From: Vitrella brassicaformis CCMP3155
Taxonomy: Eukaryota > Protista > Chromerida
Assembly: GCA_001179505.1 (NCBI GenBank)
Contig: CDMY01000954.1
Coordinates: forward strand, 62,001 to 126,000
Length of the DNA stretch: 64,000 nucleotides
Reading direction: 5' to 3'
Made by a program: the position numbers and the translations under genes. Numbering within the stretch: position 1 is the first letter of the stretch; every line of letters starts with the position of its first letter. The notes below the pieces were generated by a model that was given only the letters and a program-made list of their open reading frames with translations, was not told the DNA's origin and made no database searches. Shown here piece by piece: positions 1 to 64,000 of the stretch.

Positions 1-3000
1 ATGCGTGGTCCTGACGAGGCCGTTGTACGGATCAGAAACGTCAAGCCGGGCTCTTTTGAGTTGAAGCTCGACGAGCCAGCGCCCTGCAGCGACCAAATCC
101 ACGGAGAGACGCCCATCGACTGGATGGTAGTGGAAGCCGGCGTGTACCCCCTCGACACGGAAATGGGTCTCACAGTGGCCGCCGGCACCGTGCCAGTGGC
201 TGGAGACAAGAAGTTTGTGCAAGTCGCCTTCCCTCCTGAGGCCTCATTCACCGACGCGCCCATACTCCTCGTTCAAGTGGGTGAAGGGAAAAGGGGGCCA
301 GACAATTTAAAAGGTCTAAAGCTGTTATATGTGCACATGCAGGTCCAGAGCTACACGAGTGGTCGCGTATTTGTGAAGCAGCGTGTTAAGGGCCTCAGCT
401 CCAGTGGTTTTGAGGTGGCTCTCGAGACGCAGGGGGAATCACTGGCAGACCCCAAGAACGAAGCCAACTTCGGGCAGGAGGTCCTTGGCTGGGTGGCCTT
501 CTCATATCCGCAGAAGGGCGTGCTGGAGGTCAAAGAACTGAAGGCAGCGATCATTGCAGGCATCACGGTATGTGACTCGCAGAGAATGTGTGCTTGCATT
601 TTCCTTTCTCTGCTCATCCATCCATCCCTTCAGCCTGCGGAGGTGGATGAAAAGCCTTACAAGATCAACTTCGGCGCCAGCATGCCGGACGCGCACTTAT
701 TCGCGTCGATCGTCACCTACAATGGATGGGACGCTGCACGTATGCGCATACACACGTATAGGCGTCTTGCCACCTGACCCACGCACACACACATGGGGCG
801 CATTGCTGATTTGTTGCAGAGCTGCGTGTTGCCAAGCAGGATGAGCAGGGTGCGGAGATATTCATCCAGGAGGAGACATGCAGCCCATTGTAATCGACCG
901 ACCAACCACAGATAGAGCCACATGTCGCCGCTTCACCGTAATTGTCTGTTTGTGTTCTTGCTCATTCAGGGTCCTTCCACACCCGAACAGGGAGAAGGTT
1001 TCGTGGATGGTGAGGCCGAAGTGGTCAGGATACTATATACACCAAGATGTCGGGTGAACTTCTGTCCATGCAGGCCATGGGCGCCCTGGAGTCGACTCCC
1101 CTTACCACAACACAGACGCCAACAACACAAGTGCCCACGACTACTGCCCCACCTGCCGCGACGACTCAGGCGCCATCTTTTGAAACACCGCAGCAAGAAG
1201 GGCAGCCGCCCACCACACAAGCCCCTGGAGAAGAACAAGCCGAGAATGAGGGCAACCAAACCTCTCCGACGGGGCCACCAGAAGCTGGTGCTCCCGCCAA
1301 TGAAACTGCGGCACCGCCCGAGGAGGTGCCCGAGGGCACGCATCCATTCAACAAGACCGAAGAAGAGGAGAAGCTCGACGAGAGAAAACAAGAGCTTGAG
1401 GCCAACGAATCAGAAGAAGGCGCAGAGTCCGAAAAGACAGCCAAGAAGCCTGAGAACGAGACCGCAGCAGTTGCGCCGCCACACGTGCTGCCATCCGAAT
1501 GCCAGCGCAGCCCCCGGCTGCACAAGGCGTGCATCGAGGCATGTGAGGACATCGGTGGGCTGCTGTCCCAAAGTGCGCCGAATCCCAATGCGTGCTGCCC
1601 CAAGACATGCGGCACGTGCGGCAGCAACGACTGTGAGAAGCGCCGAGGCGGTCCCGACAGCTGCTGCCCTGCTAAGATTGTGGCCGCAGGCAAGATATGC
1701 GGGCAGGACACCGACAAGCCGCCGTGTCTCATTGCTGTCGAAGGCGCGTCAGCCAATGAGACAACGGGCGAGCGCAACAGGACAGACCTCGAGGGAAAGC
1801 CTGAAATTGAACCCCCCAAGGAGCCTGTCTGGTTATTCGACTACGCCCGTGCCAGTCATGACCCGGGCCCGCTGATTCCCGATGGGACCATTCGCAAGGT
1901 GCAGTGCCGCCAGTCGGTCGGCTATCGGACATACCAGGGCATGGAACCCGAAGCGCAGATCACGTGCATTGACGGCGTGTGGACATTCCTCCCCCTCATG
2001 TGCAAAAGTAAGTGGCTGAGATACGCCAGTAGACGAGACAGAAGGTCACTTTCTCTCTGTGTGTGTATGTGTGCTTTTCAGGGGACTGTCCTCTTCTGTA
2101 TTTGGCAAAGAATGAGAATGATCCGGGCCCAGGAGACGACACGGTGTACATCCCTTACCAGTTCGAGCTCAAAGACCCAGCACAAAGCATGAAGTACGTC
2201 AAGACGGGTGATTCCGATCAGGAGCTGCCCGTCCACGGCGTGTCCATCACACTGAGGTGCCGTGACAGCGACATTCCCGGCCAGGCCTGGCACGCCGTCG
2301 TGGGCGTCGACGGGCCAAACGCTGGCGTGGATGACGCCTTCGGGAGAATGAAGTGCGTCAATGGGGAATGGTCGGCAATCACTCTCGTCTGCGCAAGTGA
2401 GGTCACACTTGCAAGAGAGAGAGATTCACCTCAAGTTCACTTGTTGGGTCTCTCTCTCATTGGTTGACGCACGCAGAGGAGTGCTCCAAGACGGATTTCC
2501 TGGAGCTGGTCCCAGCCAACGCATGGGCGATGAGCGGTCTCATGACTGACGCGACGGCCCTGCCACCCGAGGGCGGCCTCTGGGACAGCGCACTGGCCGA
2601 GACGTTCCTGCACGGCAGCATCCTAAGCATCGCCTGCAACACGGACTCGTCGCCCGTGTACAAGTGCACAACCGCCGAGGGGCTCGAGTCGGGCGAGAAC
2701 GTCACGGAGGTGGTGGTGCCTGAGGCGAAGAAACCTCCCAACACAGTCCTGACCAATGAGACCATCGTCTGCAAGAACGGCACCTTCACGCCAACCACCA
2801 TGAGATGCGAACGTGAGCAGAAGACACACTCTTGGACGTAATGTCTCTCTCGCTCTGTGTGTCTGTGGGCAGGGATGTGTGAGCTTCTGCCACTCGAGAA
2901 GCGTGTACAGCAGTCCAACGGGTACCTGGTCAAGACGCTGATCGACCCCTACTACCTGGCGAGGGCAAGCTGCCGAGCGGGGGCTGTGCGGCCATCCTGT

Positions 3001-6000
3001 GCGGACGGGCATCCACTGCCCGACAGACCTACCACATCAAGAAGACCAAGACGCCGAGCCTCGTCTACTGCGTCAACGGAAACTTCTCCGCCATCGAACT
3101 CTCATGCAAACGTATGTACGCGTCACTTCATTGGCCTGCCTGCTCACGGCAACACGTACACTGTTTGCGTATCTTTCATATTCTGTTGGCGTGCATCCAT
3201 ATATCCATCCATCCATACAGAGGAATGCGGCGAGTTGCCCGTGTCGGACGTGCGCTACATCGCCCTGCAGCACAACGGCCTGGCGCCCGGCAGCACCACT
3301 CCCCCTGATGTGCCCATCCGGCTAGAATGCCAGCCTGGCTACTCGCCATCCGTGGGCAGCGCCCTCGCCCTTCAGGGCAAGCACTCGGTCGGGATGGGTA
3401 TCAGCCAGGCCTTTGAGGAGATCCTCTGTGAGGACGGCGCCTGGTCGCAAGTCACGCTCGACTGCCGAGGTGTGCCTGTATGCACGAGAACACGGCCCAA
3501 TCAATCTGTCTTCTTTCTTTTTCTGGGTTGTGCTTGCGGCGTCCGTCCGTCCTTCAGCCGATTGTGGCGAGCCGCCCTTGCTGACTCCTGCCGAGGCGTA
3601 CGACGTACGTGGTGAGGGCGTGACGCATGGGTCTTTCCGCGACATCCAGTGCGCCGAGGGCTACACACCAGGCGTCAAGGGCACCGCAGCCGCCACCACC
3701 ATACACTGCCATGACGGACAGTGGACCATGAACCGCATCGTCTGCTACAGTGAGTGAAGTCTAGTGTGTGTTTGTGAGCAGTCATGGCTTTCGTCTGACA
3801 TCTCGGACGGATGCGCGTGTCATGTCCTCCAGAAAACTGCCCCGAGTATGGCACGTCGGTGCCCATGGACAATACCAGGATGAAGTGGAGTTATGAGACT
3901 TCATGTAAGGCCGACAGACAGACAGACACAAGATAATCTAACGTTGTGAGTGTGTGCCAGTGCGGATACAACGGAAGGTCGAAGGCGCTGCTCAAGAACA
4001 AGAGAGCGACGGCACTGCAGCTGGATCGGCAGCCAATGCAACCCAGTTCATAGACCAAGGCAACGACAACGCTACCACAAACAACACACACGGGAGTGGT
4101 GCTGCTGCCAATGAGTCGGAAATCGACGAGATGGCCCACGGCAGCCTGGTTCGTGTGTGGTGCGACCCTGATGGCGGCTACTACCACCACCGTGATCCCC
4201 AGGCCTTCATGCACCTCATATGCTTCGACGGCGAGCACACGCGACCCGACCCACTGCTCTCACTCGTACTGCCACTCGAATGCAGAAGTGAGCGAGACAC
4301 GACCACCAGCGCCCTGTCTCTCGCCCACCAGCATGATTGCGTGTGTTGTGTTGGTTTGTTAGGGGCGTGTGACAGGACCCCCGAAGAGACATACGGCATG
4401 ACGGCCGAGAATGGCTACCGCACACTGGATGAGGAGACCTCGACGTCTGAGTCCACCATGTACCACGGCACCCTGCGCAAGATCGGGTGCCTCACCAGCA
4501 CCCACACCGCCGAAGTCAACTTCGACGCCAAGAGCAGTGGGGCGGACAAGTGGCCGGGTGAGATGATCGAGACGGCCGCCCACGACGAGGCGGGCCAGTG
4601 GGACCCAATTGATGTGCTTGAATGCGACGACGGCGAATGGGTCGACCGCAATCTCCAATGCTGGAGTGAGCGAGCAAGCAAGGGAGGACCCACAGCAACA
4701 AGACGGCATACTCATCTCTGTTTGTTTGTCTGTCTACCTGTCTGATTCCTTGATCAGGGAAGTGTCCCGAGTACAAGCCGCCCAACCCAGAAAGGTATCA
4801 GGTGTTGGTGCCCGAGGGGGAGACCATCCCCTTCAAGAAGTTCCCGACTGTCGCACACGGCACTAGGAGACAGATACAGTGCAATGCCAAAAGGCAAGCT
4901 GCCGACGAACCGACCCACACCGACACCCACACACACACACACAGGCAGACAAACAAGGGGGACCGGTTGGCTGTGGTGCGGTGGCAGGATTACGAGCGGC
5001 ACTTTGAAGGGCTTCCGGTCGGGTTTCTACAGCCCTCAGATGATGCTGCAGTTCGGCCCTTTGTTCCTCGACAAGAAGATCGGCGAGAAGGCACAGATGG
5101 TGGAATGCAAAGACGGCGAGTTCGACACGACCACACTCGACTGCCAAAGTACCTAGCTGAGTGGCGCCTTTCCTTCGTGTGACTGACTGGCGCAAACGGC
5201 ACTTTGGCTGCCTGGCTATATCCGCGTGTGTGTGCAGAGATGTGTCCATCGATTGGCGACAAAATGCAGGAGCTGTGTAGGGACTTCTACCTGCAATTGG
5301 GGCCGGCAGACCAAGACGAGATGGGGCCGTGTAAGGGCAAAGGGGGCAAGGCGAAGAATGACTGCATCAATGCACGCTGCAAGGACCTCAAGGCGGCCCA
5401 TACGCCTTATCGGATCATCAAGTCGCTCATCGACCCCGACACCGCCACCACGAAGATCGTCGGCGACCCTGACCCGACCAAGATGGACACTTTCCCACAC
5501 TTCTCGAGAAAGGTAACGCACCCAGCCGGGAGCATCCACCGACCGCACTCGGCTTTCGTGGAATCTTGTGTCGTGTCTGTGTGTCGATCAATTGATGTGT
5601 GTTGCAGCCTGCCGACGTGCACCTGGTGATATGTGACGAGTCCAAGGGTTATGCGCCAACACACAGGGCCGTGGTGGATCTGTCCGACCCCGAACATGAC
5701 CCCTTCGCCTCCAGCATCGTGGGCGCAATCGATTGCTATGACGGGCAGTGGTCAGACCTACCATTCAGATGCAAAAGTAACCAAGCAACCAGAGAGAGCA
5801 CTAGCAGCACATATGGGCAGTGCATGTGTGTGCCGATCGGAGATGCTCTCTATGGGCGTGTGTCTTCCTCATCAGAGGGCTGCAAGGGTCCGTTCGATTC
5901 GGAGCAGACGTCCAACATCAAGACCGTCATCATGGGGGGCGAAGTCGATATCACCACAGTCGGTGGTGAGGCAGTCTGGTTCAAGAAAATGGCGGCGCTG

Positions 6001-8510
6001 CAGATCGACGGCGCAATCGCCCACAATTTCACCGGCGGGCCCTTCGACGACACACTCGACGATCAGGATTACTATTACTATCCTTCGGCTGACGTCGTCG
6101 ACGTGCATGACCTAATGGATGCCCTGGACACAGATGAGCTGTCATGGCGCAATCAGACATCCAACGACGCGACGGTCCCCTCCTCGTTCCGCGAGGCCCT
6201 CTCGGCGTTGCAGGACAAGTCTTCATCAAGCAGAAGGAGATACAGTTCGTGCAGTTGCGACGCAGAGAAAAAGACGCTGATGAGCCTCGATAGCGAGATC
6301 AGCCGTTTTAGGACGGACATCCAACGCCTCAAAGACCAGGCCAAGAAATCGCGTGAGGAGCGGGAGAAGATCGAGAGGGAAAGGGCGCGGCGGGCCGGGG
6401 CCGAACAACACAAGGGGCAGTTCGGTGTCCCGTACAGCACAGCGGAGCTGAAGTCAGCGCGCAAGTACACGGGGCCCCTCAACACCCGCATGTGGCGACG
6501 TCTCAAGAAGGACTACTTCGGCATGGACTACGTCATCAACAAGAATTCAAAGACCACGAAAAGCTTCATCCAAGAGGAGAGCACTGAGGAGACCCTGACG
6601 CACCAACAACAACAACAGAAGGCCGACCCGAGGACCTTTCTGCAGACCGAGCACACACAGACACAGACCCTCACTCAGCCCTACCCAGCCCGTATAAGGT
6701 GCAGGAGGAGATACGGCCAAAGGAAGGTATGCAATGAGTGCTGCCCCGAGCGCTACAAAGCCCAGATCGCTCAAAAAAGGGGAGCAAAGGAGTCTTTGTC
6801 GGCGGAAAAGGCCACGGTGGTGAAAAAGGCTCAGGAAGCGGCGGCGGTGCTCAACGCGCTCAAGTCCAAAAGCTGGGGCCTCATCAATGACGGCTTTCAT
6901 ATAATGTGGGGCCCCGGTAAGCACACGACTGACGCAGAGAGGGATACACACGGACGCAGAGCAGAGGACGTGTGTCTCTGCCTTCCTTTTCTTTCGTATG
7001 CGATGGGGTGGCTCACTCAGGGTGTTGTGACTTTCGCAACTGTTGGTTGAGGCGTAGCGTTGCCGGAAGGATGAACTACTGCACCAATTGGTACTACGGC
7101 GAGGGCACATGGGTGGTGATAGACATTGGTCAGCACGGCGCATCCCCTACGCCGGACGCCCAGGGCATTGAGGTCTACTCCATCTGCTCAGCAGGCCGCT
7201 TCACCGACCCAGTCATCCCCAGCACCTATCAGATTAGGCTATGATCCCCCCACATCCAGCCAAGAAGACCACCGAAGGGCGCCCCATTTTCCAACTGACC
7301 GACCACAAATTCATTCCCCAAGAGACGATCGAGGAGACATATGCGTCCCAAAAGGCAAAAGTAACAAGTCAGAATTGCATCGACGGCGGCACGTCGGTCC
7401 ATGTAGCGGGCCGGTCCTCGCCAGTGGCCCTTCGGCACGTCAGAGTGGGCGACCGAGTCCTCTCATGGCGGCCGACATCACGGGGCGGCAAGGGACAGCC
7501 CACATATGCCGAGGTCTACTTCAGGCGAAGCTACAGCAAGACATGGGCAAGGGCCACAACGCTTGCGGTCGGCAAGTTCCTTCCCCCTTTGGTGCTGTCG
7601 CCCAACCATCGGCTACCGGTCTGCCGGCCGAGAGGTCACAACAGCAGTGTTGCTTTGTCCTGGTCTCGTTATGGGGATGATATTTGTGAGGATATCATTG
7701 GTCGACTGGGAGATGCGGGCAGCTATATCCTGAGACATGTGGCGGCTCATGAAGTGTTGGCTGGTGACGTGCTCGTGACGGTTAATCATTCTTCTCTTGT
7801 GGCGAGGGGGATGGAGGTCTCTGCAGCGCTGCAGGTAGGTATTCACCCACATGTTCTTACCGAGACATGTATACGTGTCTCTGTGTTTTGTGTCCAGCAT
7901 CGTGGGTTTGAGCTGGTCCACACGACTACTGGCTACATGCTGGCTGGAGGGGCGGTCGTGACGGACTCCGATGAGCCCCTCGACGAATTTGTGCCGTGGT
8001 CATTTATCAACAACCTTGATGCCAGGTACTTACTCGGTTTCCCTATGCGCCACATCAGGCATCCAACGCCACTATGACTGACACCCCCCTCTGCCCGCTC
8101 CAGGTTGCTTTATGAGTTGTGGGGTCGTGATGGGGTCGAAGGTGCATGGTTCCAGACCTTCTGGAGGTACTTACGAGCAACAAAGCCACCAAGAGAAACC
8201 GAATGGTCAGTCCTTGTTGCTTCTGTGGTGTCTCAGGGCTGTGGCGGCTTACGATGAGGGCATGCAGGCCACTGTCAGAGATGTCCTGCATTCTCTGAGG
8301 CCATTTGTTCCCTTTCCTGTCATTTATGCCGTTTCGCTTTCGGCTGCCCTACTGTTTTGGCTTTGCATTTTTGGCATCTTCGCTGTGCCTCTGTTGATAG
8401 TTATTGTGGCATGTCGATACACATCTTCCTGCAGGAAATATGTGCGCGACCGCAGGTCGATCGCCATGTGGCTTGCCAAGCTCTTCAGGATTAAGGCCAA
8501 GGCTGCATGA
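1..8510 (+). CDS. Giant multi-exon surface protein (5' end probably upstream of window): H-type-lectin-like repeats, T/P/E-rich linker, Cys-rich module, ~10 CCP/sushi-like modules, coiled coil, Hint/Hog domain, C-terminal TM anchor
   Basis: ORFs 1-777, 1047-2192, 2063-2467, 2464-2841, 2857-3615, 3413-3757, 3954-4745, 5204-5629, 5599-7050, 6972-7244, 7241-8077 and 8112-8510 can be joined by GT/GC-AG introns. I checked phase at several junctions (2965-3026, 6917-7020, 7835-7897, 8026-8103, 8167-8236). A recurrent motif C..HG(S/T)..C..C.(D/N)G.(W/F)...C occurs about 10 times. The join at 7129-7260 is uncertain (see findings). Confidence 0.75.
7376..7975 (+). other. Hedgehog-type Hint (Hog) autoprocessing domain
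   Basis: Block A begins CIDGGTSV (Cys at 7376) and continues LRHVRVGDRVLS...GQPTYAEVYF. The block B equivalent is LVLSPNH (His at 7607). The C-terminal GFELVHTTTGYMLAGGAVVT resembles Hog G.YAPLT..GT..V.GV.AS. There is no terminal His-Asn, so it is not an intein. Confidence 0.8.
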
Positions 8511-8945
8511 GTGCTATGGGCCACTTTATGGGCACTCGCAACACTAGATGCGTCCATGTGCGTGCTTTGGTAATATAGGCTTACCGACCAGTGCCTTCAG
8601 TTTGACATTCGAGTATCATCAACCTTGTGCAGGCAGTGTCCCCTTCTCTGTGTGTGTCCAGCCAGTCATGTGTGTGCATCGATTACATGTCTCTGCCGAC
8701 CCCTCAGACACGCAAGGCATGCAAGCTGGTGTGTGTGGCGGCAATCAGTGAGTGCAGTGACACCCATTCAATATCCCCTCCGCCTGAATGGCTGTGCGTC
8801 GAGGAAGACCATTGGCAGCCTAGCAGCACGACCAAAAATACACCATAGCCATCGACCAAAGCGTCCCAAGCGAGTGAGTGAGCTCAGTAGGGCTTCCCTG
8901 TGTGGAGCAGACATGACACACAATGAGTTTGCTTTCACATGGTGG

Positions 8946-9946
8946 CTATACGCAGCTCTCCTTCCGCTCACCGATCAGAGGCTGCATGAGCCATCTCTGC
9001 TCAGCCATGTAGCGAGGGTAATGTCCCTGGTACCCCACGACCCCCAGCCTGGGTCCGGACGTCTTGCTCGCTTTGCGTCCTCTGCCTGCCACCGGTTTGG
9101 CGCCCCCGCTGCCCTCCTGCAGCCCCAGGATGCCCTTGGCTGTCTGTGTGATGGGAGGGAAGGGCGGGGGCGGCTGGCCCTTGCCCAACAGCTGCATGTG
9201 CTTCTCGACGGACTGACGGCTGGCCTTCTGCTGTAGGTATCGCTCACTGGCCAGCTGCTGGGCGACGTTGCGGGTGACTGAGAAGCGGCCGCCCAGTACA
9301 CCTGGTTCAGACAGGCCCGGGATGTGGCCTACACGAGAGACGAGAGACAGACAGACAGACAGACAATGGGAAACAAGTCTCCGTGTGTCCATCGACAGCC
9401 GCAATGCGTACCTGTGTATCCCGCAACTCCAGTAGACAGCCGTCCCACGCTCCTTCTCCGTCTCTCCGAGTCGGGCGGCAGCAGAGACGTCCCCTTGACC
9501 GCCAGCCTGTCCAAGGCAGCACTGCCCCCCTTGACACGCCGCTCAAGGACAAGTGCAGCCGCCTCCTTGGTCCGGACAAACGAACTCCCACAGATGTTCT
9601 CGGAGGTGACGGCGGGCACGTGGCCTGCATATCCAGTGATGGCGCCTTTCATGATCCTGTCGAGTTTGGGCATGAATGACGATTCGGAATTGGACTTGGC
9701 GAGCACCGTCCGCTCGTACTTGGAAAATGGCTTCATTATCTGAGCTGACGGCAGTCCGGCCTTATGGCTGGGTTCCATCGAGGCCGCTGGTGCGGTAGAC
9801 TCTTCGGGAGCATTGGCAGGCGGCTGGGAGAAGTAGTGTGCGGTTGGATCTTTGATGTCTGGAAGGGCCTGGGCACCATTGGTTGGCGGAGCCCGACACT
9901 CGGCAGCGGCTTTGGGTGAATCGGAGGGCTCTTCCCCGGGCTGCAT
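8946..9946 (-). CDS. PYG/GYxGxxP-repeat protein, FAM166/DUF2475-like candidate axonemal microtubule inner protein
   Basis: ORF 9329-9946 is spliced (intron 9329-9411) to ORF 8946-9404. Three motifs result: GYAGHVP, GYTGHIP (across the intron) and GYQGHYP. An upstream exon cannot be excluded. Confidence 0.6.
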
Positions 9947-10588
9947 TCTGGCGGACCAATCAAGACTTCATTTCGCACATTGGGGGGAGACTGCGAGCTA
10001 CGGCCACTGGCAGCTAAGGCCAGCAGGAAATGGATCTTTCTCATCGATGTTGATCTCGAGGCAGGCCCTCGAATCAGGAGAGCAGTGCTCGAACAACTAC
10101 AGCAGTCAGTGAGGTCCATGGCATTCACACACACGAAACCCACGCACAGAGGAATGGAGTGAATGAACAACAGACACATTTCCCTCTCTCCCTCGTTGCT
10201 GTCTGCCTCACGAATTACACACATCGGAAACACACACATCGCTGCGCACATATCACTCGATCACCTCTCTGCACACACGTGTGTGTGACGTCCGTGTCTG
10301 TCTGCATCCCTTCATCCATCCCCCATGATTCCTGCAGTCACTGCCGCTGCTGCCTCTCCTCTGGCTATCTAGCTCCCCGTTGCATTGGAAGCAGCTTCTG
10401 ACAAATCATCTCATCGCCTCGGTTCCATCCATATCCCTCCGCAATCAATCAATCGGTCCGTGCGCTGCGCCACTCCTCTCTCACAACAGAGAACAGTAAA
10501 AAGACGGGGGCCATAGACGCGATGCACCCACCCCACCAAGGGAAGGGCTGCATGGCCAACAGTGGCTGACATTACGCCTACACACACG

Positions 10589-10619
<31 letters not shown>

Positions 10620-11342
10620 AGAATGGCGGAAAATTAGGTCGATCTGGATGAAGGCGATCACGCGTCGTATCCCTCCATGTCGACATAGACACCGGAAGGC
10701 AGACAGACAGACAGACAGACGGAGAGTCGATGGATTAAAAGGCACATGGTCATTCACTCACTGTGATGAGCATCACATGATTGCACCGATCGATGCAGGC
10801 AGGCAGGCAACAAGGCGACATCGATGAACCGCTCCCCCCCCCCCCCCTCCCCTCTCTGCGCGTCCGTGCGCGATGTCACACACACACAAACATTCCGTTT
10901 TACCCAAAGAAGAGAGAGAAATCATCCATGGCATAGATAGATAGCATTGGCGTGTAGCGTGTGCACCTCGCCGCGGTGCACTACCTAGCCGCCCTTGCAT
11001 CTGCACAGGGCCTTAGGTAACCTCACCCGCACATAGACGTACACTCTCACACACACACACACAGATACGTAGCGAGTGGACAGATGGATATGCCTCTCTC
11101 CCTCTCCTTCTCCCTCCCCCTCCCCTCCCTCGCCCGACGCATACACAAGACGTTGCTCATCGTTCGTTGCTCACACGAATGAAACAATGAACTCTCTCGC
11201 TGTCGCTGCCGCCGTTCGACAGCACACCACACCACACAGTCAATGGTCATAAAAAACGGCACGCCACGCCATCCATCCCTCCATGCATGCAGCCGCCCAG
11301 CACACGGCAGCAAGTGCGATCGATCGCCCGCGAGTGTGTTGT

Positions 11343-14300
11343 TCACTTCCTCTTGGCGCCGCCTGCGTTTGCGGCCCTTGGGTTGTTTGGGTTGAGTGAT
11401 GGGTAGTCTTCCTCCTCGTCCTCGCCGACATCGCCGTACCGCCACACGTTGACGTGCGACTTGCGGGCCGACTCCTCCTCCTTCTGCAGACGCGCAAACA
11501 ACTGCAAACCACACACCCACACCACACACCACACACACATGTAGGTGGGCTGAAGGGTGGTGGCTGGCCGACCCGGTCGACCTACCTTGGTGTTGGATTT
11601 CTTGTCCAGCCTCGCGAGGCCCTGGCGGACGAGCAGCTCGTTCAGCGACGCAGCGGGCGGACCACCTGCGGGCACAGACAGGGAGGCCGGTGAGAGGTGA
11701 AAGGAGGTGTCCCCCCTTGAGGCGTACTGTGGTTGTGTGCCTCCTCCTCGGTGAGGATGACGTGACGCTTGCCCGACTGGTCGATCCTCTCAACCTTACA
11801 GACAGACAGACAGGCAGGGGCGGACACACACAAACACACCGCTGCAGCTGACTGACGTGAATGCAACGGTGTGTTGGTACCTTGCAGTGGTAGAGTTTGC
11901 TGGCCGTTGAGTTGCTGAGGTACTGCGCCGCGTCCATCTCCATGTCAGGCGGCTCCAGCAATCCTATACTCACACACATACACAAACGCATCCATCCATC
12001 CATCCGCACAAGTGACGCCCGTGTCCCCATATGCGTGTGGATATATGTTCATACCTGCGAGAGTGCAGTGTTTGGCTTGGGGCGGTTTGGCGGCCGTGGT
12101 CAGGTTCGGTGGGCACCGACACAAACGAGACAACGGCAGACCCTCGCCATTGCCGTAGTCGATATACAGCACCTAACCCCACACACAGTCAAGTCACGCA
12201 CACACGTTTTCTTGGGTGTGTTGGAAGACCCCGTGTGTGTGCCAGCAGTGCTGTGGTGCTTACCGTGACTTCTTCTGTGAGTGTGTCTCTGCTCTCGACC
12301 CTAGCACGGTACCACTGCTGGTCGTCAGTGAATTTGCCGAGGACGATTTCGCCCTTCCTGGGTGGCCCGCCCGCCGAGTACTCATCGCCTGGCTTCATCT
12401 CCATCTCTGACAGCTGGCCGATGATTGCCTCCAATGTCTGATGTGCACACACACGCACACACACATACACACACACATACATCTGGGTGTCTGTGGGAGA
12501 GGGGCTGGGCGGGAGTGCTCACAGGGTTGTGTGTTTCCTGGATGTAGAAGGAGGTGATTGAGTTGATGTGCACCACAGCGACTGATGTGAGTGTGTCGTC
12601 GACCTCCCGGTCCTTCTCGTCCTCGATGCCGTTGGACGCCATGTCGGGCAATGACCACATCTGCACCCACAGAACACCATTACACATACGGCGCTTTGGT
12701 GTGGGTGTCGGAGGGGAGGTGTGGGTGGGTACCTTGAGCTTGGCCTGTTTGGCTTTGTTTTCCGCCGCGAGCAGCTCGTCCCGATAAGGCGACTGCTGCA
12801 CACTGAAACCCACAGTCACGGCGTAACCTAACAAACCACACAGGCGACACCCACACAACACACACCCCGATAAGAGAAAGTATGTGACAAAGCAGCAGAC
12901 GTGCAAGTGGGGAGGGGGGGAGGGACGTAAGTACCTACCGAGTTCGAGCAGTTCTACGGCCATGTTGATGCTTCTGTTTCTCCACATGGAACCGATGAAG
13001 TTGCCGCCCCGGTCACACGCGTCCACACACACCGTCACGTCATGCTGCAGCACATGCTCCCTGACAGACAGACATGCACACATACACACACACAGACAGC
13101 ACCATGCACGTGTGTGGCGAATTGATGGGAGCAAAATTCGTGGCTGCATACATACCTTGCGAATGCGATCGACTCCTCTGCGAAGGGCTCGTTGTCGCCT
13201 TTGGGTTTGCCGCCTGCCACGGTTGGCCGGGCTGTCATCGGACACTTGATGCCTTCACGCACACACGCACGCCCACACACGCACACGTGCCCTTCTTTGG
13301 CTGTGTGTGTGTGTTTGCTGTCTGTCTGCCTGTCTGTCTGTCACACCTCCAAGTGAGAAGGAGATGGCGATGTTTTGCGATGGGACCCGCAGCTTGTACC
13401 TGCCCGCGTTGAAGACGTGCTCGACGACGGCATCGAACTTGCCCAGACGGACCAACGAATTCTCAAAGGTGCGCGCCTAGGTGACAACCACAGCAGGCAT
13501 CTGTGTGTGTATGCGGGCGGCCGCCGTTGTGTGTTGCAGACGTGTACCCTGGCGGAGTTCTGCGGCCCCAGGAGGTCGTTGAGGCGATGCTTCGGCGCCT
13601 TCTTCTCGTCCCTGTCAACACACACGTCCATCCATTCCATCTCTCTCCCCTCTCTGTTGTGTTATATACTCACCCATGCAGCCCCAGCTTCTTCTCGACT
13701 GCCTCCTTCTCCTTCTCTACCAGGATGTCATAGTTGCCGGCGCGGTCGTCATCGGCCCGGTGCGACATGACCCGCGCGTAGCCCGCCGCCACGAGCATCT
13801 CGCTGAAGTTGCCGGCCGCCTTGGGGTCCTCGATGATGAGCGACACGTAGTGCATCCGGCCTTGCGCGTCACTCGCCGGCGGCGGGGCCGCACCACTCGC
13901 TGCACCCAACCGTCAACACAGACACAGAGAGACAGAGGGAGAGGGATCCACACCTGCGCAGATGGGGCGTGTGTGGTGTGGTATATGCACACGCACCTGA
14001 TTGAATGGGTTCCCTTGCGTAGTCGACGACGACCTTGACCTTTTTGTTGACGAGTTTCTTGCGCGCGAACTCCTTGGCGTCGAGTGACCATGGCTCGTCC
14101 TCCTTGCCGCGGCCGCCGGGGCGGGGGGCCTTGATCGACGCCAAATACAGCCGACGCTCCTGGTGAGTCGTCAGGTCCTGCTCAACAGACAGACAGACAG
14201 ACAGCGGTAGAGGGAGATACACAGGTGTGTGCGTGTGTGTGTGTTGGCGGGTTGGGTGTTGTGTAGGTTACGATAACAGTGACGCTGTCTGCTGAAGAGA

Positions 14301-16692
14301 TGTCGATGACCTTCGCGGGGTACTCACTGCCGCCCGCTGTGGTGGCACTCCGGTAATTCTGATGATCATGACACACACATACACATACGCCCATACTCGT
14401 ACAAACCAATGAGCGTCGTGCCCGTTGTCGGCCACCGACCTTCCATTTCCTCATCTTTTTGGTCTGGGCCTCTTTCTGCGCCTCGCGGAGGTGAACCAAC
14501 GACTCTACACACACATACACACACACACAGACGAAAATACACACATTTCAGGTTCCCCCATGTGTTTCTCTGATCGTGTCCTTACCGGCCATCCGCGCCG
14601 AGTAGTCTTGAATTTTGGCGAATCCCTGCTGCAGCAGAACGAGCGAGATGTTGCCGCCCTTGGGGTGCCAGATGGTGCCGTACAAGTTGCCGTACTCGTC
14701 CGCACCCTCCACACGCACATCCACATCGCGGTTCAGCACACGCACCTCCACAAAGTACTTGCACTCAGCTGCACACGCACACACGCATCCATCCATCCAT
14801 CCATCCAGCCATCCAGCCATCCATCCACCGCTGTATGTCCAGTCAGTCGTACCGGCGAATGGTTCGGCCTCGAGTGGCATTTGTTGCGGCGGTCCGCCGC
14901 CGCCATTTTCGACGATGGGTTTGTTGTCGCTGCCGAGGGGGGGCGCCGCGCGCTTCCACCCATCAGCCTGAGCACCAGGGGAAGGGGGGGCAACACACCC
15001 ATGTGTGTGCAGGTCGAGTCGACATTGCCCACCCAAGCCAAGTAGGTAGGTGTGTACCTGTATGCCTGTGAGTATGAGTGGGATGTATATGTTGTCTTGG
15101 GTGAAGATGACGCGGTAGGCCCCGCCGTCGCGCACATACTCGACAATCGCCGGCAGGCGCTCACCCCTGCACACACAGAGTCACACACAACACACACATC
15201 ATGACCCATTCATGTATCTGTCCATGGCTTGGTGTGTGTCTGTCTGTCTGTCATGCGTCTCTTACTTGTGCTTGGCAGCGAACGACTTGACAAAGTCGGC
15301 TGCAAAACACCACACACACACACACACACAGAGTACCTACCCATTGCAATGCATGCGCGTGTCCACTTCTTCCCTCTATGTGTGTGTGCGCGCGCGTGTG
15401 TGTGTTGGCGTACGGTCGTTTTGTGGGAAGGTAACTTGTCGCATTGTGGCATTTGCCGCGGCCGTGTCGTCTGTCCAGAGGCCTCGCTTGGCCGCCTGGG
15501 CCTCCTCCTCGGCAGCCTTCAGCTCTGACCGATCGACACACGCACAACCACACACGCATGTGCTCTCATGTCAACNNNNNNNNNNNNNNNNNNNNNNNNN
15601 NNNNNNNNNNNNNNNNNNNNNNNNNNNNNNNNNNNNNNNNNNNNNNNNNNNNNNNNNNNNNNNNNNNNNNNNNNNNNNNNNNNNNNNNNNNNNNNNNNNN
15701 NNNNNNNNNNNNNNNNNNNNNNNNNNNNNNNNNNNNNNNNNNNNNNNNNNNNNNNNNNNNNNNNNNNNNNNNNNNNNNNNNNNNNNNNNNNNNNNNNNNN
15801 NNNNNNNNNNNNNNNNNNNNNNNNNNNNNNNNNNNNNNNNNNNNNNNNNNNNNNNNNNNNNNNNNNNNNNNNNNNGGGGGGGGGCGGACCGTCGTAGTCA
15901 TGCGCGCCGGGCGATCTGTTGGGCTTCAGCTTGACCAGACCCTGTGTGTGGGGACAGACGCACAGACGCACAGACGCACAGACAGACAGACAGAAAAGGT
16001 TTGTCCATGTGCATGTGGGTGTGTATGCCCCCGGACAGTGTGTGTAGGTTTACTTACCTGTTTGAGCAGGTCTATGCTGATGGAGTTGCCCTCGAATTTG
16101 ATCCAGCCGTACTCGCGGTCATTCTGACTGTACTCAACCTTGAACTCCACCTAAACACACACACACACACACACACGCACACACGCGCGCACGCGCGCAT
16201 GATACCAATGCATGTGCGAGGGGCTCGTCCATCCATCCGGCACTCAGCCTGCTTGCCTGTTTGCCGATGATCTTCTTCCTGATGAACTCGCGAGCATTCC
16301 AACCGAACGGCTGACCACACACACACACACGCACACAGGCGCATGCACCAGCAAGGATAATGTGACGACCTGCACACCGCGTATGTGCGTACCTCGTCTT
16401 GTGTTTCCTTGGTGAGTGACTTCATGGCGATCCGCGGCGCTATGATGGAGGCCAGCGACAGCTGCTTCTCTGGAGGAGGACCACCTGACAGACAGATGCA
16501 AGATAGATCAAAGCAACACAATCACAATCACAACCACAACCACACGCACAGTGATCCGCCCCTCTCGGCTCTGCTTCTGTCCGTGTGTGTGTGTGTGTGA
16601 TGATCTGGTTGCTGCTTGCCTCTGGGTGCTCCGACGAGGACGAATGTGTCGCCCGAGACCACCTGCTTCACCGTAGCGAACCCGCCTGCCAT
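11343..16692 (-). CDS. SND1: Tudor staphylococcal nuclease (Tudor-SN/p100), multi-exon, spans an assembly gap
   Basis: N-terminus MAGGFATVKQVVSGDTFVLVG, then LSLASIIAPR, PFGWNAREFIRKKIIGK, RLYLASIKAPR and EPWSLDAKEFARKKLVNKKVKVVVDY. Tudor domain GKFTDDQQWYRARV...LYIDYGNGE. Last SN segment LNELLVRQGLARL...NVWRYGD. Confidence 0.95.
15576..15875. other. Assembly gap (300 N) inside SND1
   Basis: Exactly 300 N, followed by poly-G. Confidence 1.
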
Positions 16693-17141
16693 CGTCACCG
16701 ACCTTTGCACCCCACGCAATTAAGAGGCAAACCAGCCTCAGGTCAGTCACTCCACTGCTGTTTTGGCTTGCAGATCAGATCTTCGCTTGGTTTTCGCACT
16801 CACCTGCCCTGCTGCCTCCCCCGGTCTGGTCTGTCTGTCTGCTGTGCGCAAACCAAGCGCACCAAAGCTTCTCTGCTCGCGGCTTAGCTCGCAGACTTCT
16901 CGAAGGGAAGAGGAAAAGGGACGAAGAAGGTGTGCATCTGGGTCTCGCTGAAGGTGCTTTGGGCATTGCGCGTGTGTGTGGTCGCTTTGAAACAAACTGC
17001 TTGAGCTGAAACAGTCAGTCAAGCCAGTCATGCGGCGAAGGTGACTGCCTTGAAGCCTCTTTGCCTGCTTCCCTTGCCGGCCTGCATAGCTTGCCTGTTG
17101 TGAGCGGGAGATATATATCGGCCTTTGTGCTCATACTGAGG
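16693..17141. promoter_or_regulatory. Putative bidirectional promoter (SND1 / STE20 kinase)
   Basis: Divergent ATGs lie about 450 bp apart. This is positional inference only. Confidence 0.45.
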
Positions 17142-18966
17142 ATGGCTGCACCAGCAGCCGAGAAGGAGAGTGAGTGGCCGGTGAAGCCCGAAGGATATCA
17201 GCTGACGGCTCCTGTCGGATATGGCACCTTCGCCACGGTCAGATTATGAGGGATCTGCTTGTGCCAACGCCAGGCGGCTCTTCTCTCTCTCTCTCTCTCT
17301 CTCTTCAACCGTGTGGTGTGTGCGTCTGTGTGTCAGGTGTTTAAGGCGTTGGTGCTGGAGGGTCCGCACAAGGGCGAGAATGTCGGCATCAAGGTCACAG
17401 AGCTGGAGCAGTTCCCACCCGACTCAAATATGGGAGAAATTAAGGTCAGACAGAGAGAGAGCACACAAGCTTTCTGAACATTCTGACACCCGTGTGTGTG
17501 TGTGTGTCTTTGTGTGTCTTAATGCTGGTCAGACTGAGATGTACACGATGCAGAGCGTGCCGGACCACCCCAACATCATCAAGTACAACGTGGTCTTCGC
17601 CACCAAGACACAGCTCTGGCTCGTCATGCCCTACATGGCCGGCGGCTCCTGCGAGAACGTCATGCAGTACGGCGCACCGGGGGGATTTAAGGTCTGTCAG
17701 CAGCCCAGCCCAGCCACCCACACACAGTAGCCATCACTCATCGGCCCACATCTGACTACGCGTGTGTGTGCGTGTGTGTGTGTGTGGTTGGTGCGTTAGA
17801 ATGTGTCACTGCTGGCGTATGTGTTGCGGGAGACGGCGACGGCTCTCAAGTGTCTGCACGACAACGACATCATGCACAGGGACCTAAAAGCCGGCAACAT
17901 ACTACTCGACACCAATGGTTGGTCGGCCAGCCATACCACACACACACACACCAGCGTCTCTCTGTGCTATGTGTCTATTGGTCTGGTTTGTCTCTGTGTG
18001 TGTCTTTAGGGGACGTTCGTCTGGCTGACTTTGGCGTGTCGGCGTCGTTGAAGGAGGTCAAGACCAGACACACGTTCGCCGGCACACCTTGCTGGATGGC
18101 ACCCGAAGTGCTCGCACCGGTCAGCTGACTGCTGGCATACACACACACACAGATGCTTACACTCCCTCACTCATCTGTGTGTTGTGTTGTATGTGGGTTG
18201 TGAGTAGAGTCAGGGCGGCGAGGAGCAGGGCTACGACATGCGGGCTGACGTCTGGTCGTTCGGCATCGTCGCCCTCGAACTCGCAAAAGGAGAGGTGCGT
18301 CCGTCCGTGAACCTCACTCAAACCACCACAAACCCCCCACACCATACCCACACATCCTTCTCTACCATGTCCGTCCGTCAGGCGCCGTTCCAGCGTCTGC
18401 CTCCGCTGAAGGCCATGATGATGATCATCCACAACGACCCGCAGCACCTGAGCGCCGCCCAGGGCGGCGTCGACCAGGACTTCGCCGACACGGTCAATGC
18501 CTGCCTGCAGAAGGACCCCGCCAAGCGACCCTCCATGGACACCCTCCTCACCACCAACCCATACAAGCGCTTCTTCGCTAAGGCCGCCGGCGGACGGGAG
18601 GCACTCGTCCAGCTCCTCGGGGGGCTGCCCTCACTCGACGGCAGGACCAGTGCACCACCTGTCAGCGCGCAAGCACAGGGCGGGTAAGAGACTTACTTGC
18701 ACCACCTAGGCATGAACAACCTACACACACCATGCCGCAGCAGTACCATACTCATGTCGGTCTGTCGTGTCTCTGTGTGTCTTAGTGGCGGTCCGGGCGG
18801 CCCGTCGTGGGACTTTGCGGTGTTGCAGGAGGGCGAGAGCAACAACAGCAAGAGGGCGGGGGGAGGGGGAGGGGGCAGCCGGGGGGGCGGGCCGTCATCG
18901 TCTGGTGGAGCGCAGAAGCAGCCGTCGGCTGACCCGCTCGAGGGACTCGCTGAGACGGAGACCTGA
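17142..18966 (+). CDS. STE20-family Ser/Thr kinase, OSR1/SPAK/Fray-like
   Basis: [11 protein letters not shown]...[88 protein letters not shown]. Spliced over about 8 exons. Confidence 0.92.
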
Positions 18967-19075
18967 TCATGGGATGGCTATGCCATGGCCGAGCCCCGGG
19001 CAGCCGGCAGATAGCCATCCGTATGCTTACGTATCTGTGTGTAGGGGCTGATGTGAGGGGGGGGGGGGTTGACAT

Positions 19076-19375
19076 NNNNNNNNNNNNNNNNNNNNNNNNN
19101 NNNNNNNNNNNNNNNNNNNNNNNNNNNNNNNNNNNNNNNNNNNNNNNNNNNNNNNNNNNNNNNNNNNNNNNNNNNNNNNNNNNNNNNNNNNNNNNNNNNN
19201 NNNNNNNNNNNNNNNNNNNNNNNNNNNNNNNNNNNNNNNNNNNNNNNNNNNNNNNNNNNNNNNNNNNNNNNNNNNNNNNNNNNNNNNNNNNNNNNNNNNN
19301 NNNNNNNNNNNNNNNNNNNNNNNNNNNNNNNNNNNNNNNNNNNNNNNNNNNNNNNNNNNNNNNNNNNNNNNNNNN
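19076..19375. other. Assembly gap (300 N)
   Basis: The same poly-G-TTGACAT sequence lies on both sides. Confidence 1.
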
Positions 19376-20563
19376 GGGGGGGGGGGTTGACATCTGTAGA
19401 GTTTTGTACATGGAGGGACGGACAAATGGATGGATGGATGGATGGACGTACATATGATCAATCAGATACAGACAATTCAAGAGACAGACAGACAGTCAGA
19501 CAGACAGACAGACAGAAGGACAGGTTTTGCTGAGGCGGATTGAGTGGGTGGATGGATGGATGGTGTGAGTGGGTTGGCAATCAACAGTTTCTGAGGTTGT
19601 ACAAAGGAGGATATTATCGTGGCTCGATGTGCGCGGTGGATCTGCACCATCGGTGCTGCTGCGGGAGGGAGAGAGACGGTGGGGCGATATGAGATTGGAC
19701 AGATAGGGACGGAGGGCCGAGACAGACAGCCAGTGAGCTCCGGGTGGTATTGGTCGGTGTTGGGTGGTTGAAGCACATGGAGCAAGAGAGGCTGCTCGGT
19801 ATACGATCGAGTGTGTGTGTCCGTGTGACGGTTTATGCCTTTGTCTGTCGTGTCCTCTCATCTGTGTGTCCTTCCTTTATGGCGCCATGGCTGCCTGCCT
19901 GCCTGCCTATCCCCTCCGTGTTTCTCGTACACCATTATTCCATTCCACTGGTTGTCTGTCTGCCTTCATGGCATGGATCGACATATGGTATGGCGGTCCA
20001 TTGCGTGTGTCCGTCAGCCAGCCAGATCCTCATCAGCCAGCCAGCCGTCTTTCTGTTGCGTACCTGTATTTGTACAGACACAGACAGCTGACCGAACGAA
20101 CGAACGGCCGACAGATCGACCAGCCAGCCAGCCACCCAGCCAGCCATGGCAAACAAGCATGTGTCGGTCGATAAGTGTGTAAGATGGATAAATAAAAGAG
20201 GCACTCGACTTGAACGAACCCACCAGTCAGTCGCCACAAAACCCCAAACAATTATGGTAGGTATGCAGATGGATAAAAAAGAACGCTCTTCAGCCGCCAG
20301 CAGAGGCTGCCGTGCGATTCCCTCCCCCAAGACAAAAAACCTGCGAGGGCTCCACCCAGCCATGCATGCTCCCATCCATCCAGAAAATGGCCCTCACGTG
20401 GGCTGACTCGAGAAAACCACCGTCGCCCCGAATCACACACAGACACAGACACACCCCACACCCACTAGACAAACCTCCACAAATCACACGAACACATGAA
20501 GGTGCATAAACTACCCACCCCATTGACCCCACCCGCCCCATCTATCAGAGCTGTTTTCATCAG

Positions 20564-22593
20564 CTATATGGCGTCGATGTCATCCTGCTCCTGCAGCGGC
20601 ACCCGCACCCACCTGGCCTCGTACGTCTTGTTTTTGTGCTGAAACAGCCGATACTCCAGCAAGTTGCCCTCACCGTCACGAGTCGACCGCAGCAACGTCT
20701 GATAAGTGGGGCCGCGGGACGCCGTCGTGTTGGTGTGGGTGTGGGTGTCGTCTGTCCTGATGCGTCGGCCGCCCTGGGGAGTGTGGCCATGTGCGTGTGA
20801 TGAGCGGTTGCTGTGTGGGGTGGCGGGCATGGGCACCTTGCACTCCCCAAGGATGGGCTGCAGCGTCAGCAGCACATTCTCATCCCATACGAGCATCATC
20901 TGGGCATTCACCAACTCCTGTAGTAGGAGAACACGCCACACACAGGCAAGAGGCGTCCATGGATCCATCCATCCATCCATCCATCCATCTGTGTGGGGGA
21001 GTCTACACGTACATTGGTGACTTCGACGAGCCGATGGCTGATGGACCGCAGGCGCGCCACCACACACGGCACCGCATTGATGGCCCCCACATACACGGCC
21101 GCCGCCCCGTTGAGCACCAGCCCGCACACGATCTCGCCAACGTCACCCTCCAGCCGATCGCCTCTCTTCTTGTTCCGCAGCAGCCAGCACAGCCCCACGA
21201 GCAGCAGGTTCACCGCCAGCACCGCCAAAGCAGGGGCGGCCCAGAGCAGCATCCCCTGCTTGGTGCGGAAGGGGCGCGACGCCTTTGCCGCGTCTCTGTG
21301 GAGGGCGATGGAGAGGTAAGTGTGCAGGTCCTCCTCCATGGCGTAGATGCAGTTGTCCTTGATGCGGTCAAAGGTTGGCCCGACCATCCGTGGAGTGGGC
21401 AGAGTGAAGCAGTTGCGGATGCGCAGCTCTAATGCGTCGACCTCGGCGAGTAACTTCCCAACCATGCCGCGACCTGATTGGTGGGTGAATCAGACACAAC
21501 GCACGGACCGCACACACAGAGACCTAGACACGGACTCATTGTGTCGGTCGGTGCATCTTGTCACTCACCGTAGTGTGGGTGGCTGGTGAGGGGGTGGCCC
21601 GCAGAGAGCGATGAGGTCGGCCCGCTCAGAACGGTGCTCGTCATGGTTGGCGCAAAGGACCCTCCTGCGTCGCTCATCTCGCCCCCATGCAGCGACCGAT
21701 ACCGATACACATCGCCCCCCTCCCCCCGATCATCCCCCTCCACCAGCACGCTGCCGCTGCCGGTGCCCGACGTCTCCCGCACCTTGTCGCATATGCCCTC
21801 GATGAACGAGTGCGCAACACGCCGATGGCTGATGTAGTCGAACACAAACAGCAGCAGCACCACCCCGGCCAGCACCAGGGTGGCGGCGGCGAACACACTG
21901 GGGTAGTGCAGCTGCACCACCCTAATCGGCAGCTCGTGGCCGGCGTGCTCACGGTACACCCTCTTCACCTCATGCACACCGAACCGGGCAACCAAGACCA
22001 CCATTGCCCACGCAGCGATGGCCAACCACATGGCAAAGACAAGGCAGCATGATCTGGGCGACCATGAGGGCGCCTTTACGCCCTGATGCACAGCTGGCGT
22101 GGCCGCGGGGAAGCCGAGAGTGTCGCCCATGCAGCAGAGGAGGGGCAGGCATGACTCGGGCGCCCACCGCTTGGACCGCTCGTCGAGGGCGTATCGAGTC
22201 ATGAGGGAGCGGAGGGAAACCCGCAGACGCAGAAACGACCGACGCGTCGGTGAGCACAAGAGACGAACCTGCAGATCAGATCAGACACATATTCAAAATT
22301 TTCTGTGGATCTGCATGCCTTCTCCGTGTTCCCTCCCCTCCCTCCTTGCTGCTCACATCGTTCCGGATGCCCTTGTCGTCCATCTGTTCCACCGCTGCCG
22401 GTCCACCATGTCCACCATCCAGCCTGTCACGGGCCTCGTCCGCATCAACAGGCACGGCGGTCAGCTCAATGCTGCGCTGGGGCTGCAGCGGCTGACTGTG
22501 CTTGGACGACGATAGGCGCCGTATGTCAGCTGCGCTGGTGCCGATTTCCTCCTCTGCTGTGAGCAGCAGGGCGGATCTATCGTCGACATTCAT
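20564..22593 (-). CDS. Hypothetical multi-pass membrane protein (about 4 TM segments)
   Basis: ORFs 22276-22593, 21561-22259, 20908-21465 and 20564-21127 are separated by microsatellite introns. Hydrophobic stretches: CCLVFAMWLAIAAWAMVVLV, VFAAATLVLAGVVLLLFVF, LLWAAPALAVLAVNLLLVGLCWLL, IVCGLVLNGAAAVYVGAI. No family recognised. Confidence 0.6.
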
Positions 22594-22733
22594 GATGCAG
22601 CCGGCTGTGGGCGCCGTCGCGCCGCAGATCTAGCGGAATATCATTGTATCAAACAGCCCCTTCGCTGCTTTAAGCTCGCAGCAGTCCATGTCTGAGCTCG
22701 CTGAAGGACAATCGTTAGCGAGTTCCAGACCCC
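22594..22733. promoter_or_regulatory. Very short (140 bp) divergent intergenic region, putative bidirectional promoter
   Basis: ATG at 22593 (-) and ATG at 22734 (+). Confidence 0.4.
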
Positions 22734-23477
22734 ATGGCGACGCCAGCATCGCTGCCGTGTGAGGTCGGCACCGTGACCGGCCTGTTCGCGGGCACTCCTG
22801 CACTGCTCTCATCATCCACAAGCGGACGCTTCAAGGTGAGGTGGACTCGACAGATAGATCTGCACAGCACAGGCACATATATCGCTCTGTGCTGTCTTTT
22901 ATATTATGCGCTATTCAGTTGTACTCGTCGATTGACAAGCAGCCGCTGGGTCAGAAGGCGACAATCACGAAAGACGGCGTGGTTGGCGACCAGCCCACCG
23001 ACAGCAAAGACAGCGACTTGGGGATGCTGCAGGGTGTCCATGGTGGTCCTGAGAGGGCGGTGATGATGTTCAACGTGAGCAGCGGCTAACAATTAATTGA
23101 TTGCAACACACAAGCGGGTTGATCAGTCCTGATGGATGCATGGCTGGCTGGCTGCTGTTTGTCCCCCAGGAGGGCACGTATGATGACGTCAAGGCGTGGA
23201 TCAAGGACAAGGGGGCGGGGGTGAAGGCGGATGTCGTCAGGAAGGCACTCGACAGATGCTTCCCGCCCGCGTTCGGTGAGCCAGCTGCTCGGCCAGGGGT
23301 GGAGAAAGTGCACTCTGTGTTGTGTGTGTGCAGGTGAGAACGTGTCGGTTAAGGGTATGCTGTCGGAAGCCACCACATGCATCGGGGACATCTATGAGAT
23401 CGGCGACGTCAAGCTCGAGGTCTGCCAGCCCAGAGGTACTACATTCACACTCACACGCACCCACCCACCCACACACA

Positions 23478-23544
<67 letters not shown>

Positions 23545-24265
23545 GACAACGAGCATGGCGGTGATGTGTTGTGTTCTGTGTTGTGTTGTCAGATCCATGC
23601 TTCAAGCTAGTGCATCGTTTTGGCGGCTTCCCAAACTTCACACGTAACTTGGTGGTCGAGAAGGGCATTGCCGGCTGGTTCTCACGGGTGCTGCAGGGCG
23701 GCGACATCAAGGTCACACCCACACACAATACACAAAACCATACCATACCACCACACACACGCTCTCATCTCTTCCCTCTGTGCGTGTGCATGTGTGTGTG
23801 CAGATTGGCGACCGCATAGTGCTCATCGCCCGCCCCAACCCTGAGCTGGTGCTCAAAGACCTCTCGGTGCGCTTCCATCACGAAAAGGACACCGACCAGC
23901 GATGGCTGGCTCGTCTCAAGGACTGCCCGCAGCTGTCCACCTCGTGGCGCACCCAAGTGGAGAGCCGCATGCACCAGAGGGGCAAGGAGGGCACATTCGA
24001 CAAGGCTCTCACCGTTGGTGTCAAGTGCATCAAGAACAGCGACCAGCGCTTCAACACCGAGAAGACATTTGCCAGTGAGAGAGAGCTGCGGGCATTTGCG
24101 TGGGACGGTGGTGAGTGGGGCGTGGCGGATGGGGGCGGGTGGGTGAGTGTGGTGAAGAGGGAGTGGCTGCTGTACGGGGGAGTGGCCGCTGCTGCTGTGG
24201 CTGTGTCGGCTGCTGTGTTGGTGGCGGCCATGCGACACACGCGCACGATGCAGCGGTCTACGTGA
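22734..24265 (+). CDS. MOSC-domain protein, YiiM-like (MOSC + 3-alpha-like region) with C-terminal tail anchor
   Basis: SSIDKQP, VHGGPERAV, FGENVSV, CIGDIYEIG, LEVCQPR|DPCFKL (conserved MOSC Cys), GWFSRVLQGGDI.GD.I. C-terminal hydrophobic WLLYGGVAAAAVAVSAAVLVAAM followed by RHTR. Confidence 0.85.
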
Positions 24266-24633
24266 GTGAGAAGGAGTGAGGGAGGAACGTGTAGAGTGTT
24301 CTTTGTGTCAGAGTGTGTTGTGCGGTGAGCAGCACATGTGGCGATGAGCTTTATGGCGTTGTGTGCGTGGGTGGTGTCGTGCTGTCCACGTATGAATTTC
24401 CGGGTCTGCCCGCCTTGTCGGTTTTTGCACAAGAAGGGCAGAAGGCGATTAAGTGTTTGTGTGTGCGCGTCGGCCATGACTGACAAGAGAGGATGGGTGT
24501 ACGACGTTCGCAGTGAAGTCAGGTGATGAACAAAGATCGGTCTTACACAGCGAGATAGGAGCACCAGCACATGTAGCAATGACATCATGCAACTACCATT
24601 ACAGAATTACTCGGCACACACCGCTTGAAGCAC

Positions 24634-26584
24634 TCACTGTCGACCTCTCTTGACTCGCTTGGCCTCATTCACCACATCTCTAACTTCCTGCTGCTGCTGC
24701 TGCTGCTGCTGTGGGCAGCTGATGACGAGCGCCGCGTTGCCCTCCTCCCAGCGATCAGCATCGACACCATCCTTCTGCTGATACCCCTTCCACAACTGCA
24801 CACACGCAACACAAACCACATGGCCGTGTGTGGACGTTTGGCTGTGAGTGAGTGTGTGGATGCCCGCTGCGTACCTCAAACCAGTAGGCGACGAACTGAT
24901 AGGGCGCGTATTTAGCGTAGTGCTGCTTGGCCTTCTTGGTGATGTCAGCCAGACTGCCGATCACCTTGTGACACTCACGGAAGTGCCTGACAGTGCGAGG
25001 GACACCCACGCAGAACGTATGTTGGTGTATATCCCGGTGCATCCATCATGCGCGAATGCAATGCATACCTGACGGTTTCAGAGTCGTAAGGAAATGTCTC
25101 GAGGAAGCCCATGAGCTGCAGCACGTTGTTGGTTGCGAAGGGCCCGAAGCCGTTCAGCGACAGACACGCATCCCACACCTACAGCATCAGCATCAGCATC
25201 CATTCTTGCGTCGACTTTCTGGTGTGTAGTTCGATGTGTGCGTACCTTACCTCCTGCTGTGTTCTGTCAGAGTGCTCCCACCACGCCACATCAATCGTGC
25301 CGTCGGTAAAGGCACTCGCCAACCTGATTGATGCACGCACATATTGCGCCACTGAAGGCTGCCATCTATCGTCTGCGTCCGTGTGGTGTGCCTTATCTAC
25401 TTGTACAGTCTTGTGGCTCGATAGCCGAGGTTACACTCCCTCTGCAGCCACTCTGGCGAGAATTTGAGGACGTCAGAGGGAGAGGGGAACGAACCCATGT
25501 GAGACGACACCTGCACACAGCACAGACATGGATGAATGCATGGGTCGATGGCGTGTACCTACCTACCTTACCTTGTCGCAGAGCAGCCTGTTCATGATGC
25601 ACGTCCGCTTCCAATGCACATTGCACACGGTTATGGTCTTCACCTGGTGATATACAGCAGGTGGACCAGTGAGTGTTTCTCCCACGGATGACGGACGGAC
25701 GATTCTGACCATATCTTCCCATAGTGTTGGGCTCCTGAACAGCCGACCGAAACCCAATGACTTGGCCTCACTGCAGTCAGCACAACACATCAGGAGTGGT
25801 GCATGGATGGGCAAAGGAGTGCGGTGCCTCGACCCACCTGTGCAGCGACCACCAGGAGTCGATGGGGAACGACACCCGACACATGCGGCAGATCTGAATA
25901 CGATAGATGTCAGCCAGGCCAAGTGTGGGTGAGTGTCAGGTGACATGCAGGTCATGCTGTCCTACCTGTTGCTTGATCTCGCCCAAATGGCCATCATCCA
26001 GAGGGCAGCTGGTGGCGACACTCACACTACAGACAGACACACAGTCATGAACACTACCATTGCCATTCCCTTGGATTCTGCTTACTCGATGGTGCCTTGT
26101 CCCATTGTGAGAGTGACGTCACACACGTGCTGCCCCTTCTCGCCATATCTGAGCGGTCGCTTGAAGACGCCGTGGTCAGTCGACAGAGAGGGAGGCGGGG
26201 GACACCACTGGAAGGCACAGGTGCGACAGGCAGATCAAGCACAGTTGTCTGTGTGCCTGGCTCACTTTGTTTGGTGCCAACACGAAAAAGCCATAGGAGC
26301 CTACAGAGCGAACACATGAAAATTCATCAGCATGTGAGTACGCCAGCAGCAGCTAGTGCTCACAAATGGACTTCGCTAGATCAAAGTCATCTGCCACATC
26401 AATGGTCACAGAGACCTCTCTCAATGAGGATGAATCACTCTGCGTAGAGCCATCTGCACCACAACGCATAGATCTGCTGCATCAGGTGCATCCGTTCCTG
26501 TCATGGTACAGTATGACCTGTCGTGCTTTGGGAGCTTTGGCTGCGTAGGACTTCCGTGCTGCTCCGTAGCCGCTTCGTCGACAT
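24634..26584 (-). CDS. HhH-GPD superfamily DNA glycosylase (plant/algal uncharacterised OGG/AlkA-like subfamily)
   Basis: Spliced N-terminus MSTKRLRS...FDLAKSI|CSYGFFVLAPNK|W, then GFGRLFRSPTLWEDMV|KTITVCNVHWKRTCIMNRLLC, HhH motif LSLNGFGPFATNNVLQLMG, FPYDSETVRH, and YAKYAPYQFVAYWFE. Confidence 0.8.
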
Positions 26585-26804
26585 CGCAGAAGGCAGATCT
26601 TGCCCCCAATGCCTTCTTTGGTTGGTTGGTTGGTTATTGTGTTTAACGAGACTCGTGTCTGTAACCCCGAGGGGATCCTGTCCAGGTCACGCACTAAACT
26701 AGCAGCATGCACATGCATAGAAGCATGCACACGGCCTGTCTCCCCATCTTTGGCAGGCGAGCTTTTTTGCGAGCTTAGCTCGAGGGAAGGAAAGGAAAAG
26801 AGGG

Positions 26805-27328
26805 ATGGATGCGAAGTGGCAGCAGAGCGCCTTCTTTCTCTTTGGCATCGTTCTCCCTGGTCGGACAATTGAAAGATCACGACTCACGAGCGCATGCTTC
26901 TGATCTTCTTGCTGGAGTTCTCTCGTTCTTCAGGATGTTTCCTCTATGCGTGGAGGGCCTTTATCTTCTACAAGATCGGCTCTTCCCTCAAGGATATCGG
27001 AAATGACGCCACAATCGTTCATCAGATCAACGTAAGTCGGGCGGGTGAGCGGAAGGGCAAACACAGATCCATCCATGTCGTTCGCTGTGCTGCATGCAGG
27101 AGGTGCGCATCCCATCAGAGCAAGCAGCGAGTGGCATGACTTCTTGTTTTGTAGGGCATTCGTGACTTTACCCACAACGACCCCAGGAAGACATACCAGC
27201 CGCCGCCTCGAAAGGAGCCGACACACGTGCCGAGGTTCCTCGCTTTGGGCTGCATTGGGGCACTGCTGATATGTGCAAAGCAATTCATGCGATTTCCTGG
27301 TCAGTCAACAAAACAAGTGACTGACTGA
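26805..27328 (+). CDS. Small hypothetical membrane protein (about 110 aa)
   Basis: Exons 26805-26859 and 26934-27031 are phase-consistent, with a clean GTAAGT donor at 27032: MDAKWQQSAFFLFGIVLPG|CFLYAWRAFIFYKIGSSLKDIGNDATIVHQIN. The 3' exons are ambiguous (27100 and/or 27155 onward). Confidence 0.45.
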
Positions 27329-27775
27329 CTGACAAACGAGAGATTTGGTGACGGCGTGTTGGTGTCTGTGTTTTCAGCGAGCAAGCGAAAGCAAATTGTC
27401 GAGAGAGTCTGGAAGAGCCGGCGGAAGTGATGTGTTTGCTGGCGCCTGATGCACCTCCAGCCATGCCGTGGCCACTGCACCTGTCAGCAAGGCTCTTCCT
27501 GGCTGGACTGACAGTAAGGCGTTTTTAGGCAAGCGGTCCGCTGGATTTGTGCGTGTACAGTGTATGAGTACGAGAACCCTGTACATACAAACATTGGTTC
27601 ATGGGTCGATCGAGGATCGACCTACCTGTACAATATTGACTGCTGATTGATCGATCACACAATCAAACACACAACAGATTCTCACGCTCATCGCTTCTCT
27701 GTCTTCTCTTTCCGACGAGCAATCAAGCAACCAAACAGCCCTTCCTCCCTCGCCACGAGCAAGCAATCAATCGCC

Positions 27776-29545
27776 ATGACTCGCCTCGGCATGATCTCGA
27801 TGGTGATGCTGCTGTTTGCTTGTGCGGCGAGTGCGACCCGCACTCGTTTCCTGCGCGGTGAGACAGACAGACAGACAGACAGAGACGAATAACGCAGAGA
27901 GAGGGAGAGCGGTGGGTCCATGTCTCTCTGTCTGTCTGTTTCTGTGTGTGTGTGTGTGTGGTCAGCGGACGGTTCGTCACTTGGTGCGCTGACTGCGGGT
28001 GCGACGGAGGGTGCGTATTCGGTGGCCGGTGAGGTGATGGATGCCTTGAGCAAGATGCGCCAGGCCAGCTACCACACCCTGATCGGCACGGCCGTCCTCG
28101 TACTCACTGCCATCGCAATGCTCACATCCGGTGAGACACAGACAGACAGACACACACCGAGAGTGAGACACACAATGTCTGTCTGTCTCTGTGCTGTGTT
28201 GTGTTGTGTCGTCAGGAGTTGTGTTCGGCTGGTTGACTTACAGTAAGTCTGCGGCCCGTGTGTGCGGCGTGCTGACGACTTCCATCGTGGCCATCGCTGG
28301 CGCGGCGTACGTGCTCATGTCATTGGGCTACGGCGTGACGGCTGTCGGTGGGCGAGAGCTCTACTACGCCCGATATGCCGACTGGCTCGTCACCACACTG
28401 CTGCTGCTGGTACCACACTCACACTCACAGACACACAGGTGGGTGGACGTCTCTCTGTGTCTGTGTGCAGGTTGACATTCTGCTGTTCGCTGGCGTGTCG
28501 TGGAAGCCCATCGTCGCCCTCTGCACACTCGACGGTCAGTGAGCGATCCACCAAGACACACACACCCATCCCACGTCTCTCTCTGTTTGTGTGCGTGTGT
28601 GTGCAGTGCTGATGATTGGGACGGGGTTTTTGGCTGTGATTGTGTCGACGACCGCGGCCAAGTGGTCTCTGTACCTCTCGGGTGTGGCGTGTCTGCTGCC
28701 CATCGCCATGATACTCTACCAGGAGGCAACCGACACTCAGCTGGTCCTGGTGCCGTCTGCAATCGCCAGCCGGCTGCCGTCTGCAGCGCCCACCAAAGTG
28801 CCCCTCCTCGCTAAGACCGCCACAGCCAAGGAGGGCGCCGACGCGGTCCTCGCGGCCTACCGCAGAGCCACATTGCTCACCCTGTGCGCGTGGGTGTCAT
28901 ATCCTGTGGTATGTACCCAGTCGTGTGCACGCCCACACACACACACAGAGGGGCGGGAGGAGCACTCGTGTATGTGTGTGTGTGTGTGGTTTTTTTTTTG
29001 TGATGGCATGGCAGGTGTGGGTGTTGGGTGAGGGGCTGTTTGTGCTGCCGCTCGACATGGAGATACTCGCATACGCCGCTCTCGACGTACACACACATCG
29101 ACACACACACATCCATCCACCAGCGGTGTCATGTGTGTGTGTGTGTGTGGCAGGTGATGAGCAAGGTCGTGCTGGGCTTCGTGCTGCTCACGGACTTCTC
29201 GCTCTCCGCCAAGGCAACCCACACACACACACACCTCCCTCTCCCTCTCTCTGCCGAATATCATTTGTGTGTGTATGTGCGCAGGACGTGTCGTTGTCTG
29301 CGGCTGCGGACGTGGCCAAGGCGGCGTACAGCTATGCGGCAGAGGCGTTCGGCAAGGCGGGCGACAGCATCAAGAAGGGATCCACCACAGCATTCGAGAC
29401 GCTCAAGAAGCCATTCACCAAGAAGGAGACCCCCAGCACCACCGACAGCGGCGCCCCCACCGCCACCACCCAGCAGCAGACAGCAGCAGCCGCCGCAGCA
29501 CCGCAGCGGACCGGCTTGTTCGGCCTCGGCCGCCGACAGTCGTGA
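27776..29545 (+). CDS. Microbial (type 1) rhodopsin with DTD motif, predicted outward proton pump; N-terminal signal peptide; 8 exons
   Basis: Helix C YARYADWLVTTLLLL|VD gives R82/D85/T89/D96 in bacteriorhodopsin numbering. Helix D LD|VLMIGTGF. Helix F AWVSYPV|VWVLGEG. FG loop PLDMEIL (E194/E204 equivalents). Helix G YAALD|VMSKVVLGF (D212; retinal Lys at 29163-29165). All junctions are phase-consistent. Confidence 0.93.
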
Positions 29546-30722
29546 GCAAACCAACAATCACGCCACTGGCAACAAACACAGAGAGACGACGAGTGACTGA
29601 GCGAGGGACAAACAAATAGACAGAGGAATGACAAAGAGTGGGTGCGTGAGTGCATGAGCGCATGGAACGGACACACAAACCAATGACACGTGATGAATTG
29701 AGTTCAAATATTTCTCGCGTTGCCTGCGTCTGAGGTCACGCATTTGTGTAGCACTCGCTCCCCGTCCGTCAAGCAGAGATGCGGCCGCTATTCGTGACAT
29801 ATCATCGCTCACATCCACGAAGAGACCATGAAGAGACAATGGTCTCCTAATTCCTGTGCGCGAGGAGGCACCGGCCATTTGCGTGTGGATGCAATGGATG
29901 TGGGTGAATGGAGGTGGACTCGTACATTAAAGGATGTTGTGCAAATGGCCATCTTTGACGAAAACTGTCCCATCGATTGATCACACCCACACATACAAAT
30001 CGCCAAGTCGCTGTGCGTCAGCGTCTCGAGAGATGGCGGTCGCCATGCATGACATCGATCATGTCAACATCACCCACACCCACACCAACATCCACGCACC
30101 GAATTGACGTACGTATGCACAACCGGGCTTCCTAATTAATTAGCTGCATGTTTCTCTGTCCAACATTCATCCGCCCGTCCACCCATGCGTGCTGCGCCCG
30201 GCTACCTGAGCGACTCCTTTTGGCGATAGGTAGGAAGTAGAAAGGACGCAGCAACCAATGCTACATAGGTGTACACACACCTTCGCACATAAAGTCCAAT
30301 GTGGCTGGATGCTCCACGCACCCCTCATGCACACCCAGCCACCCAGCCACCCACCCGGTACACGCATCAGGGCCAAGACAAGTACGGCGACAGCTTCCGC
30401 TTCTCAGAAAAAGCACTCTCCCTTCTCATCTGCACCTCCTCACCTCTCTCGCGTGATAGATAAAGTGAGGATAGATGACAAGGGGTGCCGGTGACAGTGA
30501 TACATACGGCTACTAACGATCCAGCCCGACTCCCATCTTTGTGAGCGAGCCTTTGATCATGCATGTACTGCTGCTACGAAGGTGGACACATCCACACACG
30601 CACACACACACACACACATGCGATAGAGAAATAGAAACCAAAACGTGCGGACCTACCTGTGGCTACCTACCGATCTGTCTGTCTGTCTACACAAAACCCG
30701 TACACAGGTCCCCCCTCTCTCT

Positions 30723-31695
30723 CTAAGGCCCCGGTGACAGGACAGCCTTCTGATACATGTTCTGCACCTCTTCGCTGTCAAACGAGGCGCTCTCCTTCTT
30801 CCGTAGCCAACCCATTCGCTGATGCTTAGCCGATGTCTCCTCAACAATGTCGAACGTGTTGTTGAGGCGTTTCGCGATCTTGCTCTTGAAGCGCTCGAAG
30901 TCGTGCAGCAGCAGCTTTGATGAGGTGTCGGTGTACTTGAGGGTGTGCAGCAGGCATGCGAGGCGGTAGCGGCCGTCCAGCAGGACGACGTCGTAGTTGG
31001 TGACGTTGCGAAACGTGTGGATGGTGTCCATGGCCTCGATATAGGGTGCTCGGAAGGCCTTGACGGCCTCCTTTGGCTTGTCTTCAGGGTAGCCAAGCCT
31101 CTTCGTAGGCGTGTACCTGAACACACACACACCGGCCAAGGAGAACACCATGCATGTTGAGTTTTTGTGTCACACATGAACGGATGTTGTCCTTCTACCT
31201 GTTAGAGCAGATGTAGACGAGCCGTCCCGCCTTCTCGAGCGTACGCATGGCGTGCCCTCCCTCCTTCTCCATCTCATCGCACCACGCAGCAGCGTTCTCT
31301 ACCGAGTAGAGCGTCTTCACACGAGTCGATATGAAGAACGTCGAGCCACCGCTGCCCCACTCGAGTGCGACAGCGTCGGGCGTCAGCACCCTCTCCATCA
31401 TCCGCCGCTCGTCCCGAGGCATCCACACCTTCATCGGCAGATTCTCGCGGATCCTGGCGACCTGACTGTCCTCCACTGGGGTGGGTGCCGCGGCCTTGAT
31501 CTCGGTGGCAGGTGGTGCAGCTGTTGTGCACGTGCGTATGCCTCTGAAGATGGCGGTGCGGACGCCCCACTCGAAGGCGAGGAGGCCGGCGCCGACGCTG
31601 CTGATGACGATGATGAGGATGGTGCCGACGATGCTCTTGGCCAACGGGTTGTTGCCCAGGAGGGAGGTGGATGCGGCACCATGGTCAGATTTCAT
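30723..31695 (-). CDS. Type II membrane class I SAM-dependent methyltransferase (Methyltransf_24/polysaccharide-methyltransferase-like)
   Basis: N-terminal TM IVGTILIIVISSVGAGLLAF and a stem region. Motif I LEWGSGGST, then YSVEN...W, YDVVLLDGRYRLAC and LLLHDF. One intron at about 31118-31198. Confidence 0.75.
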
Positions 31696-32744
31696 GCTGA
31701 GACTAGGCAAAGGGAGAGAAGCGGAGAGAAGACCAGAAAAGTGAAGAAAAGGAAAGGAATGCGTACAGGGCGCTAACGGTCGCGATCGACGTCGACTTTG
31801 GTCGATCGAACTCATTGTTGTACGCAAAACTCCTGGACATTTCAACTCATTTCATCACGTGTCATTGGTTATGTGTCCGTTCCATGCGCTCATGCACTCA
31901 CGCATCCACTCTCTTTGTCATTCGTCTGTCTATTTGTCGCTCAGTCACTTGTCGTTTCTGTGTGTTTGTTGCCAGTGGTGTGATTGTTGGTTTGCTCACG
32001 ACTGTCGGCGGCCGAGGCCGAACAGCCCGGTCCGCTGCGGTGCTGCGGCGGCTGCTGCTGTCTGCTGCTGGGTGGTGGCGGTGGGGGCGCCGCTGTCGGT
32101 GGTGCTGGGGGTCTCCTTCTTGGTGAATGGCTTCTTGAGCGTCTCGAATGCCGTGGTGGATCCCTTCTTGATGCTGTCGCCCGCCTTGCCGAACGCCTCA
32201 GCCGCATAGCTGTACGCCGCCTTGGCCACGTCGGCAGCCGCAGACAACGACACGTCCTGCGCACACACATACACACACAAATGATATTCGGCAGAGAGAG
32301 GGAGAGCGAGGTGTGTGTGTGTGTGTGTGTGGGTTGCCTTGGCGGAGAGCGAGAAGTTTGTGAGCAGCACGAAGCCCAGCACGACCTTGCTCATCACCTG
32401 CCACACACACACACACACATGACACCGCTGGTGGATGGATGTGTGTGTGTCGATGTGTGTGTACGTCGAGAGCGGCGTATGCGAGTATCTCCATGTCGAG
32501 CGGCAGCACAAACAGCCCCTCACCCAACACCCACACCTGACATGCCATCACACCAACACACACACATACATATACACGAGTGCTCCTCCCGCCCCTCTGT
32601 GTGTGTGTGTGGGCGTGCACACGACTGGGTACATACCACAGGATATGACACCCACGCGCACAGGGTGAGCAATGTGGCTCTGCGGTAGGCCGCGAGGACC
32701 GCGTCGGCGCCCTCCTTGGCTGTGGCGGTCTTAGCGAGGAGGGG

Positions 32745-33044
32745 NNNNNNNNNNNNNNNNNNNNNNNNNNNNNNNNNNNNNNNNNNNNNNNNNNNNNNNN
32801 NNNNNNNNNNNNNNNNNNNNNNNNNNNNNNNNNNNNNNNNNNNNNNNNNNNNNNNNNNNNNNNNNNNNNNNNNNNNNNNNNNNNNNNNNNNNNNNNNNNN
32901 NNNNNNNNNNNNNNNNNNNNNNNNNNNNNNNNNNNNNNNNNNNNNNNNNNNNNNNNNNNNNNNNNNNNNNNNNNNNNNNNNNNNNNNNNNNNNNNNNNNN
33001 NNNNNNNNNNNNNNNNNNNNNNNNNNNNNNNNNNNNNNNNNNNN
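32745..33044. other. Assembly gap (300 N) in rhodopsin copy 2
   Basis: Corresponds to only about 107 bp (28694-28800) in copy 1. Confidence 1.
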
Positions 33045-34247
33045 GACACGCCACACCCGAGAGGTACAGAGACCACTTGGCCGCGGTCGTCGACACAATC
33101 ACAGCCAAAAACCCCGTCCCAATCATCAGCACTGCACACACACGCACACAAACAGAGAGAGACGTGGGATGGGTGTGTGTGTCTTGGTGGATCGCTCACT
33201 GACCGTCGAGTGTGCAGAGGGCGACGATGGGCTTCCACGACACGCCAGCGAACAGCAGAATGTCAACCTGCACACAGACACAGAGAGACGTCCACCCACC
33301 TGTGTGTCTGTGAGTGTGAGTGTGGTACCAGCAGCAGCAGTGTGGTGACGAGCCAGTCGGCATATCGGCCGTAGTAGAGCTCGCGCCCGCCGACAGCCGT
33401 CACGCCGTAGCCCAACGACATGAGCACGTACGCCGCGCCAGCGATGGCCACGATGGAAGTCGTCAGCACGCCGCACACACGTGGCGGCCCGCTTGCAGAA
33501 GGCGCTCTTCGGCAGCTTGAAGGCACCCGTTGAGCGTGTGGGCGCCCAGCGATCACCCGTGCCGTTGTCATGGCGATGGGCAGCAGACACGCCACACCCG
33601 AGAGGTACAGAGACCACTTGGCCGCGGTCGTCGACACAATCACAGCCAAAAACCCCGTCCCAATCATCAGCACTGCACACACACGCACACAAACAGAGAG
33701 AGACGTGGGATGGGTGTGTGTGTCTTGGTGGATCGCTCACTGACCGTCGAGTGTGCAGAGGGCGACGATGGGCTTCCACGACACGCCAGCGAACAGCAGA
33801 ATGTCAACCTGCACACAGACACAGAGAGACGTCCACCCACCTGTGTGTCTGTGAGTGTGAGTGTGGTACCAGCAGCAGCAGTGTGGTGACGAGCCAGTCG
33901 GCATATCGGCCGTAGTAGAGCTCGCGCCCGCCGACAGCCGTCACGCCGTAGCCCAACGACATGAGCACGTACGCCGCGCCAGCGATGGCCACGATGGAAG
34001 TCGTCAGCACGCCGCACACACGGGCCGCAGACTTACTGTAAGTCAACCAGCCGAACACAACTCCTGACGACACAACACAACACAGCACAGAGACAGACAG
34101 ACATTGTGTGTCTCACTCTCGGTGTGTCTGTCTGTCTGTGTCTCACCGGATGTGAGCATTGCGATGGCGGTGAGTACGAGGACGGCCGTGCCGATCAGGG
34201 TGTGGTAGCTGGCCTGGCGCATCTTGCTCAAGGCATCCATCACCTCA

Positions 34248-34547
34248 NNNNNNNNNNNNNNNNNNNNNNNNNNNNNNNNNNNNNNNNNNNNNNNNNNNNN
34301 NNNNNNNNNNNNNNNNNNNNNNNNNNNNNNNNNNNNNNNNNNNNNNNNNNNNNNNNNNNNNNNNNNNNNNNNNNNNNNNNNNNNNNNNNNNNNNNNNNNN
34401 NNNNNNNNNNNNNNNNNNNNNNNNNNNNNNNNNNNNNNNNNNNNNNNNNNNNNNNNNNNNNNNNNNNNNNNNNNNNNNNNNNNNNNNNNNNNNNNNNNNN
34501 NNNNNNNNNNNNNNNNNNNNNNNNNNNNNNNNNNNNNNNNNNNNNNN
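34248..34547. other. Assembly gap (300 N) between repeated rhodopsin blocks
   Basis: Exactly 300 N. Confidence 1.
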
Positions 34548-35349
34548 TCATGGCGATGGGCAGCAGACACGCCACACCCGAGAGGTACAGAGACCACTTG
34601 GCCGCGGTCGTCGACACAATCACAGCCAAAAACCCCGTCCCAATCATCAGCACTGCACACACACGCACACAAACAGAGAGAGACGTGGGATGGGTGTGTG
34701 TGTCTTGGTGGATCGCTCACTGACCGTCGAGTGTGCAGAGGGCGACGATGGGCTTCCACGACACGCCAGCGAACAGCAGAATGTCAACCTGCACACAGAC
34801 ACAGAGAGACGTCCACCCACCTGTGTGTCTGTGAGTGTGAGTGTGGTACCAGCAGCAGCAGTGTGGTGACGAGCCAGTCGGCATATCGGCCGTAGTAGAG
34901 CTCGCGCCCGCCGACAGCCGTCACGCCGTAGCCCAACGACATGAGCACGTACGCCGCGCCAGCGATGGCCACGATGGAAGTCGTCAGCACGCCGCACACA
35001 CGGGCCGCAGACTTACTGTAAGTCAACCAGCCGAACACAACTCCTGACGACACAACACAACACAGCACAGAGACAGACAGACATTGTGTGTCTCACTCTC
35101 GGTGTGTCTGTCTGTCTGTGTCTCACCGGATGTGAGCATTGCGATGGCGGTGAGTACGAGGACGGCCGTGCCGATCAGGGTGTGGTAGCTGGCCTGGCGC
35201 ATCTTGCTCAAGGCATCCATCACCTCACCGGCCACCGAATACGCACTCACCGGCCACCGAATACGCACTCTCCGTCGCACCCGCAGTCAGCGCCGAAAAT
35301 GGAAACCCCTCCGGCTCCGCACGAAGGAAGCGGACAGTACGTGGAGCTC

Positions 35350-36809
35350 TCATGCGGCTGGGTCTCCATATCTCTCCAATCTCGCGTCCACCACCGAACA
35401 CAGATCAGTCAGTCGGCCCCCAGTCGGCCCGCCGTCCATCAGACGTCCGTCGAAGACCCACTCTATCGACAAGTCACCGCGGCCGGCGATATCCCCATCG
35501 AAGCCCTCGCCCGCCGGCCCCAGACAAACCGACTCCACGCCGTCACTTGCCGAGGTCGTGTCTTGGTAGAGCCTCACCTCCACCATCGAGCCGAACTGAG
35601 GGAGCCGAATGGCTGGGCTGTCAATCAGGAGGGCGCTCTGCAGGGCCAGGAGGGTTGAGTCGTGGCCAACCAACAAACCGAACCTGACAAAACGATCCAG
35701 AGAGCACTGGAGGTGCCCACACACACGTGCCCTCCTGGATGCGATGCTGTATACCTGGTCGCCTCTGCTGAGCTGTGGACGTGTGTGAAGGTGTCGCACA
35801 CGTATTTCATCAGCGAGCCGGCGGCGAACCAAGAGAGCTTCTCCCCCTCATACAGACGCGACAGGTAGGCCCTCGCCCCCTCCCGCACACCCGCCAGCTC
35901 TTCCTCAGACATAGCCACCGGCAGCTTGATGGAATGGTACTCGTAGGCGCCAATCACAGAACGAAGCTTCCGCACCACAGAGAGGTCCCCCTCATGCTCG
36001 TCCAGGGCCAGCACACGATTGGCCAGGCGGATCTCGCGGTCGAATTGCCGTGCGAGGTGTTGCCATTCGGGGCTGCGCTTCTTGTCTTTGAGCAGTTGCT
36101 TGGCCCGCCTCGACTTGTACCCCCGCAGCAGGGGGTCATGCCCAGTGCCGTTGTATGTGTGGACACAGCGGCGGACGTGCCGACACAGATCACCCATCTC
36201 CTCTCCCCCTCCCAAGGCGCACTCGTCATGGCCGAACCAGCCCGCCGCAATGGCAACTGCAGTCTCGTTGGCCCGGTCACTCTCACTGCTGCGGACATAC
36301 AGCCTCGCCGACTCATCCGTTTGATCCCAATCAGCAGCATCTCGGCTCACGCCAAGCGACTCGGCATAGGTGACGCCAAGCAGTCTTCCCAGCATGGTCG
36401 CGTCATGAACACCGGCAGCTGTCAGAGATAAGGGAGGCCGTGAGAAGGGCCACGCTGCGGAGTCGTTTCCTGTCGATGTGATGAAGGCCGTGCTTGGTGC
36501 CCTTGCCGTGTGCCGCAGCAGGACGATGGATGCCTTTAGCTGCCGCGAGATTCCGCCACGAACGAGCCCCATAAACAAGGCAAACACAGTCGAGAGCAGT
36601 AACATCAAGGCGCCACAACCTGCAGATCTCTCTGCACGACGCCAGGAAGCGAGATGATAAGACGTGCGCGCTCGGATCCGCTTGACACCCGCACCCACAC
36701 CATCATCATCTCCGTCATCACCACCACCTCGTTCGTCATCAGCGATGTTCCCTCGCGGTGATGGGCCGCTTTGGTGCGAGGCGGGAGTGACGACGTGCAG
36801 GTCCCTCAA
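35350..36809 (-). CDS. Histidine acid phosphatase (His_Phos_2 branch), type II membrane-anchored; 5' exon unresolved
   Basis: TM ALMLLLSTVFALFMGLV followed by VLLRHTARAP (RHGxRxP variant), LYVRSSESDRANETA and C-terminal LLVGHDSTLLALQSAL...PQFGSMVEVRLY. Confidence 0.85.
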
Positions 36810-37283
36810 GGGGTAACTCTATCTTGAGTCGACAAGAGGGCATGCACTCATGAGTATCTCCGACTCGAGCAGCTGATCTGTCTGTGACGACACACAGGTA
36901 GGGAAAGAAGAGAGCGATGATTGTCATTGGATGAATCCTTTCAGCCCATCTCCCCTGTCTGTCTGTCCTTGTGCATCCGCCATACCTAATCGCTCCTTCG
37001 ACAGCGTCACTTGACCGCATGATCGACGACAGAGCCGCACTTTGGTGACAGATCTTCACCTGCTGAGGCCTTCTGCACCAGCTGCCTCACTCCACCGGCC
37101 TCTTTTGTTCCTTCCCTCCCGCCGATCGACGCTTGCGAGCTCTTGAGTTGTCGAGTGCGTTCCCGCTTCGTTCGGTCGTTTCGGAGCTGTGTATGTGCCT
37201 TCCCGACGCCGAGGGGAAGCTCTGCTCTGAAGTCGAAGCGTCGCGATTCATCGGTGTGGGTATGTGATTGCACATTGGAGGCG

Positions 37284-39029
37284 ATGGCCAGTGGAGAGGA
37301 TGGAGGCCGCCATCGTGCTCATCACACGGCTAACGTGATGGATCAGCAGATGCAGGGGAGCGGCCAGCGGCATGGCAACAGCAGCTCCATGGCCATGACG
37401 CCCATCAATGCGGCGGAGAGGGCCGTGGTGATGCAATCGTCGGATGAAAAGGTGAGCAAGAGCTGACGGCAGATATACGTGGATCCGTCCTCTTCTCGCG
37501 TCCGTCAGGAAGCCGTCCACTACGGGGCGCTGCACAAGGTTGCCAAACAAACCCCAACGGTAGGCCACCAACACCAAGACTCCCCCGGGATGCACTCCAC
37601 CGCTCCCCACGCGTCTTACACAGGAGAAGGAGGCGTCAGTACGGGCTGTGCGTGAGGGCCACTCCCGTGAAGTGTCAGACCTGCAGGCCCGCCGCAGCGC
37701 CGAGACCACGGCCAGATGTGCGACGGAGATCTGGCGGCAGGAGGTGGATGAAGGAGGTGAGAGGGCTCAGCGGATGGCCATGGAGGCTGCGGTTCGTGAG
37801 ATGGAGGCCAGTCGCATGGCGCAGAGAGACCAGGCAGTCAAGGACAGCACACAACACAAACACGCCAAGGTACAGTGCCCACCACACGAACCCACCACCA
37901 GCAGCACGTCTGTTGATCCATCTCTCCGCGTGTGTGTGTCCGCGAGTGTGCAGGAGAGGCAGCGTTCGTTGGAGCTGCAGAGCAACCCCATCCGTCTGCA
38001 TCGACTGACGGAGCGGCACGACCTCCACGTAGACATCGACACCTACCTCGCCCCGCCACCCGACAGCTCGCTCCCCACACCAGCACCCCTGCAGCCCTAC
38101 CAACCGCCCCACAAGCACGACAGCGACCAGGAGGAGGGCGTGCCCAATGTGCGGCGGGGCGAGAGGGGCAAGCGGATGCTGGGAGGGGGTGGGCAAGTGG
38201 AGAGGTGGGATGACCAGCCGATGACATCACGCAAGCTGCACCAGGGTGGGCTGGGAGGGATGTGTGTGGGAGAAACGATGGATTCCCATGCACTGCCTTC
38301 ATGTGTCTGTCGATGTCTGTTGACGCAGATACGTCGGAGAGGAATGTGGAGCAGGTCATGTCGCCGGCGGCCGAGGAGCAGATCAAGACCGTCCGTGACG
38401 CCCCCCTCAAGTCATCCGGGAGACGCATGATAGGCGCCACAGCGACTGGCCGCCATCGCCGGCTGCAGCTGGAGGCTGACATAGGCATAGAGATGGAGCC
38501 ACCCACACGGTCGGCACAGCCACGCACGCTCAACACAGGTACGCCCACCATCAAGGAGACGGTGTGACCGCACAGGCTCTGTCCTTTCCTTGTGGGTGGA
38601 TCAGGTGAGCCTGTGGTGCCCGACAAGATGGATCACACGCCCCTGGCCCCACAGCAGCGGCAGACCCATCGCACCCGGCTGCAGACACTTCCTCTCCCCG
38701 ACAGGCCGGCGCCGCCTTCAGTGTCGTCATCCGCCAACAATCCGTGTCTGCCACCGATGCCCAACTTCCCGCCCCCACGGCTCGATGACGCCGACCAGCA
38801 TCCACTGCACGAAACCAGACCGCCGACGGCAGTGCTAGAGCGAGGATGCCAGCAGCAGAAGGGTCAGGAGGGAGAGAACGCCAAGGCGCTGCGTGGACAC
38901 AAGAGGCCCGACCTTGTGGAGACCCCTCCCGTCAGCCGACTGACGCAGCCCGTCGTCACCAGCCCCATAGCTGCCAAGGGCACGTCGGTGGGTGGGGTGA
39001 AGCCACACAAGGGCGGGGCGGCTACGTAG
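37284..39029 (+). CDS. Hypothetical coiled-coil / low-complexity protein (may extend to about 39448)
   Basis: Coding-like ORFs 37143-37466, 37648-38430, 38262-38567 and 38592-39029 with plausible GT-AG introns. No family motif. Confidence 0.5.
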
Positions 39030-39704
39030 CGTCAGAGGCTTCGTAGCGGTGGCCACCGGGGCTCGCCCGTCGACGGCAGATCTGCCCGCCGGCCGCCAGC
39101 TGCTGGGGGTGGGTGGTGCGCTCGCCGGTGCTGCCTGTGCCAGAGGACCTTGCAGAGGCCAACCACTCGGTCGTCACGTCCCAAGGCGACGGAAGCCAGA
39201 CACAGACACACCAGCAGCTGCGGCAGGAGGTCGGGGCAGCGGCAGGCAAGAAGGCCAAGGCCAAGGCCACGTCGCGTGTGTCTTGCAAGGGCGTCAGCGG
39301 CAGTGCCAAGGCCCGGCCGAGTGGTCAGCATTGGCCCGACACCGACAGCATCTTCGGCAGCCGGTGGGGCAATCCCTTCACGGGCACCACTGCATCACAC
39401 GTGGGCAGCCGGGGGCAGTGTGGGCCGCCGGGTATGTTAGAAGGGTAGGGGCACTCGAGTTGATGGTGATGAGTCGAGCGAGAGTGCTCAGATGCGTGGG
39501 GGCAGTGTCGGGATGGGCGCGGGGCGGGGGCGACCAATGGTGCGTAAGGAGGAGGAGGATGGGCAGAGAAACACGCCACTGGCTGACAGACTGCCACAGG
39601 TAAATAGACACATGGGAGAGAAGACGAATGTGAATACTGCCATGACACTCCTTTGGTTTACGTCTTGTCAGGGTGTCGGGTGTGATGGACATCCGCCCTC
39701 TGCA

Positions 39705-42700
39705 ATGCCCCATCCCATAGCTGGTGCCCTCACCCCGCCACGCGAGCCCATCCCCAAAGCCAAGCGACCACCCGCAGCCGCAAACAGTGCCAGCCAACAA
39801 ATCCGCTCCACGCCCCACTCCCCGGCAGACCCCTTCATACACTCCCCGACTGTCCGCTGCCTGCGCCGGCAGATGGAGGCTGGTGCCACGGGCGCCTACA
39901 CGGCTCGCGAGCGGCACCAGCCGCCCCCGCCGCCCAGGGGCGCCCCCTCGCCCACACCGCTACAGCGTGACGCCAGCGGGGGTGAGGGCGGGCAGAGACA
40001 CATCGGCATGGCGCTGACACACCAAGAGGACCGGTGAGGAAAATCAGACAACTCGACGGGCCCCGCACATCATTGTCTCTGTTGTGGCTGTTCAGTGGTG
40101 CGTTGACGACTCGCGATTCGATTAAGATTGCCCGCCCGATCATCCCTCGCGCACGTTCCCTTGTCAAGAATAAGTCACCCATTATCCAGCTGCTGCTGCA
40201 GCAGCAGCAGCAGGAGGAGGAGGAGGTGAATCTGATGCGCTCCGTCCCCCTCCGTCTTTTAGCCCAGCCTTCAGACCTCTCTGTTGGTCTGGATGCGTTT
40301 GTGCCGGCGAGGGGCAATCTGGAACCGTATGGTGCACCCAAAGGCGACCCGATCAGCTCGACGCCGAACAGGCCGGTACGCCACACCCACATACACAAAC
40401 TAACATGACAATGCACACATACCGTGAAATGGTCCTCTGTGTGTGTGTGTTCAGACGGTTGTCATTCCGCCCCTCTTAGCTCTGCCCGAGTCACTGTTCG
40501 TTGCCCACATCTCGCCCCTCCTGGGCACCAAACCGATCATCGCCGCCCTCGGCCCCGCCCACCGGCAGATGCACAAGATCTCCCGTTCCCCGCAGACGCA
40601 CACCACGCTCCATCTGTCGCGAGGGGACCTCCGCAAGACCATCACCAACAGGCAGATGGCTGCATGGTGGCCGTCATTCAGCAAGGTCAGGCGGGCCACC
40701 CTCAGGTGCGCGCCCACAACGGGCGTCGTGGAGCTGATCGAGAATGCCAGTCAGACGCTGGAGGTGCTGCAGGGCGGGTGCTGGTGTCGGTGTCGGTCAG
40801 AGTGCGGCTGCCGACCATCAGCCTGCGAAAGTCCGCAGGACTGGCTGAGGCGCCGGCAGCTCATGGGTCCGCGCCGCTCGCGGATGGCCATGACCTTCCC
40901 CAAGCTGACGCGCGTCAAGGCGGCGGGGGGGTGGGTCTGCGTCGCGGGCTTCAGGCGATGGGCATTTAGGTAAGCCACATAGGTAATGAGTGGGCGGGTG
41001 GGTGGCTGGGTTCTTGACATGGTTGTATGTGTGTGGTGGCCGTCTGACTGTCAGGGCGCTGGTAGAGATTGACCTCAGTGCGACCGACTTCGACGACAAC
41101 CGCTGGCTGCCCCACTGGCTGCCGAAGGCCAAGGAGAGCGTGACTGAGACCGCCAAGGAGCGCCCGAGGGCGAAGATGACGCTCGAGGCTTATGACCTCA
41201 CGCAGCCGCTGTCGGACGCCGTCAAACCCTTCATCAAGTGAGGATGAATGCGATGAGTGAATGGATCAAGAGACCACATTGATAGGTGGGGGGATGCACC
41301 GTGTCCTTCTTGTCCGTGTGTGGGTCTTCCAGGCGTCTGTCGGTGCGAGTGGAGGGGTTCGGGCCACCTCAAGTACATGGACGCCACCTCGATGGATTGC
41401 AGCTGGAGGAGCTGAATCTGAGAGTGTTTCCACGACCGACGTTCACCTGGATTCTCACCTACAATCTGACTGCAGCTGGGGAGCTCAATCTGAGCCCCCT
41501 GCCGATCTTCACCGACAGACTGATACAGGTGGGTCATGAGAGCGGGAAAGGACGTCACCCCTTAATCAAGACAGTTGACGCACCGCATGCACTGATTGTG
41601 TGTGGCAGTATTTGGAGGACGTGCCGCCCACGTGTGTGCCCACTGGCAACCTCACATTCGACTGGAGTGACTGCAAGCACCCGGAAGGGAGAGAAGTCAC
41701 CTTCGAGCTCGTCCCCCAACTGGATCGCCTTCGACAACACCCATACGGCACTCGCATCCTGGCCGCGGTGGCATCGGCGGCCACGTGCGTCGAGCTGCTC
41801 TCTGGGCTGGGCTATGGGGAGACAGTGCCGGATGTGGTGTTAGAGCGAATGGCGCGGATCGTGTTTTCGAATGCGACCATGGTGAAGCTGTGGCCTGACT
41901 CGCACCGTGACTCAGAGCCTCTTCCTGACGCTTTTGTGTCGCGCCTGTCTGCCCGCATGTTCCCACGGGTCACAGCACTGCATGCGGCGAGGAAGGAGCA
42001 CGTCAGAGAGGAGGTAGTTAGGCGGGTCACCAAATTCAGCTCAGTTAGGCAGGTGATCTTTCAGAGGGACGACTTGCCGCCTGTGCGTTTCTTTTTCCCC
42101 CGCTGGCTCATCGCGTGTAGCCCCACCGGCCCTCTGCTTCACATCAACGCCGTCTTTCGTCCGTGTGGTGTGAGCATGCATAGGGGTGGCTGGTCGCTGT
42201 GGGAGGGAGGGGGCGGGGGCGGGGCTTGCATCAGGCAGAGAGTGCGTTCGATCTTCGTTTGTGTGTGTGGGTGTGGGGCGTTTTCGAGAGTGAGAGAGGA
42301 GGAAAGGGGCAGCCAGGGAGGGGGGGCCGACATTCTGTCTGTCTGCCTCCAGGCCATCGCCAAGTGCCCCCTACTTGACGAGATTGGCCTGCGGGACTGC
42401 CCTGGCGATCTCACTGTCGATAGATTAGGGGGCAATACGGAAGTGCAGAGCCGACTACTCAAGGTCGGCTTCTATGCTGTGGAAGAGAGGAAGAAAGGCA
42501 GCAACTGTGGCTACGACAAATCTGTTCGGTTGCTTTCGCTTTTTCCCCGGGGGTTATCCCTGGCTAGGCGCTGCTCGGACCCCTCGCCGTCTGCTGTCCT
42601 CACACCATACACCTCTTTGTACACCTCTATTGATGATGGCTTGTCAGTGCCCGAGGCCCTGCTGGCACACGTGGGGCTGCGGTGCCCGGGGTTCATGGCA

Positions 42701-42784
42701 CGCCAGCTTAGCGAGCGGGTCCAGGAGAAACTGATGGATACGATCAGTGCTGGGTTGAGAGAGCAGAAGGGAGGGAGCAGGTAG
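39705..42784 (+). CDS. Lineage-specific protein with F-box-like motif and LRR-like beta/alpha segments
   Basis: Phase-checked joins at 40034-40095 and 41238-41332 (the apparent stop at 41241 lies inside a GTGAG donor), plus a plausible join at about 41529-41608. F-box-like PPLLALPESLFVAHISPLLG; LRR-like LVEIDLSA, LEELNLRV and LLDEIGLRDC. Start codon uncertain. Confidence 0.55.
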
Positions 42785-43238
42785 CCTTTGGCACACTGTG
42801 GGATGGGGCACTTCCTCTCTCCCTCTGTGCCCCGCATCTGGCTCCCCTTCTGGCTCCTCTCTCCAGCTGAGAGAATGCCTGAGCGACTGCATGAATCGTA
42901 TGTGTGTGGGTGTGGGTGTCTCCCTTGGACGTGTGTGTGCGTGTACATGTGCGTGCCTCTGTGGACAGATGGATGGATGGATAAGTGTCGGTAGCAGTGC
43001 ATGCCTATGATGCCTTTGTGTGTACTGAATGCATTCACACAAAGACTGTCCACCAGACAGCAGAACGTATTCATTTGTCAGGAATCATCGCGTCCACACA
43101 GACATGCAACACGACAAAAAGAAGAGCATTCAAAATTGGCCCATCTCCCGCACCATACACCTGTCCTCATCACCGATCCATCGTTGTCTTCACAAGGGAG
43201 GGCACTCCCTACTCGCCAACATCCATCTCCCCCGCCCC

Positions 43239-45038
43239 TCAGTCGATGTCCAGTGACACAAACAGGCCGGTCGTCTTGTCGATTCGCCCCAGCTGCTGCC
43301 ACGAGAATCGGCAGTCCTGATCGCCCAGATGCTCGTTGAAGCCCTTGACCACACCCACCAGACCCGGCTCGTCCAGCCGGGCCCTGTGCACCACCTCACG
43401 CACACCCACACGGCCCCGTGTGTGGACCACCTGGTGTGGGCGGCTGTCGGCCCTGATGGCGAAGCACTGCAGCGGCACACGCACCATCACGCCGCCCACA
43501 CTAGCCATGCCGCCCACCACCTCCCTGTTGGTGCTCGTCTGTGTGGCCGCCGACTTGACGAAGTGGGCGACGGCCGCACTCACACGGCGCCTCAGCTGCG
43601 ACTCGCCGGTGAGGTACTCGTCGATAGCCGCTGCAGCAGCGGGGGGCTCGTGCAGGAAGGCGCCGATCTTCCATGCGATGGCCTCTGCCTCGTGTGGGCC
43701 GAATGCCATGTTGGATGGGGAGGGGTGGGGGTGGGCGCCGTCGTGGTGGGGGGCGAGGGGCAGCAGACGGGTAAGGAGCATCGAGTGGTCACGCTGGGGG
43801 GCGAGGGCGGCGTTGATGGCTGACATGACGGCCTCGGACAGCTCAGCCAGCACTGTGGTGTACTCGAACAACATCAGTCGGCGAGAACGGCGCTGCCTCT
43901 CGGTGGCGGTGGGCATGCGGGCGATGGATGGGGCCGCCCCGCCCCGCAGCAGCACACCGATGGTGGTCTTCAACCTGCGGATCTCTCTTCTGGTCTCCGA
44001 CGCATAAAGCCCCGAGCCTGCATAGTGGCGCGGCTGCAGCTCCTGCTGTTCGATGGCATCATCACACTGATTGGCAGCGACGGCGAGTGGTGTATCGGGC
44101 TGGTTGGGCTTCCCTCTGTTGACGTCGTCAGCTGTGAGCTGGCGGCACAGCCAACGAGCCACACGGTAGGAGCCATGCCGTGCCGCCTCGTGCAGTGGCG
44201 TGCAGCCCATGGTGTCTGTTGCCTTCATGTCGGCTCCGTGGCTGGTGATGAAGGTGAGGTACGCGTCGATGAAGGACTGGGAGAACAGGCAGGGAAGGTG
44301 CCTGGCTGCCAAATGCACCAGACCGCGTCCACCAGCCCGCCCAATCGAATGCTTCTCGGCTAATGCAGACCGCTCCGCTGCGAGTGTGCTGTCGTGTTGG
44401 ATTAGCCGACGGTAGATTGACATGAGAATGTCCTCACACTCACGAGTGGGGGGAGGGGCAGCACCGTCGATGTAGGGAAGCTGCATCACCAGTGGCACCA
44501 ATCTCCGCACGTCGACCTGACGCGCCAGGAGGGCCTCGACTGCCGTCAGGCTGCGCGCACGAATCGCCACATGGAGGGGCCTGTCCTCGTTGATGTCCGC
44601 CCCGCCGTCGATGAGTGCGTTGATGACGTCACGCTGCAGCTGACGGGAGGACCACTGCGGTAGGACGACGCATATCTTGCACAGCGCGACATATTTTTAC
44701 ACATATCTTCGAGCTGCAGCAGAGAGGAATGGGTAGTTTGTTGGGCTGTCGATGGCGAAAGACAGGCATCTCTGTCGACAGCCCGATGGGACCTCTCCTT
44801 CGGGAAACCGCTGGTGGCAGAGGCCGCCGGTGGCTCTCGGGTCGGCTCCTTGGCGGATCAGCTGTGTGACTTGGGCGGCTTCCGTGAACGTGCGCCGAAT
44901 GCAGCCCTCCAACAGCCGTCGACTGACAGGACTGACACCCTCAACAGGGACAATCTTGACGTCATCCAGCCCCTTGCAGCCGGGCGGGACCTCGGAAGGA
45001 TTTGCTGACGATGCGGCAGAGGACGAGTGGGCCATCAA
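43239..45038 (-). CDS. Ankyrin-repeat protein of an expanded lineage-specific family, interrupted by an in-frame TAA (44697-44699)
   Basis: LIDGGADINEDRPLHVAI, HGADMKATDTMGCTPLHEAARHG and DVNRGKPNQPDTPLAVAA. ORF 44697-45038 is in the same frame as the downstream part. It is either a pseudogene or carries a 27-nt intron. Confidence 0.8.
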
Positions 45039-45399
45039 ACCGAATCACACACCTGCGTGCGTGCCCACACACACACTGGTCATCGTTTCGCCAAATACAA
45101 TGCGAGCTTACTCATACCCCCTGCGAAAAGCCGGCGTCAACTACACATCGTCCGACGTCACGTTCATCTCTGGTCTGCCGTCATCTACTATGGCGGAAAA
45201 AGACGGAGACGCCCCCGAGAATACAGGATGATCAACGAGGAGGAGGACCTCCAACTGCGAAGGTCTGACGGCTGTCCGGAAAGCGAAATGTGTGTGCGGC
45301 GAGATTTTGCGATGAGACGGCGACAAACCTCGCAAAAGATGAAAAGAAGTCTCCCTCGCAATTTCCATCCCCTACCATCCCCTGGCCTTCCAGCCTCTT

Positions 45400-48300
45400 T
45401 TGACCACAGATCCTTCATTTTATGTGGACGCCCTGCCTTATGTGGACCGACCGTCGCCTGCGTTTGCCGCGAGTGGGCGGCATGTGCGTCGCCAGCTGGG
45501 CCGCGCGAGTTGCAGAGCTTCCGGCCAGAGAGGAAAGATGACAGCAGCCGGCGGAGTGGAGAAAGGCGGGCGGCAGGAGTGGGCGGGCATGACCTGTGCG
45601 TGTGACAGTATGCTGTTACAGGGCTGCTGGAGGAGGTGAGAGACAACAGACAGACAGACAGACCGACCGACAGACAGAGAGGCGAAGTCACACACACCTC
45701 TGGCGTCTCTTGTCTGCAGATGGTCATCGCTGTCTTCATTTTATATTTGACGGACGATGTCTCCATTGCCACCGTCAGGGATGTAAAAGATGGACGCACC
45801 TCAGACGATAGACGGAGAGGAGAGGCCATCACAGAGTGTGTATGTGTTTCTGTGTCACCGTCTGCAGATCGCTGCCTCCATCTTATATCTGAAGGACTTA
45901 TATCTGCGAGAGAACAGAAGAGAACGAGAGCCCCAGCCACATGCCCCCCACCCAGCCCCAAAGAAGTCGACCGAGGACACACGCGGCATCTGCCTCCCGG
46001 GCCCATTGTGGTAAGTCTCGATGAGTATGAGGACGACTCCGGCACTCTGCGGATGGCAAAGCCCCACTCTGCGGTTCCCTTGGGCAGCCGAGAGTGGGGC
46101 CACAATAACAACCAAAAGAACAACAAGAAGAACAGGAGGCCACAGCGGCGAGGGGTGCGGACAGGAAAAGGCAAGTCGCGTGAGTAGTAGATGGACGACG
46201 ATGAGGACGACTGGGAGCATAGTCCTGACGGCCACTGGCAGGTTCTCTCCTTGGTATCACAAATCTCTCCTTGGCGTTGAGCGCGGCGGAGGCGGCGAGT
46301 GCCCACTCGACCGACATGTATGTCTGTGTCTGTGTCTGTTGTGTGCAGAGGTGTGGGGCTTAAGCAGTACACCGACCCACGGGCATTTCTCGATCGCCAA
46401 CGTCGTCCCAAGTCCTCCGATCGCAGCTGTGACATGTTTGCCGGCGGTGAGCAAGGACATCACGTATGCACACGCTGCGGCACGTCAAGTCCCTGTCTGT
46501 GTACCTACCTGGGTGCTCATGCGTGCAGGAGCCACCGGCCTTTTTGTCGCCAGCGTCGACTGCTGCAGCATGCTGGAAGTGGACGAGGAGAACAACGAGG
46601 ACAACGGCTACAACAAGCATAACATCCGTGCGCATACACGAATGCTACACACACACACACACATACACATCATATGGATGGATGGATGGATCTGCCCTTA
46701 TATGCACAGGACAGCCCCGTGGTGTGTGTGAGCAGCGACACCACCCTCAGCAAACTATGCAAAGAAAAGATCGTGATGGACTGGTGGACGAGGAAGAGCT
46801 TTTCGGACCGTGACATCGAGATCGTAAAGGTCCATCATCGTGTATGCGCTTGAGCATGAGCCTTTCGAGTATGAGGCTTGTGCAGCAAAAGGGCCATACC
46901 GTCTGTGCGTGTGTGTGTGTGCGTGTGTGTGTGTGCGTGTGTGTGTGTGTGTATTGACCTGTATTCAGCGAAGCGAAGCTTCATATTGCCGTGGGGACCC
47001 TTTTTCCGAGCCAAGGTGTTCGACGATTTGATTTCAACCTGGAGCCCGAACAAATGCAAGAGGGGCCCATCAATGTCTTCGTCGCAGGTCCGGATAACAG
47101 AAATAAAGCAATACTGCATACACACATGCTGCGTCCATGTGCTTGCAGTCGGATTATCACACGAGTCGGCATCGGCTAACTATGACAGTGACGAGGACGC
47201 CAGTACAGCATATACATGCTTACACACACATACATAAACACACATCTGCTCGAGTCTTGTGTGTTGGTGTTGTCTGTCTGTGTCGATACTTACGCTGCCT
47301 CACTCAACCAGAACCAGCATAGCCGTGGGGGCAGCCAGGCTGACAACAGCAACCAGAAGAATAATCGTCCAGACCCACCCGTCAAGAAGGAGGACAAGAA
47401 GGAGGCCAGCGAGGCGCGCTCATCGGCTGGGGCTGGTGCTGGTGGGCAACCTGCCGCTGCTGGTACGAGGGAGGGGGGTTCGCGAGTCGAGACAGAGCCG
47501 CCGGCGTGACGCAGACGATGGGGAGGGCGCCGGTGCGTCGGCAAAAGTGCACGAGTGGTGCCCGTGGGGGCGGGCGCTGGTGTGTGTGGCAATGGGGCCC
47601 GGGCTGGCCCACGGGCATCGGCGAGTGGGGCTGCAGCAGCAGTGGCGGCAGCGGCGCCGTCCCTATCGTCACCGAATCTATCCATGAAAGTCACACACAT
47701 TCATGGGCACACTGGACGCCGTGTGTGGGCTGGGATTGGCTGTGCTTGCATTGCATGCATCAGTGTCTGACGACCAGAGGGGCGGGAAGATGGACGACGA
47801 CGACGACGACGACGACAAGGAATCCGTGTACGGACGGACGACAGGACCACACGTACACGGAAGCTCCGTATCCACACTCATTCATGTTGATGTGTGATGT
47901 GTGTGTGGTGTGTCAGGTCTGCCACAGGGTGACGTCTTCCCCCCTGCAGCAGCAGCAGCGGCAGCGGCAGCGGCAGTAGCCTCGCCGGGACCGCTCGAGA
48001 GCCCCTCCGCCGCCTGCAAGCGCCACTTGATGCTCAAAGGATCCGACTCCCGCAGCGCCTTCCATCGGCTGCCCGAGAACGTCCCGGCCACCTTCGCCCC
48101 CCACCCATCACACCTCTGGCGCGCTGATGCCATGACGGTCACCATCGGCGCCTTCAAGGATGCGCAGGAGGGGGACTACTACGTGCAGTGCACGGCAACG
48201 CCCAAGAAGAAGAAGAAATGTCGGAGCAGGGGTGGGACTTCTCCGATGCGCTCAAGGACAAGGTCACGGATGCGTTGGACGACAGCCGTCCCGACCCGGA

Positions 48301-49200
48301 TGCGTTTCGGCTTCAGGGGGGCAAGCGCATCATCGGGCGGATCCAGCCCAGGAACGGTAGGTGGGCGGGCCAGCGACCATAACGAGGAGAGGAGGCTGCA
48401 TCGAGGCACACCTGGCTGGCCGTCAAGATGCAGAGGAGGACAAGAAGCACCTGGAGGGCCTCTTCTTCCTCATGATGGACCCCGATGCCCAGGAGCGGCT
48501 CAAAGCGGAAGAGGTCCGCGCCATACTCGAGCAAGGAAGTGACGGAGACGACACACATCCATGTTTCTGTGTCTTCATCCAGGCTCTCAACAAGCGCAGC
48601 GACGCCTGTCTGATGTGGCTGAGAAAGCAGAAGCAGCAGGTGCTGGCGTGTGAGTCGGCCAGGCGCTTCCTCGACGCCACCGCCGTCATGAAGCTATCAG
48701 GCCGTCCTGCTCGCCTTCCGTCAAGTCAGGTTCATCACCATCGCTGTCGCTGTCATCGTCGTGCCGGGCCCCCTCATCGCACCACCCCTCCTCACCGGAT
48801 TCACCCCCATCGCTGCCCGCTCGACAACAGTCACCCACCCGGCTGACTAACAAGAAGTCTCTGGCCGCGTCCGACAGCAGCTGTGGCAGCAGTGGTGGTG
48901 GGGGCGGTGTGGGGCCACCAGCAGCGGGGCGACAGGGTGAGGGCCTGTACACTTGTATTGCTGGCCTGCCTGCCTCTCTCGCCCCCCTGCCGTCCAGTAT
49001 CTGCTAGCCATGAGGATGCCGTTTGTTCCGTGTGTGCAGCGCAAGTCGGAGACCATCGCGAGACAGCAAGGCGACAGCAATGAGCGCCGACGGCCTCTGG
49101 CGGTGGGTGACATAGTCGAGGAGGAGGACTACATGGGCGCGGCTGCCCCGCAGCATGGCATCAGGCTTCACACGGGAGTGCATCTGGACGCCCGTAGGCA
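45400..49200 (+). pseudogene. Degenerate coding-like region(s) with frameshifts and stops
   Basis: Short coding-like blocks are bounded by microsatellite introns (46970-47087, 47916-48360, 48361-48720). They change frame without splice signals, for example near 48190. Confidence 0.3.
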
Positions 49201-49848
49201 GGCAGATGAGGGATGGGGTCGAAGAATAAGGATGTCGTGGTGGAATGGTGCTTCGTCTCTCTCTCTCTCTCTCTCTGTCTGTGCGTGTGTGTGCAGCATC
49301 GGAGCCTCAGCTGACATCGTAAGCTCAGGGAATAGGAATGGCACGTGATGCTGATAGTCATGGTGTGTTGGTTCTCACTGACCTGCAGGCATCGCTCAGT
49401 ACTCGCGACGCCCAGACACCCACCATCGATAGCCGTCAGCGAAGCCGAGGAGCAAGTAAGATTGACCATACACGTACACAGTCGGTTATCCGACTTACTC
49501 TCGCTCACTCTCTCCCCTCCCTGTGTGGCTGTTGTTACTCCATCGTGCAGCAAGGATGGGCGGCTCGCCTTTTCTGCCTCCTTGGCCCCATGGCGTGGTG
49601 CTGTGGCGCCCGACAGAAGACCCCCCAGCCGATGAGTGCAGATTATGGTCAGACCCAGATATTCCTAACTGTTGGCGCACAGCGCCACACCTGACCGCTA
49701 AAGCGCTAATTCCAGGGAAGGCCCATCGCTTCCTACATTTTATATCCGTCGTCTGTTTTGGTTTCGCGGCTGTATCTTGGCTTTGTTGTTGCACCACGTG
49801 AGACATGATACATGTGAGACACACAGAGACGGGCAAGAAGCGGAGAGG

Positions 49849-50368
49849 GGGGGGGGGGGGCTGGCGCGCTGACNNNNNNNNNNNNNNNNNNNNNNNNNNN
49901 NNNNNNNNNNNNNNNNNNNNNNNNNNNNNNNNNNNNNNNNNNNNNNNNNNNNNNNNNNNNNNNNNNNNNNNNNNNNNNNNNNNNNNNNNNNNNNNNNNNN
50001 NNNNNNNNNNNNNNNNNNNNNNNNNNNNNNNNNNNNNNNNNNNNNNNNNNNNNNNNNNNNNNNNNNNNNNNNNNNNNNNNNNNNNNNNNNNNNNNNNNNN
50101 NNNNNNNNNNNNNNNNNNNNNNNNNNNNNNNNNNNNNNNNNNNNNNNNNNNNNNNNNNNNNNNNNNNNNNNNNGGGGGGGGGGGGGGCTGGCGCGCTGAC
50201 TGCATGTGTCACGGGGGGGGACGGGGCTGGCGCGCTGACTGCATGTGTCACGGGGGGGGACGGGGCTGGCGCGCTGACTGCATGTGTCACGGGGGGGGAC
50301 GGGGCTGGCGCGCTGACTGCATGTGTCACGGGGGGGGACGGGGCTGGCGCGCTGACTGCATGTGTCAC
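49849..50368. repeat. 39-bp G-rich minisatellite spanning a gap
   Basis: Unit CGGGGGGGGACGGGGCTGGCGCGCTGACTGCATGTGTCA, about five copies at 50174-50368 plus a partial copy at 49849-49873. It explains the 13-aa periodic ORFs. Confidence 0.95.
49874..50173. other. Assembly gap (300 N) in minisatellite
   Basis: Exactly 300 N. Confidence 1.
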
Positions 50369-51031
50369 GTCCAGGAAGTGAGACCACCCAAGCAGACAAC
50401 AGACACGTGTGTGTTTTTGTGTCTGCTGAATGAGACAGTCCGTGTGAATATTCGCGACGCGTGTGAGTTGAACATGTGGGGCTGGCTTATCGTGCCCTTC
50501 GTTCATTGGGAACGCTCCATCCACTTGTGTGTGTCATCTGCTTGTCCGTCCGTGTGCCTCTTTCTGTCGACTCGGTGGATGGCCAACCCCCATTGACTAG
50601 CACCAAAGGGGGTCGCTCGTCCACCGAAACAAATCGAAAGCCACACGAACGGTTGATTCAGCAGACGACAAAAACAGCGCACCCATTCCATTCGTCAAGT
50701 CGTCCGAAGGTCTACCGCCTTTAAGCCACATGTAGCACTCACTACTCGTCAAGCTGCTGTGCTGGCCTTTCTTGTCTAGACTACACCGAGTTGGCATGTC
50801 GAGTGAACCGCCATCCCGGTAGGTGCAAAGCAAAAGAGTCCTCACTCACACGCACCCCAGCACGACACTCACAGAGAAACCGACATCACATCCCTCTGGG
50901 ATTCCACTGCTACCTTCACTCATGCATGACCGAAGCGACAGACGTGGAAAAATACCCTCAGCGCTCTACACGGGCCTGGCCTGCTCATCCCGTCTGGTCT
51001 GTCTGTCTGCCAAGGTTGTCTGTCTACTCAT

Positions 51032-51699
51032 TCATTCATCCAGGACGTCAGCCTCCCCCAGTACGTCCCGCTTGGGGGAAGCCTTCGGCTCCGCCATGAC
51101 GGCAGACACGATAAGCGGACCGACGTTGTCGCCAGTGGCCTCGTTGTGCTTGGCGTGGGTGCCATCACACACAGGGAATGTACCAGACAGCCAGCACCTA
51201 GTGGCACCCACACAGTCAGAATGAATGAATGAGTAAGGCCTTCCTTCCCCAGAGTGTGTGCCTGTCATTGATTGTCACTCACCTGCAGTAGACCTTCTTC
51301 TTGCCCGTTGGGATCTTCTCCTGATGCACCACCTGCATTGCAATCAACGCCACACACAGCATAGCACAGCACAGCACACCGATGGCAGAATGAGGGAGCA
51401 TTGCTGCCCCATCTCTGATGAATGACTCGCTCACCTTGGGGCTCTCCGGGTCGACTGAGAGATTGATTTTGCCTGGTCCTTCGACAGACATCTGCAGAGC
51501 ACTGGCGCATCTGCAAAAGACCACACACAGCTCTCATGATTGGATCTGCGCAGGTGTGCCGCCGCATTCACGATACTGCCCACCTGTTTCTCGCCCTCAG
51601 TGATGAGGGCATCTGCCCTAGAAAGCCGGGCGACGGCGCGAAGGCGCGTGTGAGGCCGAGGACACAAGATGCGAGAGCGAGTGCGCACAGCAGCTTCAT
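51032..51699 (-). CDS. CDGSH iron-sulfur (NEET) protein with bipartite plastid-targeting presequence; 4 exons
   Basis: Spliced product [39 protein letters not shown]|[25 protein letters not shown]|[17 protein letters not shown]|[30 protein letters not shown]. It has the 3Cys-1His C-x-C-x2-S-x3-P-x-C-D-G-(S/T)-H motif. No single ORF in the supplied track shows it. Confidence 0.92.
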
Positions 51700-51949
51700 G
51701 GGCAGATCTGCCTCCAAATTCAGAGCCTCAAGAGCCTACAAAGTTGCGTTTTTCCTTACAGTCGTTTGGAGAGCTCGCAAAAGCAGTCTTAGCTCGCGAA
51801 AAGGGGATGGGAGGAGCGAGGATGACAAGAGAAGGGTGCCGACAGACGGCAGAGTCCGAGTAGGCAAGCTCGGCAACGGTGATCTCCAGTCGAGTCGCAG
51901 GGATCCACAGCAGTCACTTACTAAACTGGAGTCGAGTCGAGTCAGCATC
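51700..51949. promoter_or_regulatory. Putative bidirectional promoter (NEET / acetolactate synthase)
   Basis: Divergent ATGs lie 250 bp apart. Confidence 0.45.
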
Positions 51950-54900
51950 ATGGATGGGTGCCCAGCCGTCCGCCTGGACGCCCTCATCTCCCTCTCCCTC
52001 ATACTCAGCTGCCTACACTCTCTCTTGGGCACCCTGTGCGAGGCGGCCGTCCCGCCACGCAACAGGCCACCTACAGCAGCCGATGCGGCCGCACCCCTCC
52101 CTCACACACGCAGGAAGACCACCTTCCTGACACCGCCAATCGCTAGAGGTGCGGCCAACCGGCGTCTCACCCGTCTTGGCATGACCCCTCCACCTCGGCC
52201 AGATGCGACACAGACGGCCCCGCCACGCGAGATGGCCGAGTCGATTGCCGATGCCAAGTCATTGCTCGGCCCGTTCGGCTACCCCAATGGGTCTGATGAG
52301 GGCCACACGGCAGCCAGCAGGGGCACCCGCATCAACGGCCACGAGGACAAACATGCCAAGCGGAAGGAGGCCCTGGGTGCGGCAGCTGCTGCAGGAGGCC
52401 ACAGCCTGGCGGCTTTGCAGCGGCTGGCCCGTCTGAGTGGCGAGCTCAAGGAGACGGAGGCTCTGGATAGTCTTCGCACGCTCGCCAACACGTTGACTGA
52501 GATGAAAGATCTGCTGCGGTCGCCATCTCTGCGGCAGATACTGAGCAACGACCGGGCGGCAAAGGCGCTGAGGGAGTTTCTGAGTGCCTTCGAGGGGCCC
52601 GTGACGGGTTCTTTGTACGATTTGATCGACAAATTCGAAGACGATGTTGTGCAGGAGTGTTACCGTGAATTAAGGGAGGTCCTACGAGCGCCCGAGACGG
52701 TGATCCCTTCCCCGGAGGAGAGGGAGGGGTATGTGCAGCTGAGTGGGGGTGAGATAGTGACGGCCATGCTCAAGCGGCACGGCGTGGAGGCTGTGTTTGG
52801 GTACTCTGGGGGGGCTGTGCTGCCGCTGCTGGATTCTTTCTATGGCAACGACATCAAGTGGTACATGTCCACCCACGAGCAGTGTGCGGGCCACGCTGCC
52901 ATGGGGGTTGCCAAATCAACCGGTGCGCGACAAGCAGATCTGGGAGTGGAGTGGAGTCTTAAGGGGCACGTGCTCGTGTGTGTGTGTTCGTGTGTGCGCG
53001 TGTGATGTGCAGGCAAGGTCGGTGTGGCTGTGGTGACGTCTGGGCCAGGTCTGACCAACCTCATCACCCCCCTGCAGGACGCAATCGGCGATGGAGTCCC
53101 ACTCGTCGGTAAGACCACACCACGATGTCACCACGACCACTGCCTTCATGTGTTGGTTGTGTGTGTGCCTGCCTGCCTGCCTGCCTGTGTGTATGCGTCA
53201 GTGTTCTCTGGCCAGGTGCCGACTGGTGCGATAGGCAGCGACGCCTTCCAGGAGTGCCCTGCCTGTGCGCTGACCAAACCCTGCACCAAATGGAACTTCA
53301 GAGCTGAGAAGGTCGAGGACCTGCCATGGGTGAGTGCAGAATGCTTCCTCCTGCACCACACAAGCACCCCTGCACTGTCCTGTCTGTGTATTGTCCAATC
53401 AGGCGGTGGAGCAGGCCTTCCGCATCGCCACCAGCGGCCGCCCCGGCCCGGTGCATATCGACCTGCCCAAGGACATCTCGTCCGGAAAGGTATGGCTGCC
53501 CAAGTCGTTCCTCGAGGGCGAGCTGCCCGAGGAGATCAAGATGGAGACCTTCCAGTGGAGGAAGCCGCTGGTGGACGTGCAGCAGATACAGCAGCTGGCG
53601 CACCTCATTAACCAGGCCAAGAGGCCCGTCTTGTATGTGGGTCAGGGGGCCGTCGGTGCGGCCGACCAAGTGAGGGAGCTCGCTGCCAAGGCGTCGATAC
53701 CGGTGAGATGCGACGGAGGGGGGAGAGAGACCGACAGCACATGACGGAATGTGTGTGAGGCTTGTGGTGGGTGCAGGTGGCGACGACGATCCACGGAATG
53801 GGTGTGTTTGACGAGGAGGACCCTTTGAGCCTCCACATGCTGGGGATGCACGGGTCGGCCTACGGCAACCTGGCCATACAAAAGGCAGACCTCGTCATCG
53901 CTATGGGCAGCAGATTCGACGACAGAACCACCGGCATACTCAACAAATACGCACCAGAGGTACGTCACACACACACACAGAGAGAGAGCCCATGTGCATG
54001 GTGACATGTGTGTGTGTTGTGTGTTGGTCAGGCGAAGGCTGCGGCAGAGAGGGGGGAGGGCGGGATAGTTCATGTGGATATCGAGAAGAAGCAGTTCGGC
54101 AAGAGCGGCGTGGCACCGCACATGGCCGTCCATGGCGACTGCAAAGACGTCATTGAGGTACGTGTGTGCGATGACGAAGCGAGGCCCAACACATCGCAAC
54201 AAGACACCTGCCTGTGTTGCCTGTGTGTGTATGTGTGTGTGTGTCATTTCAGGCACTGTTGCCCTTGGTTGAGCGTCATGACCGCGACGAGTGGCTGCAG
54301 CAGTGCCGGCAGTGGAAGGCCGACATACCGTTCAGGTGGATACCCCCAGAGGGCAACCAAATCAAGGTCCAGCAGGTCATCGACGCCATCCACAGGTGAT
54401 TAACAATGAAGAACGGAGGACGGAACGAAACATCCAAACACCCACCCATGTGTGTGTCCTGTGCTCATCGGCGGCTCGTCAGGAAATCGACGGAGCTGCT
54501 GCCGCCCGACGTGCGTGAGAAGATGATCTTCACGACAGGTGTGGGCAACCACCAGATGATGACGGCGCAGTTCATCCGGTGGCGGCGGCCGCGGTCGATG
54601 CTGACGTCGGGCAGCTTAGGGGTCATGGGGGTGGGGCTGCCCTACGCCATCGGGGCCCAGGTGGCCAACCCCGACAGCATGGTGGTGCTCATCGATGGGG
54701 ACGGGTCGTTCAACATGAGCTTGATGGACTTGAAGACGGTGGCCAACTACAAGCTGCCCATCAAGATTGCCATCATGAACGACGACAGGCAGCAGGTCGG
54801 CTTGAGGATGGATGAGCCGCGGAGGGGCAGATGTGGATAAATGTGTGGATCTCTCTGTGTATGGGTGCGTGTGTCAGATGGTGTGGATATGGCAAAAGCT

Positions 54901-55352
54901 GTTTTTCGGCGAGCGGTACATCTCCACGACCAACAACAACCCCGACTTTGTTGCCCTCGCCAAGGCGTACGGCATCGATGCAATCTCATGCGACAACTCC
55001 GGTGAGCCAGACAGACAGAGAGGGAAGGAAGGACGCTCAGACACGTTGATACATGTGTCTTGTCTTGTGTGTGCCGGTTTCTGCAGATGACTTGGATGGC
55101 GTGATAGAGAAGTGGCTGACGCATGAGGGGCCGATGGTGGTCGACTTCCGTGTCGTCCCCGACATATGCCTGCCTATGGTCCAGGTGACCAAACACACAC
55201 AGACCCACACTATCGCGCACACGCCTTCTGTGTTTCTGTCTGTCTTGTGGTGGTTTGTGTCGTCCATCCATCAGCCCGGCAAGGCGTTGGACGAGATGCT
55301 GCTGCATCCTGACGAAGCCAACAAACCCATGGAGGGACTAGCACCATCATAG
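51950..55352 (+). CDS. ilvB: Acetolactate synthase (AHAS) catalytic subunit with signal + transit peptide and long N-terminal extension
   Basis: LSGGEIV, VFGYSGGAVLP, HEQCAGHAA, VVTSGPGLTN, GQVP..AIGSDAFQE, GRPGPVHIDLPKD, MLGMHGSAYGN, GSRFDDRTTG, TGVGNHQM, SGSLGVMGVGLPYAIGA, TPP motif IDGDGSFNMS...MND, and NPDFVALAKAYG. Confidence 0.96.
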
Positions 55353-55399
55353 ACAGACAGACGGACAGACACGTGAGCACCTTCGTAGCCACCTACCTA

Positions 55400-56472
55400 G
55401 CTGGCGAAAGGAGCAGGCAACAAGAGCTGGTTTTTTCCTGCCGTCGTGACGACCAACGCCCAACGTTGCTTTTGATCTTCTGACTTACTTCCTTCTGGTT
55501 TGTGTATGTGGTGGCTCCCTCTCTCCCTCCCTCTGCACGTTGATTGGTGGATGGGCTGATGGATTGATGGAAGTGTCTCATAATATGCGAGACACGTGCC
55601 TAGTTGTGTGCTGGGGTGGGGTGTGCTCCCTTGCATCGATGACTTAGATACATAGAGGGTGTGGGTGGGTGACATGGATGATTTTGTAGAGGGAGGGACA
55701 GACAGGAGCAGGAGGGGAAGGGAACGGATCAGTCAGCGGGCCTGTGTTGTGTTGTGTATGTCCTGTCGGGGGGCTGCGTAAGTGGGCCGTTTTGGAGTGT
55801 CGGTTGACGCATGCATACTGAGTTGTCGAGGACAGACGGAATGTCGGAGTGTCGGTCGCGGAAAGTGTCGGCTATTTGTCAGCTATCTACCGAGTCACCG
55901 GCAGACATACACACACTGACTGAGTGGAGGACTCTTTAAGCCCTTAACCCAATGATTCCCTGTCTGTCTGTTTTTCGACACACACCAAACACAACGGTGT
56001 GTGTGTGTGTGTGAGTGTGTCTGGTCGACCACACATACGGACCATTGACGACTGAGTGCGTATACATGGGGGATGGTGGCTAGCACAGCCCTAGCCTCCC
56101 CCCTGCCTCTCTCTCTTCCCAGCTAGCTGTACAGCGGTGCCCTCGGTGTCTGTCTCTCCCCCCCNNNNNNNNNNNNNNNNNNNNNNNNNNNNNNNNNNNN
56201 NNNNNNNNNNNNNNNNNNNNNNNNNNNNNNNNNNNNNNNNNNNNNNNNNNNNNNNNNNNNNNNNNNNNNNNNNNNNNNNNNNNNNNNNNNNNNNNNNNNN
56301 NNNNNNNNNNNNNNNNNNNNNNNNNNNNNNNNNNNNNNNNNNNNNNNNNNNNNNNNNNNNNNNNNNNNNNNNNNNNNNNNNNNNNNNNNNNNNNNNNNNN
56401 NNNNNNNNNNNNNNNNNNNNNNNNNNNNNNNNNNNNNNNNNNNNNNNNNNNNNNNNNNNNNNNNCCCCCCCC

Positions 56473-56503
<31 letters not shown>

Positions 56504-58250
56504 GTGTGTGAGTGCGATCGATTCTCTTATTCTTTTCCGCCCCCAGGCAGGGTCCATATCGGATCGCGAGGGCAGCATTTTTGTGGCGTTGTGTGACGTG
56601 CGTCGCGTCCATCCAACGAATATGGATTGGATTCATGTGTGCGCAAGTGGACAGACATCCATGTCTTTCGGTACATAGACCCATACCATGCGCACATGTC
56701 ATGGCTTATGCAGCGTGGCTGATGGATGATGCGCCCTTGCCCATGTTATCTATCTATGTTGCCCATATGTGTGTGCGGCAGAAACGCATTGAAAATGACA
56801 GCGGTTCACTGATGTGATCTTCCATCCACTGATCGGTGTCTTCACTATCCATCCATCCATTCATCCAGTCATCTCACTGATCGGCGGCCGTCGTCCGGCC
56901 GGCAGTGGTGAAGGCACACGCACTGTGCTGTGCGGGTATGTCTGTACCCGCACCCTTCACCTCACTCGCCAAACCGGCGGTGCGCCGTGCTTCCATCCAC
57001 CTCACTCACAGGCAGGCAGGCAGACATCCAGACAGACAGGCGGAGAGAAAAGGGTAGCCAGGCAGCCACACGTATGAGAGTGCGCAGGAGAAAACGACGC
57101 CCAAACTAGGCAGGCAGGCAGGCAGACCATCCAGGACAGGAGTCCGGCCGCGTTCACTCGCACCCCCCTCCCCCGATCCCATCCCTACTACTGACTTCCT
57201 TCCAGTCTGTCTGTCTGACCAAGAGAGCGCCCACTCACTCACCCACCCGTGGCACGCCCCATGTGGATGGCACTTGCACCATCCCCCTCATTCATACAAA
57301 TACATAACACGCACTCATACACAGAGGAGGGAGGGAGGAAGGGAGGTACATAGTCGCCACCCTCCCCCCACCCCCCACCCCTCTCCCTTAGTCGCACAAC
57401 AAGAAACGACAACTGAACAGACAGACAGGCAGGCAGGCAGGCAGACGGCAAGTGAAATCCCAATGGTAGGCATCGATCAATGTCATTGTCATTCCACTTG
57501 CCGGTCGCCCCGCGTCAACAGCTCAATGGAAAAGATGAAGAGAACCCTAATTGGAGCCCACCCTCCCTGTCTTTGGTGTGTTGTGTCAGCGCCGTGCCCT
57601 GACTCTCTCTTTCTCTCTCCCTCTCTCGACTTAGACCAAATCCACCCATCCATCCATCCATTCATTCATCCAATGTGCCGACCCGCCCCGCCCGCATACA
57701 TACAAACAATGACAAGAATGACTGTGGACTGGACAGACAGACAGACAGACAGACCCTGACTGACTGCCATACACACAACCATACAGATCACATGCATCCC
57801 CAGCCATCCATCGCCGCTAGAAAAGTGAACTCCCTTCAATCCAACATTACATTCAATCAGTCAACTCAGTTGTGTGTCGCTTATTCTTTCAAAAGTGATT
57901 GATGTATACAACTCTTGATCCATCCATCCATCCACCATGTTAGCCATCCATCCAGTTAGCCATTCATGCGGCCGGTCGGTCAGGCAAACAGACCACCGAC
58001 CACCAACCATCTCTTCAATGAAGGAACAGATGGTTGGGTGGCCGGGCAGGCAGGAAAATGCCGAAAGGCCTCACCCATCATATGCCCTCCCACACCCCAC
58101 TCCCTACTGAGATGAGTCGCCCACTCAGGAAGCATTCACACGCTGTCCAGAAGACAGGAAGACGCATGAACGAGCCCCCAGTGGCCACTGAGCCAGGAGG
58201 AAGAGATTGCTGGTGTGTTAAGAGGGAGGGGTGTGTGTGTGTGTGGGTGG
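55400..58250. repeat. Microsatellite-rich intergenic region ((CATC)n, (CAGG)n, (CAGA)n, (CT)n, poly-C)
   Basis: Dense simple repeats, no coding-like ORF, one gap. Confidence 0.7.
56165..56464. other. Assembly gap (300 N) in poly-C tract
   Basis: Exactly 300 N, with C-runs on both sides. Confidence 1.
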
Positions 58251-58266
58251 GTGAAGGTTTGTGTGT

Positions 58267-59611
58267 CTATGTGAAGACCCTGAGGTGGTCCTTGACCTCG
58301 TATCGGCACTTGGGGCACTGGGGCCGCTCTGACTCGCCGTCCACTCCCTCGAGGCTGCTCGCGTCCTGATCTCTCACACACACATCATCAATGTCGGTCT
58401 GGTGGTGTCTGTATTTCCGTGTGTGTGCCTCTCACGTTGCAGAGTTTCTCGTAGCAGTCCTCACACAGTACAAAATGATTGCCTGCGCCAGACAGACACA
58501 AGACAACAAAGCAACACAACACATCTCATCTCAGCTCAGCTGGTGACCCTTGTGGGTGTGCGTGTGTGTGCGTGTGGCAGCCAGACGGCCTACATGGTCG
58601 CAGGAGGATGGCGCGTTCCTTCTCCATGCACACTAAACAAATCAGCCGCCTGCAACGATCCAAACACAGCAACAAACAGAGGCAACACACTCATCAATCA
58701 CGTCGGCTCCCCTTCCCCTCCCCCTCCTCCGTCTCTGCCCCGCTTAGCTTACTTTTCTTCCTCGACGAGGTGTTCTGCCTGTGGTGCGACCCTCATGCGC
58801 CTGTCGAGCTGGTCCTCCTTGGGGATCTGGAACGCCTGTGGCTGCGGCAGGTAGCTCTTGGGGCGATTCTGCTCCAGCTCCTCCATCCCGTGAGCCCAAC
58901 GGCAGCGGGAATTGTCGCAGCCACCTGCACACACCCACACACGCCCACATCAACACAGACAGCCAGGTGGTGGGATGATGTGTTGTGGATGTGTGTGATC
59001 GGCTGACCTCTGAGCCACGCCTTGCAGAGGACCTTTTTCTGGAACACCGGTGTGGCGCGGAGCTCCTCCTTCGAGTGGGCATAGCCGCACCGTACCTTGT
59101 GACACTGACCATACTGCAGCCAGCAGACAAACAAACAGCACAACCAACCAACAATCCACATACTGCATGCCGGCGTCGGGGGTCCACCGTGTGCGGGCAG
59201 CTCACTCACCGTCATGAGGACAGGGCAGAGTGCAGTGCCTCTGAGGTCGGGAGGTCCCCGCTGCTCCTCAGGCCCATGCGCAAACCGACAGTTGGCGCCG
59301 AGAGTGCACTTGCCCAGACGGTACCACCGGCAGATGCTGCAGGAACACGCACAGTCACAGGTACCACACAACACACACGTTCCCTCCTCATCGAGACACC
59401 CCGCGCATCAGCCTCTCCTTCGTCCTGTCTGCCTCCGTGTCTCATTTATCGATCCATCCGTTGCCCTCCCCCCTGCCGCTGACCTAGTTTTGTAGAATTG
59501 CCGGTGGTAGAGGGCTCGGAACGTCGAGGACGGCTCCATGCCATCGTAGGAGTGAGGGCGGCCAGCGTAAGGGGGGTGTGGGTTCGGCGTCATCATCTGA
59601 CCGTGCGCCAT
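58267..59611 (-). CDS. Four CCCH zinc fingers plus C-terminal C3HC4 RING (RNA-binding E3 ligase architecture)
   Basis: FYKTR|ICRWYRLGKCTLGANCRFAH, LCPVLMT|YGQCHKVRCGYAH and LCKAWLR|GGCDNSRCRWAH. The second and third motifs together with the first make up the CCCH set as reconstructed. Three small exons missed by the ORF track then give RLICLVCMEKERAILLRP|CNHFVLCEDCYEKLCN|DASS...CPKCRYEVKDHLRVFT*, with phases checked. Confidence 0.85.
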
Positions 59612-59862
59612 AAGTACTGACTGTTGCCTGCTTGACTAACAAAACTGGTTCACCGACCGACCGACCGATGCCGCTCCCTGTCGGACGCCGCGTCACAACT
59701 GCATCGGTCCTCCCTGCAAAGTGCGAGCTTCCAAGGAAGCTCGCAAGTCGCGCTAGGACACTGCGTGAAACTGCTCGCTCCATCAGCTGCCCCGAGAGGG
59801 TGAAAGATCTGGGGTCCCATTCGTTGCTGCATCTTTCCTGTCTGTTGTCTTGTCAGTTCTAC

Positions 59863-61308
59863 ATGGTGACGGTGAAGACACAATCATGCAAGGTGCTGCA
59901 GCTGGTGACCCTCACCGCTCCGCTGGGCACTCTGGCTGCTGCTGCACATGCAGTCAACACTCAAGCACACCTGCAGAGGCCTCCCACTGCAAATCGACGG
60001 GCCTTCCTGGACACCGCCGCACCACCCAGATCTGGCAGCCGGCATCCATCTCGCCTGCGGCCATGGCGCGTTCAAACGAGGCTCTACTCTCTGCCGGCGC
60101 TTTCCGATGAGTCGACCAATGCAACCACGGTCTCGTCAGCCGATTATGAGGAATATTCCGGACGGCGCAAGGCCGCTCTCGACGTTGCCCTTCGGTCCTT
60201 CGACCTCTCCCCGCCTCAGCTCGCCAATGAATCGACCATGCATACGACGAGAGATGCAGCAGCATCAGCAGCATCAGCAGCAGCAACGGCACCGGCTGTT
60301 GACCGGTGCATCGACTGGGATGGCTTCGGGATGTCCGCTCAGCGGACCTACTACACCTACGTTCGGCCACACCCCTCCAAGCTGGCTGGTCTGCAGAGGG
60401 AGCCGCTGGAGAGGTCGGCGTGGCGGACCGCTGCGCAGATCGCCGGGCTGGTGCGGGCCTACCAGAACTCACTGAATGCCTTCTTTCGCAACCAGGACTC
60501 GACCCGCCCGAAGCTGCGCGAGGCCGGCGGCCGAAACCCCCTGGTGGTGGTGCTTGACAATGTCAGGTCCGCACACAATGTTGGCAGCATCATCAGGTGG
60601 GTGAGAAGATCCATTCATCCGCAGCCACGGTCCCATATGTGTGTGGTCAGGACGGCCGAAGCGGGAGGTGTGGAGCGAGTGGTGGTGTGCGGTATCACGC
60701 CGCACCCGCCGCACCCCAAGTTGGACAAGACGTCGCTTGGGGCGCACGAGCACATTCCTGTGCACCACGTGGGGACCTGTGTGGAGGCGGTCCGACAGCT
60801 CAAGGAGGAAGGGTGAGCCGAGTAACAAGTGTGGGCAGGGCAGATTGTGTGCTGTGTGTGGTATGTGTAGTTTCACAATAGTGGTGCTCGAGACGACTGA
60901 CAGGAGCCAACCGCATGTCGATGTAAGCGACCATGAGCACGCCAGGACCATGCCTGTCTGTCTCTGTGTGTGTGTGTGTGTGGTATCTTGGCGTCCGTCA
61001 GATATCCTTTCCTCCGAAGACGGCTGTCGTGTTCGGCAATGAAGTGTCGGGCGTGGCCACTGATGTGCTCCACCTGGCAGGTATGGGTGTGCGAAAGGCC
61101 GCATCAACGCACCAGACCACACCAGACCACACCAGACCAGACCCCCAAATGTGTGTCCTTCGTTCATGCAGACGTCTTGTGTGAGATTCCGATGTTTGGA
61201 GTGAAGAACTCTATCAATGTTGCTAACGCGGCCAGTATTGTGGTGTTCGAGGTACTCAGGCAGTGGAGGGCCTTCGACCGGCTCAAGCAGACAGTGAACG
61301 AAGAGTAG
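59863..61308 (+). CDS. trmH: SpoU/TrmH-family RNA 2'-O-methyltransferase, probably organelle-targeted; start uncertain
   Basis: VVLDNVRSAHNVGSIIR|TAEA, KTSLGAH, VVFGNEVSGV, EIPMFGVKNSINVANAASIVVFE. The N-terminal hydrophobic stretch is followed by an R/S-rich region. Confidence 0.9.
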
Positions 61309-61699
61309 GATGAGATGAGGGGTGTATGGTGGTGGTGCACCGCCGTCCTCGCTTGTCTTCGCTCGAGGTCTGTCTCGGCCTGTTTGTGCGCGGCGGCTCC
61401 GTGCACATTTGCCGAGATGGACGGCGAGTGAAGGTGGTGTGGTTTTGGATGGGATGGATGGCATAGCTGGGTGTGTGGGGCTGGCTTGTGGGGTGGGTCG
61501 GACCATGACCATTGTGTCTGTGCAGTGCACGGGAGGCATCCATCCATCCGTATACATAACACCATGATGGAGTGCAAGTCAAGTCTGTCGGTCGGTCAAA
61601 TCTTGGCACATATTCTACACCCAACTCACCCCACCGACCCACCCACACCCAAACCCGCCTCTACACGCTCGTTGTCCATCTGTCTGTCTGTCTAGCTAG

Positions 61700-64000
<2,301 letters not shown>

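What the first reader, a model, noticed from the sequence alone, without database searches (positions are those of the whole stretch)
1..8510. Membrane-tethered, self-cleaving Hog-domain adhesin: hedgehog-like release of a giant lectin/sushi ectodomain
Seen: hand splicing links a roughly 2,000-aa modular ectodomain to a Hint domain with Cys1 (..SQN|CIDGG) and an SPNH block B. Two small introns (8026-8103, 8167-8236) then lead into an SRR-like segment (DARLLYELWG...AWFQTFWR), a long hydrophobic anchor (VIYAVSLSAALLFWLCIFGIFAVPLLIVIVAC) and a basic tail. Established: Hedgehog Hint domains cleave before Cys1 via a thioester and attach a nucleophile (cholesterol) to the released N-fragment, and non-Hedgehog Hog proteins occur in protists including alveolates. 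Inference: autoprocessing would shed the adhesive ectodomain, possibly sterol- or wall-conjugated, from a TM-anchored Hog stub. That could build a coat or wall, or signal. I do not recognise this H-lectin + CCP + Hog + TM combination as characterised.
Basis: partly seen in the sequence, partly recalled or inferred. Interest (0 to 1): 0.8.

Follow-up and report, generated by a model that had tools for sequence, protein, structure and literature searches.

The report
Membrane-anchored Hedgehog-type giant adhesin, probably broken
This stretch of the coral-reef alga Vitrella brassicaformis holds one copy of a small gene family that joins a giant sugar-binding/Sushi surface protein to a Hedgehog-type self-cutting domain, here followed by a membrane anchor, but in this copy the reading frame linking the parts is most likely broken.

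Summary
The sequence features are real. A Hint module starts at Cys (7376-7378) with an SPNH block (7598-7609). It is followed by conserved helices, a 32-residue membrane anchor (8319-8414) and a basic tail.

Hint identity rests on three results:
- Four of six paralogs match Pfam Hint (best E 5e-8).
- The family profile hits only Drosophila Hedgehog-C in the PDB.
- The predicted fold matches 1AT0 best.

The anchor is not an accident. A second paralog has an unannotated last exon, at the same intron position, encoding the same helix, anchor and tail (E 6e-8). Three other paralogs end without an anchor.

The in-frame link from ectodomain to Hint depends on an unverified 343-nt intron. All ordinary introns here are 56-99 nt. 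This one hides 171 nt with full exon-like codon usage (0 of 20,000 shuffles) in another frame, ending in a stop at 7242. A second long "intron" hides another exon-like piece. A third -1 break lies upstream of the window. No spliced RNA was seen.

The Hedgehog general base (D46) is Arg here, so sterol transfer is doubtful.

The scan found this family before on other DNA, mostly as broken copies.

The parts
1..1009 (+). Exons for three beta-rich repeats that resemble H-type lectin domains. These are residues 778-1016 of public model P0001. The gene continues upstream of the window.
   Evidence: Exact exon map. Atlas features: 23 of 30 best clusters carry PF09458, score 0.96. Pfam was blank, the word search was blank, and the single-sequence fold failed at pLDDT 33.
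1074..2007 (+). Long exon holding a Thr/Pro-rich mucin-like linker, a Cys-rich module and the first in-window Sushi-like module.
   Evidence: Translation. Composition and Cys pattern were read by eye. No Pfam match.
2082..5776 (+). Array of about eight Sushi/CCP-like modules, mostly one per exon or exon pair. Modules are joined by C-x-x-x-C linkers.
   Evidence: C-x-[DN]-G-x-W...C motif list. The module at P0001 1648-1715 matches C4b-binding protein CCP at E 0.005. Pfam Sushi gives only E 0.053.
2986..3270 (+). 285-nt 'intron' of the public model. It hides an exon-like stretch (3027-3110/3111, frame 2) encoding the second half of a Sushi module, and it cuts off the start of the next module (better exon start 3221). 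Joining 2985 to 3027 needs either a 41-nt intron or a -1 frame break near 2948.
   Evidence: Translation and module logic. Codon log-odds 13.8 over 28 codons, against an intron-window maximum of 7.3 and 0 of 20,000 shuffles. Sliding frame profile.
5876..6916 (+). Last ectodomain exon: a charged, probably coiled-coil region with no recognised domain. It ends at donor GTAAGC (6917).
6917..7259 (+). It is the longest intron in the gene.
   Evidence: Intron lengths are 56-99 nt for 20 introns, then 285 and 343 nt. It is the only canonical GT-AG route that keeps the frame.
7071..7244 (+). Exon-like stretch in frame 2 inside that 'intron', ending in TGA 7242-7244. It aligns weakly with the Cys/Trp module that precedes the Hint in all paralogs. 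The Hint frame opens at 7238, so the two frames overlap by only 4 nt, as a 1-nt deletion would give.
   Evidence: Codon log-odds 21.7 over 57 codons (exon median 19.5; real-intron maximum 9.1; 0 of 20,000 shuffles), GC3 0.77. The frame profile switches from frame 2 to frame 1 at about 7240 with no intron-like gap. Alignment A4. DNA is identical in two runs' contigs.
7260..7375 (+). Linker before the cleavage site. It is coding-like but not conserved in paralogs.
   Evidence: Codon score +13.3 in frame. The DNA alignment with the P0002 locus is unalignable upstream of Cys1.
7376..7378 (+). Cys1 codon, the predicted nucleophile. The scissile bond is Asn2579|Cys2580 of P0001.
   Evidence: Cys is present in all six paralogs.
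7376..7834 (+). Hint module, first exon. Block B SPNH lies at 7598-7609. Arg at 7526-7528 aligns with the Hedgehog general base D46.
   Evidence: Pfam PF01079 at E 0.017-0.025 for this copy; 4 of 6 paralogs match, best E 5.2e-8. The family profile against the PDB hits only Hedgehog-C, E 0.008-0.02, with a residue-level alignment.
7835..7897 (+). 63-nt phase-0 intron inside the Hint (GTAGGT...CAG).
   Evidence: A 21-residue gap in the match to P0001. Exon map.
7898..8025 (+). Hint module, second exon. It holds a motif J-like VVTDSD (7955-7972), with Asp at the place of Hedgehog Cys143, and the start of the conserved post-Hint region.
   Evidence: Alignment A1 has invariant D-x-D-x-P-x-D. Foldseek best match is 1AT0 at E 4.6e-5. 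In the VIA second look, all but two weak helical rows (Z 4.3-4.7, on the C-terminal helices) are Hint superfamily, Z 5-7.3.
8104..8297 (+). Adduct/sterol-recognition-like region: two conserved aromatic amphipathic helices. It is encoded by exon 8104-8166 and the start of the last exon, split by intron 8167-8236.
   Evidence: This is the most conserved part of the family. Helix-loop-helix in the model. No sequence match to the Hedgehog SRR.
8319..8414 (+). Hydrophobic membrane anchor of 32 residues.
   Evidence: Kyte-Doolittle 19-residue maximum 2.93. In-frame codon score +4.5 against -17 and -7. Homologous anchor in the P0003 locus.
8415..8510 (+). Basic cytoplasmic tail and stop codon.
   Evidence: GC3 0.76, as in coding sequence. 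The positive charges after the anchor fit an N-out/C-in topology (inference).

Best explanation
This is one copy of a Vitrella-restricted family of giant secreted Sushi/lectin proteins that end in a Hedgehog-type (Hog) autoprocessing domain. It belongs to a subtype in which the Hog is followed by a helix, a single membrane anchor and a basic cytoplasmic tail.

Inferred ancestral mode of action:
1. A type I membrane precursor enters the ER.
2. The luminal Hint makes a thioester at X|Cys1, using Cys1 and the S-x-x-H block.
3. The thioester is resolved, detaching the giant ectodomain from a Hog-anchor stub. Resolution is probably by water or a non-sterol nucleophile, because the Hedgehog general base is missing in this subtype.

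The copy in the window is most likely no longer encoded as one polypeptide. The ectodomain frame ends at TGA 7242, just before the Hog frame opens. The pattern is that of a 1-nt deletion. Two further frame problems exist, near 2948 and about 3.5 kb upstream of the window. The public single-gene model bridges the two in-window problems with atypically long introns.

Shown: the domains, the conservation of the anchor, and the frame breaks. Inferred: topology, cleavage, and loss of function.
For: Family and organism:
- An exhaustive phmmer search of 1.84 billion representatives finds only six proteins, all from Vitrella brassicaformis CCMP3155.
- A profile word search and a metagenome scan add none.

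Hint identity.

Catalytic residues: Cys1 and S-P-x-H are invariant in six paralogs.

Anchor:
- It is conserved with P0003's unannotated last exon, with the same intron position and phase. BLASTP E 6e-8.
- P0004-6 lack it.
- P0005 and P0006 have signal peptides.

Breaks:
- The stretch 7071-7241 is exon-like in frame 2 (21.7 against an intron maximum of 9.1; 0 of 20,000 shuffles).
- The frame switches at about 7240.
- The two longest introns are 285 and 343 nt, against 56-99 nt for the rest.
- A hidden Sushi half-exon lies at 3027-3111.
- A -1 frame switch inside a Sushi module splits the public models at L002 ~9940.
- The DNA is reproduced without differences in contigs of two runs.
- Sister copies are also broken: an in-frame TAG in the P0002 locus and a frame shift in the P0003 locus.
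Against: - The annotated 6917-7259 intron has good GTAAGC and poly-C/CAG signals and keeps the frame. The annotators used RNA-seq intron hints (PMC4501334), so it may be real.
- More than 2,100 codons in the window stay open with normal codon usage. Any decay is therefore recent.
- The break near 2948 could instead be a 41-nt intron.
- No reads were laid on the upstream break.
- The RNA status is unknown. One possible RNA contig starts exactly at the last exon's acceptor (8235-8431).
Confidence: 0.6

Rival explanations
1. The gene is intact as annotated. The 343-nt intron is real, and the protein is a working membrane-tethered Hog adhesin that sheds or lipid-anchors its ectodomain.
For: - The public model is continuous and matches the window exactly.
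- The splice signals are canonical.
- Cys1 and S-x-x-H are intact.
- The anchor is conserved in a paralog.
- The tail has coding-like codon usage.
Against: - An exon-like stretch with a stop lies inside the needed intron, and the intron length is an outlier.
- The model starts in the middle of a Sushi module without a signal peptide, behind a -1 break.
- The model skips half a Sushi module at 2986-3270.
- D46 is Arg and Cys143 is Asp.
- No RNA support was obtained.
Confidence: 0.25
2. The locus works as an alternative-splicing switch. Using acceptor 7020 gives a soluble ectodomain that ends at 7242 without Hog or anchor. Using acceptor 7259 gives the Hog-anchored form.
For: Both acceptors are canonical and share donor 6917. 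Each keeps an open frame up to a defined end.
Against: - No RNA data are available.
- In the paralog whose DNA was read here (P0002 locus) the pre-Hint module and the Hint lie on one exon in one frame. The two-frame layout therefore looks derived, not designed.
- Other breaks in the same gene point to decay.
Confidence: 0.08
3. The Hint module in this subtype is catalytically silent. It serves only as a structural, membrane-proximal stalk.
For: - The general base D46 is replaced by Arg, Gln and Arg in the three anchor-type copies, while the secreted type keeps Glu.
- Cys143 is Asp.
- Pfam recognises this copy only weakly.
Against: - Cys1, S-x-x-H and the acidic motif after the last strand are invariant across all six copies. 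That would not be expected for a dead domain.
- Hog domains of mosses and red algae also carry Ser, Thr or Asp in place of the motif J Cys (PMC2362128).
Confidence: 0.15

Closest known systems
Hedgehog C-terminal autoprocessing (Hog = Hint + SRR/ARR) domain, e.g. Drosophila Hh-C (PDB 1AT0, 6TD6)
   Same: - It is the best and only PDB sequence match of the family profile, and the best Foldseek match.
- It has an N-terminal Cys nucleophile and a (T/S)-x-x-H block.
- There is no intein-type C-terminal Asn with a downstream nucleophile.
- A helix-loop-helix region follows the Hint.
   Different: - It is very divergent: below the Pfam threshold in this copy.
- D46 is Arg and Cys143 is Asp.
- The residue before Cys1 is Asn, not Gly.
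- The cargo is a giant Sushi/lectin protein rather than a Hedge signalling domain.
- A membrane anchor and cytoplasmic tail follow the Hog.
Non-metazoan Hog proteins of alveolates, red algae and mosses (Burglin 2008, PMC2362128); HINT-domain extracellular proteins of chromerids, Cryptosporidium and Gregarina (Woo 2015, PMC4501334)
   Same: - They are secreted proteins with lineage-specific N-terminal parts followed by a Hog.
- The motif J Cys is often replaced by Ser, Thr or Asp.
- The phylogenetic neighbourhood is the same.
   Different: - Those described are small proteins. None in the passages read has a giant Sushi array or a membrane anchor after the Hog.
- No sequence relative outside Vitrella was found here.
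Self-cleaving juxtamembrane modules of animal surface proteins (SEA domain of membrane mucins, GAIN/GPS of adhesion GPCRs). This comparison rests on my own knowledge and was not tested here.
   Same: This is a functional analogy only. In both, an autocatalytic acyl-shift module sits between a large adhesive ectodomain and a membrane anchor.
   Different: The folds are unrelated. In those modules the two fragments stay bound non-covalently. A Hint thioester would instead release the ectodomain or transfer it.

Membership tests
Hint superfamily / Hedgehog-type Hog domain | Hint fold | tested here: met
   AlphaFold model (pLDDT 59, so modest). Foldseek best match is 1AT0 at E 4.6e-5, TM 0.54, followed by BIL domains and inteins. 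In the VIA second look, all but two weak helical rows are Hint superfamily, Z 5-7.3; 1AT0 gives Z 5.7 with 121 aligned residues and 22% identity.
Hint superfamily / Hedgehog-type Hog domain | Sequence match to the curated family model (Pfam PF01079) above its threshold | tested here: inconclusive
   This copy scores 14.6-15.2 bits against a cut-off of 29.7. Four of six paralogs match, best E 5.2e-8. The family profile hits only Hedgehog-C in the PDB, E 0.008-0.02.
Hint superfamily / Hedgehog-type Hog domain | Nucleophilic Cys (or Ser) as first residue of the module | tested here: met
   Cys at 7376-7378. It is present in all six paralogs.
Hint superfamily / Hedgehog-type Hog domain | Block B T-x-x-H | tested here: met
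   S-P-N-H at 7598-7609. Ser, Pro and His are invariant in the family and align to T69-P-A-H72 of 1AT0. Ser replaces Thr.
Hint superfamily / Hedgehog-type Hog domain | General base Asp46 (D303), needed for sterol transfer | tested here: not met
   It aligns with Arg (7526-7528) in this copy. It is Gln or Arg in the two other anchor-type copies and Glu in the three secreted-type copies. The role of D46 is from PMC9163320.
Hint superfamily / Hedgehog-type Hog domain | Motif J S-C-Y-A with Cys143 | tested here: not met
   The motif is T-D-S-D with an invariant Asp (placement made by eye against the Hedgehog sequence). Burglin 2008 reports the same Cys-to-Ser/Thr/Asp change in moss and red-algal Hogs.
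Hint superfamily / Hedgehog-type Hog domain | SRR/ARR region after the Hint | tested here: inconclusive
   Strongly conserved aromatic helices follow the Hint. No alignment to the Hedgehog SRR was obtained.
Hint superfamily / Hedgehog-type Hog domain | Cargo and Hint in one secreted polypeptide (signal peptide, continuous frame) | tested here: inconclusive
   The frame is continuous only through the doubtful 343-nt intron. The public model lacks a signal peptide and sits behind a -1 break. Paralogs P0005 and P0006 have signal peptides.
Hint superfamily / Hedgehog-type Hog domain | Autocleavage at Cys1 | not testable with these tools
   Needs biochemistry.
Intein | C-terminal His-Asn followed by a Cys, Ser or Thr extein residue | tested here: not met
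   The module ends in V-V-T-D-S-D-E-P with no Asn-nucleophile pair.
Sushi / CCP repeat (PF00084) | About 60-residue module with four Cys and a conserved Trp after Cys3 | tested here: met
   Eleven regex matches in P0001; ten are C-x-[DN]-G-x-[WFY]...C motifs at C-x-x-x-C spacing (two of them in the part of P0001 that lies upstream of the window), and one (1804-1824) is a looser match. The best PDB matches are C4b-binding protein, CR1 and factor XIII B, at E 0.005. Pfam itself gives only E 0.053. A source names the paralogs Sushi domain-containing.
H-type lectin (PF09458) | Match to the family model or fold | tested here: inconclusive
   No Pfam match. Atlas features point to H_lectin clusters at 0.96. 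The fold prediction was unusable.

The most novel reading that the evidence does not exclude
Despite the apparent -1 breaks, the locus is expressed as one type I membrane polypeptide, through the annotated splice or some form of recoding. The membrane-tethered Hog then acts as an autocatalytic device that sheds the giant lectin/Sushi ectodomain or transfers it to a membrane lipid or wall component. This would be the first Hog domain placed upstream of a membrane anchor. It would be a protist counterpart of the SEA and GAIN self-cleaving modules of animals.
Probability: 0.2. Interest if true: 0.75.

Novelty: new variant of a known kind. Interest (0 to 1): 0.45.

Why it matters
Hedgehog-type autoprocessing is understood almost only from animal Hedgehog. 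What Hog domains do in protists is an open question. A Hog that stays tethered to the membrane by its own anchor, next to sister copies that lack the anchor and keep an acidic general base, gives a natural pair for experiment. It could show whether Hog domains outside animals hydrolyse, lipidate or attach their cargo to a wall.

For this locus the practical lesson is about annotation. The public single-gene model probably hides frame breaks behind over-long introns. The intact secreted copies (P0005, P0006) and the anchor-type copy P0003 are better starting points for experiments.

Tried and rejected
- **RNA evidence.** A possible RNA run covered only 8235-8431 and 8472-8700. No splice was shown.
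- **PDB search with the single Hint ORF.** Nothing was found. Only the family profile worked.
- **Homologs outside Vitrella.** The exhaustive phmmer search, the profile word search, a gapped DNA pattern around the 7240 break and a Hog-profile scan of JGI metagenomes all found nothing beyond Vitrella.
- **H-lectin region.** Pfam, the word search and a single-sequence AlphaFold run (pLDDT 33) gave nothing usable.
- **Other in-frame splice routes from 7021-7241 into the Hint frame.** Many GT/GC-AG pairs exist. None combines a GTA/GTG-type donor with a YAG acceptor as the other 22 introns do.
- **Programmed -1 frameshift at 7240.** No slippery heptamer was seen by eye, so this was rejected as unsupported.
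- **Stop-loss origin of the anchor.** Rejected because the P0003 locus encodes the same tail.
- **Anchor exons downstream of P0004-6.** None found.
- **Continuity across the upstream break.** A tblastn of paralogs showed only generic Sushi similarity.

On the joined step: I sent no hand-joined spliced sequence to any search or fold tool. The public protein P0001 was used by reference. Exons were concatenated only inside local scripts, to train codon statistics.

Full report
**What is there.** The first 8.5 kb of the window is the 3' two-thirds of a multi-exon gene on the + strand. An exhaustive phmmer search with the Hint ORF found six proteins among 1.84 billion representatives. All six are from Vitrella brassicaformis CCMP3155.

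The best hit, P0001 (2886 aa), is this gene's public model. It maps exactly onto 23 exons in the window, with 21 GT-AG introns and one GC-AG intron. The gene starts upstream of the window.

**Domain identities.**

*Hint.* Pfam recognises this copy only weakly (E 0.017-0.025, below threshold), but four of the six paralogs match PF01079, best E 5.2e-8. A profile of the six Hog regions hits only Drosophila Hedgehog-C chains in the PDB (1AT0, 6TYY, 6TD6; E 0.008-0.02). An AlphaFold model of P0001 2560-2886 (pLDDT 59) has 1AT0 as best Foldseek match (E 4.6e-5), followed by BIL domains and inteins. In the VIA second look, all but two weak helical rows are Hint superfamily, at Z 5-7.3.

*Catalytic residues.*
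- Cys1 (7376-7378) and S-P-x-H (7598-7609) are invariant in the family.
- In the HMMER alignment, the Hedgehog general base D46 pairs with Arg in this copy. It is Gln or Arg in the two closest paralogs and Glu in the other three.
- Cys143 of the S-C-Y-A motif corresponds to an invariant Asp (the Cys143 placement was made by eye).
- The roles of these residues are taken from PMC9163320.
- Burglin 2008 (PMC2362128) reports the same motif J replacement in algal and moss Hog domains, and lists Hog proteins in dinoflagellates, Cryptosporidium and ciliates.

*Ectodomain.* The Sushi reading is supported modestly. The H-type lectin reading rests on language-model features alone.

**The membrane anchor is a family feature.** After the Hint come two strongly conserved aromatic helices, then a 32-residue hydrophobic stretch and a basic tail, in this copy.
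- Paralogs P0004, P0005 and P0006 stop 14-32 residues after the helices, and no anchor exon lies downstream of them.
- At the P0003 locus the public model stops by reading into a GTAAGC donor.
- An unannotated exon at L003 8171-8438 sits at the same intron position and phase as in the window. It encodes the same helix, anchor and charged tail (BLASTP E 6e-8).
- The P0002 tail is degenerate.
- In-frame codon usage of the anchor and tail also argues for coding.

So there are two subtypes: anchor-type (P0001, P0003, and a decayed P0002) and secreted-type (P0004-6). P0005 and P0006 carry signal peptides.

**The link is doubtful in this copy.**
- Twenty of the 22 introns of the public model are 56-99 nt. 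The other two are 285 and 343 nt.
- Both long ones contain stretches with full exon-like codon usage in a different frame:
  - 7071-7241 scores 21.7. The exon median is 19.5, the best real-intron window is 9.1, and 0 of 20,000 shuffles reach it.
  - 3027-3110 scores 13.8. The intron maximum is 7.3, and 0 of 20,000 shuffles reach it.
- A sliding profile shows the coding signal passing from frame 2 to frame 1 at about 7240 with no intron-like gap.
- Frame 2 ends at TGA 7242 and frame 1 opens at 7238.
- The hidden stretch aligns, weakly, with the Cys/Trp module that directly precedes the Hint in every paralog. In the P0002 locus, whose DNA I read, that module and the Hint lie on one exon.
- The hidden stretch at 3027-3111 is the missing second half of a Sushi module. 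The public acceptor at 3270 also cuts off the start of the next module.
- Upstream of the window, P0001 begins in the middle of a Sushi module. The preceding 1065-aa Sushi model ends 75 nt earlier, and the coding signal again shifts by -1 at that point.
- Contigs of two sequencing runs reproduce the window without a difference across 2701-7455. So the in-window breaks are not a quirk of one assembler. These runs may be the assembly's own data.
- The sister loci are also interrupted: an in-frame TAG in the P0002 locus and a -1 shift in a poly-C run in the P0003 locus.
- Earlier notes of this scan describe several other copies as broken, and one or two as intact.

**Reading.** The most likely account is a recently disabled copy of an anchor-type Hog adhesin gene, which the gene predictor bridged with over-long introns. 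The annotated splice cannot be excluded. Its signals are canonical, and the predictor used RNA-seq hints. I could obtain no spliced reads. The only possible RNA contig on the gene covers the last exon and starts at its acceptor.

**Mechanism, for an intact member of the subtype (inferred).**
1. The signal peptide takes the precursor into the ER.
2. The anchor and basic tail give an N-out/C-in topology, with the Hog at the luminal face of the membrane.
3. Cys1 and S-x-x-H form the thioester.
4. The thioester is resolved, freeing the ectodomain and leaving a Hog-anchor stub.

Without an acidic residue at the D46 position, sterol activation as in Hedgehog is unlikely in this subtype. The secreted subtype keeps Glu there.

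**Novelty.** Hog proteins in alveolates and HINT domains in chromerids are on record. The gene model is public, and the scan has already met this family on other DNA, once with a membrane anchor noted. What is new here:
- an independent demonstration that the anchor is conserved between two loci;
- the split into two subtypes that differ at the general-base position;
- the evidence that the public model of this locus hides frame breaks.

Noticed in passing
window 7376-7545 and L001 about 13366-13535: The DNA of this gene and of paralog P0002 (same contig; P0002 ends about 19 kb before this gene's start) is about 96% identical for some 170 nt, starting exactly at the Cys1 codon and including synonymous sites. 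It is unalignable just upstream and decays downstream. This looks like a gene-conversion tract. A matching 848-nt variant contig was seen in the read runs.
   Followed up: partly
L003 8171-8438: The P0003 locus has an unannotated last exon encoding a helix, a membrane anchor and a tail. The public model ends by reading into the GTAAGC donor.
   Followed up: yes
window about 2948 and 7240; L002 about 9940; L003 about 3885: All four frame breaks seen in this family here are of the -1 (single-base deletion) type. Two of them (window about 2948 and L002 about 9940) lie just before the same CGAGGGCAA string, at homologous positions of two Sushi modules. This may be chance, a mutational bias or something systematic. 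It was not resolved.
   Followed up: partly
L001 about 9932: In the P0002 locus an in-frame TAG inside a Sushi module separates the 1569-aa and 1025-aa public models. At the homologous site, P0003 lacks that codon.
   Followed up: partly
window 2701-8700 (runs X10-X15 and X17): Marine sediment metagenomes from 2023 and 2025 hold from 7% up to 59% of the sampled words of this stretch. This suggests Vitrella or a near-identical strain in sediments.
   Followed up: no
window 8884-9946, minus strand: The neighbouring gene (301 aa, no Pfam family) converges on this gene's 3' end. High-depth contigs of runs X16 and X20 at 8472-8700 probably belong to its transcript rather than to the Hog gene.
   Followed up: no
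window 4894-4987 and other introns: One GC-AG intron, and several introns carrying CA/CACA microsatellites that recruit many unrelated contigs in read mapping.
   Followed up: no

What the first reader, a model, noticed from the sequence alone, without database searches (positions are those of the whole stretch)
27776..29545. Signal-peptide-bearing DTD proton-pump rhodopsin in a photosynthetic alveolate
Seen: a complete bacteriorhodopsin-like pump set (R82, D85, T89, D96, D115, W182, Y185, P186, E194, E204, D212, K216). It follows a cleavable-looking signal peptide (MTRLGMISMVMLLFACAASA), an RFLR motif and a roughly 30-aa spacer. Established: the DTD motif marks outward H+ pumps of the archaeal/fungal/algal type, whereas diatom and dinoflagellate pumps are mostly DTE proteorhodopsin/xanthorhodopsin types. 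Inference: light-driven acidification or energisation of a secretory-pathway compartment (plastid envelope, vacuole) or the plasma membrane, as a retinal-based supplement to photosynthesis.
Basis: partly seen in the sequence, partly recalled or inferred. Interest (0 to 1): 0.75.

Follow-up and report, generated by a model that had tools for sequence, protein, structure and literature searches.

The report
Uncharacterised bacteriorhodopsin-like pump gene in Vitrella
The window holds a real, intact, eight-exon gene of the coral-associated alga Vitrella brassicaformis. It encodes a bacteriorhodopsin-type, probably light-driven proton pump that is already in the public annotation as an uncharacterised protein, so it is a divergent new member of a known kind rather than a new kind of system.

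Summary
Window 27776-29545 (+) is an eight-exon gene encoding a 399-aa microbial rhodopsin.

The window is contig CDMY01000954.1 of Vitrella brassicaformis CCMP3155. The gene is deposited there as CEM37782.1 / A0A0G4H2B3, "uncharacterised protein", 389 aa, starting at Met11 of my model.

The nearest solved structures are haloarchaeal proton pumps (AR3, BR, deltarhodopsin). In trees it falls on the eukaryote side of a 99/95 split, as a long, deep branch, at most 36-40% identical to anything found.

An outward H+ pump is the best reading (about 0.7). It is not proven, because pump-like channelrhodopsins also keep the DTD motif.

The signal peptide exists only if the first ATG (27776) is used; the deposited model starts 30 nt later. 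Localisation and physiology are untested.

BR-type rhodopsins with predicted signal peptides in Vitrella and Chromera were already catalogued in 2023.

Unusual points:
- Pro91 is replaced by Leu and Pro50 by Val.
- There is a roughly 29-aa cytoplasmic E-F loop insertion.
- A diverged, 5'-truncated inverted second copy lies 2.3 kb downstream, broken by scaffold gaps. Between the copies dN/dS is 0.07.

Novelty: new member of a known kind. Interest about 0.3.

The parts
27776..27857 (+). Exon 1: first ATG (27776), signal-peptide-like segment (aa 1-20), then TRTRFLR. The deposited CDS starts at the fourth in-frame ATG, 27806 (Met11).
   Evidence: In-frame stop upstream at 27644-46 and no ATG between 27604 and 27775.
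27966..28130 (+). Exon 2: luminal/extracellular N-terminal extension (AF2 helix of moderate confidence) and most of helix A.
   Evidence: Pfam gives no rhodopsin hit on this exon alone.
28216..28409 (+). Exon 3: end of helix A, helix B (T46, Y57 equivalents), B-C hairpin, first half of helix C with R135/D138/T142 (BR R82/D85/T89). Pro91 is replaced by Leu144.
   Evidence: Pfam 42.6 bits. PDB hits include BR at 1e-8. Big search.
28471..28534 (+). Exon 4: D149 (BR D96, proton donor) to D168 (BR D115).
   Evidence: Collinear alignment to AR3; model.
28607..28908 (+). Exon 5: helices D and E, the E-F loop, helix F up to W264/Y267/P268 (BR W182/Y185/P186).
28717..28803 (+). Lineage-specific insertion of about 29 aa in the cytoplasmic E-F loop (model aa 206-234). 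Predicted flexible.
   Evidence: Absent from all 11 other sequences in alignment A1. pLDDT 55-60. Unaligned gap between the two HMMER domains against AR3.
29015..29086 (+). Exon 6: end of helix F (W271 = BR W189), F-G loop, E275/E285 (BR E194/E204), D293 (BR D212).
   Evidence: alignment, domain 2.
29154..29213 (+). Exon 7: helix G with the Schiff-base lysine K297 (BR K216).
   Evidence: alignment; invariant Lys in alignment A1.
29214..29284 (+). Last intron, with a non-canonical GC donor (GC...AG).
   Evidence: The deposited 389-aa product needs this splice. All 5 differences from the second copy in exon 8 are synonymous in the spliced frame.
29285..29545 (+). Exon 8: 86-aa Ala/Thr/Lys/Gln-rich cytoplasmic tail and the TGA stop. 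No domain match; predicted mostly disordered.
31937..35252 (-). Inverted (tail-to-tail), 5'-truncated second copy of the gene. It is split by two 300-N scaffold gaps (32745-33044, 34248-34547) and contains repeated partial pieces. It is deposited as CEM37787.1 (119 aa) and CEM37785.1 (436 aa, chimeric).

Best explanation
The gene encodes a type-1 (microbial) rhodopsin of the bacteriorhodopsin-like DTD class.

Proposed mechanism:
- All-trans retinal is bound as a protonated Schiff base to K297.
- After photo-isomerisation the proton goes to D138 (BR D85). It is released to the extracellular/luminal side through R135 and the E275/E285 pair.
- The Schiff base is reprotonated from D149 (BR D96) on the cytoplasmic side.
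- The net result is outward (cytoplasm to outside or lumen) H+ pumping.

If translation starts at the first ATG, a cleavable ER signal peptide places the roughly 40-residue N-terminal extension in the lumen. This fits the N-out topology of all such rhodopsins and the positive-inside distribution of the loops. The protein then travels the secretory pathway to an unknown membrane.

Shown: gene structure, family, residues, predicted fold, nearest relatives, selective constraint.
Inferred: retinal binding, pumping, signal-peptide use, destination, physiological role.
For: - Pfam PF01036 at 1.9e-31.
- The best solved relatives by sequence are all outward H+ pumps: archaerhodopsin-3 at 1.9e-25, then AR1, deltarhodopsin, AR2 and BR.
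- The AF2 model has a 7-TM core with pLDDT above 90.
- Foldseek top hits are BR, AR3 and deltarhodopsin (target TM-score 0.79-0.88). The fungal pump LR, the algal pump CsR and cyanorhodopsin follow. No channelrhodopsin appears in the top 50.
- All carboxylates and aromatic pocket residues of the BR proton path are present. T46 and Y57 are also kept.
- Positions that differ from BR (W138 to Y, S141 to G, A215 to S) vary in the same way in the eukaryotic relatives.
- Between this gene and its inverted paralogue there are 10 synonymous and 2 non-synonymous differences. That gives dN/dS 0.07, p = 6.6e-5, so the sequence is maintained as a protein.
- Hydropathy shows an N-terminal hydrophobic segment plus 7 TM helices.
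Against: - No experiment and no transcript evidence was available here.
- The DTD motif is shared with pump-like cation channelrhodopsins. I could not place reference BCCR/KCR sequences in the tree.
- Pro91, present in more than 90% of 71 aligned relatives, is Leu here, and Pro50 is Val.
- The protein sits on a long branch, and its exact sister changes between the two trees.
- A roughly 29-aa E-F loop insertion and an 86-aa tail are the kind of additions seen in signalling rhodopsins.
- The deposited start codon would remove the signal peptide.
Confidence: 0.7

Rival explanations
1. It is a light-gated channel or a sensory photoreceptor that has kept the pump-type DTD residues, as the cryptophyte BCCRs, ChRmine and the kalium channelrhodopsins have. 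The E-F loop insertion and the C-terminal tail would serve gating or signalling.
For: DTD and the BR-like fold are shared by BCCRs, in which the two Asp residues form pore constrictions. Vitrella is known to carry channelrhodopsins of its own type. Other points in favour are the long branch, the Pro91-to-Leu change and the lineage-specific loop and tail.
Against: The closest sequences and structures are pumps, and no channelrhodopsin is among the 50 best Foldseek matches. The full proton-release pair E194/E204, R82, T46 and D115 are all retained. The Vitrella channelrhodopsins described in PMC10147648 are different proteins (accessions CEL94649 and CEM28120).
Confidence: 0.17
2. There is no signal peptide. 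Translation starts at Met11 as in the deposited annotation, or the hydrophobic N-terminus is not cleaved. The protein would then be inserted through helix A like most microbial rhodopsins, and the N-terminal extension would be just an extracellular tail. This rival concerns targeting only, not pumping.
For: The deposited CDS begins at window 27806. The second copy of the gene lacks exon 1 altogether and starts at the Met just before helix A. One of the closest named relatives, Chromera Cvel_15171 (P0079), has no N-terminal extension.
Against: 27776 is the first ATG after an in-frame stop, has a purine at -3, and has no other ATG in the 170 nt before it. The resulting 20 residues have the classical n-h-c layout with small residues at -3 and -1. 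Signal peptides have been predicted on other chromerid BR-type rhodopsins.
Confidence: 0.3
3. The gene is a decaying duplicate, or an artefact of a badly assembled repeat region, and makes no working protein.
For: It lies next to a messy inverted duplicate with scaffold gaps and 100% identical pieces flanking the gaps. The collection holds no member from a transcriptome in its 90% cluster. A nearly invariant proline is lost.
Against: The reading frame is open through eight exons, with no N in 27776-29545. All functional residues are kept. dN/dS is 0.07 against the paralogue. The 3' arm of the inverted copy lies on the same uninterrupted stretch as this gene, so the duplication is not a scaffolding artefact.
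Confidence: 0.05

Closest known systems
Haloarchaeal proton pumps: archaerhodopsin-3/-1/-2, deltarhodopsin, bacteriorhodopsin (PDB 7zy3, 1uaz, 4fbz, 1vgo, 1c3w)
   Same: - Best sequence matches among solved structures (83-93 bits) and best fold matches.
- DTD motif, R82, D115, E194/E204, D212 and K216 are all kept.
- W86, W182, Y185, P186 and W189 are all kept.
- Same 7-TM order, with no indels in helices B-D and F-G.
   Different: - Only about 30-36% identical.
- On the other side of a 99/95-supported split from all sampled prokaryotic sequences.
- Spliced eukaryotic gene.
- Pro50 and Pro91 are replaced.
- Extra N-terminal segment, E-F insertion and 86-aa tail.
Eukaryotic BR-like DTD rhodopsins: Chromera velia Cvel_15171 and Cvel_13428; relatives in Pelagophyceae CCMP2097, Tetraselmis and Corallochytrium; characterised pumps CsR (6gyh), Acetabularia ARII and Leptosphaeria LR (7bmh)
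   Same: - Same side of the main split in both trees.
- Chromera Cvel_15171 is the best full-length sequence match (132 bits).
- Same DTD motif, and the same drift at W138, S141 and A215.
- LR and CsR are among the fold matches.
   Different: - Identity is only 31-36%.
- The sister relation to Chromera appears in the quick tree (SH-aLRT 86) but not in the careful tree, where the Vitrella protein branches at the base.
- None of the aligned relatives has the E-F insertion or Leu at the Pro91 position.
VitbrasRh1 and ChrveliRh1, BR-type chromerid rhodopsins with predicted signal peptides (PMC10865886, 2023)
   Same: Same organisms, same class ('BR'), and the same idea of a cleavable N-terminal signal peptide on a pump-type rhodopsin.
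   Different: Their published signal peptides (MRSSVVVCVLLALVAVTRA and MKSAQSFVIALCVLAALVSA) differ from the one here, so this is another paralogue. Their full sequences and the paper's supplement were not available to me.
Bacteriorhodopsin-like cation channelrhodopsins (GtCCRs, ChRmine, HcKCR1)
   Same: Eukaryotic, BR-like fold, DTD motif retained.
   Different: They are channels, with the two Asp residues used as pore constrictions. None appeared among the 50 best fold matches. Phylogenetic relation was not tested, for lack of reference sequences.
Plastid-localised xanthorhodopsin FcR1 of the diatom Fragilariopsis (PMC10627834)
   Same: A precedent for a rhodopsin pump that reaches a plastid-associated membrane by the secretory route in an alga with a complex plastid (abstract).
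   Different: It belongs to a different rhodopsin family (xanthorhodopsin/proteorhodopsin type, not BR-like DTD). Localisation of the Vitrella protein is unknown.

Membership tests
Microbial (type-1) rhodopsin, Pfam PF01036 | Profile match above the curated threshold | tested here: met
   109.7 bits against a cut-off of 24.6 for P0081. Exon 3 alone scores 42.6 bits.
Microbial (type-1) rhodopsin, Pfam PF01036 | Seven transmembrane helices with the Schiff-base lysine in helix 7 | tested here: met
   Seven hydrophobic segments after the N-terminal one. The AF2 7-TM core has pLDDT above 90. K297 aligns with BR K216.
BR-like outward proton pump (DTD type) | Helix-C motif D85/T89/D96 | tested here: met
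   D138, T142 and D149 from the alignments to BR and AR3.
BR-like outward proton pump (DTD type) | Counter-ion complex and proton-release group: R82, D212, E194, E204 | tested here: met
   R135, D293, E275 and E285. There is one residue fewer than BR between W189 and E194.
BR-like outward proton pump (DTD type) | Retinal pocket: W86, W182, Y185, P186, W189 | tested here: met
   All are present. W138 to Y, S141 to G, T142 to V and M145 to L differ from BR, but W138 and S141 vary similarly in the eukaryotic relatives.
BR-like outward proton pump (DTD type) | Conserved helix-C proline (P91, TTPLLL) | tested here: not met
   Leu144 here. Pro is present in more than 90% of the 71 aligned sequences. 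By my own knowledge this residue is not catalytic. BR P91A and P50A mutant structures exist in the PDB.
BR-like outward proton pump (DTD type) | Retinal binding and light-driven outward H+ transport | not testable with these tools
   Needs expression and a pH-electrode or patch-clamp assay.
Eukaryotic branch of the BR-like rhodopsins | Groups with eukaryotic rather than prokaryotic sequences | tested here: met
   The split has SH-aLRT 97 in the quick tree and 99/95 in the careful tree. Named members on its side are Chromera (two), Pelagophyceae, Tetraselmis and Corallochytrium. Its position inside that side is unresolved, and the trees are unrooted.
Bacteriorhodopsin-like cation channelrhodopsins (BCCR/KCR) | Phylogenetic grouping with cryptophyte or hyphochytrid BCCRs | not tested
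   No tool gave me reference BCCR sequences. The only indirect evidence is that none is among the 50 best Foldseek matches.
Secretory protein with a cleavable ER signal peptide | n-region charge, h-region of at least 7-15 hydrophobic residues, small residues at -3 and -1 | tested here: inconclusive
   By eye the features are met for the 399-aa model: Arg3, a 15-residue hydrophobic core, A-S-A. No predictor was available. With the deposited start (Met11) the segment is too short.
Bipartite plastid-targeting presequence of complex algae (ASAFind type) | Phe (or another aromatic residue or Leu) at +1 of the signal-peptide cleavage site, followed by a transit-peptide-like stretch | tested here: not met
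   +1 is Thr and Phe is at +5. The following 40 residues hold four acidic residues. Caveat: the +1 Phe is weakly conserved in Vitrella (PMC6668581), and ASAFind itself was not run.

The most novel reading that the evidence does not exclude
Vitrella keeps two nearly identical pump genes in inverted orientation that differ mainly at the 5' end. One has a signal-peptide exon plus a luminal extension. The other starts just before helix A. On this reading the same light-driven pump is sent to two different membranes, for example a secretory, vacuolar or periplastid membrane and another membrane. The lineage-specific E-F loop insertion and the loss of Pro91 would alter gating or regulation in a way not seen in other BR-like pumps.
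Probability: 0.1. Interest if true: 0.6.

Novelty: new member of a known kind. Interest (0 to 1): 0.3.

Why it matters
[quoted passage not shown] A retinal-based proton pump routed through their secretory pathway would be a second light-energy system beside the plastid, and a possible source of organelle-targeted optogenetic tools.

This gene is a divergent, untested representative of that class. Its odd features are Leu at Pro91, Val at Pro50, a long cytoplasmic loop, and a paralogue without a signal peptide. These make it a reasonable but not urgent candidate for expression and localisation studies. The class itself, and signal-peptide-bearing members in chromerids, have already been described.

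Tried and rejected
Searches that gave nothing:
- The word search with exon 5 found nothing. This was expected, because its length filter excludes full-length relatives.
- PDB sequence searches with exons 5, 6 and 7 alone gave nothing; the pieces are too short or too divergent.
- NCBIfam has no model that matches this protein or four of the five relatives scanned with it.
- A literature search for the accessions CEM37782, A0A0G4H2B3, CEM37785 and A0A0G4H294 found no paper.
- The supplement of the 2023 survey is not held. I therefore could not check whether this paralogue is one of its numbered Vitrella rhodopsins.

Readings considered and rejected:
- Recent transfer from haloarchaea. The best prokaryotic matches among GTDB species genomes are only 28-38% identical and lie across a strongly supported split.
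- Read-through of the last intron instead of a GC-AG splice. It gives an Arg/Pro-rich low-complexity tail. The deposited product and the purely synonymous differences in exon 8 support the splice.
- A hidden intron inside the E-F insertion. By eye, the only in-segment GT...AG pair I noted is about 37-45 nt, shorter than the gene's seven introns (61-108 nt), and the segment lacks their CA-rich/TG-rich signature. I did not enumerate all pairs. Only transcripts can exclude this.
- The RFLR motif as a PEXEL or TEXEL export signal. By my own knowledge of those consensus motifs (RxLxE/Q/D and RRLxx), RFLRA fits neither.

Step left out:
- The joined 399-aa model was never sent to any search or folding tool. 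Exons were searched separately by reference.
- Full-length work used the database's own record P0081 (389 aa), which lacks the first ten residues.
- The first ten residues were therefore examined only by eye and in local scripts.

Full report
**What is there**

Window 27776-29545 on the + strand reads as an eight-exon gene. The exons are 27776-27857, 27966-28130, 28216-28409, 28471-28534, 28607-28908, 29015-29086, 29154-29213 and 29285-29545. Six introns are GT-AG and the last (29214-29284) is GC-AG. All are 61-108 nt. The first base pairs after the donors are CA-rich in several introns and TG-rich runs precede the acceptor CAG. The spliced product is 399 aa.

Exon 3 alone passes Pfam's Bac_rhodopsin threshold (42.6 bits). 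It matches bacteriorhodopsin, archaerhodopsins and a bacterial rhodopsin in the PDB. Exon 5 gives a weak Pfam hit. The short exons give nothing on their own.

**Whose gene it is**

The word search with exon 5 was blank, so I used the single exhaustive search with exon 3. It found one near-identical protein, P0001. This is CEM37787.1 of Vitrella brassicaformis CCMP3155, assembly GCA_001179505.1, contig CDMY01000954.1.

The fetched locus is 100% identical to window 40220-29717 in reverse, so the window is that contig. The "photosynthetic alveolate" part of the finding is therefore right.

A wider locus shows that the gene under study is annotated at window 27806-29545 with a 389-aa product carrying PF01036. 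That product, P0081, is CEM37782.1 / UniProt A0A0G4H2B3, "uncharacterized protein". It is exactly my model without its first ten residues.

The annotators therefore used the same seven introns, GC-AG included, but a later start codon. From here on I used P0081 as the reference for full-length work. The joined 399-aa model itself was not submitted to any search or fold and is left out.

**Check of the residues**

P0081 scores 1.9e-31 against Bac_rhodopsin. Its best solved relatives are archaerhodopsin-3 (1.9e-25), AR1, deltarhodopsin, AR2 and bacteriorhodopsin. The alignments run straight across every exon junction, which independently supports the splice model.

With BR chain numbering the model carries:
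- R135 (R82), D138 (D85), T142 (T89), D149 (D96), D168 (D115)
- W264 (W182), Y267 (Y185), P268 (P186), W271 (W189)
- E275 (E194), E285 (E204), D293 (D212), K297 (K216)
- also T103 (T46) and Y114 (Y57)

Differences from BR:
- P50 to V and P91 to L
- W138 to Y, S141 to G, T142 to V, M145 to L, A215 to S

The pocket changes at W138, S141 and A215 are shared with eukaryotic relatives. Leu at the Pro91 position is rare, since Pro is present in more than 90% of 71 aligned sequences.

A segment of about 29 residues (window 28717-28803) is inserted in the cytoplasmic E-F loop. It is absent from all aligned relatives.

**Fold**

AlphaFold2 with a 71-sequence alignment gives mean pLDDT 77. The seven-helix core is above 90, the E-F insertion is at 55-60, and the last roughly 50 residues are below 50.

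Foldseek against the PDB returns BR, AR3 and deltarhodopsin first, with target TM-score 0.79-0.88. The fungal pump LR, the algal pump CsR and cyanorhodopsin follow. No channelrhodopsin is in the top 50.

**Relatives and phylogeny**

Nothing close exists in the collections searched. Apart from its own paralogue, the best exon-3 hit in 1.84 billion representatives is 47 bits. Word searches with the full domain found only proteins of 31-40% identity. The best of 378 matches in 185,579 prokaryotic species genomes are 28-38% identical, mostly Halobacteriales.

The best full-length match is Chromera velia Cvel_15171 at 132 bits.

A 95-row quick tree puts the Vitrella protein in a 47-row set (SH-aLRT 97). 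It appears there as sister to that Chromera protein (SH-aLRT 86), but both are on long branches.

That set holds all sequences I could name as eukaryotic:
- Chromera (two)
- Pelagophyceae CCMP2097
- Tetraselmis
- Corallochytrium

A 62-row careful tree without the longest branches keeps the eukaryote/prokaryote split (99/95). There the Vitrella protein sits unresolved at the base of the eukaryotic side.

In short, it is a deep, fast-evolving member of the eukaryotic BR-like group. It is not a recent archaeal import, and its exact sister is uncertain.

**The N-terminus**

With the ATG at 27776 the protein starts M-T-R. A 15-residue hydrophobic core and A-S-A follow, which is the classical signal-peptide layout. 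Then comes TRTRFLR and about 35 more residues, including a moderately confident amphipathic helix, before helix A.

That ATG is the first after an in-frame stop (27644-46). It has G at -3 and A at +4, and no other ATG occurs in the preceding 170 nt. By the scanning rule it would be used if the transcript reaches it.

The deposited CDS instead starts at Met11. I had no transcript data and no signal-peptide predictor, so this remains open.

A cleaved signal peptide would fit the N-out topology, and the Lys/Arg-rich A-B, C-D and E-F loops fit the positive-inside rule.

Plastid targeting is not supported by the simple +1 Phe criterion, because +1 is Thr. That Phe is weak in Vitrella anyway (PMC6668581). 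RFLRA fits neither the PEXEL nor the TEXEL consensus (my own knowledge).

**Function**

The most likely function is a light-driven outward proton pump working as in BR. I rate it about 0.7, not higher, for three reasons:
- Pump-like channelrhodopsins keep DTD (10.1101/2021.08.15.456392).
- I could not include their sequences in a tree.
- This protein has unusual features: Leu91, a long loop and a tail.

Location and physiological role are not addressed by any result here. The plastid-localised diatom xanthorhodopsin (PMC10627834) is a precedent, not evidence.

**The second copy**

On the minus strand at 31937-35252 lies an inverted, tail-to-tail copy. It is 94-99% identical and begins inside exon 2, so it lacks the signal-peptide exon.

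It is cut by two 300-N scaffold gaps. Pieces next to the gaps repeat each other at 100%, which suggests overlapping contigs joined with false gaps. One partial tandem repeat lies inside an uninterrupted piece. The deposited models there (119 aa and a 436-aa chimera) reflect this disorder.

All pieces break at gene coordinates of about 28711 and 28801, which is exactly the E-F insertion. Whether copy 2 has the insertion is therefore unknown.

The 3' arm is on the same gap-free stretch as the gene under study, so the duplication is real.

In the comparable coding sequence the copies differ at 10 synonymous and 2 non-synonymous sites (A134G and D307N). This gives dN/dS 0.07, p = 6.6e-5. It argues that the sequence is kept as a working protein. 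Because all five exon-8 differences are synonymous, it also supports the reading frame after the GC-AG intron.

**Novelty**

- The gene is in public databases but unnamed, and I found no paper citing it.
- A 2023 survey already classed chromerid rhodopsins as BR-type. It predicted signal peptides on one Vitrella and one Chromera protein, both with different signal sequences from this one (PMC10865886).
- DTD pumps in algae and fungi are well known.

This is a new, divergent member of a known kind. Interest is about 0.3.

Noticed in passing
window 31937-35252 (-), N runs 32745-33044 and 34248-34547: Inverted, 5'-truncated second copy of the rhodopsin gene. Pieces beside the scaffold gaps are 100% identical to each other (33568-34247 and 34548-35227), which points to contig overlaps scaffolded as gaps. 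A further partial tandem piece (33045-33486) follows an 81-nt junction. The deposited proteins CEM37787.1 (119 aa, runs into intron 4) and CEM37785.1 (436 aa, duplicated helices) look like annotation artefacts of this region.
   Followed up: partly
window 28711-28801 compared with copy-2 breakpoints at 34548, 33568, 33045 and 32744: Every piece of the second copy ends or begins at the borders of the E-F loop insertion of the first copy. The stretch contains a short direct repeat (GCCGTCTGCA twice). Either the copies differ here or the assembler broke here.
   Followed up: no
window 15576-15875, 19076-19375, 49874-50173, 56165-56464: Four more scaffold gaps of exactly 300 N elsewhere in the window.
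   Followed up: no
window 27858-29284, the seven introns: All the introns are short (61-108 nt). Several are CA/GACA-rich just after the donor, and TG-rich runs precede the CAG acceptor. One uses a GC donor. The same dinucleotide runs produce the many THTHT/CVCVC pseudo-ORFs in the mechanical ORF list.
   Followed up: partly
P0079 (Chromera velia Cvel_15171, A0A0G4F4D6): The 286-aa genome-derived model repeats its helix F-G segment at the C-terminus. The MMETSP transcript-derived member of the same cluster (P0003, 224 aa) does not. This is probably a gene-model error in the Chromera annotation.
   Followed up: no
P0082, P0083 (Halobaculum limi, named 'bacteriorhodopsin'), P0084: These archaeal proteins share the rare TTLLL (no Pro91) with the Vitrella protein. 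They have Gly-Tyr where the D96 donor would be, and they fall in a separate clade. They were picked up only through shared 5-residue words, and they look like sensory-type rhodopsins rather than pumps.
   Followed up: no
window 35350-36395 (-), 43242-44570 (-), 51536-53002 (+), 59632-60813 (+), 62373-63392 (-); L002 19976-21507: The neighbouring genes are ordinary nuclear genes: a histidine phosphatase (branch 2), ankyrin-repeat protein, MOSC-domain protein, TPP-dependent enzyme, SpoU methylase and MCM helicase. No carotenoid-cleavage or retinal-synthesis gene matched in the ten ORFs scanned against Pfam or among the Pfam tags of the called genes in the 22-kb locus L002.
   Followed up: partly
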